Below are positions 1 through 64,000 of a DNA stretch of 64,000 nucleotides, piece by piece. Each line of letters opens with the position of its first letter. The stretch's first letter is position 1. Made by a program: the position numbers and the translations under genes. The notes below the pieces were generated by a model. It was not told where the DNA came from. It saw only the letters and a list, made by a program, of their open reading frames with translations, and did not search any database. The DNA comes from Eutreptiella sp. 'Long Island Sound 2002' (taxonomy: Eukaryota > Protista > Euglenida): positions 173,228,001 to 173,292,000 of the forward strand of contig OZ038378.1 of NCBI GenBank assembly GCA_964036045.1, written 5' to 3'.

Positions 1-994
1 AACCACAATCCCTCCATTAAGTTTATGTACAAATTTGAGGACATTCAACCTTGACTCACTAGGATCTCGATCATGCATGAGCCATCCCTCAGTCTCATTT
101 GTCGGAATGGGTCGTAGATGTGCAATATGAAATTTGTATTTGGACACATAAACACATGTGAACCACAATTGAACTACATGCATGGGAAGCCACAACGTAT
201 CCACATGCGCCTTTGCACGCTCGCGCACATGGGTTGCATCAAGGTGCACCGTCGCACCACATTTGGCATCCCACACCCTATTTTTGAGACCAATACACCA
301 AAGGAACGTTGCACATCATAGCCGGTGAGCTTGCACTCCATTTGCATGTTGTAGCCACAGAACAACAAGTGAAATAAACGAGCCAAGCAAAACGAAGGAA
401 TAAAATTTTTTTTGAGGCATGCCTTCAAGAGGCCCAAACCGCGCCCAAAGTTAACCCAAATCAATGGGGAAATTTACTTCCCGTGGGCTAGTACATCGTA
501 TTACCCAATTAGAGTAGACAATTGTCGAGAAGGGGTGCAATGGATGATGGCACCCGTGGTAGATGTGTGAGCTTCATGGTTGTGCATTTCTCAAAATCTT
601 GATTCCTCAACCCCTTTGTTGAATGGCACAATGTGTAATAATGGTTTTGGGGTGGAGCGTATTGACACCATGACTGATGTCGACTAAATTTTCTCCCGGA
701 AAAGACTTTATGGAAATTCACCGACTGAGTTTTTGAATGATTTTTCTTGCGAACAATTTTTTGTTTTTTTTTTTGGCTCGGTTGTTTTTTTTTTCGCGTG
801 TGAGGGTCTGCGAGAGAGCAATCCGTTAAACGGCGGAAGGTGCACTTGGTGACCATATACTACTGTGGATCTTCGCCAAGTAAGGTGCGAGCGATACTTG
901 ACTTGTGTCTTCACGACTATTCATGCACGTGTAGCATGCACCAAAACATAGGAATATACACTTTCCATTTGCACGATTTGTAGAGATACCACAC

Positions 995-3881
995 ATGTAT
1001 CCGGTTCGCGAAGTGAATTTCGATGAAGTTTCAGTGGCTTCACAGGTACCTTGTTTTTGGGCACCTCGGCTGAACCAAACTCGAATTGATGTCGTTCGTT
1101 GGGTCACGCGTGTCATGTGTTGTCCGGGTTCAATGTTGAAGGTTCGGATGCGAAGTCCCCGTCCGTTTGTCCTCAGAAGTCATTTCTTTCGACAAGTTCA
1201 TACGCTGAAGGAATGCGAAGAACTGATAGCGTAAAAAAGAGGCATCAATCATTCATCAAAGGAGGTTCACCGTATGTGGAACGCGCCCTTGAACTCTTGG
1301 GTGAACATCTTCATCCCGGTAGCTCTGTCCTCGAGATAGGTACCCGGAACACAGACGGGTTGATCGCATTGCGCGGAATCGTGAAGTCGTCGGGAGTCGT
1401 GCATGGCATCGCACTATCGGAAATAGAGGTATGGCAGTTGCTGATATTGCAAATTCATGCGATTGTTGTGTCATATGGACAACCAGCGGAGGCTCAAAGA
1501 GCAGAATAATTTTCAATCGAGCCATGCAACTTCAATGGATGACGAATCATCCTTCGAAATGGTGGTCCACGGAGGCTCAGAAAAACAAAACAAACAGGTC
1601 ATTTGGCGCGCGTATGCTCGCTAAACCCAGCGATACATTTCTTTGCAAGTGAAGAACGAGCAACCGCAAGCAATTTTTGGTTTGCGTCTCTTTTTGCATG
1701 GTAGGTTTCTTTTCTTCGGGTGTGGGAAACAATGCCGCGGAGGAGGGGGGGTTAAGTTGGTCCAGGGGGGGTTAAGCTGATCCAAAATTGTCCAGCGTCA
1801 ACCGTTCCAAAAGGGGCGGAGGGGTTGGGGCTAGGGGCTCACTTGCTGTGGAACGTTCCGTATTGTTGTGGAATGGGAGCTAGGAGCCGGGCTATTTTTG
1901 TGAGATATCAAATATCACTGGTTTGCTTCTCCATGTCACATGAGATTAACGGGTGCGCCTTCAACATTTTTTTTTGTAAGAAGTCGCAACTCCGGAACAA
2001 TTTGGGGGCGAGGGGGGGGGGTGTTAGATCGGCAACAACCAGCACATCCTCAATACGCCAATTATTGGGCGCCGCTGACGCGCAAACGGCACACCATGTC
2101 ACATTCAGCGACACACCAACTACTCGGCTCCGCGAACGCGGAAACGACACGAGCAAGAGCACCGGCCGCAAGGTCGGGGGCCGTCGGATGACGTCGTTTA
2201 CGTCACGTCCTTGTAACTCATGGGACGGGGTGTGTATGTTGTGTTGGGCAACACATTGTGTTTTGACACGGCACATTAGCTTGGGTGCCACCCAAAAAAC
2301 TCGTGTCCCTAGCATACTCGAAGACCATGGGACATGTGCACTGCGACATGGAGTTCAAGGTTCGTACAAGACTGCGGGACATGTAATGTTTTGTATATGC
2401 ACCATCCACCAAACGCCAATGACATTCTTTGTCGATATATGGGATCGTGGACAAAGAAGAATGATCACCACCACAAAGCCAATAACAATGGCAAAAAGGA
2501 GGAGGAAGAGAATGAGTAACAAATGACTTCAACATTGTGCATGTTCACGTGTACAAAGGTGCAGCATTGCATTTGCACCGTGTGCAACCACGCAGCACTA
2601 GGCAAAAGCTTTGACGTATGACCTGCAAACATGTACTTTGACAATCAAACCTAACCCTTACGAGAGGAGCTTACCCAACCACGGAGGGGGCCGGGGGGGC
2701 TAGCTGTTGTGCCGCAGCATGTGCCTGGCTCTTGTAGTGCGGACATGATGTGCTGCGGCTGGACCTTGGATTTTGCCTCTCTGTCTTTGCTCTCAAGATC
2801 TTGTGCCGCGGACATGTTGCATGTCACACCACTTTGAACAATTTTTTTGAAGATGGATTGTTGGATCATTCTGGGCTTGGTGTGACACGGCACGCAATGG
2901 TTCGTGTACTGGGATGGGCACTTGTGCCACCTGTGTCGGTGTGCCTCGATGGCATGGAGGGGGGGGGGGGATTGGAACGTGCGCCATGGCACGTCCACAG
3001 GCCTGAGAACATGTCCCTTCCGTCGTATTTCCTCCAAATCTTGACCGAGTTTACGATTTTTGTTGGGTTGTGCCTGTGTCAAGTCCTTGAATAATGAATC
3101 GGGGTGTCCAGCTTTGGGAAGACACCACTGCGCGATTGGGTACTTTTAGGTCCATCACCAATTGTTGCGTCATCTTTGTGTCTAGAGCAATCAGGTCTGG
3201 GCGCAGCTGCAAGCGGATGGCTTGCAAGAAGGCATACACGTGCATGCAGAGACCACAGCGTCCCAGATTGTGCGCCCTAACTCGCTGGATGGAATTGCGA
3301 TACAATATGTTGCAGAACTTCTTGAACCCGATGCAGCACAGTCTTTATTGGCAGAGTGCCGCAGCTGCCTGAAACCGACTGGTCACTTGGCGGTAGTTTG
3401 TGCAACAGCCGCTCCTTCAAGATTCATGTCTTCTCGGAAACTGAAAATGCCAAGCTTGCGCTCGCCCTTGGAGGCTGAAGGTTTTCTGCTACTCTTGTGC
3501 CCTGCCGCTAACGATCACAAACGATGATTCGTGGCACGCCACATTGCATGGCACCTGCAGGACAGTGTTCGGATTTCAGGGGATTTTCTGCAGGGGTCAT
3601 GCCGAACCGGGATCCTCTGCAGGACCTGCAAGCAAACGTTGCAGCCGAGGTTGGAAGGCATCCGGGCAGATTTAGGCCGGTGGGCATTCTTCAGAGAACA
3701 CTTCGCATTCGTTATGGTTGCAGGGTATTCTTGCGATGTGGTCAAGACCGTCAACAAATCCGGGTGGAATGTGGAGATCATTTTGGCCAGCGTCGTGGAT
3801 GATATTGCAGAAGAATTCAAGTATGGCTGTGTGAAACGTTGGGCTGCGGCAGCCGCAGCGGGCCTGGCAGGCTGTCACACG
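995..3881 (+). CDS. Spliced class I SAM-dependent methyltransferase-like gene, 5' part (exons 995-1045, 1177-1428, 3195-~3395/3480, ~3580/3594-3881)
   Basis: Phase-0 GT-AG introns 1046-1176 and 1429-3194 join MYPVREVNFDEVSVASQ|KSF...HPGSSVLEIGTRNTDG...VHGIALSEIE|VWAQLQ...NSLDGIAIQYVAELLEPDAAQSLLAECRSCLKPTGHLAV. These resemble motif I (degenerate), post-I, motif II and the LKPGG-like motif of class I MTases. The in-frame TGA at 3525-3527 needs a further intron, whose boundaries are ambiguous. Confidence 0.5.
2012..2182 (+). repeat. Dispersed repeat family A, variant subtype (intronic copy)
   Basis: Near-identical to the reverse complement of 48471-48650 and shares the core caatacgccaa..tgggcgccgct.acgcgcaaacggcac with 6095-6417 and 16630-16951. 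Confidence 0.85.
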
Positions 3882-6094
3882 GTGAAGGAACGTCGAAAAT
3901 GAAATGGTTTCAGCACCGCCTTGCCTCAGGCACACGCACATGCCAAGCCATGGGCAACACCAACGTTGGGGGAAGGGAAACCAGGGGAAACAGAGGACCC
4001 GAGGAAAGCAAGGGAAGTGCACGGAATCCCCCATTCTCGCCGGAGCCCCACGAAAAACGCCACAAAACTGCCAACGAATTGAGGGAACGGGAGAAATGCG
4101 CTGTTGCCATTCCCTGTGTCCCCAATACCCACACTTTCCCAACGAAGCACCCGCAACGCTCACAACAAGTCAGACACCCCAACCAAGGACCCAAGGCCCA
4201 CAGCCACATCGGTAACCAACAACCGACGCTATGCCAGCCCCAACCATATTCCAACCTTGGCAGACCACGTCCAAAGAACAAGGTGGCAGATGGCAGTCGC
4301 GAGCATGACTGCAGGCCTGAGGCCAGCCTGAGGCCTGGGCGTCCGAAGGCTGACCCCTCGAGGCCCGGGACCAATTGTCTGCCCTGCCCCCCCACCAGAT
4401 CCACCAGCTTCGCCAGGCTTGCCGGGGTATCTGAGAACTGTTGTGGTTGCCCGTCTGGGTCTCCCTGACCTGGGCTCGACCATCCTGACGCACGCAGGTT
4501 CCTGCGCACCCCCGCTCCGTGGGTACTGGTGCCCCGGTGTAGGCGAATCCCTTCGGGATTGCAGGGTCACAGTGGAGAAGTCAGATGTCAGGCCCTGGCT
4601 CACTTGTTTGTACGGCGATGCGCACCCGCACGCCGCACGGACGTGTCTTCCGTACCTGCCGAAGGGAGTTCTCCTCCAACAATGTGCGCGGCGCATTCTG
4701 GCATGCCGAGGGCTTTTCTCCCGTGCCCGGGATGTCCCCCAAAATTTTTCGCGGAGGGGACCTCGCGCATTCCGGCATGGCAGATTTTCTTTGGGGCTCG
4801 CCCTGACCCCCCGGTGGGGCTCGCCCTGACTGGCGTTGGGAAGGAGTTTTTCTCTGGTTGTGCAACATACAACGAGGCTGGCAGCGATCTCGCCTGCTGG
4901 AACGTAAGCTCAAGTACAAGCCCAAATCCCGCTCCCCCCACCCTCAGCATAATCTCCGTGTTTCCCCCCCATTTCCCCAGGAAAAGCCACCAAAATTTCC
5001 ATCATCCTTTGCCTGTTGGTGGTAGTTCGGGGCAGGAGTCCTATGCGAGTGCCACTCGCCGACACGCGAGCGAACGATTTGGCGTATTTCCAAACATCGG
5101 TGTTCCAAACCTCGGGTTCGACCCACGACCCCTGGGTAGGCTTGCGGGCGGTGTTCGGCACCTTCGGCTTCAGTCCCGGTACTAATCGAGGTGTTGTGCC
5201 CTGCCCAGGGCACTGAAGGAGTTGGGCGCTAGAACCACTCGACCAGCCGGAGTATCTCCCGGTTTTCTGAGGGTCCACCCGACTGGTTTGAGTGTTTCAT
5301 TGCTGTCGCGCGCCAACGGTATGTCTGAATTGTACTGCGGATGGTGCCAAAGTGACACCGGCCTCCGAGTCAAATTTCTTTGCGTGCCGCAACGGTGGTT
5401 GAGAGAGGGGCATTCTCCCCATTCTCGCACACCGTTCTTCCCTCCTTGTAGGCGAATCTCTTCTGGCTCGCGGGGTCGCTGTGGACCAAGCGTATGCTGC
5501 GACCGGGGGTGGGAGTTAGGGGTGATTTCGGCCCACGCCAGGGTAGCGACCCAGCCGGTGGGTTTTGGAGTTTGGTCATACCACCACCAGCCCACAATGA
5601 ATGTCTCTGTAGCCGTGCGGCCGTGGTTGGGATCCGGTGTTGAACTTGCGGTGTGTTTTATCAGAGAAGCCTTGGAGAAATCGTCGGAGAGTGGCACTCC
5701 GGTACGCCGGGCAAATGATGAGTCCTTCGCGGAGAGGCAGTGTAGCACTCCGCTGCGCATCGACTCGACGACGTCGTCGTTCGTGGAGAGGTCGTGGGAT
5801 GGGACTCACTGTGTCACCCCCGAGACGGCATCGGAGACGCTTGGTGGCACTCCGCCGCCCATGGAATCCGCCACCCGTCAGCCTGAGAACAGCATGAACT
5901 GCGTGGAAGCTGCAGAATTGTTCTCCCTAGGTAAAGGCCGCTATCAGTCGCCCGTGAGTGACCCGACGAAACCGGCGACGTCCAAGCAGAAGAAATACAA
6001 GAAGGTGTTGCGATTGTTCAGTCTGCTTGGGGCTTGGCTGAGGCTTGGTTGGGGCAGCGGTTGAAGGGGCAGCATTACAGAGGGGGCGGGGGGT

Positions 6095-6417
6095 GCAGCA
6101 AGGCAGGTTATGGACGGCCTGAGGACGGAGGTGTAGGGACAGCGAAAACAGTCAAACGACCCCCGCACCAACCAGCACAACCCCCAATACGCCAACTACT
6201 GGGCGCCGCTAACGCGCAAACGGCACATCCTGCCACATCCAGCACAGCCCCAGCACACCAACCACTGGGCTCCGCGAACGCAGACACGACACCAGCAGGA
6301 GCACGGGCCACAGCGGCCGACAGAAAGCAGCGACCCGATGCAGCATGCAAAGGGAAGAACGGGTGACGGTCCAGGGCCCCGTAAAGAAACAACAACCAGA
6401 CGGAATGTCACACAGGG
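6095..6417 (+). repeat. Dispersed repeat family A, ~323-bp copy
   Basis: Almost base-for-base identical to 16630-16951 and ends in ...ccagacggaatgtcacacaggg. Confidence 0.92.
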
Positions 6418-7037
6418 GATGATTCCGTACGGCACGGGGAATATTCCGCACCCTTCCCAAAAAAATCGCATTTGGCACGCTGTAGGGACAGGGATTCTGA
6501 GGTGCCGGTCCCCAGAAGGCACAAGGCCCAATAAAACGGTCAGGAATCGTTTATTAACTGAGTACCGCTAAAGCTTTGCAAGCTGTCAACATGCTTGAAG
6601 GTCACACTTGACGCATGTAGCCGTGGTAGTTTGTTGGTGTCCTTAGGTGCAGAGGCAAGACTGTCGCCAACCGCACATCAAACTCTACTCGGGGAAAGTT
6701 AGGCACCAACAAAAAAGAGATGTAAAGAAATTTCCGCACCTATTTGAAGTACGGAATTTTCCCTGCGGAAAAGGCCCCCTGCGGAGTTTCCCCTCCTCCT
6801 GCATCATCATTTAAAATGTTATGATCACCAATTGCCATCATTGACCGAACTGCGATCCGTCAACCGCCAACCACCAGCTGTTGAGAGATTCGCAACCCCG
6901 ATACCAGCCACACATTTTTGACCCAGCAATGCTACTCGCACACGAAATCACCGACGATCACCAGAAATGCTTACCCTGTCAGGTTGCGTTGCGGGGTATT
7001 GGGTTTCCCCAGAAGCTGCACGCCGCTTTCTATGCAG

Positions 7038-10000
7038 AGCTTACTGCAGCTATCCGAAGAAATGTCGTCTTTGGAAGATAGAGTGGAGCTGTCTGATTCT
7101 GAGGTGTGTGCCGCCCAGGAACGCAGTGCCTGGTCGTGATGGACCAGCCCGCAATGTTGTTCGGGTCGGCATTTGGCTAGCATCTGGTGCTCACGGTCGT
7201 GTGTCTTCTTAGGTCAGCGCTTTGCGTGCTGCGGTCAAGGCAGAGAAAGCGAAGCGCCACTCACTGCGCGATCAGTTGCAGGCGTTGAAGGCTGAGCCCA
7301 GGTTGGTCTCTCTGTTGTGGATCATCATCATGCATCAGGACGAAAGGTCCCGCGATATTTGACACTCACCCACTTGCATGAGCATCCGGTGACTGGCCTC
7401 GCCACAAAGCTATTCATGTGCTCGTTTTGTTACCCTCCTCTTCCCCCGCCGCGCCCCCCCCGCTCCACAATTTTGAGCATTGATCATGGAGCCATATTTT
7501 CGGGTTGACATTCGCAAATGCACCTTTTGCATTTGGCTGATTGCTTTGCCTGTCTGTTGTGGCCTTTTGGGTGGGGTTAAAGGAAATTTCGGCTTTTTTT
7601 GGGACACAAACCCTCGACTCCAACAAATACAATACACCATTGCAGAAACAGGGGTTCCAATCTCTAGCTGCAGTATGCGGAGTGCTGTGCATACTGAGAA
7701 CAAAGCAGGCGGTCACAACCAATCCCAAGCATGTCCAGTCAGGCTTTTGCCACAAGGAAAAGGGCCCTCACAAACTCAACAGCTCCTGCCCCGCCCCCAT
7801 TTACTTAGCCTTTATGGCACCCCCCCCCCCAGGGTGTTGCTTTAATTTTCATTTCGGCAGTGTGTGTGTGGGGGGGGGGGGGGGTGCTCCCCCCTCCCCC
7901 CTTGCTCGAACTCATGTCAGAATCAGGGTTCTGGGAACCTTTTTTCGTTTGGGCCAATTTTTTTATCCCGCGCCTTCAGCGCACCTAGAGGAGGGTTTGG
8001 TCATTCCACTCATATCATTTCTTCCCTGTTTCGCAGGTATCATGTCACAGTGTCCCATAAGTACGTTCTCTGGCACCCCGGTCCAACTGTGCCCCCGCGC
8101 AAAATGCGACGATGTGAGAACCACAATACTATTTTTTCGCTTCAAGACATAGAAAGCATGTTCCACATTTTTTCTGAACATTCCAATGGCAACTCAGATC
8201 CTTCTAGTTTCTCTTCGAGTTCAAAAGAGGATACAAATGGTGAGTCGAACTCAGGTGAGTCCAACTCTGATTGATCTTTGCCGAAGAATTGGATCACAGT
8301 GAGCATTCCTCCGCATTTCCTGTTGGTGTTGCCTGGTGGTGTTTAGGTGAAGGCGCAATGTATGGACCCAAAAAGATAGGTTGCGTTGCCTGTCTTCAGA
8401 CATTATGACAAATGTATAAGCTGAATGGGTCAGTGTGGTATATTTTTGGAGCTCCTTGCGCAGGGGGGGGGGGGGGGGTTAAAGGAGCAACAACCAGACG
8501 GAATGTCACACAGGGGGGGCTCCCCCCTGGACCCCCTCTCCCCCTTCCCTAGACCAAGCAACGCCCTGCCCCCCCCCCCCTCCTCCCAGACCCCCGTCCC
8601 TCAAGACTCAAATAAAAATGCAACGTTTCGTACCAACGTTTCGTACGCTTCATCGGTCTCTCGGTTCCTCATTCTTTAACCACGCGGACCTGTATACTGC
8701 CTCACCGGCTGCTGCCACAATTGCACCCCACGAGTCCACAGTTCCAGTCATCAAGCATTTTCACTGTGTTCCCCTGTTGGAGTTTCAAATTGCCCATGAA
8801 ACCACAGTAAACAACTGAAACCCGCTCAAAAATGCACAACAACCGAATGCTCGCCGTGCTATTCTTGCAGTTGTACAAGGAGCCAATTGCAGGAGTGGCT
8901 TGATTCCTGTATGACCCCCAGTGAAATCGATGCGATGGCCGACACCGATGCGGCACAGGTGCCGGTGAAACCGCTGCTGCTGGCAATGGCAAACACCTAT
9001 CAAGTCTGTGCATCCTGCTTTTCTCGTTCAGGGCATGTCTTGCGCGCTGCAGACTGGGCGCCAGGGAAGTCGTAGAGCGGCCGTACACCCGAGGGGGAGC
9101 GTCCCCAACACCCAGCACCCCATCCTCTTCGCCCCACTGCCCCCTTCTAATGTGCAATTGCACCTCGAAAACTTTGGAATCGGAAAAACACTTCTCAAAG
9201 GAAATCTGTGCATTACCATGATTGGGGTGCGCATCCTGGGAGGGGAGGTCCCTGCCAGAGCCTCCCCTTCCCTCTTCAAATACTTCCTTGCTGACCCGGG
9301 ACATCATTGTTACACCATCGTGCACCCGGCGCACATCAGAATCGTGCACACCTGATGCACGTTTTGCATGAGCGATAGGCCCAATTCCAGCGAACAACTC
9401 TCCCGTGTGACTGTTCAGGCAGTAGACCTGTCGTACATGGGGGGGGGATGTTCCACATAGGCTGGTTGGTGGCCAGTCAACCGGTGTTCAGTACCAATTT
9501 TTTTGTATGACCTGCTTGTCGCTCGAGGTCTGTTACGGTGGTGGACGGGTAGATGGCCAATTGATGAAATGGCCACCTGCAAGCGCGTGGGTTTCCAGCC
9601 CCTTGAGTAAAGTTCTTTTCTTCTGTTGCCAAAATTCTTTTTCTGATTTCGGTGGACGATCCCAAAAACAGGTGCTCGTTTCTCATCCAACACACTGCTA
9701 TCATGCAGGCACAGCATGTTTGGCGCGTGTACAATTTTTTGCGCGTGTTGCGCTGACACTTTGTTCTGGGTGTTCAGGAGCATCGCCGAAATTGCACCCT
9801 GCAGCTGGAGCAGAAGGATGCCATGGTTGCCTCCATTGTGGCGTCCCTGAAGGTATTCTGCTGTCTGCCGTGCTGCCGCTGTACTGCTTGCATGCACAGC
9901 TCACCCATGCGGCTGCTGTCCGGCTCCGCCCTTCTGTCGCCTCAGTGCCGCTGGCATCTGCATCACAGTTGTTCAGGTTGTGCAAGCCAAGAGCCGTTTC

Positions 10001-13000
10001 TCTGATCTTCTTCTCACGACCGTTTCCACTATATTTTCTGCTGCAGAGAACGTTCTGCGGTCCGTCCAACAGCACGACAGAGTGCTGGGGTTTAATTTAG
10101 TTCTGCGGGGGGTCTGAACTCTTGGTGTGGTGGTGGTCGCAAGTAGGTGTGTTTTTTGTTGGGCGTTTCATGCCACCTGCTGTGTTTTATCTATTCGTTC
10201 CTTGACCGGATGCACAGCGGTGTACTGATGGTGCAGATATTGCCTGAGCCTTCACGACCAGCAAGTACAGTGTGTGCACAGATTCACTGATCTTTAACCT
10301 TTGACAATGGATAAACTACATTCACACCGTGTGCACGGTGAATATGAGGGCCATGAGGAGATACCATCGTTTTTGGCATAACTTAGGATAAGACAGGGGG
10401 ACATTTCTGGAAGCCTCGGAGCGTTAGGGGACAGTGAGGCTGGGATATCTCTCAGTGCCATCACGTTTTGTGCCAATTCGGTGGGTTTTCACCGGTCGTC
10501 GTCATTGTTCCTTTTTTTGAGTCCACTGAGTGTCCCGTAGGGGTATGTGGGATATATTCGGAAAGCCCTTGAAAAGGGCTATTGGAACACCTTGGGTCTG
10601 CATGCTGTACTGACAACATCTTTGAGATTTTTGTCCGTTTTGGGCGGTGCCTGTGTTGCCTGCTGCCTCTTTTTGTCAACAACAACAATGTTGTTGTTGT
10701 TGACAGCAATGTTTCACGGTGCTCAGTCCAGTGCTCTGATGTATCGTTTCGATGCCGAAAACAGGGGGATGGAAATTTTGCATTTTGATGTGCTGAATTC
10801 AAAAATGCAAGAGTTCGGGCTCACCAAGATGATATGTTAGAGAATTTGCCAATTTGCGTAAAAAAGGTCACATGTTACTCTGTCTCTGTGCTAGCTCTCA
10901 GTTGTGTGGCAGTAGACCTTGGGCCACAAAAGAGGGAAATTCTCAGACATGCCGTCTCATTGAGCCCAAACTCCTGCATTTTTGGATTCAGCACATTGAA
11001 ATGCACAAATCTCCATCCCCCCCTTTTTTCGGCATGGAATCAATATGTTGGAGCACCGGGCCGCAAGCACCCTGAAAACCCTTTACGTAGTGCAGACCCT
11101 GAAAAGCCTGCACACCGTGAAACGCCGAAAATTTCAGCTCCGGTACTCAAAAACATGGTCCCCCCCCCCCCCATGACCCATACCTCTTCCAAACGGCCTT
11201 TTCTTGCAGATTTCAAAAAGTATACACATAAACCCCCCGAGGGCACGAAATTTTGGCACATGGGACCAAAAGTTCAGAAACCCGCGGAAAAGTGCCAAAA
11301 CCCACCGCGTTGGCATATAACGAATGTCCCCGAAAGATATTGGACCCTGGCGCCGGGGCAGTGGGTGGGCTGGGTGCAGTCTTTACATCCTCCTCCTCAA
11401 GACAAGGGGCTGGGTGCGTGGTGTTGAGACACCATCAGCTTTGTGCAGCGTGCACAGACTTGTGAGGAGACACGTTCAGCTTCGTGCAGCGTGCCCAGGG
11501 GAGGGAAAGCACTCCACGACCCTGTGCAGAGTGCACAGGATGAGGGCAGGCAAATCGAAGGCAATGGGAACGTGGGGGTGCGGGGGTGGGTGGCATCGTC
11601 GAAACGCTATGGTGCACAGGGTGCACGATCAGCCACAATTGTGCACCAATTGTGGTGCATCATTGATGCACCCGGTGCACTTGGTGCATCGATGGTGCGC
11701 CATTGTGTGCCGCACGAATGTTACATTTTCGTTCGCTGGAATGCATCCTGTTGCTCATGCAAAACGACGGTGCACCATCGTGCATCTGATGCACGATGGT
11801 GTATTGATGATCCCCTCGTATGCACCGGCTGCGCAACGGTGTATTGATGGTGCACAGCCATCCTGCACCATTTTGCGCCCGGAACAGGCTGCATTGGCCC
11901 TGTGAATCACTGATAACTGTAAGTTGCAGTGCCGCAACCTGGTGCATGTCGCAGTTCTGCCTCATTCCTGGCTGTTTGTTAAATCGCACGTGTCCATTGT
12001 GGTCATAGTTATTGCCACTGTGTTGGAATTTTGCAGGAATCATTGGCTGATCAGGATGCAACGGTCAATGATCTAAAGAAGAAAGTTGACCAGTTTTCTT
12101 CGCAGGTGTACGATGCATCCTTCCCCCTTTTTTGTGCAGAGCTCTGGGAATTCTGTTCATGTACAGTCCTGACGTGCACTGAGCGTCATATTCTATACAA
12201 GTTGTGAACAGTGCGGATGTGTTTGTAGCGAGAAAGGGATCCGAATACTGTGTTCTGCGTGCTGCGTGCGGCTTGCTTTGTTTTCTGTAAGCTCTTTGTC
12301 CGAGGAGGGAAGTTTTCGATTTGGAATCTGATTGGATTTTTGTTGCTGCGGGGAGGTTATGTTCGGTGGTCTATTAGTATCCAATCTTGTCTACAACTGC
12401 TATCAGCCACACCACCCTGCTTGCACCCTAAGAAGCAGTGCTGCTCCCCAGTCTTGAATTCGCCTTTGTTGCCACAACAGGATCTCCTTTTGCAATTCAA
12501 CCAAGACACCACAATGTATTGTTGCCCTGCAACTTGCCTAAAGGCGCGCCGAAAGTGCGCCACAGGGTGTGCCGCAAGAAAAGCATTCTCCAAGACACTC
12601 CCCAAAACACCTCAGGTTTCTGAGGCCATACAAAACAAATGACAGCATGGAAGTGCCTATTTGGTAGGTGAAAGACCGCCAATCTCGTTTGGTATCTTTT
12701 TTTTTTACGGTTTGGAAACGCTATGGGCCTCTGGGGGGAACAGTGAAATGTGTGGTGTGGGGTAGGGGCGTTCTTTTGCTGACCTGCCCCTGTAGCATGA
12801 CCTGCACGCTTTGGTTGATAAGTCACAAGTTTGATAATTGTCTGTTGATTGATCCGAGCCTATACTGGGTCTGGACAATCATCTGGTTATTTGAGTGGCA
12901 ACCATGACAAAGCAAGCAAGCGTGTTTTGCTGGAACAAGTCTGAAGTAGTGCAACGTTGCAAGGTGTTCAGCTGGACACGGGGATCCAAATTGCACAGGA

Positions 13001-14347
13001 AGCAACTATGTCAAATCTAAAACAGGCAGGTGCCCATGTTTGTGTTGCTGTTGTGGTGGTGGGGGTCTTGGGACACGACCTGTCTGCCAATCTGCAAATC
13101 CTATCTGCCAGTGGGTCGTTTTTTGGCTGTCTTCAAAGCATAATTGGGTCACCCCACGCACTCTGCTAACACTGTGAGTCATTATGGTTTGTGTGCCAGG
13201 CTGTCAGCATGTATTGGGAACGCCACAACCGTTGCACTCACTGAGGCCATCAGCACAACGAATATGTTATTCCACAGTTGAACACATACTGCCCCTGCTT
13301 GTTGCGTGTTGCTGCCGTAATGCTGATGCTGCCACTTCGCGCTGTCAACTCTTATTTCAGCTTGCGCACATTCCTGCTCCTCAAGAAGCACTCACCCTTT
13401 GGCCATACGTGAGTGCCCAGAAGAAGGCTGAGGAGACCCAGCAAGCTGGGGAGCAGGTGTGCCTAGTGTTCGCATTTGAGGCTGTCGAAGAGACGTAAGC
13501 AACGAAACCCACAGATGTTCATAAAGCTGGGGTGTAGGATTGATTCAATTGGATCTGGGACATTCAAAATAGGGCTGTACGGCGGAGGCTGGTGATTCGC
13601 AGCCGGTTAAGAGGGCTGGTGGGAAGAGTTGGGGCGCTACCCCTCCCCACTACTCAGGGCACTGTGCTTTTTGCTGCTTGCCCTTCCTGTGAGGCCAACA
13701 AGTAGTCTCTTGTACAATGGTTTACGTTTGCAGCAGAGTATTATCTTGTGGTTTCGAAACTCTGATTGCCCTCCATACAAGGGCCGCAAAGGCTTGACAA
13801 TGGTTCCCCTCTCGCCTGCAGCCTGGGGAGCCATGTAGAGTTGGGGAGAGGGGTGTAGATTGGAGGGTATTTATCGTTACGTTAGGTGAGGTAAGATTAC
13901 CCTGAAGATCTAGCTAGCTAGCTAGCAACAAAAGGCAACAACACGTGTTTGTTCCGTTTTGGCCATTACTCCATCCCATCAATTCAGGCTCTACTCTACT
14001 CTAGCCATATTGTTCATTCATTCCCAAATCCAGAGTTTGAGCCTACAAGGCGGCCCCATGACATGTGTGCTTCCTTCTGAATGCAGCTGACACTGCATTC
14101 AGGCTCCTATTGGCATTCAATGCAGTGGACAAAGTTCAATTTTGCATGTTTTTGCCTCTTCTACTCAGGACGGCTTCGTGCAGATATTGAAGAAGCTTGT
14201 GGTATATTTGGCACAATTCCCGTTCTAATTTGTGTCTGTTGATTCTTCGCGGTTTCTTCTTGTATTTTTAGTTCTTAGTGGAGACCTCCGTGGGCTGGGG
14301 CTGGTGCGCATGTGGCACTCAGTGTGGCTGTCAAGGATGTCGCCTGA
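7038..14347 (+). CDS. Multi-exon coiled-coil-rich protein of unknown function (best exons 7038-7103, 7213-7301, 8871-8958, 9778-9852, 9900-9976, 10237-10264, 12037-12105, 13361-13456, 14169-14201, 14279-14347)
   Basis: Short stop-free exons bounded by pyrimidine-rich AG acceptors and GT donors. Phases match directly across most junctions, for example SLLQLSEEMSSLEDRVELSDSE|VSALRAAVKAEKAKRHSLRDQLQALKAEP, EHRRNCTLQLEQKDAMVASIVASLK and ESLADQDATVNDLKKKVDQFSSQ. Heptad-like charged helices recur. Extra exons (e.g. ~8037, ~9031, ~12972) are possible. Confidence 0.5.
8488..8710 (+). repeat. Family A 3' module (caacaaccagacggaatgtcacacaggg) joined to a C-rich extension
   Basis: The ~30-bp terminal module is identical to the ends of 6095-6417 and 16630-16951, followed by a different sequence. 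The extent of the extension is approximate. Confidence 0.65.
10440..11350. mobile_element. ~0.9-kb imperfect foldback (palindromic MITE-like) element in an intron
   Basis: The inner arms 10771-10848 and 10935-11013 are ~80-bp imperfect inverted repeats. Outer inverted matches are seen at 10445-10490 vs 11295-11345 and 10525-10585 vs 11190-11250, all symmetric about ~10890. Confidence 0.7.
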
Positions 14348-16629
14348 GTCTCAGCCACGCTGAGGCGACCCTTACAGGTCATCTCATTCCCTACGGAGGT
14401 GGCGACCTCAGTGGTCAGCCCAGCCTCCCTGACCTGCCAGCAGTGGTACGATCCACAAGAATTCTGTCCACCCATGCACTGCCTCTGTACATCAGACCCT
14501 TGGTATCCCCTGGTATTGCTGGAAGCACTGCGTGTCCATATCGGCACAGGTGTGCTGGCCGTTTCTGGGTTCATTGTGCGCTTGCTACCGTGTGAACCAG
14601 TGCAAGCCTGCAACTGCGAGTGTTCATATGCATGTTCATATGTTCAGTGTTCATATAACTGAATATAATTGACTGGTCCAACACTTGTAATAGTGGGTGT
14701 CGTGACTGCTAATTTCCGGCAACGTGTAACTTCATCCAGTGCTATTTTTTTTTTGCTATTTTCAGGACCCTCAGGCGTCATCATGTAGTCACGCATTTTG
14801 GATCTGCCTGCCTGACCAGAGAACACAGCTCGCAAAGTTTTTTCTGTCTCTCTTTCTTTTCCAAAATTTTTTCCAAAATTTTTTCCAAAATATCTCTCTC
14901 TCATGCATACAAATTCCCAAGGGGTGGTTCCTGCCATTACAGGGTTCCTCTCTTCTCGGTGTCGGGTCGCTCTCACGACTCCTCCCGTGGATATGGGCCC
15001 CGTAGAAGGTAATGGCACACCACAGAAATCGGCTGGTCCCAACATTCCTGAGGGGCTGCCCTCTGCCCTCCATCCCCCCCCCCCCCTCAGCAAGTGTCTA
15101 ATGCACTGGCTGGCAGGTTGTTGCAGTTGCTTTTTCTCGACAGTCGCCGCCTGCACACACATGCAGATGGCGGTTGCCAACATCCGAAAAAGTCCCTCAA
15201 GTAGTGCTGCTCCGTTTGGCATCAGCGGAAGACCAGTCAAGGGTTGGCGCTCCCTTGGAGCCTCGGCACGGTGAGTGTTCTGCTACTGACTGCTCAGCCT
15301 ACAACCGGCTCTGGCTCGGTTGGAAACCCTGGTCACTGCCTGCACAGTTTTTTTTGGGATAACTGTGCCAAAGGTGTTTGGGGGCCCCCACGGGTCACGA
15401 ATGGTCAGGGAGCACTAGCAATCTTCTTGTTTCGTCACCTGACGAGGGATTGTCTGACATGTACTGCCTGTGAACACACCGAGGTCACAGACCTCCCTCC
15501 CCTCTGCAGCCAGGCATGGCAGGCACTCGGCAGGCCAGATTCCCGCCCCCACCCCCGCTTCTCAACCTCAAAGCAGACCAGCGAAAAGGCCCCGCTGTCT
15601 TGCCCCGCACGCCAGTCTACTGGCTGGCCTCAGCAAGGGCCAACTGTGGTCCTCGTTCTTCCCTCACCCCACATGGCCCCAGGAAATAGCGCTCCTGTGG
15701 AGTACGCACAGGCGCCTGCAGGCCCAGCCGCCCCCCTGGCCTCCCCCCCCCCCGGAAAGCTCCCACAGGATGAGAGAGGAACGGGGGGGGGTTGCCACAC
15801 AAAGCCAATATACATCCCGGCCAGAGCATTCTGTGTGGGATACAATGCAGCACGTTTTGCAGAAGTAGATATGGTCCCATGTACATTATAATGGTCGTTT
15901 TTCTTGAATGGCCACCACCGCGATATGCTGATCTCTCTGATCGCGTACGCACGCGCGCGCACACACAGCTTTATTGCTGCAGTGCAGACAGAGCGTGGCG
16001 TGTATCTTAGAGAAGTGTTTTGAATCATGCCTCAGCGTCAGCCGCACAGGCAGTGGAGCGTAGCCCACCAATTGTGCCGGCAGGTGGACGCCAGAAACGG
16101 TGGCGATGCCGACACAGCTCTTGTTGGGGGTGGGCACCATGTCGCCCCATGGAATCTCCAATAGGGAGGCCACCTAAGTGGCTCGCCCACCGAACCTCCT
16201 GCCACGTTGTGACAGTGTCGGCGCTACTTTCTACCAAAGGTTTGCATACGACGGTGTGCAACACGTTTTGGCATCATGTCCCTGTGTCAATAGTCCAAAT
16301 GAAGAGTGGACTTGTTGAGTTTCTCTTTCATAGTGTTGGTGCTTCGAGGGATGTGTGGGAACACCAGCCAGCCACTCTGAGTGTTGTGTATGTGGATTGT
16401 GCTGAATGTTGTCGAATTTGCGCGTTCGTCTGCAGCATTCGAGTTGGGTCACTTGATGTTGTCACCCAGAAGAGGCACGGGTCCCGGGGGGGGGGTCAAC
16501 CATGAAGCGCACGCTACCCGCAACCAACAAGGAACGCGCTCCGCACGCGCGACCCATGGAGCGTACGTAGTGGTCGGCCGGGACAACGCGTGGAGGAGCA
16601 GGGCACCTGGGCCTCACGCACACGGAAAC

Positions 16630-16951
16630 GCAGCAAGGCATGTTGTGGACGGTTTGAGGACGGAGGTGTAGGGACAGCAAAAACAGTCAAAGGACCCCCG
16701 CAACAACCAGCACAACCCCAATACGCCAACTACTGGGCGCCGCTAACGCGCAAACGGCACATCCTGCCACATCCAGCACAGCCCCAGCACACCAACCACT
16801 GGGCTCCGCGAACGCAGACACGACACCAGCAGGAGCACGGGCCACAGCGGCCGACAGAAAGCAGCGACCCGATGCAGCATGCAAAGGGAAGAACGGGTGA
16901 CGGTCCAGGGCCCCGTAAAGAAACAACAACCAGACGGAATGTCACACAGGG
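16630..16951 (+). repeat. Dispersed repeat family A, ~322-bp copy
   Basis: Near-identical to 6095-6417. Confidence 0.92.
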
Positions 16952-19483
16952 AGGCAGGGGCTGACGATCAAAGCTGATGCTGATGACAACAATGGTCATG
17001 CCAGGGTGCCATGGGTCAATTCCAACCGCATTCTGTCACCCAAGAAGAGGTTTGGCCTCTTGGTGGGTGAGGACACACAGAGTCACACAGGACCCGAAGG
17101 GGGTGCAGCACAAAGTGGCCCCATACCGGGGGATTGGGCCCAGCGAACGGAGACAAGGACTCGTGTGCCACAACAGCAGCAGGATGGCGCTGGCAGCAAT
17201 TTCACAGCGGATCAATGGAGAGTGGATGAGACTGGTAATCACACAGGAGGCAACCAGATCAGAGGGAGTTGCAGCCGACGGAGGCTGGAGCCCCAAAGTG
17301 GGTCAAGTGCAGCAGCTATTGGGCATCGGGTCCACTCGCTCATGCGCAGCATCCTGTTGCGGTCCTCTTGATGCGGTTCTTTCATGTTTGGTGGCACCAG
17401 TGAGCAGCAATGGGTTACTGTTCAGGGCCGCAGGACACATTGACATGACGGAAAACAGCAGATTGCATATTGCGGGGGGGGGGGGGGGGGTTGGCACAAG
17501 GCCTATGTTGCAGGGGTGGGGGGGGTGGCCTGGAAAACTTCGCGTTTCAGAGACCTGGTGAAGATTTCCCTTGCGAAATTAATGGCTGAGGCGCTTTTGT
17601 GGGCCTGCACGTTTCCAAGAATTCACATTGGCCATGCTATTGTATTACCTAAGCAGGCGAGTGTCCAATTTTCCTTCTGTGCACTGTACCACACACCAGG
17701 ATAGGGTTGCAATTGCTTACCCATCGGGCCCTCTTCGCTTGTCAAAAAGGTGTTTTGTTTCGCTCCAATAGTTGCGGGTAGCCCCATAAAACACAGAATT
17801 GCATTGCTGTCAGGCTATGTGCATGAAATGCAAGAAAATCCACGCTTTTTTTTTTCGCTCGTGGAGGCTCTCCCTCCTAAGCAAATGCAGGGGTTTCTCC
17901 CAAGTGGGAAGCGGAGGATTCCACCTGGTTGTAAACAGGTTCCCCACAATGAGCACTGCTGACCTGCAGTGAGCAGTGCCACCCACAAGGGCCTCGGGCA
18001 TCGTTTGGCAAGGGGCTTAAGAAGTCTAGTGCAATAGACACGAGGCCTTGTGTAGTGCTGGAGGATCTCATGCTTGCTTGCCCAAGGCTGGGACTCAGGC
18101 TTGGAACCGGGTTTTTGGGTATCACCAATATCCTGTACCTCATTGAATCAAAGTAACAGCCACCTGTATTTTGCGACAAAAGCCAGGAGTTGGCTCCAGT
18201 TTTTTTGCAAAATGTCGGGGAAGTTCGATTGGATTTGTAAATTCTTCTCGACCCTAATATTGTGCCCATCATTTGTGAAGCTAGAAATCCGGTTTTCAGC
18301 CTATCAATAACTGGTACCTGTTTGGCATAAGCAAAATTTTAAGCAATAAGTGGTTTAACGTTGATGAAGAAGTCAATAACTGGTAACAAAGTTTTGCTAC
18401 AATAACTGGTTTCCGTTTGCATAAAAGATGACACGCCTTGGCCCAGCATCTGGTGAGAAATGGGGGGGGGGCACTGGGTGAGATACTTGAGACTGTGCTG
18501 GAGGAGGCAGTGGCTGGTGTTTCGAAGAAGTGGTCTTGCTCAGCAGTCACAACTACAAGGAACATAGCTGACCACCTTTGCGCAAAGTGGGCTGGAGACT
18601 GGAGGTAATTGGGGGAAGGAATGAGCCGCCTCACCATAAACCTCGGAAGTTTGGGTTGGAAGGGCAACAATGAGGGTAGATCCCAACTTATGCCCAAAGC
18701 TATCCTGGGGTTCTTGTATGGAGTCCGGTCAGCACGCCAGGGATTTTTTGTGCAGTGTCATTTTTGTGCACAACTTCCCTGGTGTACGGACCGGAAAGCA
18801 GGTGGGCGTGCACACATTTTCTATGTTGTACATCCCGGAAAGGGGGATGGTGTGCGCAGCTTCCCTGGTACGAGCATTTCCCTGGATAGCTGACTGGGAA
18901 GAGGGTGCATGCACACAAAATGTCACACATGCAACGTATGGGGGTGCGGGTGGAGTGATATCCGCCGGTTCAGAATTCAATCCAATGACCATAAACGTAA
19001 CAGTCTACCGTTTGTCCAAGTCAGCTAGCAGTGCTTATATAGAATTCGACACAACCCCCGCCCACCTGTGCGTTCATCACGCACGAAAAAACACTGTGCA
19101 GCGTCTCACCTTTCTGTCTGGTATGGGAGCCGATTGTACCACCCATTGTGTTGTGCGGTCACTCCGCAGTAGAATACATCCGGAATGGGCTTTAGCCCTC
19201 TCCTCAACTAATGTGGTAAGGGTGTGTGTGGGTCAGTTGGGTTGGGGTTGGTGGGGGGGGGGGGGGGGCAGGGTGGGAGGGGAAAAAGGTGTGGGGGCAA
19301 GGGGGCTTTGCGCTGTGCTTGGGGTGCACTGAGCACGGGTGGGGAGGTTGTATTGCGCTCTGTGCAAGCGAACGTGCATTTTGTGGCCGCAGGAAATCGG
19401 ACACCCTGTCCTCTGGGCCAGCACCACACACGCAAAATGGTGTGTTCCCCTTCCCCTTGTAGGTTAGGGTAGTGCACTAACCA

Positions 19484-21472
19484 ATGAGCTATCAGCCAAG
19501 GTGGGCACCAGGTCTTGTGGTGGCCAAATACAATGGACATGGATTTGTGCGGGTAAAAGTAAAATGTAAAATGTTTTCACGTGAAGGACCACTGCAAAGA
19601 GGACTACCAGTGAGTCTTTCAAAAGTTGATAGAAGAGGGCGCCTGACCCAGTTTCCCTTTGTGCAGATCCATGTCATTCAGCGTCAGCGTCTGAACACAC
19701 TGAAACTCCTGCACCACCATCCGCAGCACGAGCAGTGTGCTTTCTGTGCGCACATCGCAGCCTCCACCCCAATGTATGGCCATACGGCAAGCTCCTGCAC
19801 CAGCGGTCACTCCCCTTTCTTGGGGCATCCCCCTATGGTACTGCAACCCAGTGTCCTTCCGCCGCCGCCCACACTCCCGCCGGCGACGGAGCCCCCGAGG
19901 CGCTGCCCCCGGCACCCCGCGTCCTCGTTCCCGTCCCTTGGCAATCCAACGGGCCACTCCCGTGAGGCAGCTGCGGAGCATACCGATTCCTCCGCGACGC
20001 CGGCGGAAGGGGCGGACTCGGACGAGCAAAGCCTACTGACTATCCAAGTCAAGGCGGGCTCACTGGCCTCAATCTTCGGCGACGCCGTTTTCGCTGCAGA
20101 CGCGAGGCAGTGGCTGCCGACACCGAGCGATGGCGAGCCCCCCCCCCTGAAAGCGCGCGTCAAGGTCCAGGTGGTCGCCCCCGACGGCCGACCGCTGCTG
20201 CGGGCCCCGATCCACGAGGAGGACGCCGCGTATCGCGCCGCCCGCCAGGAGGATATGGCGTGGCTGCAGCGGCAGCAGCAGGCGACCCAGTCCGCCGGCG
20301 CAGCACCCGAGGGGGAAGGGTCTGTTGCAGCGAAGCCAAACGACAAGTCGCGTGCGTCGCAGGTGCCCGACCCGTCCCCGACCGTCCTCCTGACCATTGC
20401 CGGGACCGCGCAGTGCTATTTGGCCCTGCAGCCGGACGCTGCGCATTCCGGCGGCCGGGACTCGACTCCGCCGCGGCCGAGAGACCAGGTCTATCACCAC
20501 GTGCACCGGCCGCCAACGCCGCCGCGGCCGCGGCCGTGGGATCCGAGTGACTGGTCATCATCAATCCCGACGGGTAATGCCCCGCCGCCAGGCCCGGCAG
20601 CCCCACTGCCGCAGCGACCAGCAACACCCCCCGAGACGAACATAGTCTGGCCCCAGCGAAATGCCGGCGATCTATTTCCAGTTCCTGCACAACAGCGGCA
20701 CGTTACACCACCGAGATCCAACCAGCCATGGCGACCACATTTCAGTGATCCACCGCAACCACAGCACACCTCTCAACCTCCATTCTCTCTTACAGGCTGG
20801 CCGACGACAGCCGCCCACGGTGATGTATTACCACTGCCATCTGATTCAGCCCCACCCCCTGCATCCAATGCACTCCCCACGGCCCTGCACGAAGCTTTCA
20901 ACCACCATCAACTCAGCGTTGCTGCCACTGCCATGAGTGGCGGCCACACTGCCCTTTATACGGCGACAGCACCCGTTGCGGCGATGACGCTGCCTGCAGC
21001 CACAGCAGCCTTGCTCGGTGCTGCAGACACAGTCACAACAAGATTGCCCGGGGCCGCAGTGAGCGGAGCAACAGCAGCCCTAGCTGCTCCACCCGGATCT
21101 GCATTTGATGAAAGTGCATGTGCAGCAAGCGCTGCGCTGCCTGCTGGTGCCGCCGATGCAGCCATACCCGGGCTGTCTCCAGGTGTCCTTGGCACGGCCC
21201 CAATGATGGTTCCTGCGAGTGGACTGGGCGCAGCCTCGGATCCCCAGACTGCAGGTGGATTGAGCACAGCCCAAAATGCTCTGCGTAGAAGGGCACTTGG
21301 CACAGCCCCACCCGCCATATCTACAAGTACGACCAACACAGCCGCAACAACCCCGTCCGGAGGCTTCAGCCACACACTGACCTCTTTTCACGGCCGCCAG
21401 TACATGGGTCCCGTTAGCAGTTTGCAACCCACCGGAGTGCCTTCTGCGTTCCAGGGCTGGCATGTCGCCTAA
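19484..21472 (+). CDS. Long Pro/Ala-rich ORF (662 aa) of unknown function; true start uncertain (acceptor-like gtgcag at ~19666)
   Basis: Uninterrupted 2-kb ORF with a GC-rich core (~19850-20560) and a low-complexity P/A/T-rich C-terminus. No family motif recognised. Confidence 0.35.
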   Translation: MSYQPRWAPGLVVAKYNGHGFVRVKVKCKMFSREGPLQRGLPVSLSKVDRRGRLTQFPFVQIHVIQRQRLNTLKLLHHHPQHEQCAFCAHIAASTPMYGHTASSCTSGHSPFLGHPPMVLQPSVLPPPPTLPPATEPPRRCPRHPASSFPSLGNPTGHSREAAAEHTDSSATPAEGADSDEQSLLTIQVKAGSLASIFGDAVFAADARQWLPTPSDGEPPPLKARVKVQVVAPDGRPLLRAPIHEEDAAYRAARQEDMAWLQRQQQATQSAGAAPEGEGSVAAKPNDKSRASQVPDPSPTVLLTIAGTAQCYLALQPDAAHSGGRDSTPPRPRDQVYHHVHRPPTPPRPRPWDPSDWSSSIPTGNAPPPGPAAPLPQRPATPPETNIVWPQRNAGDLFPVPAQQRHVTPPRSNQPWRPHFSDPPQPQHTSQPPFSLTGWPTTAAHGDVLPLPSDSAPPPASNALPTALHEAFNHHQLSVAATAMSGGHTALYTATAPVAAMTLPAATAALLGAADTVTTRLPGAAVSGATAALAAPPGSAFDESACAASAALPAGAADAAIPGLSPGVLGTAPMMVPASGLGAASDPQTAGGLSTAQNALRRRALGTAPPAISTSTTNTAATTPSGGFSHTLTSFHGRQYMGPVSSLQPTGVPSAFQGWHVA

Positions 21473-24400
21473 GTCTTGCTAACTGGTCCCCGTCGCCGGA
21501 AGTGCAAGTGCACTGCATGCACAATGCAAAATCCACAACACTTTTGCCAAAGCCCCTCTTGATTCCCGGTGGGGAGGATGGTGGGACAGGGATTTTTACG
21601 TCCTCCTGCGGAAGGAATGTGTACAAATCGTGCTTGGCCAGGGACGCAGCGACCATGAGTGTTGTGTGTATATTAATATTGTCACTTTGATGCGAGTGTG
21701 GTCACTGTTCGCAGCGATGGTCTCTTGGCGGGCCCGTCTGGAGGAGTGGCAACCTGATTGACAACACGCTTTCGAAATGGCTGTTGGCGGGACTGGACCG
21801 GGATCGATCCGTGCCACGTGGACGCCGCGCTGGCGTCCTCTTGCCGCTGTCCCGACCAAGTCCTTGCTCGTGGCCTTCATCGTACAGGAAGATCTAGGGA
21901 GGTCGGGGTGCACGTTGTTGTGGGAAAGGGGGAGAAGGGACCTCGACTGCGGTAACTGGATGCCCAAGTTGAACCTTGGATAGCCAAACGCACTGCATAT
22001 TGTATTCGTATCGTGCATTTCTTGGGGTGAGAATTGCCTGACTGTGCGCCTTAACGAGAACCGCATATGGTGCTCTGCAAGGCTACGTCTTGGCCATGCC
22101 TGCGCTTGGGCCTCCATGGCTTGTTCATTGGGTCTGCCTGTGGGTGGCTGCTGCAGTGACAGTGCTTGGGCGTCCATATTGTCAGGGCTCCTGGCCAAGG
22201 CGCGGTGCGTCCGCAAAGCAACCAGCCCACATGCTGATATCTCGAACCACGTGCCACGAATGCGTTCCGTGCACAGTCAGTGCACGACGGAGAATTTCCG
22301 TGATGCGGGGGACAAAGTAAATGGACCAATGAGGCTGTTATCGCTAGCCCTTTCCTTCGCCTTTGTGGTTCAGCCCCCCAACCCTTCTCCGTCCCGGGTG
22401 GATACTGCATCTTCCCCTTTGCTCCTGTGGATGACTCCCCCACTGTGTCCACGCTGTGTTAGTACGTGGATTCGACCCATTGGGCACCGTATGGTAACAT
22501 GTCGTTGTGCAAGAGCCCGTACAATGACAACAACAGTCAAGAGCCGTTTTTTTTCCTCGCGGCCTCCACTGATGTCTGCAGGAGATGCAAACTGTGTTGG
22601 AAGCCGGAGGCATTCCAGACGGTGACGGCCATCGTCGATCATGCCTCCGCTCCCGCTTCCTATTGCAATGCCAGGCTTCCGCTATTTCCGCAGCCTAATC
22701 TGCCAGTACGGATATGTGACGCCCTGATACCTCAGGCACGTTCCGTCTCGGCCTGGCCTCTATCCTCGCCCAGTGCGATCATCCAGCCAAAACGTTTTGG
22801 ATTTTGTCGTTTTTGAGCCGAAAATTTTCTCTCGGGTGCGGCTGCATCAGGCCCGGCTGGATGGGCACTGGCCCCACTGGCCCTGGAAACATGGCAGACT
22901 TCAATTCAAAGGCGTCGATCGGCCATAAAGAGGCCCATTGGATGCGCATCTCCAAGCCCGTCATCAAGATCATTATTTAGTCAGCACTGCGCCTCGTGCA
23001 GGCAGACTAGCATATGAAGAAAACCAAAGGCCGGGCCAGGCTATCTGGAGCGGATCAGGACGGATGCTGCAACATCTGCCTGTTTCTGATCAATATATAA
23101 ACAAAGGTGAGCAAAAGAGCTTCACTTTGCCTCCCCCGGCAGGCCAGGCGACCTGAAAATTGCTCCGGGGGGGGGGGGGGATGGCACGGACGCCCGCCGA
23201 GGAGGGGGGGGGGGAGAAATGGGCTGCCGTGCCGCGCCCTTTGTTTTGTGTAACAATGGATGTTGGCGCCAAAGGCGCCGGAACACAAATTTTGGCCTAA
23301 AAAAGTTTTTTTCCACCAAAATGTCCCCACATATCCTCACATATGTGTAGTCAAAATAAATGATCAGCCCGACGTGGGGATCATTTTGAGCCATTTCTGT
23401 TGGGTTCCCCGCCCCCCGGCACGGCAGGTAGGGCACCCCGCGCCCCGAACCCCCCCTCCCGGTATGGCGGCCAAGGAGGGGGAGGGGTTGGGAAATGGAC
23501 CTCCGTGCCCCCCCCCCCCCCACCCCTGGAGCAATTTTCTTCTCGCCCCAGTGTGAGGAAGAGGATCGGACAGGGGGTGCGGTCGTATCAGCAGCTCTGC
23601 CTATTCCGCTGTCCTTTGCTGTCCTCAGTTGATGTATTTCGTCACCCCATTTGGCGACTGTGTCAAACGGGATGGCCAATTTGCTTCTACCTTGCGCCGT
23701 TGCTCTTTCAGGCGCATTTATTGTCCACATCATACCCATCTTGGGCCGAAAATGAAACCTGTACACTGAACACCCATGCGAGGGAGTCGTCTGAAGATGT
23801 CATTTGCTGTCAGATGCAAACCACTGTCCACCCAATCCACACTGCTCGTGCAACTGCTGATGTGCGCTGGATGCGTGAAGCAGCCTTGAATCTGCTTTTG
23901 CTCCCTGGAAGACATATGCCCACAAACAAAGATGATGCTTGCACCCCTGTTCCCGTGCCAGCCCACCCAGTTCTTCCGGCAGTGAGAGCCTCGCCCCTGT
24001 TGAGCCTTGGAACCACTAATCCACGAGCCAGAAATTTGTCCAGAAATGTCTGGCAGCAGAAACCTCATATGTTACAGCAACATTGAGGGCTGCGGCGTCT
24101 CCATCATCCCGATTATCAACATCATTGGCACAGTGAACATGTGACAGATGGCCAGTGGTTGTGCAACCCTTGCAGATGCATCACACGGGCACTTGGGCGC
24201 TGCGTGCACAAGCGGGCAGCGGTGGCAGTGCAGTGTGACGCTCAGCTTGACATGCTGGTTCAAATGGATGGGTACGCACTCGAAGAAGACCGCTTGTGGG
24301 CAAGGCGGTGGGGTCTGCCTGTTCAGTTTGAAAGGTGACCCCTGCTGCAGGGCTGAGGGTCATGCAGGCAACACCACGAATTGTGAGGGAGCGGCGCTGT

Positions 24401-26323
24401 TGTGCATCAGCTGCACAGTGCGCCCGGGCAGAAAGGTGGTTATTTACTTGAGTACAAAGAGGCCAATTGGTGTCAGCTGATTTCTCCCGCATTGAAGACC
24501 TTTCTGGTGGTCCACTGACCTTGAAGCTTCCCGTTGCACAACTTCTTCCCCCCCCCCCCCCACGCTTTCTCAAACCAGTGCGTGCAACCGGGAGTATTAA
24601 ATGGCACACTTGATTAGCCTTTATGGCATCCTCCCCCCCTCTTCCCCTGTGTCCAAGAGATGCTCAGCAGCGCTTTCCTTCGACATTTCTGACACAATTA
24701 GACCTGAATTTGATTTAGTACAAAATGTAGCAATGCAGTGAGAAGCCAAGAGTTTGGGTTTGAATTGCTCAGGTTACAAATTGCCAATCGCCGTTTGCAC
24801 TTTGAAGGATGTTTGGTGTTCCAAGGGAGCATATTCCATGACTCTCCACTCTGGAAAGCAGTTCCAGTATCGCAGGCATGAGGTGGGCTGCCGGCATAGC
24901 TGCTGTGCCGTCATGCATTCAACAGGTGCCTTTGTCAAAGGTACAATATGTGTCCGGGCCATATCAATTTGGAACTGAGGGCATCTCTGAACTAGGGGAG
25001 GGTAGTATACAAATGCCATTGAGGTGGTGCACTGCTGTGGTGAATTGGTGTGAGATGGAGCACGGGCCAATAGGCTTTGGGTGTGTTACGCATGGGCTGT
25101 TTACTTTTGCCCAAAGGCCCCGCCAATATAATCTTGTCATACACGTGATCATACACATGACACATATCTTTCCTTACCATCAAGGTTTGCACAAAAGAGT
25201 AAAACGGGAACGAATTGCACGGCCCTATATTTGGCAGTCATTTGGGCAACATTGTCATACTAGGCCCGACTTGAATCGTGGCATGTGATGATCAATTGAT
25301 TTTTGAAAATTGCAGTGTTGGGGACCACCATAGCTTGGTGAAGGGGGTTGCATTGCGCGTTGTGCACGTGCTGTGTGCAAATTCAGCCGTTTTGGTCCCC
25401 CAACCCAGCAAGAATAAAGTGGTATTTGCATTAGAGCCGAAACTTGAGGGGGCGCACCGTGCGCTGTGCCCGCGCTGTGCGAAAAGTCGGCTGTTTTCCA
25501 CCACCGGTAGCAACGGGTCCCAGGGTCCTGAATTCTGCAGCCTACAGCCCCTGCTGGTACACCAGGGTTTTTTTTTTGTCTGATGCTTGCCACGGGCCCC
25601 AGAGTCCTGAATTCTGCACCCCATGCCCGTTTTGAATTGATCATGCATGCTTCTGTAGGTGGGTGGTTTTCAGGGGTGTTCCCTGGATAAACAACGTAAT
25701 AACTGGCGCTGTGATCCCTGAGTCAAGCATTTTGGCTGTGGAAGGTTGAGTGTTTTGGCAAAGTCGCCAATCACAGGTGCTGTGCGCGCGCCGTGCCCAT
25801 GCTGTGCTGAAACTGCCCAGTCCCTATTTCCATGGATGGGCTTCTGTGATGGATGCCACAGACATTCTGGAGGGTGACAATTATTGTCGTTCTTATGGTT
25901 ATTCCAACGGACATAGTTCAGTGTTCTAGTGCTTCCCCGGGGAACTGGGATATTTGGCTGCCGAAATGCACCAGAAGCAGGCCACAGAAACGTACAAAAC
26001 AGGGTCACACAGAAGGATGACCTGGGTGCTGGGGGCGGGGGCAGAGGGGTACTGTCTGGGTGAGTGGGGTTGCAATTGGCTCCAGAGGTTGGTGATTGTT
26101 ATCCTTGAGCTACCATTGTAGGCTACAACTGCCGTTGTGTGCCATGACTGCACTGTTGTGCAACAACTGTGTTTCATTCATGGGTACATCCTGTTGTGTC
26201 ATATTTGTTGCATCTTTTGCAGTTTCAATTGAGAGTCCGCCTGAACCCTTCCATGCCGATCATCGCTTGAGGCACGCCCTGTCCCTGCCCTGTCTCCCTA
26301 AAGCTGTTTCGTGGCAGTCTAAC

Positions 26324-27893
26324 CATTGGACAATTCTGACAGTTTGTATCCTTCGCAGTCGACTTTGCATTGTTGAGAGCTGCATTATCAAACAAAACAA
26401 TGTGTGTTCGTGGGTTGGGCAAGGACTGTGCTGAGGCGGGCGGGGAATTTGAAAGCATGAGGGTTTCACATACTCCCCTCCCTATTTTTCATGGTTGCCT
26501 CTGGGTGCAGGGGAGCTTTTGAATTCAGATACAATCGGAGATAGTGCTTCCCTAAGTCTGTCTGTCCTGTTTTGTGGGGCAGCTTTGTGATCTCATCCTT
26601 GATTTTAGGTAAGTTTTGCACAAATGAAGTTGCATGTGTGAAATGGGGTAGTATAAGCCTTTGGGGGAGGGGAAGAAACAGCAACCCAACAGACCACATG
26701 CGCACGGAAACACAGCGACGCAAGTAGTGGGCGACCAGAATGCAGAAGGGAGTGGGCAGCAAAAACCAAGAAACGACCCGGCACCAACCAGCACAACCCC
26801 AGTACGCCAACTACTGGGCTCCGCTAAAACAAAAACCACACCAAAAGGAACACAGGCTAAGGTGCATTTGCCATTTTGCGGTTCGCGGGATTCACCATAC
26901 AACATCTTCTCCTCCTCATCCAAATCCTTCAAAGTATTAAATGATGCTTCAATCTTTGCTGCGGAAATGTTACGGAAAATAGATGCAAGCTTCTCAGACA
27001 CAGAGGGCTGTGAGGCACAAGACATGGGGACCTACAAACATGGCTTTCATGATTGAAATGTTGCATTCAAGGTGGGAACATGCAAAAGCACAAGGAACAT
27101 TCTCTCCATTAGGTAGTTCACCTTGGCTTTGTCTGTCACTCGTTGTTATGTGAGGGGTGGGGGTGGGGGCGACCACAACAGAGCACGCAACACTGGAAAC
27201 ACATGAGATATCTCAACATCAGCCAACAATTCCCAAAACAACCAGCAACGTTGCACTGCTTGTCCACCGCCTGGTCGTTGGACAAAATTTAGGTGTAAAA
27301 CAATGCTGTTTGTCATTGCGCAAGGGTGGGGACACCTTCCAGGCACAGAAAAATTGCTTTCAGCAAGGCACCTTGGAGAGGGACTCTTGTGACTTGTTTG
27401 CCTTTGTTTGTTGGGTTATGTAAAGCACAAGGAAAAAAAGGGCGGGCACCACCACAGTGCTAACAGGCCCAAAACGGTGCTTTCAGGGCCAATAAGCACC
27501 ACAAGGAGGGGATATGGCGCCACGAGGTTCCCCATGGCTTTATATGTACACAATGTGAAATGGGCTTGTTCATGTGATGTGTGTCTGCCAATTGGCACGA
27601 CCAGTGGCAATGGTGTGGCTACGGCAGCATCATGTTTAGATGGGCACAGATGGTATTGAAAATGCGCCCCGTCTTGCCCTATCCATCACCTCCCAAGGTG
27701 AAGATACACAAGATGGCCCCTTGGAAGCAACTACCACCCTAGTTTGGGGTCTAGGTCCTCGCTCTCCCTACTAGATTGTTGAATCTTGAAAGGGAAGCTC
27801 CTGACCCTGTTTGGGGTTTTGTTCACTTCGTAACCAACCATATCCGTTGCCGAGTAAGATGGCAGTTGGTGGACAAGATGATCTCTGAATTCT
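26324..27893 (-). CDS. Internal exons of a minus-strand spliced gene of unknown function (27893-27839, 27031-26896, 26430-26324)
   Basis: Three AG/GT-bounded exons with matching phases (0 then 1): EFRDHLVHQLPSYSATDM|VPMSCASQPSVSEKLASIFRNISAAKIEASFNTLKDLDEEEKMLY|AQSLPNPRTHIVLFDNAALNNAKSTAKDTNCQNCPM. The gene ends were not resolved. Confidence 0.45.
26690..26830 (+). repeat. Family A-related modular repeat inside the putative intron 26895-26431
   Basis: Contains cgcacggaaac.cagc and caaccagcacaacccc.gtacgccaactactgggc.ccgctaa, shared with the 16615-16750 region. Confidence 0.7.
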
Positions 27894-29093
27894 CTGGATT
27901 GCATGGTTGGCTGGGGAAGCGATGAATTCTCCTTTTTGTGTTCACCTTGTACAACAAGTGGAGTGAACTACGACTTGTCCAGCTTGGCTAATGCTTTGTG
28001 TTGAGTTAGAAATGGCCATGTAACTGCGGCCGTACTAGGGGAAAAAGTGAAGGAAGGGGATGACAAGGGGCCAAATCTGAAGCTCGGACAAAGGTAGCAA
28101 AGTGGTTTGACGGGTACATGCACAAGAAGCACTGCCCTTGTAACAACCCTTTTGCGGTGTAAGAACTCCCCAAAACTCCCTACCTTTCCTCTTAGACTTG
28201 AGGGTACCACAGTAAGTTGGCTGAAGAGATGCCAGCACTATGCAAGCTTACCGTGCCAACCAGAAGGTCTGGCCTTCCACAGTACAGTTACATGTAGCCT
28301 AGAGGTTTTGGCTGACAAAACACAGCTAAATGGTGGAGATACCAAGGCTCAGGTTGACTGACTGTACATATGCTCATGGCTAAATAGTGTGGAACATTGC
28401 TGCATACGCGTATCAGAACGTGCATGTGTAGAGCGCCTTGTTCACCTGCATGCGCCCAAAGCCCCTACACCACACATTCAAATGGACATTTCCAATGGGG
28501 ATGAAACTTAGTATTTCTCTTATCATTTCAAGGTCATACAATGTGATGGGTTGCCCCGGGTGGAAAAATTTTTAATTGGAGGAACTTGCTTCCCTGGTCT
28601 TCCTAGTGGGTCATTCTGGTTTCGTTTCCGGAACCTCCTGTTTTGGATGGACCTAGTAAGTAACTTCCTATGGGCTTACTGGCTGGACTTTCTGGTCAGA
28701 AGGTGACTTCTTGGTTTGACTTCCGGGGGGTTCCTTGTCCCAGTTTGCCACCCAAATGTCAACCCATTTTCCTCAACATCCCAAGCACACTCAATGACAC
28801 TGTGAGTGTCTAGAACTGGAAAATAAAATGCATCAGCTATAGGTCGTTGCCTCCAGGTCCCGTGCCTCCCTCGCCCTGCCTTCTTTCCTCCCTCACCCTG
28901 CACCTCCTCACGTACCTCGCCTCCCGTCATCCGTTGCCCTGCCTGAGGTCCTTCTTTACCCTGCCCCATGTCACGCCTTACCCTGTCTCCCCTCCTCACT
29001 CCCCGTGTCTCATGCGGTCCCTCCCCTTCCCCCCTGCATAGCCCTACCTCACCTCCTCCTTCTGCTGAGCGAGTATATTTTTTTTTCGGCAAG

Positions 29094-32000
29094 ATGCTGT
29101 CCGTGACACCAGACAAGTTTTCTGACAGTGTGACGGCCGAGGAAATCGAGGCGGTTTTCCCCGCTGGAGACCCTCTTGTCCTTGTCACACAGCTGCGCAC
29201 CTCTTGGCTACAAAAGGCGATGGTGACGCCGTCGTGGGCCACAGCTGCAGCAGAGTTGTCGCAGCTTCTAGGCCTTGTGGTTGCAGAGAAGAACTTAGGT
29301 CTTGACGCGGGGCAGTGTAGTGTCGTGATGCAGGCAGCAAAAGGAGTACAGGAGGACATGGTCAAAGTGCACGGGTACAAGCCCAGCCGTGCCGAACCGT
29401 CGAAGCCGGCAGACCCGGAGGCGACAGCGGAGGCTGGTACAGCAGAGACGCAAGAGCCGGGTGACGACAATGACGAGGAGGAGGTTGCATCGGCTGGAGC
29501 AGCCACTACGTTGGCGGACGGCGACCAGAAGTTTATTGTGAATGTGTTCCATCAAGAGACCAACAAGCGGGTCCCAATGGGCTCTGGGACGTTCGACCTC
29601 GACGATGCAATGCGGCACGCATTGCGGCGCGGCAGCAAATCGGTCATCGTCCCGATGAAAGTCGCGGAACGTGAGGCAGGGGTCGTTGAATTGGCGCTGG
29701 ACGCCGAATTCCGCAGGGGTTTCATGGAGATGCTGTTCATCACCGTCGTGAGTGCAACAGGCTTAGAGAGCCCAGACCCGAGCTATGAGCCCGATCCGCT
29801 TTGCGAAGTGAAGATGGGGAGCATCGTGTGGGAGACAAGCGTCAAAACAAGCACCATCACTCCGACCTGGCAGGAGAGGTTTGATTTTACACCCAACAAA
29901 GTGGTGACCGTGAAGGTGTATGATGATGACAAACAAGGGCGTGAGCTGATGGGCTCGGGGTCATTTGCGCTGGATCAGAAGATGAGGAAGACCCTGAAGA
30001 GCCATCCTTCCAGAATCCTGAAGGTCCCCTTGACACTCGAGGGGCAGAAAGCAGGCGCTGTCCGGATGATCCTTGAGACAACCTTCAACGGGGCTGTCAT
30101 CGACAAGCTCACGATCACCGTGAACGACGGCATGGATTTGCTAAACAAGGACGTCAAAAGCCTCTCGGACCCTCTGTGCCAAGTGACGGTCGGTCATGTG
30201 ATGCGTGAGACCGCGGTCCTGTCGAACACCCTGTCCCCCCGGTGGAAGGAGGCCTTTGATTTCACACCAGAGGCGAAGGACGAGTACGCGGCTGCCCTCC
30301 GGGAACTGGGCCACGAGGGTCACCTGAAGCAGCATGTTTGGGACATGGATTGCCACCGAGCGCTCCGCAGTCGGCCCGCCAAGCTGGACGCCCTGTGGCG
30401 CTCTCTGCGGCCGCAGCCCGCCGTCTGGGGGACCGTGGCCGAGCTGCACAACTTCGTCCAGGCGCCCCCCTCCGCCGATCAGCGGCAGTTCGGCATTGCG
30501 AGGCTGCAGGAGTTCGCGGCGCAGACGAGCTGCGACCTCCAGATTCCCGAGCCCGAGCCGCAGGGTCGCGTGGACATCCGGCCCCACGGGGGGTTCGTGC
30601 AGATGACGCAGGCCCACACCGCGATCCTCGACTGCGGGACCTCGGAGCGCCTGCAGGCGACGGTGGGGCAGGCCGTGGGGCACTGGGCGGTCGCCGCGTG
30701 CCTCGTGACCGACGTCGACGACCGCTACTTCGCCACGGCGATGGACAGCGGATACCGCTACGTCGGCATCCGGGTGTATTTCTTGGGGGTGCCCTGGGAC
30801 GTGCACCTCACGACCACGCCGTTCCTCACCGCCCAGAGGACCGTGGACCGTGGGGTCGCGCACGACCGGGCCCTGGAGAAGGACGCGCTGCATGCGGCCG
30901 CGGCCCAGGGCGATGCCCGGTTGGCCGACGTTGTCTTGGCCCTGCGGAAGGAAGCAGTCTTTGACCTGGACAGCTACGGGCACCTGGCGGTCACGCACGC
31001 CTGCATGCGTATGCGCTGGGACATAGCAGGGCAGCTGGCACAGGTCATGGTGCGGCATGCGAGTGAAGTGCAGCTGCAAGAGCAGGCAACATGGTCACTG
31101 CTGATGGCAGCCGAGTGTGCAGGGTACGGCGACCGCTGGGACCTGCTCGGGGCACTGCAGCAGGTGATAGAACATGGCAACCGCCATCACTCGGGCTCGG
31201 CCGTCATCTATATGGCCGCCACGCAGCACGTGTACCACGCCTTGCAGGCGGTGTTGGGGGTCTGCACAGAGTTCACTTGGAGTGGCAAGGGACCCGAATC
31301 AGGGGACCATTTGGAAGTTTCGACCGCAAGGGCGCTCTTCAAAGCTCTGGGCCCGAACCGTACCATAGCTCATGTAGACCTCAGCAGCTCCGGCATTGGC
31401 TCCAAACACATTGAAGAACTGGCCAACCTCTTGAAGGTAAATACTGGGATAACGGCCATCAACCTCTCCAATTGTTGTGTTCCGGATGCCGGATGTGAAG
31501 CATTGGCCCAGGCGTTGGAGGGCAACACAGTGTTGACGTCCTTTGTCCTGTCTGGATGTTCCATTGGAGAATCTGCCACGCATTTGTTCAAGGCGCTGGA
31601 AGCGAACAGGGCCCTGTCGTCCCTGGATCTCAGCAATAACAACGTGGGTAACGCTGAAAGCGCAGCGCTCGCAAAAGCTATGGCAGTGAATACCACCCTC
31701 ATTGACATCAACCTCAGTGTGAATGGCATTACGGAGGCCGGGGCTCCGTATTTGGCTCAAATCCTCCAAGTGAACAGTAGACTGAAGTCCATGGCACTGG
31801 GAGGTAACCACTTGTCCGATTTCGGCTGCGATCTGTTGGCAGTCGCATTGCGCAGTAACACAGCGCTCACATCTCTTGATTTGCGAGCAAATGGTGTTGT
31901 GGAGGGCGCCGAGGCATTGCTGAGGGGTTTGGAATGCAATTCGACACTACAGCTTCTGGACCTGAGCGAAAATGGATGGCGCAACTCGAAGATCCTTTTC

Positions 32001-33104
32001 GCGAATCCACGAAACAAATCGGTGCACATCCTGCACCGTGCGATGCATTACGTGGACTGTGTATTGTTGGCCAGTGCCCTCGCATCGAATGCCACGCTGA
32101 CTTCCGTCAGCCTTAGAGATAGTGGTGTTGCTGCCGATGACTGCAAAGTTCTGGCTCAGGCCCTCGAAGTGAATGCGAAGCTGTCATTTGTTGATTTGGC
32201 TGGCAACAAAATAGATGGTGCCGGTTGCATTCCATTGGCTAAGGCCCTGGAGATGAACAAGGCCCTCACATCCATCATCCTGGATGAGAATTCCATTGGC
32301 AATGCCGGTGCCGTGGCCTTGGGCAAGGCTCTCGAAGTGAACAGCACGCTGACAGTCGTCAAACTTCGGGACAATCAGATTGGCATGGAAGGCGGAGAGG
32401 CATTGGGCAACGCATTGAGGAAGAACACCACGGTCTGTGAGATAGACCTTGGCAACAATGAAATTGGTGAAGAAGGAAGCACAGTGTTGTTCGATGCCCT
32501 TGCAGCAAATGGGACTGTGACCTCCCTCCGGATTGACGGCAACAATATTTCGGACGCCGGCGGGACTGCACTGGGCAAGGCCCTTCAAACGAACTGCGCT
32601 TTGGCAGCGGTTCATCTCAGTGATAACTGCATTTGTGATGGCGGCAGCCAGGCGATATTCGAGAGCTTGGAAGCAAACCGCACCCTGACTACCCTTGACC
32701 TGGACAACAACTTGGCGGGTGCACAGGGCATGCGAGCCCTCCGCAATGCTTTGACCGGAAACTCTGTGTTGAAGGCTGTGCACCTGGACGACAATGATGT
32801 AGACGACCATGACGCCGCAGTAGTATTCGAGGCCCTGGAAACGAATACTACCCTAACGGCCCTACACCTCAATGCGAACAAGGTGGGCTATCGAGGCGGC
32901 AAGGCATTGGCCGAAGCTCTGCACAAGAACACCACCATCCGATCCATCCACTTGCGCGACAACAGCCTTCCAAAGGACGTAAAAACCCACAAATGGCTCG
33001 CGGATGCTCTAGACGCAAATAACTTTGTGAAGTACATGGATCTCAGGGGGAATCCAATAGACTACAAGTTCGAGCACTTCACAGACAGAACTGTGGAGCT
33101 TTGA
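29094..33104 (+). CDS. Intronless 1336-aa mosaic protein: N-terminal helical region, C2 domains (half/full/half), degenerate RelA/SpoT-synthetase-like segment, ankyrin-like repeats, 21 ribonuclease-inhibitor-type LRRs
   Basis: Single open frame. The ATG at 29094 follows a T-tract and AG. C2 signature LFITVVSATGL...DPLCEVKMG...TITPTWQERFDF...VKVYDDD...MGSGSF at 29724-30086. Ankyrin-like ALHAAAAQGD...DSYGHLAVTHAC at 30882-31050. Twenty-one ~28-aa repeats of the NxTLTxLDLxxNxIG type at 31326-33060. Confidence 0.9.
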   Translation: MLSVTPDKFSDSVTAEEIEAVFPAGDPLVLVTQLRTSWLQKAMVTPSWATAAAELSQLLGLVVAEKNLGLDAGQCSVVMQAAKGVQEDMVKVHGYKPSRAEPSKPADPEATAEAGTAETQEPGDDNDEEEVASAGAATTLADGDQKFIVNVFHQETNKRVPMGSGTFDLDDAMRHALRRGSKSVIVPMKVAEREAGVVELALDAEFRRGFMEMLFITVVSATGLESPDPSYEPDPLCEVKMGSIVWETSVKTSTITPTWQERFDFTPNKVVTVKVYDDDKQGRELMGSGSFALDQKMRKTLKSHPSRILKVPLTLEGQKAGAVRMILETTFNGAVIDKLTITVNDGMDLLNKDVKSLSDPLCQVTVGHVMRETAVLSNTLSPRWKEAFDFTPEAKDEYAAALRELGHEGHLKQHVWDMDCHRALRSRPAKLDALWRSLRPQPAVWGTVAELHNFVQAPPSADQRQFGIARLQEFAAQTSCDLQIPEPEPQGRVDIRPHGGFVQMTQAHTAILDCGTSERLQATVGQAVGHWAVAACLVTDVDDRYFATAMDSGYRYVGIRVYFLGVPWDVHLTTTPFLTAQRTVDRGVAHDRALEKDALHAAAAQGDARLADVVLALRKEAVFDLDSYGHLAVTHACMRMRWDIAGQLAQVMVRHASEVQLQEQATWSLLMAAECAGYGDRWDLLGALQQVIEHGNRHHSGSAVIYMAATQHVYHALQAVLGVCTEFTWSGKGPESGDHLEVSTARALFKALGPNRTIAHVDLSSSGIGSKHIEELANLLKVNTGITAINLSNCCVPDAGCEALAQALEGNTVLTSFVLSGCSIGESATHLFKALEANRALSSLDLSNNNVGNAESAALAKAMAVNTTLIDINLSVNGITEAGAPYLAQILQVNSRLKSMALGGNHLSDFGCDLLAVALRSNTALTSLDLRANGVVEGAEALLRGLECNSTLQLLDLSENGWRNSKILFANPRNKSVHILHRAMHYVDCVLLASALASNATLTSVSLRDSGVAADDCKVLAQALEVNAKLSFVDLAGNKIDGAGCIPLAKALEMNKALTSIILDENSIGNAGAVALGKALEVNSTLTVVKLRDNQIGMEGGEALGNALRKNTTVCEIDLGNNEIGEEGSTVLFDALAANGTVTSLRIDGNNISDAGGTALGKALQTNCALAAVHLSDNCICDGGSQAIFESLEANRTLTTLDLDNNLAGAQGMRALRNALTGNSVLKAVHLDDNDVDDHDAAVVFEALETNTTLTALHLNANKVGYRGGKALAEALHKNTTIRSIHLRDNSLPKDVKTHKWLADALDANNFVKYMDLRGNPIDYKFEHFTDRTVEL

Positions 33105-35066
33105 CACGACAATCCGCCTGGTGCTGCAGACCCAGTTTCCCTCCCCTGCCCCCCTGCCGCCCCTTGGGCGTATCATCTGCACATTTACGTGGTCCATCGG
33201 GGGTATTGACGCCAAACTTTTAGCGTTGCATGTGTATGTGGAATCGTGCTCTGATGTCGTTTTGGAGTGTCCCATGCATTTTGGTAGTGGCGGCAGGTGC
33301 GCCTGCTCTGGCGTGGCTTGTCTCCCTGTTTAATTACCCCTCCTTTCCAACTCCCGTCTTGGTGGTCGAAAGTGCCACCCCCCCCTCTGCAAACCCATAA
33401 GGAGGGGGTGCTGAAGATGCTGATATTTTGACAGGAGACATTAGGGGAGTGGAATATTTGTCGTATAAAACATTTTACACAACTATATTACCACACCCCT
33501 TTCCCTTCATATCCTAGCCAACACGCAACAAGCAAGCAAGCAAGCAACGCTTCACCAATCTGCGAATTACTCCATCATAGCGGCCTGGCACCGTCCACCA
33601 TTCTAGGTCTTGATTGCCGCAGGTGCCCTTGCTAAATCCCAAATTTGAGCTAAAAGCTCACCCGTGGCAGCCCTAGGCCACACGTCCGGGGCCTATAAAC
33701 CAAGTTTGTAAATCAAGTGACCGGAGATTCACGGGTCTGGGGGGCTCTGGTCCGTGGGGAAAGCCATAGTGGATGTGGGTCTGCGGGGTCCTGACGTGGC
33801 ATAAGAGACCTGGCTGCTGGCAATAGAGGCGATAGAGAGGGGGCCACGAGATAGTGACACTCAGGCCAGCATTCCCACCGTTATAGGGGTCTCGATTTGG
33901 CCAGCAATTCAACTTGTCTTGTGCTTCCGTCAGGGGGTCATCAAGGGGCATAGAGTTGGAATTTGTGAATCCCACACCACCCAGGATCCCCTGTCCCACC
34001 ATGACTCCGGTGCCCAATGCCCTCCACAAAAGGCGGCCCCCGCTGCTCTGTCACCCGACTGCTGCTGGGGACTTGAAGCGCTCCACCCTTGGGGGTGTGT
34101 CACGCGAATCTTCGGGACAAGGGTGCAAATGGTCCCCCTGTGGTCCCACCAGCCCCTTCCCCCCTTCTGTACATGCAGTTGCATGTTTCGCCAGCGATGG
34201 CTATGCGCATTGTGTCCCGTGCGGCACACGGTGCAAGGAGGCACCCTCTTTGCGGGGCACTTACACTTGCGGGTCATGTAGCATCTGCGTGATGGCAGTA
34301 TTATCAGCTAACCACCAACCTTCAGCCAAGCGCCAACCACCGGTAGTTGACTGCCAACCGATGGTGGTTCATGGCCAATTGTTTGTTCATTAATGTTCCT
34401 TCCGAACTTGCTGTTATTGATACTGTGCATGCCTCGGTCTTCCCTGTCACAGCGTTGCATGATGTAAAGTTTATATGGGTTGGAAGATTCGTTGTGCTTC
34501 GAAGTTCCTTTTGTGTAACTGCCTGACACTTGTTCATGAGTCAATGTATTGCTTTCTTGAATAGTTGCCTACCTCTCATTTCAGTCCAATTCCAATTTCT
34601 GACACGTTAACGCAGGAAGCACTTTTGATGGAGCTCCATAACCAGGCAAGACAATGCGTTGGCTGAACGTGCCCTCACACATTCATCTTTACAACAATAC
34701 TTTAGCGGATCCACTGGCCTATCAAGGCAACATCCACTTTCACCAGCATTTAAGAAGCACAAACCATGTCCAAAAGACGAGCCCCTGTCAAATCTGCTTT
34801 GCCCTTTTCTTTTCTTTCTGAATTGATATTTCTCACTTGCCATAAAGCAGAATATAGGCTCAGCAGTCTAGGGTTTACTACCATTGCAGAATATGACAAT
34901 GAAACACGCTCCTTCTCTGCGAGTAACATAGCTTGTTTTTGGCACTTTTCGTCAGCTCTTCAGCATCTTCCACATGAGAATGGTCATCTTGCACCAATAA
35001 CTGGCAGATAGTCTCCATGGGGAATGGCTGAAGAACTGCTTTGTATTGCACCCTGTCCTCTTCATT

Positions 35067-35738
35067 GGGGGGGGACTTAAGAGTAGTGCGCGTGCAGTGC
35101 GACTACCTGGGCGTTTGGCCGTACTAGAAACCCATATTTTGTGATACTCTGGGCATCATTGTTGTTTGACAGCAGGTTTTGATGCTTCTTCCACGGGTCT
35201 TCCCAAGGGTGCATAGCGTCCATACACCCTACTCTAGAGTGATAAAGCCGGACGAGCTCTCCCTTCGACGATGGGGCATCAAGGCCGTCTTCTTGTCTGC
35301 CCTACGCCAGCTCCCCCTGGCCCGAAGGCACTTGCTGGTCACACATGGAGGAGTCCCCATGTGGTGTGGGCGGAGGCGCTGACTCCTCTCATACTACCAG
35401 TTTCCTAGGCCGACTGACCGAAGTTAGGACACAATAAGTTGCCATCCCACCGCGGAGGCAGGTCAGTGGGCCCACACTGGGACTAACAGTGGTGGGCGGC
35501 TGGCGGTTTCTCAGGCAACTCAGCTTGCAGCCTGTTGCCTCAGGAACTCGCACACATTGCCGTTCATGGCTTTCCGCATTTTGCATGTTGTCGCATGTGA
35601 AGGGAAGGTAGTTTGCAACAATTCTTGAGCTAGGGTAGTTGGGGCTGCCTAATTTTAGGCTGTTTGGAAGGGGTGTGCCTGGGGGCTCTTCAAGGGGGAA
35701 CTGAGTCTAAAAGTAGCGTGCAGAGCAAGGATTCCCCC
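35067..35738 (+). mobile_element. Non-autonomous PIF/Harbinger-like element, copy 1 (672 bp, TSD ATT)
   Basis: GGGGG...CCCCC termini flanked by ATT at 35064-35066 and 35739-35741. The left (~35083-35160) and right (~35636-35738) blocks are homologous to those of 37833-38572. Confidence 0.75.
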
Positions 35739-37028
35739 ATTGTATTTACACTCTTTGCTTCAGCAGATTTGCAATCTTTCCACAGCCGCCTGGCCTTACT
35801 ACACAGATGTTGCAGCATAGCACTGGAAGGGATGCTCCCATGTTGAGGCCTAATCTACCATGTTGCATTTTTGCAGTGAGTGTTTCGCTGAATTTGCCCA
35901 AAGCAGGTCCGGTATGTAAGCTGAACATTGCTCTGCATATTGTTACAGGTATTTCAGCACATGATGCAATTGATTGCTTCGCTCACCAACCAACAACACA
36001 AATGTCCAAGTTTCGTGCCTCCAACCCAAAAATAAGGCTCTTCAATGAGTCTTCTTGAGTGATATCTATAGTCATCTACCTTTGATGTACACTGCCATGT
36101 TACCCTCCCCATGCAAAACCCACAGTTCCACTACTTGGTTGAGTTTGTCATGGATAGTACCATGTAGCCTACCTCTGCAGCCAATCCCTCATTAGGCATC
36201 AGACCATTAGGCATCAGACCCCTACCACATCAGCACCTGTATCCCCAACCCATCGTCGATGAGTTGACGGAGCCTGCTAGGCGTCTCACTCACACTTGTT
36301 GAGCTTGGCTGCCACTCCCCCTGTTACGCTAGACATGTAGTGAGTGGATCACCAAAAAAGGTTTATGGCTTTTAAGTACAACCATTCGGGCACCAGTCAA
36401 TAAGATCAATCAATGCTGCTCTAACCAACCACTACAACCCTTACATGCCATCCTCCAACCCCATACAATCTCTACATCCCCGTCACCCTGATGTCCCCCT
36501 CAGACCTTGGGGGGAGTACTTGTGTTGCGCACACACCACATGCTACTTTTGCGGCAAGTACACACAGAATATCCTGATTTTTGAACCCTCCCAAAATGGC
36601 CCCTAAGGACAGCAAACCCATCAGGCACAACAATTGTGTAGCCACCTCTCCTTTCAAGGTGGGGTAGTTCAGAGTATGGAGGTTGGAGTGGCAAGCACAT
36701 TCATCATCACGAAAATCTAGATTGCGAAGCACGACAATTTGACGCCCAAACAAGCCAATTCACCGATCACCACACAAGACAAAGCAAGCTGGTTCTGAGC
36801 CTGTGTTAGGTGCTCCCTGTTGTAACCCCCCCCCCCCCCCCCGATGTCCAGTCCCCCCCCTTGTCCATCCTCCCCTCCCCCCTGTGGGGGGAGGGGGGGA
36901 CCATCGCTAGCTAGTTCGTGAAGAAGAAAAGTGTCAGTGTCATATTGCATAGAACTGTAAGACCTTGTTCTTAGAGCTCATGTGCACCTCCTTTGTTCTG
37001 ACCCATTGCACTCCTCAAACCTCTGAAT

Positions 37029-37646
37029 ATGTTCCCTCAGGGTGTTGTTGTGCGCTATGTCCGTTCCACAAAGGAGCATGGGTTGGCTGTTGTGCAAGGC
37101 CCTTCTCCCCATGGTGATCAATACAGAACCATCGTGTACAAATGTGGTGCCACTGAAGTTGTGTATTATTGTGCTTCCATCAAACGCTTGACAGCTGTGT
37201 GGGCCACCCCCCCCCCTCCCGCGGAGGCACGTGTACAACCGGCAGAGGTGCAGCTCCCCAAGAGTGTATGGCAGTTGCCGTCCACTCTGCATGCTTTCTC
37301 TCAGCCATGTGTTTTGCCCCCCAACAACATTCTGTTCCATTGGCAGGCAACTCGCCCCCACAAGATCGACCCCCTTTCCCCACAATGGCAACGCATGTTG
37401 TGGTTGTGGAATGCCAAAAAAATCCTTCAAAGCGGCGACCCAAAGCCCTTCGATTCGCGTGGTTTGGGTAAAGTTTGCTTGGGGAACCTGGGGTTGGGTC
37501 ACACCTTTGGGGACAATTTGTATTTTACCCGGGACATCTTGGAGGAAACTAAATCCTCAAAAAGCTGGTGGCACCAACAAGTTCTAAACCTCCACCCAAA
37601 CTTGCACCCAAACATGGAAAGCAACCTACAACCAAGCGTAGTGTAG
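37029..37646 (+). CDS. 205-aa ORF of unknown function, possibly mobile-element-borne
   Basis: Open frame with a beta-rich N-terminus (GVVVRYVRSTKEHGLAVVQGP...YRTIVYKCGATEVVYY) and a Trp-rich C-terminal half. It lies between 12-bp direct repeats. Confidence 0.3.
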   Translation: MFPQGVVVRYVRSTKEHGLAVVQGPSPHGDQYRTIVYKCGATEVVYYCASIKRLTAVWATPPPPAEARVQPAEVQLPKSVWQLPSTLHAFSQPCVLPPNNILFHWQATRPHKIDPLSPQWQRMLWLWNAKKILQSGDPKPFDSRGLGKVCLGNLGLGHTFGDNLYFTRDILEETKSSKSWWHQQVLNLHPNLHPNMESNLQPSVV

Positions 37647-37832
37647 CTAGTTCGTCCATCCCTGTCGCTGACGGGGAATATATGTAGTTGTTCAAGACTA
37701 TGTGGGACCACAAGAGGAAGTTCTACACTGTCCCTGTTCAGAAAAAGGGGCAGGCAGAAAATTGATGAATGGATGCAGTGCATTGAGCCTTTTGCTTATT
37801 TGCATTATGTGCATGGGGACATTGGCATCTAT

Positions 37833-38572
37833 GGGGGCGCCTCAAGCGCAGTGCGCGCGCAGTGCAACTATTTGGGCGTCTGGCCGTGCTAGAGACCCAT
37901 ACTTTGAGATACTAGGGGCCCCTCGGGGCATCATGGTGACCCGTAGCGGAGGTTTTGAGTTCTGATTTTGTCCCCCTTTGTTGGGGACCCCAAGAATGCA
38001 GGGGTGATGTAGTATTTCCGCCCTCTTTTGGGCCCCAACCTTCCGGTTCTATTGAGGAAACCGGGACAATCTTTGAATCCACGCTTGAACAAACAAACGG
38101 AAGACAAGATCCTGGAGATGTTGCTCCATGTGCATGAGAAAAGCACCGGAGCTCACCCTCTTGACCCGCAAAAAGATGGTGTTGAGTGGTGGATTAAGCG
38201 TTGTGGTGGAACTCGGTCCCTAAGGACGCAAATCAGTTATATGGGTATTGATGCCCACTCTGCCGAGGAGTTTTGGCTAAAGTATGGGCATGACGATTTA
38301 CTTCCACGCGAACATTTGTTCCGCTTCTTTTTCTTCCTCAAGCACACTCCACCTCAAAGGTGTGCTCATCTCCTCTCTGGAGCAACAGGGTGCTCTGAGG
38401 AGGCTTGGTGGGCAAGTGTGCATCGTGTTCGTTCTTACTTGAATGGTGTTGTCGCTGAAATTTGATGGGCAGTTTGGGTCACCTAATTCTAAGGGCGTTT
38501 CCAAGGGGTGTGCTTGGGGGCTCTTCGGGGGGAACATAGTCTAAAAGTAGCGCGCAGTGCAAAGACTCCCCC
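37833..38572 (+). mobile_element. Non-autonomous PIF/Harbinger-like element, copy 2 (740 bp, TSD TAT), carrying a transposase-HTH-like ORF
   Basis: GGGGG...CCCCC termini with imperfect TIRs (gcagtgcgcgc vs gcactgcgcgc), flanked by TAT at 37830-37832 and 38573-38575. Terminal blocks are homologous to 35067-35738. Confidence 0.78.
38028..38465 (+). pseudogene. Fragment resembling the N-terminal helix-turn-helix of PIF/Harbinger/ISL2EU transposases (no DDE domain)
   Basis: LPREHLFRFFFFLKHTPPQRCAHLLSGATGCSEEAWWASVHRVRSYL fits the L..L.fLK.y.t...a..fg.s..t...wv..v...L pattern by eye, and it lies inside an element with a 3-bp TSD. Confidence 0.45.
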
Positions 38573-38714
38573 TATGCATGTCAGTGTGTATCCCAGTGTG
38601 TATCCCAGACCCTTGGGCGACCTACGAGAAGCAACCGACAGGCCATGAATTCTACATGCCGGTAAGTGGTTGGTCAGGAGTGCCCCCCCCCCCCCCCCTC
38701 GCCACATATGTCCA

Positions 38715-39749
38715 CATATGGTCGATCCTTTGCCATCCCGCTCTGAATCATCCCATCAAGTCACGTTTGCTTTGGACGCGCTAAGTTGTTCACAGTGGCA
38801 TCCATGGACGGCTCCGAGGTCGGATCGGAATTGATCCGCACCCATGTCAGAGGCATGACCGCATCAGCCACCACTGAAGGAGGCTTCTTGCGTCTTGCCA
38901 GAAGTCGGAACCCATGCAAAGCGGGCACAAGGACCATTTGCAAGGGGTTTGAATCCAGCAACGCATCCACAGAGGTCGCCACCTAGCCTGACGGTCCGGA
39001 GACAGCCCCAGCAGAGTGGCCGGACGCCCTACAGCCTACAGCCCCATGCCCTAGGGTTGACTATGAGCTTTTCAACGGTAGCAACATTTGTATACGCTCT
39101 TGGAGCTAGAATTACCGCAGCTGCTGGCACTAGACTTGCCCTGCAGTTGATGCTTGTTGCTATGTTTGGATAGTATTCATTGTGGAGTCCCACCCACCAC
39201 ACAGGGTGAGTAGGGCTGCTATGGCTCGTCGCTGTCTCGCCAGACCAATGTCGGCAGTGGACAACTTGCGCGCCTGCTGCTCGTCTTGGCAATGGTAGCC
39301 GTTTCTTAGGCCCCCTCTCCGGAATCAAACCGTGATTTCCCGTTACCCGTGATAGCCATGGTGGTCCACTACACCACCAACCAGAGTTGATAGGTTAGAG
39401 ACTCACACTATGGAGCATTCATGGTAGAACCATCTTTGCCATCACAGAAAATCGCCTTAATCACCCTTGCACGCTGCCCTGTACGGGCACAAGTCTTGAT
39501 ATCGGCCAACTGCTAGTGACTTGGAATGGGCCACAGCTCTAGGCTTTCATGTATTAGCCACCCAATTGAGGTGAATATCCGGACCGATGTCACAGGGGAC
39601 CACGAGAGCCCCAAGCAACAAGTGCACAATCATCAGATTGTCGCCGGTGTAATGAGCCATTCACAGATTCACTCTCAATCCCATGTATGACACTTGCATG
39701 GCTTAGTCCTTGAGAGAAGCATATGACAACTGGCAGGATCAAGCAAAAT
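38715..39749 (-). pseudogene. 5'-half fragment of a euglenozoan SSU (18S) rRNA gene, truncated after V4 and degenerate
   Basis: The reverse complement reads TTGATCCTGCCAG...TCATATGC...CTAAGCCATGCA...GATTCCGGAGAGG...GCAGCAGGCGCGCAA...GTGCCAGCAGCTGCGGTAATT...ACTGTGAACAA. It stops at a poly-G tract with no 3' half, and shows substitutions in universally conserved motifs. Confidence 0.9.
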
Positions 39750-41364
39750 CACTCGACTGCATCATGCCCAGGAGCGACCATCAAACCCGGGGGACCGTCA
39801 CTTGGCAACAATCCACCCTGCAGTGTGGAGAAACCGTCGTCCTTGGGGGGCTGGACATGGGCGGGGAGGGTACAAAGCTCATGGCCCTTACAACCCTTCA
39901 ACCCTATTGCCCCCCAAAATCCTCCCACCATCCACAAATCCCCTACCCCCTCCCCATTGCAAGATCAAAGGCAAAAGCATTGAATTTGAGGGAAACAACA
40001 CTTATTGTTGCTCTCACGAGGGCGCTGTTCGTGCATGCTGCTAGAAGACACCAACAGTGACAATTGCGTCATGAATGTACGAGCCGCCAGGCAATTCCCC
40101 AATCTCCACCTCCAAAGGAGAAGAAGTGGTGGCAGTGTGTGGCATGATAACAATCAGTACACCTAAAATACCACCCCCAGCCCCAAATCACACAAAAAAG
40201 AGCCTTGGTCTTCATAAACAACCTACAATAGGAATCGCCAAATCCATGGTTCCAAAAGTTGCCACAACAAACTCGCTGATTAAGGTCCTACACGCTGTGC
40301 ATACGAGGGTTGGCTTAGAGGCAGGACGGGACTGGGCCGCCGGGCCACCTCCAAAAGTTGCCAAAACAGGTCAGCCTATTTAGGTCCTGCACGCTGTGCG
40401 TAGAGGGGTTAGCGCAGACACAGGACTGGATGTAGCTGGGTGTAGCCTCATGCCGTCTCCCTATGCCTCCCCCTTTGTATACACACCATGAGGGAAGGAT
40501 CCGCGCCAGGCACTCAGGTGTCCTCGCAACTGGACCTGCATGGCCCTCACCCAGGGCCTCCGATCCTCTTGGGAGCATCGACGCTCTCCCCCGCCCCTCC
40601 TCTTGTGGGGACGTCACATTCGAGGCCGACTTGGTGAAGCCCAGGGCGAAGAGGCCGCGTGATACGGCAGAGCATCCCAACTCTGTGGCTAGTGCCTTCT
40701 TTGCCCTAGTGTTCCCTGCCACCCCATGGCCCCGCTTGGACTTGCTCGGTGTTGAAAGCCGTGGTGACCCAGCATGTCCAAAAGTTTCCAAAACAATACC
40801 GAACATTGTTGTGACTAGGGTGTTGTTCCTGCAGGGGAGGGTGAAACCCAGCAACTCAGGGAATTGGATGAATTGGCCAATGGTTCCCAGCTGCCACCAC
40901 CCCAATTATCACTATCAAATAGACCTCTCGTTTTTTGAACCAAGGACAGGCGTAGTTGACTCAGTACTGCCCTGCTTTGGTGTACATGGCTGACTGTTTT
41001 TAAAGAGTGCACACATGGGCACCTTTGAGAATAACAAACATAGAATGACATTCGGGAATACGTGCAGAATCAAAGGCAAATGAGGCAATGCACTCCACAC
41101 CCTAAAAAAGGTGCATCTTTATGATTTAATTCAGACCTGGTTGAACCTAGAAAAATCGAAGGGACGGACAGAACAAACACGTGATCTACACATATTCTGA
41201 CTCAACGAACAATATTTGTGTGTGTGCGTGTGTTTGCAAATACAACAGAAAGAGAAGGCATTTCTTTAAAGACTTGTGCAGAACCAAAATCACACACCAG
41301 GGCAGGCTGATTTTTGTGCTTTGGCAATTTTTCCTTTGAACCCCCCCCCCCCTTTGTATTAGCT

Positions 41365-41676
41365 ACGCCCTTGTCCAAGCTACAGTAGGCGTAGGGACCG
41401 TAATAATTTTGTACGTAATTTAGTTATGCACGAAATGTAGTGTGGCCACATGAGACATGGGTTTGTCGTCACATTTGCCAATTTCAGCACATGTGCCCCC
41501 CTGCTGGTGCACAGGGAATTTTTTTTTTTTTTAGTCTGATGCAGCCCATAGGTGCTGAATTGCCAATTGCAGCACATGTGGCCTGCGCACGTGTGTGTCG
41601 GCGGTTGTATGTGTTGCGCGCAAGCCACGCCCTGGTCCAAGCTACAGTAGGCGTAGGGACCGTAATAATTGTGTAC
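41365..41676 (+). repeat. Pair of ~50-bp direct repeats (41365-41414 and 41627-41676)
   Basis: acgccct.gtccaagctacagtaggcgtagggaccgtaataatt.tgtac occurs twice with 2 mismatches. Confidence 0.85.
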
Positions 41677-42309
41677 ATTGGCATAGCTTATACAAAGGGG
41701 GGGGGGTAGCATTATTTGTGTATCTGGCTGGTGGTGCAGTACCCCCCCCCCCTTGCGCAAGAGAGAATTGTAGCGATGACCATATGGCTGTGACACGGGG
41801 GGATAGGCGAGCTCTGAATCCGTTGCTTCATGGCCTTTGCGCGCTGTGCGTTGTTTTCTGACTTTCAGCATGCTGGCGCAAGGGGTTTGGGGTACCAATG
41901 CACTGTGGCGAGTCATTCAACACTCAGCATTTCAGTGGCAGAGAGCTCATCTTGACAAAGGCTCACCAGGACACTAAAAAAAATTCTCAATAGTGCAGTT
42001 CCTTGTGTTTGTTCAGAGCTGCTGCGGAGCCAAAACGCACCTGTGGTACTTCCCCTGATGAGGATCTTATTGTGCTAGTGTTCTGCGCCTGGCCTTGCCT
42101 CTCATACCCCACAAGCCTCTGTACAGGTTGAATTTTGCTGCCGGCAGTAGCAGAAGTAGCAGCAACAATATTGGTTTGGTGGGACCTCTAACAGTTCATC
42201 TGCACTCCAACGTGGTGAAATAGGGACCGTCAGGTAACATTGATGAGATGCTTTGCAGTGTGGGCTTTTGCTTTTCATGTGCGCTGCTCGTTAACAGATT
42301 TTTACCACC

Positions 42310-45300
42310 ATGAACAAGAACGGCATCCTTTTGGCCCTGGTGTCGGTTGGTTTGGCGGCTGGTTTGGCAGCATATGTGCGGCCAGGCGCGCAAAAGAGAA
42401 AGGGTCCGCAGGGTGAGGCCAAGTTGCTGAAGGGTGCAGAAGTTGCCAAAGAAATTCGTGAGGACATCAAGAAGGAGGTAAATCGTTTGTTGCCTTGGCA
42501 CTGTGAATGTTGCCATGTTTCGTAATCAGTACATCTTTTCCAGACTTGTTCTTTTGCTCCAAACCTGAACCACCCACCCTCCTTTCCACCTGAGCTCTTC
42601 GTTTATTCCCTCACATCACTGATGTGTAACGAAACCCTCTGGCACTGTTTTAACAACACAAGTGAACAAATGTTCTGTTGGAGTGAGCATGCCGAGACGT
42701 CCATACAGACAGTCCTGAAGCGACAAGCATATTTCTGATTGCATCAAGGGGACCCACATTGTGCCACCTACAGACATGTGACATCAGATATGTACATTTG
42801 CGAGATGAGCACCAAGCCCCCATGCAACATGTCATCAGCACCAGCAAGTTCTTCACCTTTACCCCTTCGCAACTGTCGACAAGACGAACTGCTGTGGGAA
42901 ACTGGAACTGGGACTTCCAGACATATGAAAACCTCATTTTTGATGGTACTGAGAAACAGTTTGCATCACACCCATTTGGAAGGTGACTTTGAATGTTGTT
43001 GCAAGGGTTGATGCACATACTGCTTTTCAGTCTCAACAGCTGAAAAATCGAAAATTCCAAACCGATTCTTTGATAATCTGACCACGCACATGATGAGGTG
43101 TGGTGTGCGATAGTATGCACAAAGTCGCCCCCCCCCCCCCTACCTGCCCCCCCCCCCCTAACCCCCCCTACCCCCGCCCCCTACCACACGTACCATGGGG
43201 CAGTTCACGCCCCTTCGGCGCTCCGCGTTCCACTGGTTGCACAAGTAAACAATGTGAGCGGCCCATTTTAGGGATATTGGCCAAATATTGTCACTTCGCG
43301 TCTACAACATGCCGACAGTGTCTACTTACTTGTGGCAGACAGTGTCTACAAACTATAGACCGTCTTGGTGTGGTGCACGGGTAAACGGTGTTAGCAGCCC
43401 GTTTTTTGGAAGAGGGGCGTCGGCGCCCTTCCTTAATATTGTCACGTCGCTCTACAACATCCCAACAGTGTGTACAACTAGCAGACCGTGTCTACTCGTA
43501 GCAGACAGTGTCTACACACTACAGACCGCCTTGGTATGGTGCACGGGTAAACGCCACCTTCTGCAACAAGTGATGCATGAAATTTCTGTAATGTGTAGCA
43601 TCCAATGCTCATTGTGTTTCATTCAGGTTGAAGAATTGAAGGCAGCCAAAGGCATCACTCCAGGGCTGGTGACCATTCTAATCGGTCAAAACCCTGCCTC
43701 AGAGAGTTATGTCCGCGCCAAAAGCAAAACCGCCGAAGAACTTGGCTACTTCTCGATTCAGGTTTGGAAAGGGCCAGTGAGGGTTGTTGGGGGCTGTCGA
43801 CAGGTTGTTGAGAGTTGTTGAGGATTTTTGGGCGTTGGTTAGGGATGCAGAAGCTATGACTGAGACTGGAAGCAAAGTCCTGGACATATAGACATATAGA
43901 AGGCTCTACACGACAGTCATTATCGTTCAACCGGCAAATGGGACCCCACTAGAGCATCCCCTCTACCCCCCGTTTTCGCTGGTGTTGGGCGATACAAGTG
44001 CGTGCGCGGAATGACGAGCTTGTATCAAGAAAGGATGAGCCCCTGGTGCGCAGAAGAACCATTTGCACACAGGTGTGGCTTTGAGGTCCGCCAGCGTGCT
44101 GCCAACATGCATAGAGGGCAGAACGCACCGTATGCGATGAACCTGCTCAAGGTGGTGTCTGTCTGAGATGTTGAAGGTCAGTAAGGGGTATTGCTTTCTG
44201 GGCCCAAGAGTGGCTTTGGTGCCAACAGCCCTTCAGATTTGCTGCCAATATGTGCCCTGTATTCAGGACAGCCAGCCTGACGATATCTCTGAAGCAGATC
44301 TGCTGGCTCTTGTGGACAAGTACAACAATATGCCCGAGATTCACGGCATTCTTGTGCAGCTGCCTCTGCCCAAACACATCAATGAGGAAAAGGTGCGATG
44401 ATTGGGAACACAGTGTGACATGGGGCTCTGGGGTGTGGGTCCTGTACCGCGGATGAGTGGCATCAAAAGCGATACGCCCCTGCAGACTGCTTGAAGCGCC
44501 ACAACCTGCGCAGAATGCAAGTTCTTGTGTGCGTTTTCGGGGCTGTTCCACAAAGGCTGGTGGGCTGCCTTGTAGTACCGTGGTCGAGGGGGGCGGCAGT
44601 GTGAGGGGGGGCGGGGGGCGATACTGTGGGTAATAGTGGACTGTCTGTCACACTGCACACGATTGCAGCCCTCTGCCCCCACTCTACAGCACTCTGCGAC
44701 GTCCACTCCCCTGCCAGCACTGACGGCTTCCCCTTAAGTCAGTCCCAGACCATGAATTCTGTGAACCCCCCATTGCAAATGATGCGGGAATGTAACACAG
44801 GGCCAGAGGATTTCGGATCACCAAGTGGTACACGTCAGTTGTGCGCTGCAATTCGGCACGGGGGAGGTCGACTGTCGGTATCCCAACCCGACCACACGAG
44901 CAGAGTGGCGCATACGGCGCAACCACAGTGCATTTGGCACATGCCTGGGGAGGTTTGCGGGTCGATACGGGGTAGAGGGCGGAGGAGGACAGAGCGGGCA
45001 GTTGCTGTGGGAGCCATGGGTCAATGAAGATATTGTCGAGGGTCTAGCCCAAGGGCTCAGGTGTTTGGGCCTGAAGACGAAAGCTTGAATCCCGATGCGA
45101 GGGCAGGATGCTATGGCGCCCGCGCCCGCACTTGATCTAACAACCTCTCTTCGAGGTGATGTGGACGTGCTGGAGGCCATGACACGGCTGTGGCGAACTC
45201 CGGTGCAAAAGCCCACTGTGAGGGAGATGCACGAGATGATACGCGATGTGGGCCTCGTACTCCAAGGCTAGAGGGAAAGGGTGGCGGTGGAGAGTCAACC

Positions 45301-46792
45301 TGAAAAACTGGTTGTCCTGCCTGGCAGGGATGGGCCTGAGTGCGAATGGCCTGGGTTCCCCTAGACACCCCCATCCCCCCTGAAGGCGTCCCAGGGGAAA
45401 ACACCCTCCTTGCTGGACCGAGGCAGGGAGCTACAGCGGCTCCAGCACACCCACCGCCTGCTGCGCCAGTAGTGTGGGACCATCCGAGAAAAAAGCACCA
45501 GCACCAGCGCCAGCACTTAGAACCCACAGCCACCAGAGACTTGTGATGGGGCCATGAATGGTTACCCCGAGCTTATCTCGCAAGAGGCCCGGGGCGAAGG
45601 TTGCTGCGCATAGGGCTTTGGAGGGGCAGGTGCCAGAGGTAAATAAACAGGGGGAAACCGCATAGGTGTGGTGCCGTACGACATGAGGCAAGAAGGTGCC
45701 ACCGCGTCCCAGCCTCCCGCTGTGCTAAAGCCACTGCCCGGTACCGTTCCGACAAGGCTTGGACAAAAGTGCCTGCCGATGCCACGGACACAGGACCGAG
45801 GGGTGGGGTGGGTGCGCGCCGCAGTGCTGGGAAGGTTCCAGAGGGCATGGGGCCAAGCACCAAGCTCCTGTAGTCGAATGAGCACCGAATGGACCTGCCG
45901 TTTCGCACGACTGCCGCTGCTGGGGAGCCTGCAGGGCGGTCAGCCGCCTTGGGTGCCTTACACATGGCCCACCGTCACTCACCTGCACGACAAGGCCTCT
46001 CGGAGGCTTCTACTACGTCCCCAAAAATTTAGGATAGGAGACTGAAGCTTTCCTCTTCAGCAGCCCAACACCTGAACCCCATGGGCTGAACCAAAATTTC
46101 AAGAATGTTGGGTGTTTTCATTTTTGTTCTCTAAGTACATTGAGGTTTTTTTTCCCTGGCATATCCCGACACATAAAGGCCACTGGCACCCAATGCACGC
46201 AGGCATAATTTTTCCTGTTCGCCTTCAGGTCCTGCTGGCCATTCTGCCACAGAAGGATGTGGATGGTTTCCACCCCACCAATGTCGGCAAGCTGCTCATT
46301 GGAAACGCCAATTTCCTGCCCTGCACTCCTTATGGGGTTCAGGAGCTGCTGGTTCGCTCTGGCACACCGCTCAAAGGTGCTGAGGTTGTGGTTGTAGGCC
46401 GGTCCAACATCGTAGGGAAGCCCATCGCTGCCATGCTGATGCAGAAATGTGCAGCTGGGAATGCCACGGTGACTGTCTGTCACACTGCTACTAAGGACGT
46501 CGCTTTCCACACCAAGCGGGCGGACGTGTTGATTGTTGCTGCGGGGGTGGCGGAGTATATCAAGGGAGACATGGTGAAGCCGGGTGCTGTTGTCATCGAT
46601 GTTGGTGTCAATGAGGTGGGCAAAACAGCCACGGGAAAGCGCAAGCTGAAGGGGGATGTAGCATTTGAGGAGTGTGCCAAGGTTGCATCTGCTATCACAC
46701 CTGTACCTGGTGGTGTTGGTCCCATGACGATCACCATGTTGATGAAGAACACCCTGAAGGCTGCCAAAATGGCCAATGGCATTGATGTTTAA
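42310..46792 (+). CDS. folD: Bifunctional methylenetetrahydrofolate dehydrogenase/cyclohydrolase, 330 aa (exons 42310-42477, 43627-43761, 44267-44392, 46229-46792)
   Basis: Three phase-0 GT-AG introns restore a full FolD with [53 protein letters not shown] and VPGGVGPMT motifs. Confidence 0.95.
43284..43553 (+). repeat. Two diverged ~105-118-bp direct repeats in FolD intron 1 (43284-43388 and 43435-43553)
   Basis: Both run aatattgtcac...ctacaacat...gcagacagtgtctac...agaccg.cttggt.tggtgcacgggtaaacg. Confidence 0.85.
45111..45560 (-). mobile_element. Possible decayed retroelement RNase H remnant in FolD intron 3
   Basis: With one frameshift the minus strand reads [21 protein letters not shown]...FAPEFATAV, resembling the xTDGS...GxGxA and AEL motifs of retroelement RNase H. 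It lies in a GC-rich block. Confidence 0.25.
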
Positions 46793-48239
46793 GAAGGACA
46801 GTTACAGACAGGCAGAGTTGTATTTTCTTGCCCTCCTGTTTCTTGTCCATAGCCTTGATATGGTTCACAGTTTCCTTTGTTTTATGCACGCCCTCGGGGA
46901 ATTGCAGAATTTCCGAAGTTCCGAGAGACATTTGTACCACAACATGGGAAGAAACTCACTGCTCTTTGCACCAGTGGCATGGTTTATTTTAGTGGTTCAT
47001 AGGTTCCTTCCACGGACCTCTTTTGTCATCTCTTTAACAACGATGCTAATATTTCAGCCTCCTTTGAGGAAGGAGGTTGGAAGGTTTGAGTTTGGAACAT
47101 TTGGTGCCTGTGTTGTGAAAAATTCACACATTTAGGTGGGTGGCTACAACACCTAGGGTTCAAGATGGCCCCAATTAAGGAGGTCTGATTCTTGGTAGAT
47201 GGCCCCCAATACAGAAGCTTGATTCTTGGCGAAACGTGCGTAATCAATTACTGCTCCATATTGTGTTTAAAATAAAGGAGTCAATATTGTTTGCCAAATC
47301 ACCTCAAAGAGTGTGGTAGATCAAGCGCAGGCGCGATTGTGATCTTCCCCCCATTGCAGCAGTGTTGCAGCATTTATGAGTCCAATTACCTGTGATGGGC
47401 AGAGAAGTTAAAAACCTGCGTTTAGCTGCATGGTCCATCGATCCAGTTTGCAGACCTCATTGTGTGTGTATTCTGTGGAGTCTTCTTGGGGTTTTGCTCT
47501 GGTGCAACCATTATCTATTCATCTCCTTTGCAAGTTGTGAACAATGTGCTGACACACTGTCTGTTTTGTTGGCAACGATTGCAGGTCTCGTTGTTGTATC
47601 GTTGTTCATCAAAACCTTTTATGCAGGAGAGGCAATTGGTCCTGTGCACAGTTGTGCACCATTGCGACGTAATTCCGTGATTATATACCATATTTGAAGC
47701 CCTGCTGAACCTTCACTGTGCAGTCAGCAGATGTCGACTCATCCAGCCCCCACCTGGTTGGTGGCAATTGAAGAATGCAAAACACATTCAGTCATGAATT
47801 GCCAACCCTCACTGTTTGCACAGCTCTCTCTCCGCTTCCAGGGGAGTTTTCAGATTTTCATCGAACTTTGTTTAGGGTAAACCAAAATGGATTGATGTTG
47901 CATGATTCTTGATTGTGCCGTGTGATGTATTGTTGCTTTGCCGAGTATATTGGTGACGCAGTGTTGGGATTGCTTTTTCAGCATGTATTTCATGGGTTTG
48001 GTGCAGCTTTGCGCAGCATGGAGTTTCTTTGGCTGCTTTCTCCGTTGCACAGAGGTGCAGAAGTGCTTTTGTGAAGTGACGTATTTCTGTTGCAGCAGTG
48101 TGATCTCTGCCTGCCATCCGCATGTTTCTAGGGTCATCAGGTCGGCTGGGATGGAGTCATCTGCAAAACAAAAGTGTGCTGCATTGTTCCTTGACACCCA
48201 CACGCAAGTTTTTAGTTGTCGGGGGAATGTAATCATTGG

Positions 48240-48272
<33 letters not shown>

Positions 48273-48288
48273 AACAACAACAACAACA
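48240..48288 (+). repeat. (AAC)n microsatellite with one AAT interruption
   Basis: Directly visible. Confidence 0.95.
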
Positions 48289-48470
48289 TCCATAACCAGT
48301 TCCTTGTATGAAACTACTCGACATTCAGTGGTACCTTACCATACCTACTTACCGTGTGTGTGTGGTGGTTTGTTTTTTGGCGCTGTGGTGGTGCTGTGCT
48401 TCATGCTTGTGAGTGCGCTTTAGTGGTGGGGGGTTGTTCAGGTTCAGGGGTTTAGTTCAGGGGGCCAGGT

Positions 48471-48650
48471 CCCCGACCTTGCGGCCGGTGCTCTTGCTGG
48501 TGTCGTTTCCGCGTTCGCGGAGCCCAGTGGTTGGTGTGTTGGGGCTGCGCTGAATGTGACATGGTGTGCCGTTTGCGCGTTAGCGGCGCCCAATAATTGG
48601 CGTATTGAGGATGTGCTGGTTGTTGCTGATCTAACATCCCCCCCCCCCCC
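48471..48650 (-). repeat. Dispersed repeat family A, variant subtype, inverted copy
   Basis: Its reverse complement matches 2012-2182. Confidence 0.85.
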
Positions 48651-51600
48651 CTCGCCCCCAAATTGTTGGACTGGTTTCTTTCTGTGGTGTGTGTGGCTTG
48701 GGGTCCGTTCAGGTTCCACTCTGGGGCTAGTTCAGAGGGTTAGTCTGCGGGAAAGCTCAGGGGGGTAGTTGGGGCTAACTCAAGAGGGTTAGTTTGCTGT
48801 GGTTTGCTGGTTCTGCTTGCTGACTGTTGTGTGCGTGTGCTGGCCTCCATGTGGGGCGGTCGTGCTGTAGGTGTGGTGTGTGTACTGTGATGTGCTCTGG
48901 GCTTTGTAGGCAGTCCTGGTCGGGGAAACCGATGGGGTGTGTTTGTCCAAGTAAAATGCCATCGGTTGCATTTCACTCCGGAAAGCAGGGCAAACAAACC
49001 GCGATGCAATGAACAGTGCATCGGCAGACATTCATGGGTTCATCAAAAATGAAGCGAATCGAAAAGTGAGCTTCCTGTGCGCCCTGAGCCGAGAAACATT
49101 TCTTTGGCGGGGGCAATGGCTCTGGAATCGGCGAATTAGGGGATGGGCCCCACCGGGTGAAGAGTGTGGCATGGTCCAGGTGTTAGGAGAGAGCACTGCA
49201 AGAGAGTGAAATGAGAGGTTTATAGGGATCAGCCTTGAAGTTGCTTTATCCGCTTGACGTGTGTGGCAGGGCGCGTAGGATTCGGTTCTGTGAGTGCACA
49301 TAGGAGCACGTTGGTGGGCTGGTCACGGAGCAAAGTGCGGCATGGCATGCCCATGGACGAATCGGTGGTCGGTGGAGGATTGGATGGCCTGTCTATTTGC
49401 ATTTGCCAAGCAGTTAAAGATTGGCTGTCAGGAGCGCATATTAGTCAATATAGGTGATGTCGGGGCTTCATGTAATAATTGTTATTGATATTTCATGTAT
49501 TAATGGCTTTTAATAGCAAGTAATGCTACAAAAGCGCTTTTTTGCGTTCAGATTGTTTTATGATTTTTTGGGCACCGATTTTCCGTTTCCCGATGCTTAC
49601 TGTATTTTTGAGCATGAAATGAAAAATACAAAAAAAAACCAATCAAATTTTTTTTTGGTTTTTTGAAATCCAACACAGCATGCCGAAGTTATGAATTCAT
49701 CAGGTTGTGTCTTTTTGAGGCCCTGGAGGTAATTTTGCTCAATCTGCCCACCCGTCATTTGTCAAAGTGGACAGTATAAAAATTATTGGAGCGAAATTTT
49801 GTGTTCTTCGTGGTTAAGACATACTATTTTTTCGCTAATTTGCGGCTTCTAAATAATGCGCACAAAGTAGCAACGCAATTGTTCCAACGTACTAAGGTTT
49901 GCATGAAAAGAAAAGTCGGACAAAGCGAGACGGACTCATGAGACCTTTCTTTCTTACAACCTTTGGACATGGGATGGTGTATGGTGTTTTGATTTCTTTT
50001 CACTATGTATGTTCATCGCATAAATATATGATCACACGCGAGATGTCACTTAATTTGGCTCCGTCCTCAAGTCAATTAGCTTCACCAATGTCAATATCAT
50101 TCCTTCTTCTTGTGCAGCCCGTCTCTGCTTATTTGATCCCAAGTTGATGTATGCATTTAGAAGTTTGTTTGCCCTCCATTTTCCATTAATTCCATGGTTG
50201 ATTAGTGCTTCTTGATCACCGGAACCTCAACATCCGTAATAAGTTCCCTATGCCTAAAGAAACAACAGAAGCACTGCGTACATTGTTCATGCTCCTTTTT
50301 GAAGACACATTCCTTTGAGTGGATGCATTTTGATCCCTCCGAGGCGTGGTTATCTTGGACAACATTAGTTTCTGAATAATTTGCCTACCTTAACAGCTGA
50401 TTCGAGTCTGTTTTTTGCAATCATACCTCATTTCTTTTTCACCCGAAAGAAATTCTCCTTTTTCTTTAAACAGAATTCTGCTTTCCTTTGTTTATTGATT
50501 GTGCTTTTTTTTTTGCAAACTGATTTCAGTTCCTCTACCACAAGCAGATTTTGGTTGTCCTTTGCTTAATGATTCCTTTTTCGCTTGCAAACATATTTCA
50601 GTTCTCTTGTGCTAAACTGAGGCCAACTAATTTTCAAACATATTTCAGTTTTCATTTCAAACAAATTTCCGTTGCCCTTGGATGCTAGAAACTACTTTGT
50701 CTTTTGCAAACCCATTCCAGTTTCTCGTCCAAAAACATTTTTTTCTCTTTTCTTTATCGAGTCCGGGTTTTTTTGCAAATGTATTCCGAACTGTTTTTTT
50801 TTTCAAACAAACCTCATTTTTTTTCAAGCAAAAAATCTCCTTGTCAATTTGACTGATTCACTTTTTTTCAACAAGATTTCAATTTTTCTTCCCCAAACAT
50901 ATTTCAGTTGTCATTTTTAGCCGATCTACTACTTTCATTATGTTCATGGTGTTGCTTAATCTTCCGTTGTGCTGCCTTAGCTTGATCTCCGTCATGTTGT
51001 ACGCTAATGCTTTTTTGATTCGAACACTCCGTTTTAGGTCTTTGTAGCCTTGTTGGAACTCTTTGATATCTTGCTTCCTACAATAATTTGTGGGCTGATT
51101 AATGCATGTCGGTATTGTGCGTCTTCATGATGAACGCCATCATCTTTCTTTGCCGAATGCATTCGATTTTATGTAGAGTGATTCACTATAATTGGTTGTC
51201 CTTCTTTACCAAATGCTTGATGGTATTGGGCTATCATACCCCAGCCATCATGCAGACGTCCGCTTTTCTTCACATGTTTGTCATCATGTTGTAGGTTGCT
51301 GCTTTCTTAATCATTGCATGTCGGGTTCACGCACGGACCCTACTAATCTGCTACAAGTATCCGACCCACATCATTTGCCTTCTATTCAGCATCATCCTCG
51401 TTTTTCCGTCTCACCCGATTGCTTGACCGCATTGGCCTAATTGTGATGTTCATTAAGTATAGTTATGCTACAATTTGCATTTTTACCATATTTTGTTCCA
51501 CTGTTTCCGACTTGATTGATGCATTATTTGGCCTTCCACAATGGGTCGAGGGCCAAAACACACAAGAGCCGTGGTCGCCGTAGAAAGGAACAAAGCAAAA

Positions 51601-54600
51601 GTACAATACGCAGCAAAGCTTGGAGGTCATGCGAAATGGAGCAGAGAGTGACGGTGAGGATAGTTCAAAATATGGTGCCAGAAAAAAGATGCAGAACATT
51701 AGCATGGTCTTGCAGAAAAGTTATATATGCAGGCACGTAGTTGAGTGCCATGTGCGACTATTTTCCACGGTTGACGACACCATGTGAGCATACACATCGA
51801 ACTTCAAACGGTGTTGAGCTTTGGTCCAGTCAGGTTGTATTTCACCCATATAGACATGGCCTTTTTGTTGGCATTGCTCTCGGTGCACAGGGTTGTTTGG
51901 TTTGATGCGCCGAACTATAGCTCTCCACAATGATCCACGTGATGAGGCAGCCATTTCAACCCATATATGTTGGGATCCCTCCATCCTCTCCAGTGGGCTT
52001 GTTGCTACGCATTCTTCATGGTTTATCGAAGTATGTTGCACTCTGCACATGTAGAAAACATTCGGTCGCTCTCAGCCTCAAGACAATGCTTAGTTTTCTT
52101 TTTACTTACTTTGTTTTTCATGGAAACACGCTTTCATACAAACTCCAATTTCAAGACACACGTATCATTGGTCTCATAAAACCAGCCTGGAATGGTGACT
52201 TTCCGTCATGTGCACGGTTCTTTTTGGGACACTTTCGTTTATGAATTTGAAACTTCACAGCTTGGGACAAAATCGGAAATGGCTATGGCGCCCATGCCCT
52301 TCAGGGCTGCACATAGCGGTCTCCCATAGCAGACCCCCTTCCCCCCCTCGTAAGTGACGAATGACGAGTGACGCATAGAACCAGTGACAGAAAAAAAAAC
52401 CGTCACAGACAGGTAACGTCCAAGCATGTCGTTTTAATGACAGCCACTGTCATCTGCTACTACTGGAGATAGTCACAAGCGATTCAGCTGAGCTGCAGTC
52501 TGATGCAAAATTGCTACTATCGTCATCCAACTCAGCTAAAACATCCGAGCTCCCGTCAAACAGCACCTTTGCCTCCTTATCCCTCCCTACCTGTGCCTGG
52601 TTTGCTTTGTGGGGTCTTCGGAGCTTTACGTTTCATATACCGTCGCGGTGTGGCAGCCTAGGCACTGGCCACCTCCACTTACAAATAATCAACATCATTC
52701 AGCTCGTCGGCACCAATGAGGTGCATTCAAATGCTTTTCCATGACATGCGGTTACGCAGAGCGGTGACAATACGTTGTGCTCATTAAAACCGGTGCTTTG
52801 TAGGCCTCTTGTCTTACTTTTTCCACGAGCGCAAATTGACCCCTGAACCAAAGCACGCGCTGAGTTATTTGCGGTGCATCCACTGTGGCACGTTGCGTTG
52901 TCGACCATGCCGAAAACGCGTTGAGCAAAGTGCGTTGCTTCGTCGCCTTTGCAGCACTGGAAGCAACAACAGCAACGCCATTGGAATCTGCAGGGCAAGT
53001 ACTTCACTACCACTGGCCTGGGTGTCAGGAACAGCAGGTGCATTGGGACCAGCACCGGAGGAACTTGCAACACCACTGTCCTACGTGCTATGAATAGCCT
53101 GCGAAGGGGCACGGTGTGCATGGGCAAGTAGCCCAGCACACGTCAAAGCTAGTCTAGCCAATACAGCAGCAGCAGAAAGCTGTAGTGCATACTTTCTCTT
53201 TGCCCCTTGAACGGTGGGATGTGCAACTGCTCAGAATGGGGCATGCAAAATTTTGCCCAAGCTGTGTAATGTAGCACACTACACCAGATGCCTTTCACAA
53301 ACATTGAGAAAAAAAAATTTCGGAGCGACAGGTAAGCCAAACCCTGTGTAACCAAAGGCCATGGTCAATGATCTTTGTCACTCTCCATTTGTCGCCTAGT
53401 GGTAGACAGCCAACCCACAGCCTCTCCCCCACCCCACCAAAAACTGTAATATGTTGCCTTTGCACAGTAGGCTCATGATGACCCATGGAAAGAAAAAGAG
53501 GTTCTAACCCCAAAGCACCCCCGTCTCCCGGTGGCACACCTTTGCCGACCAAAAGGATTGAGCTAACGTCTAATGGTTCAATGTGCCACCAAATAGGGTG
53601 TTGATTGTCTCAGTGGATGATGGCTTTCAGGTGGGATAACAATTTAGGTGACCAAGACAATGCCCATTTTGGTGCATTATTGAGCTCTTGCAAAAAAGGT
53701 GGGAGCATGGGGTAAACATACAGGGGGTGACAGCACGTTCTTGTGCCCTTTGCCACATCAAACAAAAGATGGTTATAGATGGCCCCATATGTTGAGGCCA
53801 ATTTGCAGGGAGGTGGGGGAGTCAAGGGCCCAGGTCGGCAAGCCCCTTGCGAAATAAAATCACGGTAGACTCAGCGCATACCTTGGGTTTTCATGCATAT
53901 ACAGGTTTGTGTGATTTTCATGGACAGCAACAGTGTACATACCGCGAAGCTCAGGAATACATCCGCATAAACTGTCACTATCACCGCAACCAAATGTCAG
54001 TGTTTGTGTCACTCACTGGCACAATGGGAAAAGCCATTCCCCCCAACAGAAATGAAACCGATTTTTTTGACGTCTCTGAGCGATGATGCGAACGCAATGT
54101 CACATCGAGAATGTGTTGCAGTAATGCTCAAGAAAATGTTGGTTGTGGACACTGAAGCCACTCAATGTTCGCCGTGACATACACACACCATGTGTTGCCA
54201 GCATGGCCACAAAAAAAGTGCTCCTTGCTGCCTGCCGGGTGAAATGCTGCCAGGTGATGGGTGCACATGAAACCTCTAATTAACTGACCAAATCAAAAGC
54301 ATCCACCTTGAGGGGTTGCGCTCAGAAACACGCAACGAAAAAAACGGAAAAGAAAAATGAACAATGCAGATTGGTGAGGAAAAAAAGTGGATCTTTTATC
54401 AAACCAATGAATGATGCCATTCGATTTGGATAACTAATGAAGTGAAACCCCTGCTGAAGAACAACACTGCGCACACAGTATTTTGGGAAATGCCCTAGTT
54501 GCAAAAGTTGGGGTCCCCTTTGATGCAAGTCAGTATGAGCGCACATAGGCCAAACAGGACACCTGAGCACCTTCAGCGTGAGTCTCTAGTGGGAATGCCG

Positions 54601-54843
54601 CTTTCATCTAATCATCCGTTTGACCAAGCAGATTGGGTGGATTTCACAGTGGAAATTTTTTTGGTGACATCAAAATTCAAAGACCATGCTTTGGTCGAGC
54701 CGAAGTGGAGCCGGAGTATGGCACACCAAAAACTGCACGTACATGCACAAGAAAATGCGGCCTCACGTTGACACATTCTGGCAATTGTCCCGTAGAAGAT
54801 GCATCAAAGCAGAGTGTCTTTGCCAGCTGCACAATCAATTAAT

Positions 54844-55440
54844 CTAATCCTCTTCCTCCTCATCGTCATCACCATCACCATCACCATCCTTCTTCTTGCT
54901 CTCGGCAGCCAACTTCTTTCTCTTGACACGTCCTGGAGGACCGCCGTTAAGCGGAGAGAGCGGGGAGAAGTCAATGTGCTTCTCACTGTCCACACGGACC
55001 ATGAAACTTGGCACGGTGGCAACCCGCTTGCCGACACGGATGTGGCGCTGGTTGATCAGAACTCGGGCGTGGTGGATGGACTTCGCCAACCCAAGCTTGA
55101 AAACGATGGTTTGCAGACGGCGCTCCAAGAAGTCACTCAACGAGAGGGACAGCACGTAATCGAGCTTCATCTTGCTCTCATCCAACAATCCATATCGCTG
55201 GCACCGGCGCAGCAGGGCCGCACCCTCAATCTGTCGTTTCTGACTGCTCTCTTCCAGTGTCAGCAGCGTACGTGCAGCACCTCGCATCTTCGTCAGCATG
55301 GCACCGATGCGCCAGACTTCTCTCTTGCAGCGGAGACCATATTCACCACAGAGCTTCAACTCCTTGTCCAGACGCTCCTTTTCGAATGGACGACGTGGCG
55401 TATGAAAGACTTTGGAAAAGTTTCTGTACTTTCTGACCAT
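54844..55440 (-). CDS. RPS9: 40S ribosomal protein uS4 (S9), intronless, 198 aa
   Basis: [31 protein letters not shown]...[33 protein letters not shown]...[15 protein letters not shown] is unmistakable eukaryotic uS4, with an acidic tail. Confidence 0.98.
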
Positions 55441-55921
55441 AATGTGTCAGAGGCCTGCACAATTGTGGGAGGGACATCACACGCACCGTTTCTACGAAAA
55501 GTTGTGTCCACAGTGGATTGTTTCCTCGTCGAATCTTACCCTCAGCGACACAATAAGATATTGCAGGATCCAACGATTTTCGGCTGCTTGGTTTGTGCGA
55601 ATCTCGAACTTCCATTTTTGTGCCGTCACAGCAAGTTTGGTGCACAGAGCTCAACGAATCGTCCAAACGGAAGCAAATTCGGTAATTTCTTTTGCGAAAA
55701 TCGTTTTTGGGGACGAGGTATAAGACCATTTGTGCAGTTTGGAATTTGTGTAATTTGTGTAATTTACAATCTGTGCAATTTGGCGCGCGACCACCCTTGG
55801 ACTCGCGAGCTCATACAAGCAAATGTTTTAGGTTTATCAATTGGTTTCTGATGTTCCTGCTCATCCATCAAATAATTTGACATTTGATACTTCATCGCAT
55901 ACTGCAGATACCTAGTCGCAA
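55441..55921. promoter_or_regulatory. 481-bp divergent (head-to-head) spacer between RPS9 and PPCDC
   Basis: Both ATGs face outward and each has an AG 14 nt upstream (55456-55455 on minus, 55906-55907 on plus). The centre has tandem GTAATTT motifs and a CTCGCGAG palindrome at 55802-55809. Confidence 0.55.
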
Positions 55922-57053
55922 ATGAAAAAATTGTTGATTGCTTCCACGGGAAGCGTGGCGACTATCAAACTATTGCCGCTTGTAGAGGCATTTCAATCCG
56001 ACTTCGAAGTATGCTACTTCCGCCATAAAACGTAGCTGTGTGTCCGTCCCTTGGGTTTGAGGGCCAGAAGTGTGCATCCAGTGTCGCATTAGGCGTTTCA
56101 TGCACCACCAGCGCCTTTCGTGGGTGCATCATTTTGCCGTGATTGCATACCATATCCATATTCAGACGAAATTTTCAACTGAAGTTTGCGAAGATAATTT
56201 TCATGTCTGCAGTGAAATGAGATGTGGTTGATGTGTGGTGTAGCGTGGCTCTGGTTCCAGGTGGAGGTCGGAAAACTCTGAAGCACTGTGAAGCACTTCC
56301 AAGCGCTTTGAAGCACGTCAAAGCGCTTTGAATCACATCCTTCTTTTCTTTCCAATCTCGATGTCAAGTGGATGGTCTGAAGCCTGTCCAATCAGCATGG
56401 AAACAACTCGCCATCGAAGTCGCGCCTCTTCTTCTTCTCCTTCTGATTTCACAAACAGTCGGCCCTGCCCGGCCGCCAAGCGGGAACTACGCAGCACGAA
56501 TACTTTCGTCACGTTGGTTTTTTGCGCAGATCCAGTAGTTACCAACGCGGCGAAGACCTTTGCGGATCTCGACCACCTCAAGAATCACCTCGGCATTGGA
56601 GTGTGGACGGATGAAGACGAGTGGGGTCATTGGAAAGAGAATGGGGATCCCATACCGCACATAGATCTAATGAAATGGGCTGACATTCTCTTAATTGCTC
56701 CTTTGTCTGCGAACACCCTGGCCAAAATAGCTGGAGGCTTCGCTGACAACTTGGTGACTTGCATTCTACGTGCATGGCCTGTTGCCAACATCGCCGCTAA
56801 ACCTGTTTTTGTTGCACCGGCTATGAACACGCACATGTGGGACCACCCCTTGACCACCAAGCACTTGAACGTCCTTCGCGATGAGTTGCACTTCCACATA
56901 ATACCTCCGATTCCAAAAGTGTTGGCTTGTGGTGACTTCGGGAACGGGGCTATGGAGGAGCTCGTGAATATTGCCAAAATAATCAAGCAGGGTTGTGCTC
57001 GCTTGCCCCAAACAATACAGCCCCCCAAAACGAGAGTTGAGATTCTGGGCTGA
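55922..57053 (+). CDS. PPCDC: Phosphopantothenoylcysteine decarboxylase (HAL3/CoaC flavoprotein), two exons (55922-~56012 and 56530-57053)
   Basis: Exon 1 MKKLLIASTGSVATIKLLPLV supplies the GSVA motif missing from the listed ORF. Exon 2 has IPHIDLMKWADILLIAPLSANTLAKIAGG, PAMNTHMW and the catalytic KVLACGDFGNGAM. Confidence 0.92.
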
Positions 57054-57914
57054 GGAAGAGACAAGAGATGGTGACGCTTTGGCTTCACATCTAGCAGCCA
57101 ACTAATACTGCTTGCAACCGCCTCAATTTGCAAATTGCCTGCGGTCACCATTGAATCCAACCGTGGGCACTGAACAAATCCATGTTGTGTTGACAGAAAG
57201 GAAAGGGTCGTGTTGATGGTACACATGCGTCGCCACTTTCAAGCAGGCTGGCGCAACATTTCGCGGTTAGTAAATATGATTTTTCGGTACCTGAGATACT
57301 GAGACACGATCCTTCGCTTTCATATTTTGTTGTTGTTTTGTTGAACTTGAGGGACTCTAGTTAAGTGGGGTGCACGCCAACACGGCAACACCATTTGCCC
57401 AACTGTTGATCCCCGGAAATGCACACTTCCGTCTCCGATTATTACCTCCTACGTCACACAGCAGCTCGGCTGTTTTCCGTATTTGTCTCTCCGTCAAAAG
57501 TTCCCGTGCTTGCGTGCATCACCACACTTTGACGCGGAATATTTTGTGTACCTGTGCACGAAGACACTTATTGTTATGACCAGACACTCGAGTGGTTGAT
57601 TGTTGTCATTTAGTCCATTAGTTTGTCGGGCTATGGAATGTGGCACTCGTGCACATCGTTGTGCAACCTTTGCCCTTATATATTTGGCGCGAATGCACGT
57701 AGCTGGCCATTCAGAAATGCAACCATTTAGCAGAGTTACGTCCACACCGCATTGCCTTCGCATACCAAACCTATGGCACAGGTAGCCAAGCATCAATATT
57801 TTTGTGTTGTGCCGTGCGTTCTGGCCGGTTGGTTAGGGAAGGCCGTCCAATTTGGGAGTCAGATGCCACAAAATTTTGGTGGCAAATGCCACTGTCCTTA
57901 AGGCTTGTGTTAGT

Positions 57915-58800
57915 CACAAAATTGCCCATTTCAAGGCTTTTTTTGAGCTTGTATGCGCTCACATGGGTCCAAAATGGCTCTACTCGCTCAAGAGACATGC
58001 CACCTAGCACTCCACCCGCACTCCTCACCTATCAACCCTCCACCCACATTCCCCACGGACCCTACTATGCTGCATGGTCAAATCCAAAATTGCCCATTTC
58101 AAGGCTTTTTTGGAGCTTGCATGGACTCATTTGGGTCCAATGTGGCTCAAAAATGGCCTTAAACCACTTGTTTGAGCACCCCAATAGGTTCAAGAACAAC
58201 ATTGGAAAAATTCATTTTTGACCACTTTGACCCACATGTGACCCCTGTAACCCTATCCTAGCACGTGTGCCGTGCATGGTGGTGCCAATAGGGAATTGAA
58301 TAGAAAGGTGTTGACAGCATGGGATTACGTTGCACGTGTTCCCCTTCATCATCACTTATCACCACAAGGGTGCGCAATGCAATCTATGGCTATTAGACAC
58401 AGCATAAGAAGGTGGAACTTGAAAAGGGGTGCTTTTCAAAGCCAAAATTGCAGCATTTTGGGCACAAAAAAAGGGGGTGTTGAGGCCACTAGTTGGGTCA
58501 AACGTGTTCGTTCATCATCTAGGGTGGATCCAATGCAAACAACCCTCTCCATGGGCATGCTAGGCACCCAAAGTGCCCGAATTCCCGCATTCCGCCCCCC
58601 CCCCCCCCCTTACTACAATGTGAGTTCCTAAATTGCCCATTTCAAGGGTTTTTGGGACCCATATGGGTCAAACGTGGCTCAAAATGGCCTAACATCACTT
58701 GGGGTGTAGGAACAATTGTGGAAAAAATCATTTTTGATCACTTTTGGACCCCCATGTGATCCCCGTAGCCTTACTTACCCCAGCACTTGCGCCGTGTGCG
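57915..58800 (+). repeat. Cluster of three diverged direct repeats (~57915-57980, 58090-58280, 58632-58800)
   Basis: Each starts aattgcccatttcaagg.tttt...gggtc.aa..tggctc. The second and third also share gacc..catgtga.ccc.gta.cc...agcac.tg.gccgtg. Confidence 0.8.
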
Positions 58801-59737
58801 CTCCAATCCGCCGTGCTAAATTGGGGCATTGGGGGTGGTTGAAAGTGAGAAAACGGATCACAAATGATCCCCTTTGTCAAGTGGTAGGCCTCCCCGTCCA
58901 ACTTGAGCCCGCGGGCTACAAAGGAATATCATAGGCTCTCGTCGGGTCTAGTACCCCCTTTGACAACAGTACCGGGCAATTGCCCCACTAGATGTGACAT
59001 GCTGGATTCAACTTCACGTGAAAAACAATCAAGCGACACATGAGTTGTCGGCACAATCACATTCTTGAGGCGTTGGCTCACGGAATGAAGTAGCATGCAC
59101 AACTTATGCACAATACACGCAGCCCCCCGGCCCCCAAAAAAACAGTCACTCCTGACCTTGAACCTCCTGATACGTTCCAAAAGCCCCCCCCCCCCCCCCA
59201 CAAAAAAATGTGGCTTTGGTGGAAATGAGCTAGGAAGTTTGGAACATTGGGATGGGAGAAAAATCGAATGTCTGGGGGAGGGGCCCAAGGAGCCCCTTTT
59301 GCAACCTCTTGGTTGGGGGCTCTTTGGGCCAGTATCTGGATCGCCCTTGCTGCATCGGTTGGGCTCATATTACACTTGGTGGGTATTGCTGCACTTTGGG
59401 GTGTTTTCCTGCACATTTGTGGCGCGCGCGCAGGGGGGGGGGGATTCCAACGGATTTCCTTGTAGCGGGCAAGATATTCCTGCACTCTGGGGGCATCCTT
59501 ACATTCAGGTATTCGTGCACTCTGGGGTATGATTCTGCACTCAAGGGGGACTCCTCCCAGGATTAACAATAGTGATCCACAACCCTCTGTGCACTTTGTT
59601 TGCGAGTAAACTCTTCCATCCCCTGTGTAATGCACTGTGGACAAAAAGGACTTTTACACAGGGCCGGCCCAAAGAGCCCCTTTTTGGGACTACCCGCCGA
59701 AAAATTTTGGGAGGCTTTTTGGGCCCCCCTCCCCGAC

Positions 59738-59799
59738 AATTTTTTCCGGTGTCCTTGACAGTGTAGCAAATTTTTTCCGGTGTCCTTAACAGTGTAGCA
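59738..59799 (+). repeat. 31-bp tandem duplication
   Basis: aattttttccggtgtccttRacagtgtagca occurs twice with one mismatch. Confidence 0.9.
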
Positions 59800-61335
59800 A
59801 AGGGGAGCCCAAGGGGAATGCGGGAGGAGGGTTGATCGAGGAGGGGTGTGGGAGGAGTGCTGCTGGGCATGTCTCCCGAGCGAGTGAGGAAGGATTTTGA
59901 GGGTGGTAGGATGGTCGAAGTGGTGGGAATCGTTTTTGGTGTCCCTCAACATGCATCCTTATGCAGCCCCGTAGCTGATATTCCCTCCCCCACCAGCTCG
60001 GTCCCAATATCCGGTCTTGACTAGGGTTACCCTTTTGTCTCTTCATAGAGCTTGAAATCATTGAAACTCACATTTATGAAATCTTTGTATGCCCTTTTCA
60101 TCAACCAGGAAAATGTGTTAAGATCATTCAAAGCATTCTTGGAAAACACCATTTCCATCACTGCTCGCAGAAAGGGTGGTCGTGCTCACTTCTTCTTGGG
60201 ATGGGCTGCAAGTATCTTGCTTCTTTCAATGAATTCTGCACAACCCAGAGAGATTGGAGGTCGCCGCTTTATAGTAAATAAGGTTGTCCAGGGAAAAACA
60301 TCCTGCCAAAAGCCGGACATCAGGACAAGCATTGTGCCTCATTGTTGCATGGTAAAACTCAATGCAAAGCAATTGCCCGCAGGAACCAACATGCTTCCTG
60401 GAACCGTACTCGCAGCCCACGTCTGAGTGAGTCTCCTTCTGGACTCCACTGCTTTCAACCCATGCAGGGCTCACGTAGAGTGGGGGTCCTTGATTCTTTT
60501 TTCCAACCCCTGACTTGCAGTTGGACCAGGACATTTTTGAACTGCAAAAAACTTGGGCCTTCCAGTAGCCAGCTCATTATTTAGGCACACGATTGGAGGC
60601 ATTTGAAGGGCAACCAACTGCGGTTGAAGAGTAACCAATGGCGGCAGAATCGGAACCGATGACAGTTGGAGAGTACCTGATGGCAGCCAGAGGGTAAACG
60701 ACGTTGTCCATTTGGTATTTCCATTTAATGCTGTTTTAAACTGTCCAATGCACAGTCCAAATAGATGCTGATGTACGGGACCGAAGCGATGATGGCAGCC
60801 TCATTCGCATTCAGAATCCCGGCAGAGTGCCCCAGGGATGCTGACAAGGAATGATTGCATTTTGGACCCCAGGCTAGCAAAAATGTCAAACAGGGAATGA
60901 ATATGGAGCCAGGAGCAGGCTACACCATGGGATCAGAAAAGAGCTGGAATGGTGGCTTTCAGTCATCGTTCTCTGGATCCTCTGGTTTCCGTGGTTCCCA
61001 TACATTTGGATTAGGTGCTGATCCAACTGTCATTTGGCACACAGCACAGTTTTTGTGAAGATACTGCATTTGACGTGTGACAGACATCGTTCACGTCGCA
61101 CATCGACTCATCCGTGTGCTGTGTGGCCCAGTTGGTCGCTGGCCCAGGGAACGTGATGCAATTTGGACCATTCAAGGCAGTACAACAGGTCCAGATGCCA
61201 CACCGTCAATGTTGATGCGAGTGCCATCTCAGAACACAGTGGACGGGTGACTCTAGTTTGGCGCGACCACGAAGCATTGACCCTCAGTCCCATTCTGTTT
61301 CTTGCAGAGGCCATGGGTGGCTACCGGAACACTAC

Positions 61336-62493
61336 ATGGTCCGTCTTGTGGGGGATTTCTGCTTGGATCTAGCCCTGCTGTCTGGGCACCGCCACAAGAC
61401 TCGCTCACTAGTGGCCAACAGCTTGAAATCCGTGGCCAAACTGGAGGGCTGGCAAATATGCCTGCTTGTTTTCGCCAGCTGCTGCGTTTGGTGCATTTGC
61501 GCACACTGCGTGTTCCTGCGGCTGTGTACATGCCTACGTAAGCGGCAGAAGATGAGTGGCCGAGCCCTTAAGATGGGCCCATGTGACCCATACCGCATTC
61601 TGGGCGCACACCGGGGTGGCTCCTGTGAGGGCGCGGAGAACACCATGTACGCCTTCGGGAATGCGATAGGGCTCGGGCTCAACCTGATGGAGTGCGACGT
61701 GCATTTAACGAAAGACCAGCAGGTTGTGATTTGCCACGATGGCACGCTTGGGAGATTGTGCGGCGAGGAGCACACCGGGAAAAGCATCGCCGACTACAAC
61801 CTCGCCGACCTGCCGCCGCTGCGGCGCAAGATCCAGCAAACCTTCGCGCCGGGCCATTACACGCTTAGCGACCGCGAGGACGGCCGGTTCACCACGCTGC
61901 GCCAGCTATTCGAGAATTGCCGAGACGTGTACATCAGCATCGACTGCAAAGGCGGTGGTGAGGCCGTCGGTGCCGCAGTCAACGACCTCATCCGCGAATA
62001 CCGCCGCGAAGATCTTACCGTGTGGGGCAGCATGTCCCGGGAAAGCCACCGCAAGATTCGCGCACTCAACCCTGATGTCCCATGTTTCTACAGTGCGACA
62101 GAAGTTCTGGCGATATACTTGTGGTGGCTATGCGGCTGCCTCTTCTGTTGCCCCCTGCCATCTGAGATCTTCATGCCTCCGCAGTTCACTGATGCGAGCG
62201 TCGCGGCTCTGACAGCGCGCGTCAGCCAAGGTGCACTCAGGGGACGTTGCTTGAGCTGCCTGTTGGGGTTGCTCAACTGCATCCACAAGCGCTCCACCGC
62301 GCTATTTAGGCATCTTCGTGCGCGCGGGAACTGGGTTGTTATGTGGGTGGTCAATAGCCAAGAGGAGATGCAGGAATGCCATGAGCAGTTTGGGGACGAA
62401 TTGGATGGGATTTTGACCGATTGCCCTACGGAGCTCACAGAGTTCATACGCAGGAAGGGCGTGGAGTTGGACGTTGCGGTCACAGAGGAGTAG
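61336..62493 (+). CDS. Glycerophosphodiester phosphodiesterase, GDPD1/GDE4-like (lysophospholipase D type), intronless; alternative start at 61552
   Basis: GAHRGG...ENTM.AF, MECDVHLTKD..VVICHD, IDCK, WVVN and DGILTDCP are GDPD catalytic motifs. A hydrophobic Cys-rich segment precedes basic RKRQK upstream, and LAIYLWWLCGCLF lies internally, matching the GDE4/GDE7 membrane architecture. Confidence 0.9.
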   Translation: MVRLVGDFCLDLALLSGHRHKTRSLVANSLKSVAKLEGWQICLLVFASCCVWCICAHCVFLRLCTCLRKRQKMSGRALKMGPCDPYRILGAHRGGSCEGAENTMYAFGNAIGLGLNLMECDVHLTKDQQVVICHDGTLGRLCGEEHTGKSIADYNLADLPPLRRKIQQTFAPGHYTLSDREDGRFTTLRQLFENCRDVYISIDCKGGGEAVGAAVNDLIREYRREDLTVWGSMSRESHRKIRALNPDVPCFYSATEVLAIYLWWLCGCLFCCPLPSEIFMPPQFTDASVAALTARVSQGALRGRCLSCLLGLLNCIHKRSTALFRHLRARGNWVVMWVVNSQEEMQECHEQFGDELDGILTDCPTELTEFIRRKGVELDVAVTEE

Positions 62494-63110
62494 AACTGCT
62501 TGTTGCGTTGTGCACAGCGCTCCCTCGGGTTGCGTGTTACTTTGATATGTTCCAGAGCATTTCAGTAGCCCGTTTGCCTCACGTCAAGGGTATGGCTGAC
62601 CCTGGAAATTGCCGACAATATTCCCCACGGCGATGGCGATTGAGATACAATAATTCGCAGCGTACGGGTGTTTTGATGCGTCATATGTCGCTTTGCCGAA
62701 TCGTATGAATCTTTATACCCCGGAGTTTCGTTGAATTTGTGGTGATAGTACTCATTTGCTCTTGCTTGGCTGTGAGGTTGAGTTCTCGTCTAGCTTTCGC
62801 GGGCCGAACCTGGATGTGCAAAGTACTTGCCGACGCCGGCGTGCGAAGTCTCTGGTTGACAAGCGTAGAGCCTGCGGACCCCCAATTTCAGAGACCAATT
62901 GCCTGCAAAATACCAATACTCTGAGATTTGTGACAGAGTGCAACTGAATAATTGTGGCTTTGGCTCTGCTTTTTTGCGGGTACAACATCCACGGTTCACA
63001 TGATTTGCGCGTTCAGCATGCGATCAAGGTCTCGGAGGCCATAGCACAGATAAGTCAGAGCTTTAGAACCGTTTGGTGCGTAAAATTAGTAGCTTTCGGG
63101 CCGCCTGCTC

Positions 63111-63758
63111 TTGCTGCGGTGGAGATTCATGGTGCGTAGCACCGTGGCTGGATGGGTGGGAGTCGGGGTGGGGGCCACATTAGGGGTCGCGGTCCCTTCA
63201 CATGTCAACATCCTGGGGAGGCCGAAGGGCAACCTTCCGCAGACTGGTCACCAACCGGTTGAGCTCATTGAACTAGAACTCTCCCGCACCACCAGCTTTC
63301 GAGTATTTCTTCCTACGCATCTCGAGAGGCATCCCTCATCCATCGCTGAATTCACCCCATGTTTCGCTTGTTTGCACCAAATACAAGCCTTGATCCAGAA
63401 GGACAATCCCCCCTTCAAGCCCTGGTTGATGGAAGTGGCGCATTGCGCCATGAAGAATCAGATCAAATTGCTGGCCAACTATCCCTGGGCCGAGCATTTG
63501 CCCTCTGTGCTCCAGACCCCATTTTTGACAACGCTTCATGTGAATGCGGACACACTGGTCTATTTTGACTTGACGCCAGGTTTTGAGTGCACTTCGTTGT
63601 GGTTTGTTGTGGCGTGCTTCTGGGCTGTGTGTTCGGAGTGTGTATGGTTACTGCAGATATTCCCAGCGCATGGTTGGGACCGAGGGTGGGGTTTTCTCCA
63701 GTGGGAATTTGTCACTCTTTCCGACGTGTGGCTACACAGTGTGACCCCTCAACCCTGA
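63111..63758 (+). CDS. Possible exon(s) of an unidentified gene continuing beyond the window
   Basis: Protein-like stretch KDNPPFKPWLMEVAHCAMKNQIKLLANYPWAEHLPSVLQTPFLTTLHVNADTLVYFDLTP with plausible AG/GT borders. No family recognised and the frame is uncertain. Confidence 0.3.
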   Translation: MLRWRFMVRSTVAGWVGVGVGATLGVAVPSHVNILGRPKGNLPQTGHQPVELIELELSRTTSFRVFLPTHLERHPSSIAEFTPCFACLHQIQALIQKDNPPFKPWLMEVAHCAMKNQIKLLANYPWAEHLPSVLQTPFLTTLHVNADTLVYFDLTPGFECTSLWFVVACFWAVCSECVWLLQIFPAHGWDRGWGFLQWEFVTLSDVWLHSVTPQP

Positions 63759-64000
63759 TGAGCACAGAAAATTTGAGGCTTCAACTCCCCCTTCCCCAGA
63801 GGGAAAGCACCTAGACTGGCAGTACCCTTGAATCCTTTTGCTCGGAATGAAAGCGTGGGCTAAGGCGGTAACCATCACCCTCCACAGTACCAGCCCACTG
63901 GGGCCACATTCCCCCCTAAAATATATGTTATTTGTTTGGCATGGGACCGTCATATGCATCCTGGATCTGACCAGTGCGATGGAGGGGGGCTGTTCCTGAA

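Follow-up and report, generated by a model that had tools for sequence, protein, structure and literature searches.

The segment 30270-31199 (+ strand) of the window, the whole analysed stretch of 64,000 nucleotides, probably encodes a dead and fast-evolved Tas1-like synthetase together with an ankyrin module, placed between a C2 region and about 20 leucine-rich repeats (LRRs) of the RNI type. This reading is carried by homology, fold, residue loss, duplication within the lineage, and transcription. The segment lies in an uninterrupted open reading frame (ORF) at 28968-33104 (1378 aa, + strand), which reaches 5' of the ATG at 29094 to 28968. Below, the window copy is the RelA/SpoT-like module inside this ORF, and residue numbers are ORF amino acids unless a model is named. 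The features of the gene are as follows.

29069..29093, + strand: 5' UTR of the mature mRNA; the leader apparently joins near 29069, where an AG occupies 29068-29069.
29094..33104, + strand: coding sequence in a single exon, 1336 aa from the ATG at 29094 (ORF list and translation).
29523..30269, + strand: C2 domain region (Pfam C2 at 1.6e-25, in two stretches, the best at ORF aa 256-342).
30270..30467, + strand: N-terminal helical extension of the synthetase-like module, which aligns with the paralogues as well as with P0003/P0004 and is kept in the protist family.
30468..30857, + strand: degenerate RelA/SpoT-fold (Tas1-like) synthetase core, ORF aa 501-630 (structure alignment, conservation table, and HMM).
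30858..31199, + strand: three ankyrin repeats (structure matches to DARPins and tankyrase; Pfam Ank in paralogues at the aligned place).
31365..33101, + strand: about 20 LRRs of the RNI/ribonuclease-inhibitor type, 28 aa each (Pfam LRR_6 at 5.5e-27; motif positions with a period of 28).

The called protein P0001 (1336 aa) is identical to the coding sequence. Its precomputed Pfam label is PF27087. Nucleotides 30717-30866 (+ strand) translate exactly to DDRYFATAMDSGYRYVGIRVYFLGVPWDVHLTTTPFLTAQRTVDRGVAHD, the peptide on which the sequence-only reading had been based, and the peptide lies inside this one ORF. On the ORF, C2 scores 89.7 bits (cut-off 22) and LRR_6 scores 92.1 bits (cut-off 23.4). 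Pfam finds C2 and LRR families only; NACHT, NB-ARC, or another STAND module is not found in the ORF, nor is a secretion-related Pfam domain. The LRR array follows the module as first described, with about 20 units of 28 aa in place of the 21 that had been counted, and around ORF aa 995-1044 it is interrupted by a single insertion of about 50 aa. The arrangement C2-Ank-LRR would be a new architecture around a pseudoenzyme module.

The gene is transcribed. The RNA evidence consists of assembled metatranscriptome contigs, in which DNA content is possible in principle, and these contigs are 100% identical across the coding sequence, without joints. Contigs of the RNA libraries begin at 29069 in two runs, and none is present upstream. 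In one contig, loose letters ahead of 29069 (TTTTTTTTC) match the Euglena spliced leader at its 3' end; this overhang is 9 letters long and is seen in that single contig. The proposed joining site sits in a leader-like genomic stretch at 29060-29087. The mRNA appears to carry a spliced leader, joined at 29069. The genome contains 3309 occurrences of the 24-mer of the Euglena spliced leader and the control contains none, in agreement with the euglenid host that had been proposed. Two signs of a real gene can be mentioned here: the 4.1-kb frame has no stop or frameshift, and the RNA coverage starts at the proposed leader-joining site.

The window copy is almost certainly a homologue with the RSH fold. 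Four paralogous loci match it when the 2.28-Gb genome is searched in six frames (E-values of 2.3e-17 to 2.8e-14), and these four paralogues keep the motifs K..RA..K, L.D..R, GYR, E.Q.NT, and GH..Y..R. A family HMM built without the row of the window copy still matches ORF residues 514-624 with 26.2 bits. Neither the window segment, at thresholds up to E<=10, nor the whole ORF has a match to the Pfam family PF04607, a six-frame genome scan with this family gives none there either, and the four closest paralogues lack one as well. RelA_SpoT was also not found in an NCBIfam scan of the segment. With phmmer against PDB sequences, the segment gives noise only (UPP synthase at E ~1). A family profile of 7 sequences has no PDB matches, and a profile of 66 sequences that includes the ankyrin part matches ankyrin proteins only. 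The genome has one Pfam-positive RelA_SpoT domain (L010). An hhalign comparison of a small family alignment with it places the motifs in the expected register, at an E-value of 0.077 and a probability of 0.7%, which is not significant.

The family profile finds 719 relatives at E<=1e-3, some of which are bacterial or phage, and reaches PF04607-bearing proteins at E-values of 1e-10 to 1e-12. Pfam RelA_SpoT lies on the same stretch of the relatives P0081 (29.4 bits), P0099, and P0112 (29.7 bits), where the cut-off is 27, and PF04607 is matched by 22 of the 66 aligned family cores at E<=0.01. The link to RSH in PDB appeared only with the core profile of these 66 sequences. Its best match is Tas1 (6ox6) at 2.8e-11, over residues 260-375, followed by YwaC (2.4e-5), Rel of M. 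tuberculosis (7.5e-5), RelA (1.8e-4), and RelSeq (4e-4). The match to Tas1 is six orders of magnitude better than that to the next RSH; this kinship is that of the family, as the window copy alone is too degenerate to show it. Judged from these searches, the resemblance to RelA/SpoT is not a matter of chance. What supports the RelA/SpoT-fold domain of the sequence-only reading is homology together with fold, and Pfam does not; the order and spacing of its motifs are like those of RSH synthetases, as first claimed.

The AF2 model of the window segment has a pLDDT of 81, with values >90 in half of the residues. Its core, residues 67-195 of the model, aligns to 8acu_B with a Z-score of 12.0 and an rmsd of 2.9 A over 121 aa in VIA-align, and also to 1vj7_A (Z 11.5) and 5ded_E (Z 11.4), with 2.9 A over 121-126 aa. 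The beta-sheet is retained at high confidence. The core model of an intact paralogue has a pLDDT of 92.9, and its top 50 Foldseek matches are all RSH (TMq 0.55-0.70). The comparison with PF04607 that had been suggested gives no direct Pfam match, but the top Foldseek matches of the window model are nearly all RSH synthetases, CapRel being the best (E 2.2e-3). Structure prediction returns the nucleotidyltransferase (RSH) fold.

The ankyrin stack (about residues 198-302 of the model) superimposes on DARPins and on the ARCs of tankyrase with Z-scores of 10.3-11.0 and an rmsd of 2.6-3.0 A over about 88 aa. In the window copy, Pfam Ank stays below the threshold (E 0.065), and the paralogues pass Ank_2 at the aligned segment (4.5e-9). 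The first ankyrin repeat or linker of the paralogues is deleted here. The ankyrin repeats expected after the RelA/SpoT-like domain are present, three of them according to the model alignment.

The active site is strongly degenerate. Only 7 of the 23 family-conserved positions are kept in the window copy, while the 65 other sequences each keep 15 or more, with a median of 22. The kept residues are R534, D585, G595-Y596-R597, G607, and H632. The lost ones include K530 (now E), Y539 (P), D548 (Q), R551 (T), E611 (D), Q613 (H), and K623 (Q). Two further Lys are lost, one by deletion and one by change to R, and the GH..Y..R tail is deleted. Seven columns are 100% invariant in the 65 relatives, and six of them are changed or deleted (K530E, D548Q, R551T, E611D, Q613H, and one deleted R). 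Compared with the paralogues, the window copy is missing stretches of 4, 6, and about 33 residues. The replacement of EIQ by DVH had been seen from the beginning; the comparison with the family reveals that further catalytic and phosphate-binding residues are also gone.

In RelSeq, D264 of the motif D..G.R is the metal-binding Asp, and E323 of E.Q.RT is the catalytic Glu. In the alignment with YwaC, the family's Asp falls on that of DIAGVR and its Glu on that of EIQIRT. The window copy has Gln (Q548) and Asp (D611) at these sites, so the pair of Asp and Glu used in RSH catalysis is not present. Of the R.K...K helix, whose basic residues contact the ATP phosphates, only R534 is kept. The N-terminal extension is helical in the window model (H2-64), and pLDDT is low over residues 46-59. 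Where the paralogue model has the helix H34-45 carrying R..K...K, the window model shows a coil (pLDDT ~48). Pyrophosphate transfer would not be expected because the metal-binding Asp is absent, the Glu is shortened to Asp, and the phosphate-binding helix is broken. The domain is highly likely to be catalytically inactive.

The alternative is an active pyrophosphokinase with a remodelled site, in which D611 takes the place of the Glu and further residues stand in for the missing Asp and Lys, that is, a membrane-recruited signalling enzyme regulated by the LRRs. Asp for Glu is a conservative change, and non-canonical active sites occur in the RSH superfamily. The retained fold with its confident beta-sheet is compatible with such an enzyme, as are the kept R534, D585, GYR loop, and H632, the expression of the gene, and the presence of a synthetase-LRR fusion (L030) in the same genome. 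The alteration or deletion of six of the seven invariant columns, the disrupted phosphate-binding helix, and a terminal branch five times the median speak against it. In addition, Hogg and co-workers reportedly found in 2004 that the equivalent RelSeq mutants, D264G and E323Q, are without synthetase activity. An active enzyme is quite improbable.

In the tree, the core of the window copy groups with L003, L005, and P0006, and this clade is starred (98/93). At 1.85, the terminal branch of the window copy is about five times as long as the median (0.36). As judged from this placement, the window copy is a fast-evolving duplicate from within the lineage and not a recent bacterial transfer. The phylogeny proposed for deciding between a bacterial and a eukaryotic origin thus places it inside the lineage, next to L003, L005, and P0006, and the module is not a lone oddity. 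Word-index searches find no orthologue with the same architecture except the protein itself. No close paralogue of the N-terminal or C2 part is present in the genome, so the search for the parent of a supposed retrocopy came up empty. The C16 paralogue, which has the WEVH and Q changes in common with the window copy, was considered as the parent and dismissed, because it has several exons, is of the L003 type, and carries synthetase and Ank but neither C2 nor LRR.

The base composition of the module is unusual. The GC content is 0.669 in 30001-31000 and 0.573 and 0.558 in the flanking kilobases, so the segment is indeed richer in GC than its flanks, as had been noticed. GC3 reaches 0.86-0.95 across 30270-30857 and is 0.62-0.73 in the rest of the ORF. 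The GC content at codon positions 1 and 2 is about 0.585, far under the GC3 of 0.95, which is a further sign of a real gene. The conversion into a pseudoenzyme coincides with this sharp local GC3 spike.

It can be asked whether the module is a relic, shuffled in between functional C2 and LRR parts and kept as a nearly free linker under local GC-biased conversion. The confinement of the GC3 spike to the module, the very long terminal branch, the three deletions, and a composition rich in Ala, Gly, Arg, and Val could all be explained in this way. However, the model contains a confident RSH beta-sheet and an ankyrin stack, with half of its residues above a pLDDT of 90, and neither the hydrophobic core nor the GYR motif has been lost. 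GC1 and GC2 are much lower than GC3, and therefore the amino acid sequence does not follow the base composition. The 4.1 kb without stop or frameshift also disagree with a relic, which is a doubtful explanation.

The dead synthetase-like module has many relatives. The genome contains at least 9 family loci, several of which are fused to LRR arrays or a P-loop. L030 is an intact synthetase-LRR fusion, and L031 combines a P-loop, a weak NACHT match, RelA_SpoT, and LRR in one gene. Outside this genome, WD40, laminin-G, HEAT, or RCC1 repeats occur in relatives. The eukaryotic relatives traced include those of a diplonemid and of MMETSP/EukProt transcriptomes, and metagenome data also contain relatives. 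On these sequence matches, the Tas1-like synthetase plus ankyrin module occurs widely among euglenozoans and other protists. A protist family of Tas1-like synthetase domains that are always followed by ankyrin repeats is apparently undescribed.

Tas1 is a (p)ppApp synthetase toxin delivered by type VI secretion in Pseudomonas aeruginosa, and it is the best sequence match of the family core profile among solved structures. Tas1 and the family are alike in K.reRA..K...Y.GD...i.D..R.T, E.Q.N..M..AK, and GH..Y..R, and in the RSH synthetase fold. They differ in context. Tas1 is a secreted bacterial T6SS toxin with an immunity protein, whereas here the domain is in a eukaryotic cytosolic C2/Ank/LRR protein; the context is not that of a secreted effector, since the gene is a single-exon eukaryotic one and its mRNA apparently bears a spliced leader. 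The window copy is also without the catalytic Asp, the catalytic Glu, and most basic residues.

RelQ/SAS1, RelP/SAS2, and the synthetase domain of Rel/RelA/SpoT (PF04607) have the same fold, motif order, and spacing as the window copy. As a difference, hydrolase, TGS, and ACT domains are all absent from the window protein, and its degenerate synthetase is fused to ankyrin. CapRel (PDB 7ztb and 9erv) shares the logic of an RSH domain and a sensor or regulatory part in one chain. CapRel is a tRNA pyrophosphokinase, encoded by bacteria or phages, with a pseudo-zinc-finger antitoxin domain, whereas here the RSH domain is combined with Ank, LRR, and C2 and has probably lost its activity.

Eukaryotic RSH synthetases are known chiefly from plastids (plant RSH1-4), with scattered divRel. 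Fungal NLRs carry a RelA_SpoT effector domain. These fungal effectors, and divRel of Dictyostelium and Ascomycota, are eukaryotic, non-plastid RSH domains like that of the window protein, and a part of them sits in receptors with repeats. The window protein differs from fungal NLRs in having no NACHT or NB-ARC. The RSH survey lists divRel and gives Mesh1 as the only subgroup widespread in eukaryotes (PMC3153485). The words ankyrin, protist, and euglen- do not occur in that survey, while the window domain belongs to a Tas1-like, ankyrin-linked clade. Literature searches found nothing on Euglena with RelA/SpoT or on a small alarmone synthetase with ankyrin in eukaryotes, and for Tas1/ppApp in eukaryotes they returned bacterial papers only.

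The module may act as a folded, non-catalytic spacer or docking part, and the retained GYR loop possibly still holds a nucleotide base. Membrane targeting would come via the C2 domains, so that the whole protein might be a C2-recruited LRR/ankyrin scaffold, not an enzyme. A scaffold or docking role of the dead domain could equally well be right or wrong. As another speculation, the dead domain could have become a receptor, or a decoy, of a protist pathway for nucleotide-based defence or signalling; it would bind the product or substrate of the active Tas1-like paralogues, or these paralogues themselves, and relay this via LRR, ankyrin, and C2. Many intact family members are fused to Ank, LRR, or a P-loop, and the WD40, laminin-G, HEAT, and RCC1 repeats of relatives are typical sensor modules. 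The base-stacking GYR loop is retained, and the strong codon-position bias suggests continued constraint. The absence of a NACHT/STAND module from the protein counts against this role, which is unlikely, if conceivable. The innate-immunity or nucleotide-signalling receptor that the sequence-only reading suggested finds no support in this protein. The idea of a sensor joined to an enzyme, raised by the same reading, would fit the intact synthetase-LRR and P-loop-synthetase-LRR genes better than the window protein, which very probably cannot catalyse.

The Tas1-like synthetase domain with ankyrin forms a sizeable protist family, with the 719 matches including the bacterial and phage ones. It raises the question of whether (p)ppApp-type nucleotides act in the eukaryotic cytosol, in signalling or in cell suicide. 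The window copy alone is probably not an enzyme. Its gene is a clear case of the passage from enzyme to pseudoenzyme, and could serve as a natural "dead" control or be a possible regulator. It is a rather remote idea that euglenozoans and other protists have a cytosolic family of Tas1-like pyrophosphokinases coupled to ankyrin, LRR, WD40, laminin-G, HEAT, or P-loop sensors and corresponding to toxSAS/CapRel, with the window protein as a non-catalytic, membrane-recruited receptor, decoy, or regulator bound to the active enzymes or to their nucleotide product. If true, the family would be a eukaryotic counterpart of bacterial toxSAS/CapRel abortive defence or of alarmone signalling.

The window gene lies in a frame that reads through the RelA/SpoT-like module without interruption.

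28968-33104, + strand: open reading frame of 1378 codons, uninterrupted
30270-31199, + strand: degenerate RelA/SpoT-like module and ankyrin repeats
30468-30857, + strand: Tas1-like synthetase core

What the sequence-only reading observed here is confirmed, because the peptide it quoted is the exact translation of 30717-30866, Pfam on the 1378 codons reports C2 (1.6e-25, two stretches) and RNI-type LRR_6 (5.5e-27) alone, and the segment is more GC-rich than its flanks, as stated (0.669 in 30001-31000 versus 0.573 and 0.558 in the neighbouring kilobases). The C-terminal LRRs are likewise present, in about 20 units of 28 aa each rather than the 21 that were counted. In the 310 residues of 30270-31199, Pfam gives no RelA_SpoT match even at E<=10, and its ankyrin matches are sub-threshold (E 0.065).

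The homology was reached through relatives. With the 310-aa segment as query, a six-frame search of the genome (2.28 Gb, 2317 contigs) picks out four paralogues, L002-L005 (E 2.3e-17 to 2.8e-14). These loci have ORFs of 447-497 aa in which the motifs are sharply conserved (K..RA..K..IKY; LVD.NR.T; EDHYF...GYRHVQ; WE(V/I)QFNT; AK..GH..YKT.R), followed C-terminally by Pfam-significant ankyrin repeats; Pfam RelA_SpoT does not match these paralogues. P0003 and P0004, found by word search in other data sets, are 41-42% identical to L003, and their N-termini, MGCAAS and MGAGAS, look like putative acylation signals. Searched by HMMER with a 7-sequence profile, 1.84 billion representatives yield 719 proteins at E<=1e-3, of which 92 reach E<=1e-10. 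In three of the matched proteins, P0081, P0099 and P0112 (E 1e-10 to 1e-12), Pfam RelA_SpoT falls exactly on the family-matched stretch (29.4, 26.5 and 29.7 bits, respectively; cut-off 27). PF04607 matches 22 of the 66 aligned cores at E<=0.01 (best 7.4e-8). Against PDB sequences, the 66-sequence core profile finds Tas1 best (6ox6, E 2.8e-11), then YwaC (2.4e-5), Rel of M. tuberculosis (7.5e-5), E. coli RelA (1.8e-4) and RelSeq (4e-4). The YwaC alignment pairs the family's invariant Asp with that of DIAGVR and its invariant Glu with that of EIQIRT. Based on these three lines of sequence comparison, the family can be tied to the RSH superfamily.

Structure prediction agrees. The AlphaFold2 model of the window segment (66-row alignment) has pLDDT 81 and pTM 0.66. 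Its Foldseek PDB list consists almost entirely of RSH synthetases (CapRel, SAS1, RelP, RelA, SpoT, RelSeq and Tas1), with modest E values of 2e-3 to 4e-2 and probability ~1. By VIA-align, model residues 67-195 superpose on B. subtilis Rel (Z 12.0, rmsd 2.9 Å, 121 aa), SAS1 (Z 11.4, rmsd 2.9 Å, 126 aa) and RelSeq (Z 11.5). Residues ~198-302 superpose on DARPins and tankyrase ankyrin domains (Z 10.3-11.0, rmsd 2.6-3.0 Å, ~88 aa) and are predicted to be three ankyrin repeats. For the core of the intact paralogue L003 (pLDDT 92.9), the top 50 Foldseek matches are all RSH synthetases (E 5e-6 to 5e-4, TMq 0.52-0.70). The proposed RelA/SpoT fold was thus right in homology and in fold, by the core profile and both models; the models match RSH synthetases, not an unrelated family, and do not lack the nucleotidyltransferase fold.

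The word "degenerate" also describes the window copy well. Among 23 core-alignment columns conserved at >=80% in the 65 other sequences, it keeps 7; the others keep at least 15 (median 22). In 1378-aa ORF numbering, K530E, K538R, Y539P, D548Q, R551T, E611D, Q613H, K623Q and G631A are changed, one Lys and the Y..R..E tail are deleted, and R534, D585, G595-Y596-R597, G607 and H632 are kept. Helix H34-45 (R..K...K) of the paralogue model becomes coil in the window model (pLDDT ~48). D264 and E323 of RelSeq are essential for synthesis; aligned with them, the window copy shows Gln and Asp. Because of these losses and the disrupted helix, the window domain is very probably a pseudo-enzyme, the better of the two options originally offered, ahead of an active nucleotidyltransferase.

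Free decay of the module as a mere linker was also considered. GC3 reaches 0.86-0.95 in 30270-30857; the remainder of the ORF has 0.62-0.73 and the intact paralogues have 0.72-0.76. At codon positions 1 and 2, GC is just ~0.585, far below GC3, so the frame is still under constraint, which argues against a freely decaying linker. Candidate causes of the GC3 spike are biased gene conversion and selection, and the former may also have driven the turnover of amino acids. This composition has probably also given rise to the long antisense ORF at 30141-31079 (- strand, 312 aa).

The gene is transcribed. Contigs from three estuary metatranscriptome runs and one other run agree with the ORF at 100% identity and contain no joints; one A>G difference between RNA contigs and window is seen at 30355. 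Contig coverage begins at 29069 in two runs, with none upstream, and one contig, by a single 9-letter overhang, has TTTTTTTTC ahead of 29069, the 3' end of the spliced leader. The Euglena spliced-leader 24-mer occurs in 3309 copies in the genome and 0 in the reversed control, which marks the host as a euglenid of the Euglena type. The assembled contigs and the one overhang suggest a single-exon mRNA with the spliced leader joined 25 nt ahead of the ATG at 29094, and the 1336-aa protein P0001 is suggested as its product. The genomic stretch TTCTGCTGAGCGAGTATATTTTTTTTTCG (29060-29093), just 5' of this ATG, itself resembles the Euglena spliced leader. Since the RNA contigs start within this stretch, and given the overhang, the relict leader seems to include the acceptor AG in use today. 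The genome yielded no intron-bearing parent gene.

Residues 1 to ~100 of the protein (29094-29500) form a small domain with no local Pfam match; the called protein carries the precomputed Pfam label PF27087. The domain recurs in a 649-aa frame (G000:C17:21518584-21518772, L035; 48% identity) and a 2192-aa frame (G000:C19:26513345-26513707; 28% identity) of the same genome.

The phylogeny proposed for deciding between bacterial and eukaryotic origin was run on 66 cores (maximum likelihood, midpoint-rooted). The window copy groups with L003, L005 and P0006, all from the same genome, in a starred clade (98/93), on a terminal branch of 1.85 substitutions/site versus a median of 0.36. By this grouping and branch length, it arose by duplication within the lineage and afterwards evolved at roughly five times the typical rate; it is no fresh bacterial import. 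The wider clade (n=24) includes P0012 of the diplonemid Artemidia motanka (EukProt), and MMETSP and EukProt transcripts fall in other clades. Short bacterial/phage-type proteins, P0114 included, form a clade nested among protist clades in this tree, whose midpoint rooting gives no direction of transfer. The metagenomic P0114 (1119 aa) has its synthetase-like core C-terminally (960-1079) and matches PF05136, the lambda-type phage portal family, weakly and below threshold (23.0 bits, cut-off 32.9). For P0083 (208 aa, metagenomic), models of XopAD/SKWP type III effectors give a weak match with their C-terminal end (E ~1e-3). These two members hint that the domain may travel as toxin/effector cargo.

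A profile search of the genome found further members. L027 and L028 are intact, with many ankyrin repeats beside the synthetase, and the intact L029 has a weak LRR. Others, together with the L003 and L004 loci of the six-frame search, are as follows.

G000:C5:34017432-34021391 (L030, locus 5432-9391), + strand: 1320-aa frame, N-terminal synthetase and ~40 LRRs
G000:C21:6097640-6101623 (L031, also L010, locus 3640-7623), - strand: 1328-aa frame
G000:C16:24980304-24989168 (L032, L041), - strand: multi-exon paralogue, synthetase core then ankyrin
G000:C14:7953715-7955208 (L004) and G000:C14:8020537-8022030 (L003): two near-identical 497-aa synthetase-ankyrin genes, ~67 kb apart

The L003/L004 pair suggests a recent segmental duplication. 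The C16 core is interrupted by a ~7.4 kb intron and reads WEVHFN...SQ, sharing Gln-to-His and Lys-to-Gln with the window copy while keeping the Glu, and is possibly an intermediate that has partly degenerated. L030 keeps all K/R/D/E/Q motifs (81.7 bits to the family HMM; Pfam LRR_1 1e-124), and its product is a better enzyme-plus-sensor candidate than the window gene. L031 contains a P-loop GHAGQGKTW (weak NACHT match), a Pfam RelA_SpoT match (28.2 bits, cut-off 27) and C-terminal LRRs, an NLR-like layout with the synthetase domain between NTPase and repeats. RelA_SpoT is an effector domain of fungal NLRs. Relatives in other data sets carry WD40, laminin-G, HEAT or RCC1 modules.

For the window gene, a sensor-enzyme role stays speculative, because Pfam finds no STAND module in the protein and searches gave neither an orthologue nor a close paralogue of its N-terminal/C2 part. 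The idea of a novel receptor for immunity or nucleotide signalling is, for this gene, still a conjecture.

According to a survey of RSH proteins (PMC3153485), Mesh1 is the only RSH subgroup widespread in eukaryotes; besides plant RSHs, it lists "divRel" (Dictyostelium, Ascomycota) and "divSpo" (two algae). The survey does not mention ankyrin, protists or euglenids. Literature searches on Tas1/ppApp in eukaryotes and on Euglena RelA/SpoT gave no description of the family, an absence that is no proof of novelty. An enzyme-plus-sensor logic is plausible for the intact synthetase-LRR and P-loop genes of this genome, as predicted from their domain layouts. The intact Tas1-like synthetase-ankyrin family is the more interesting object than the window copy.
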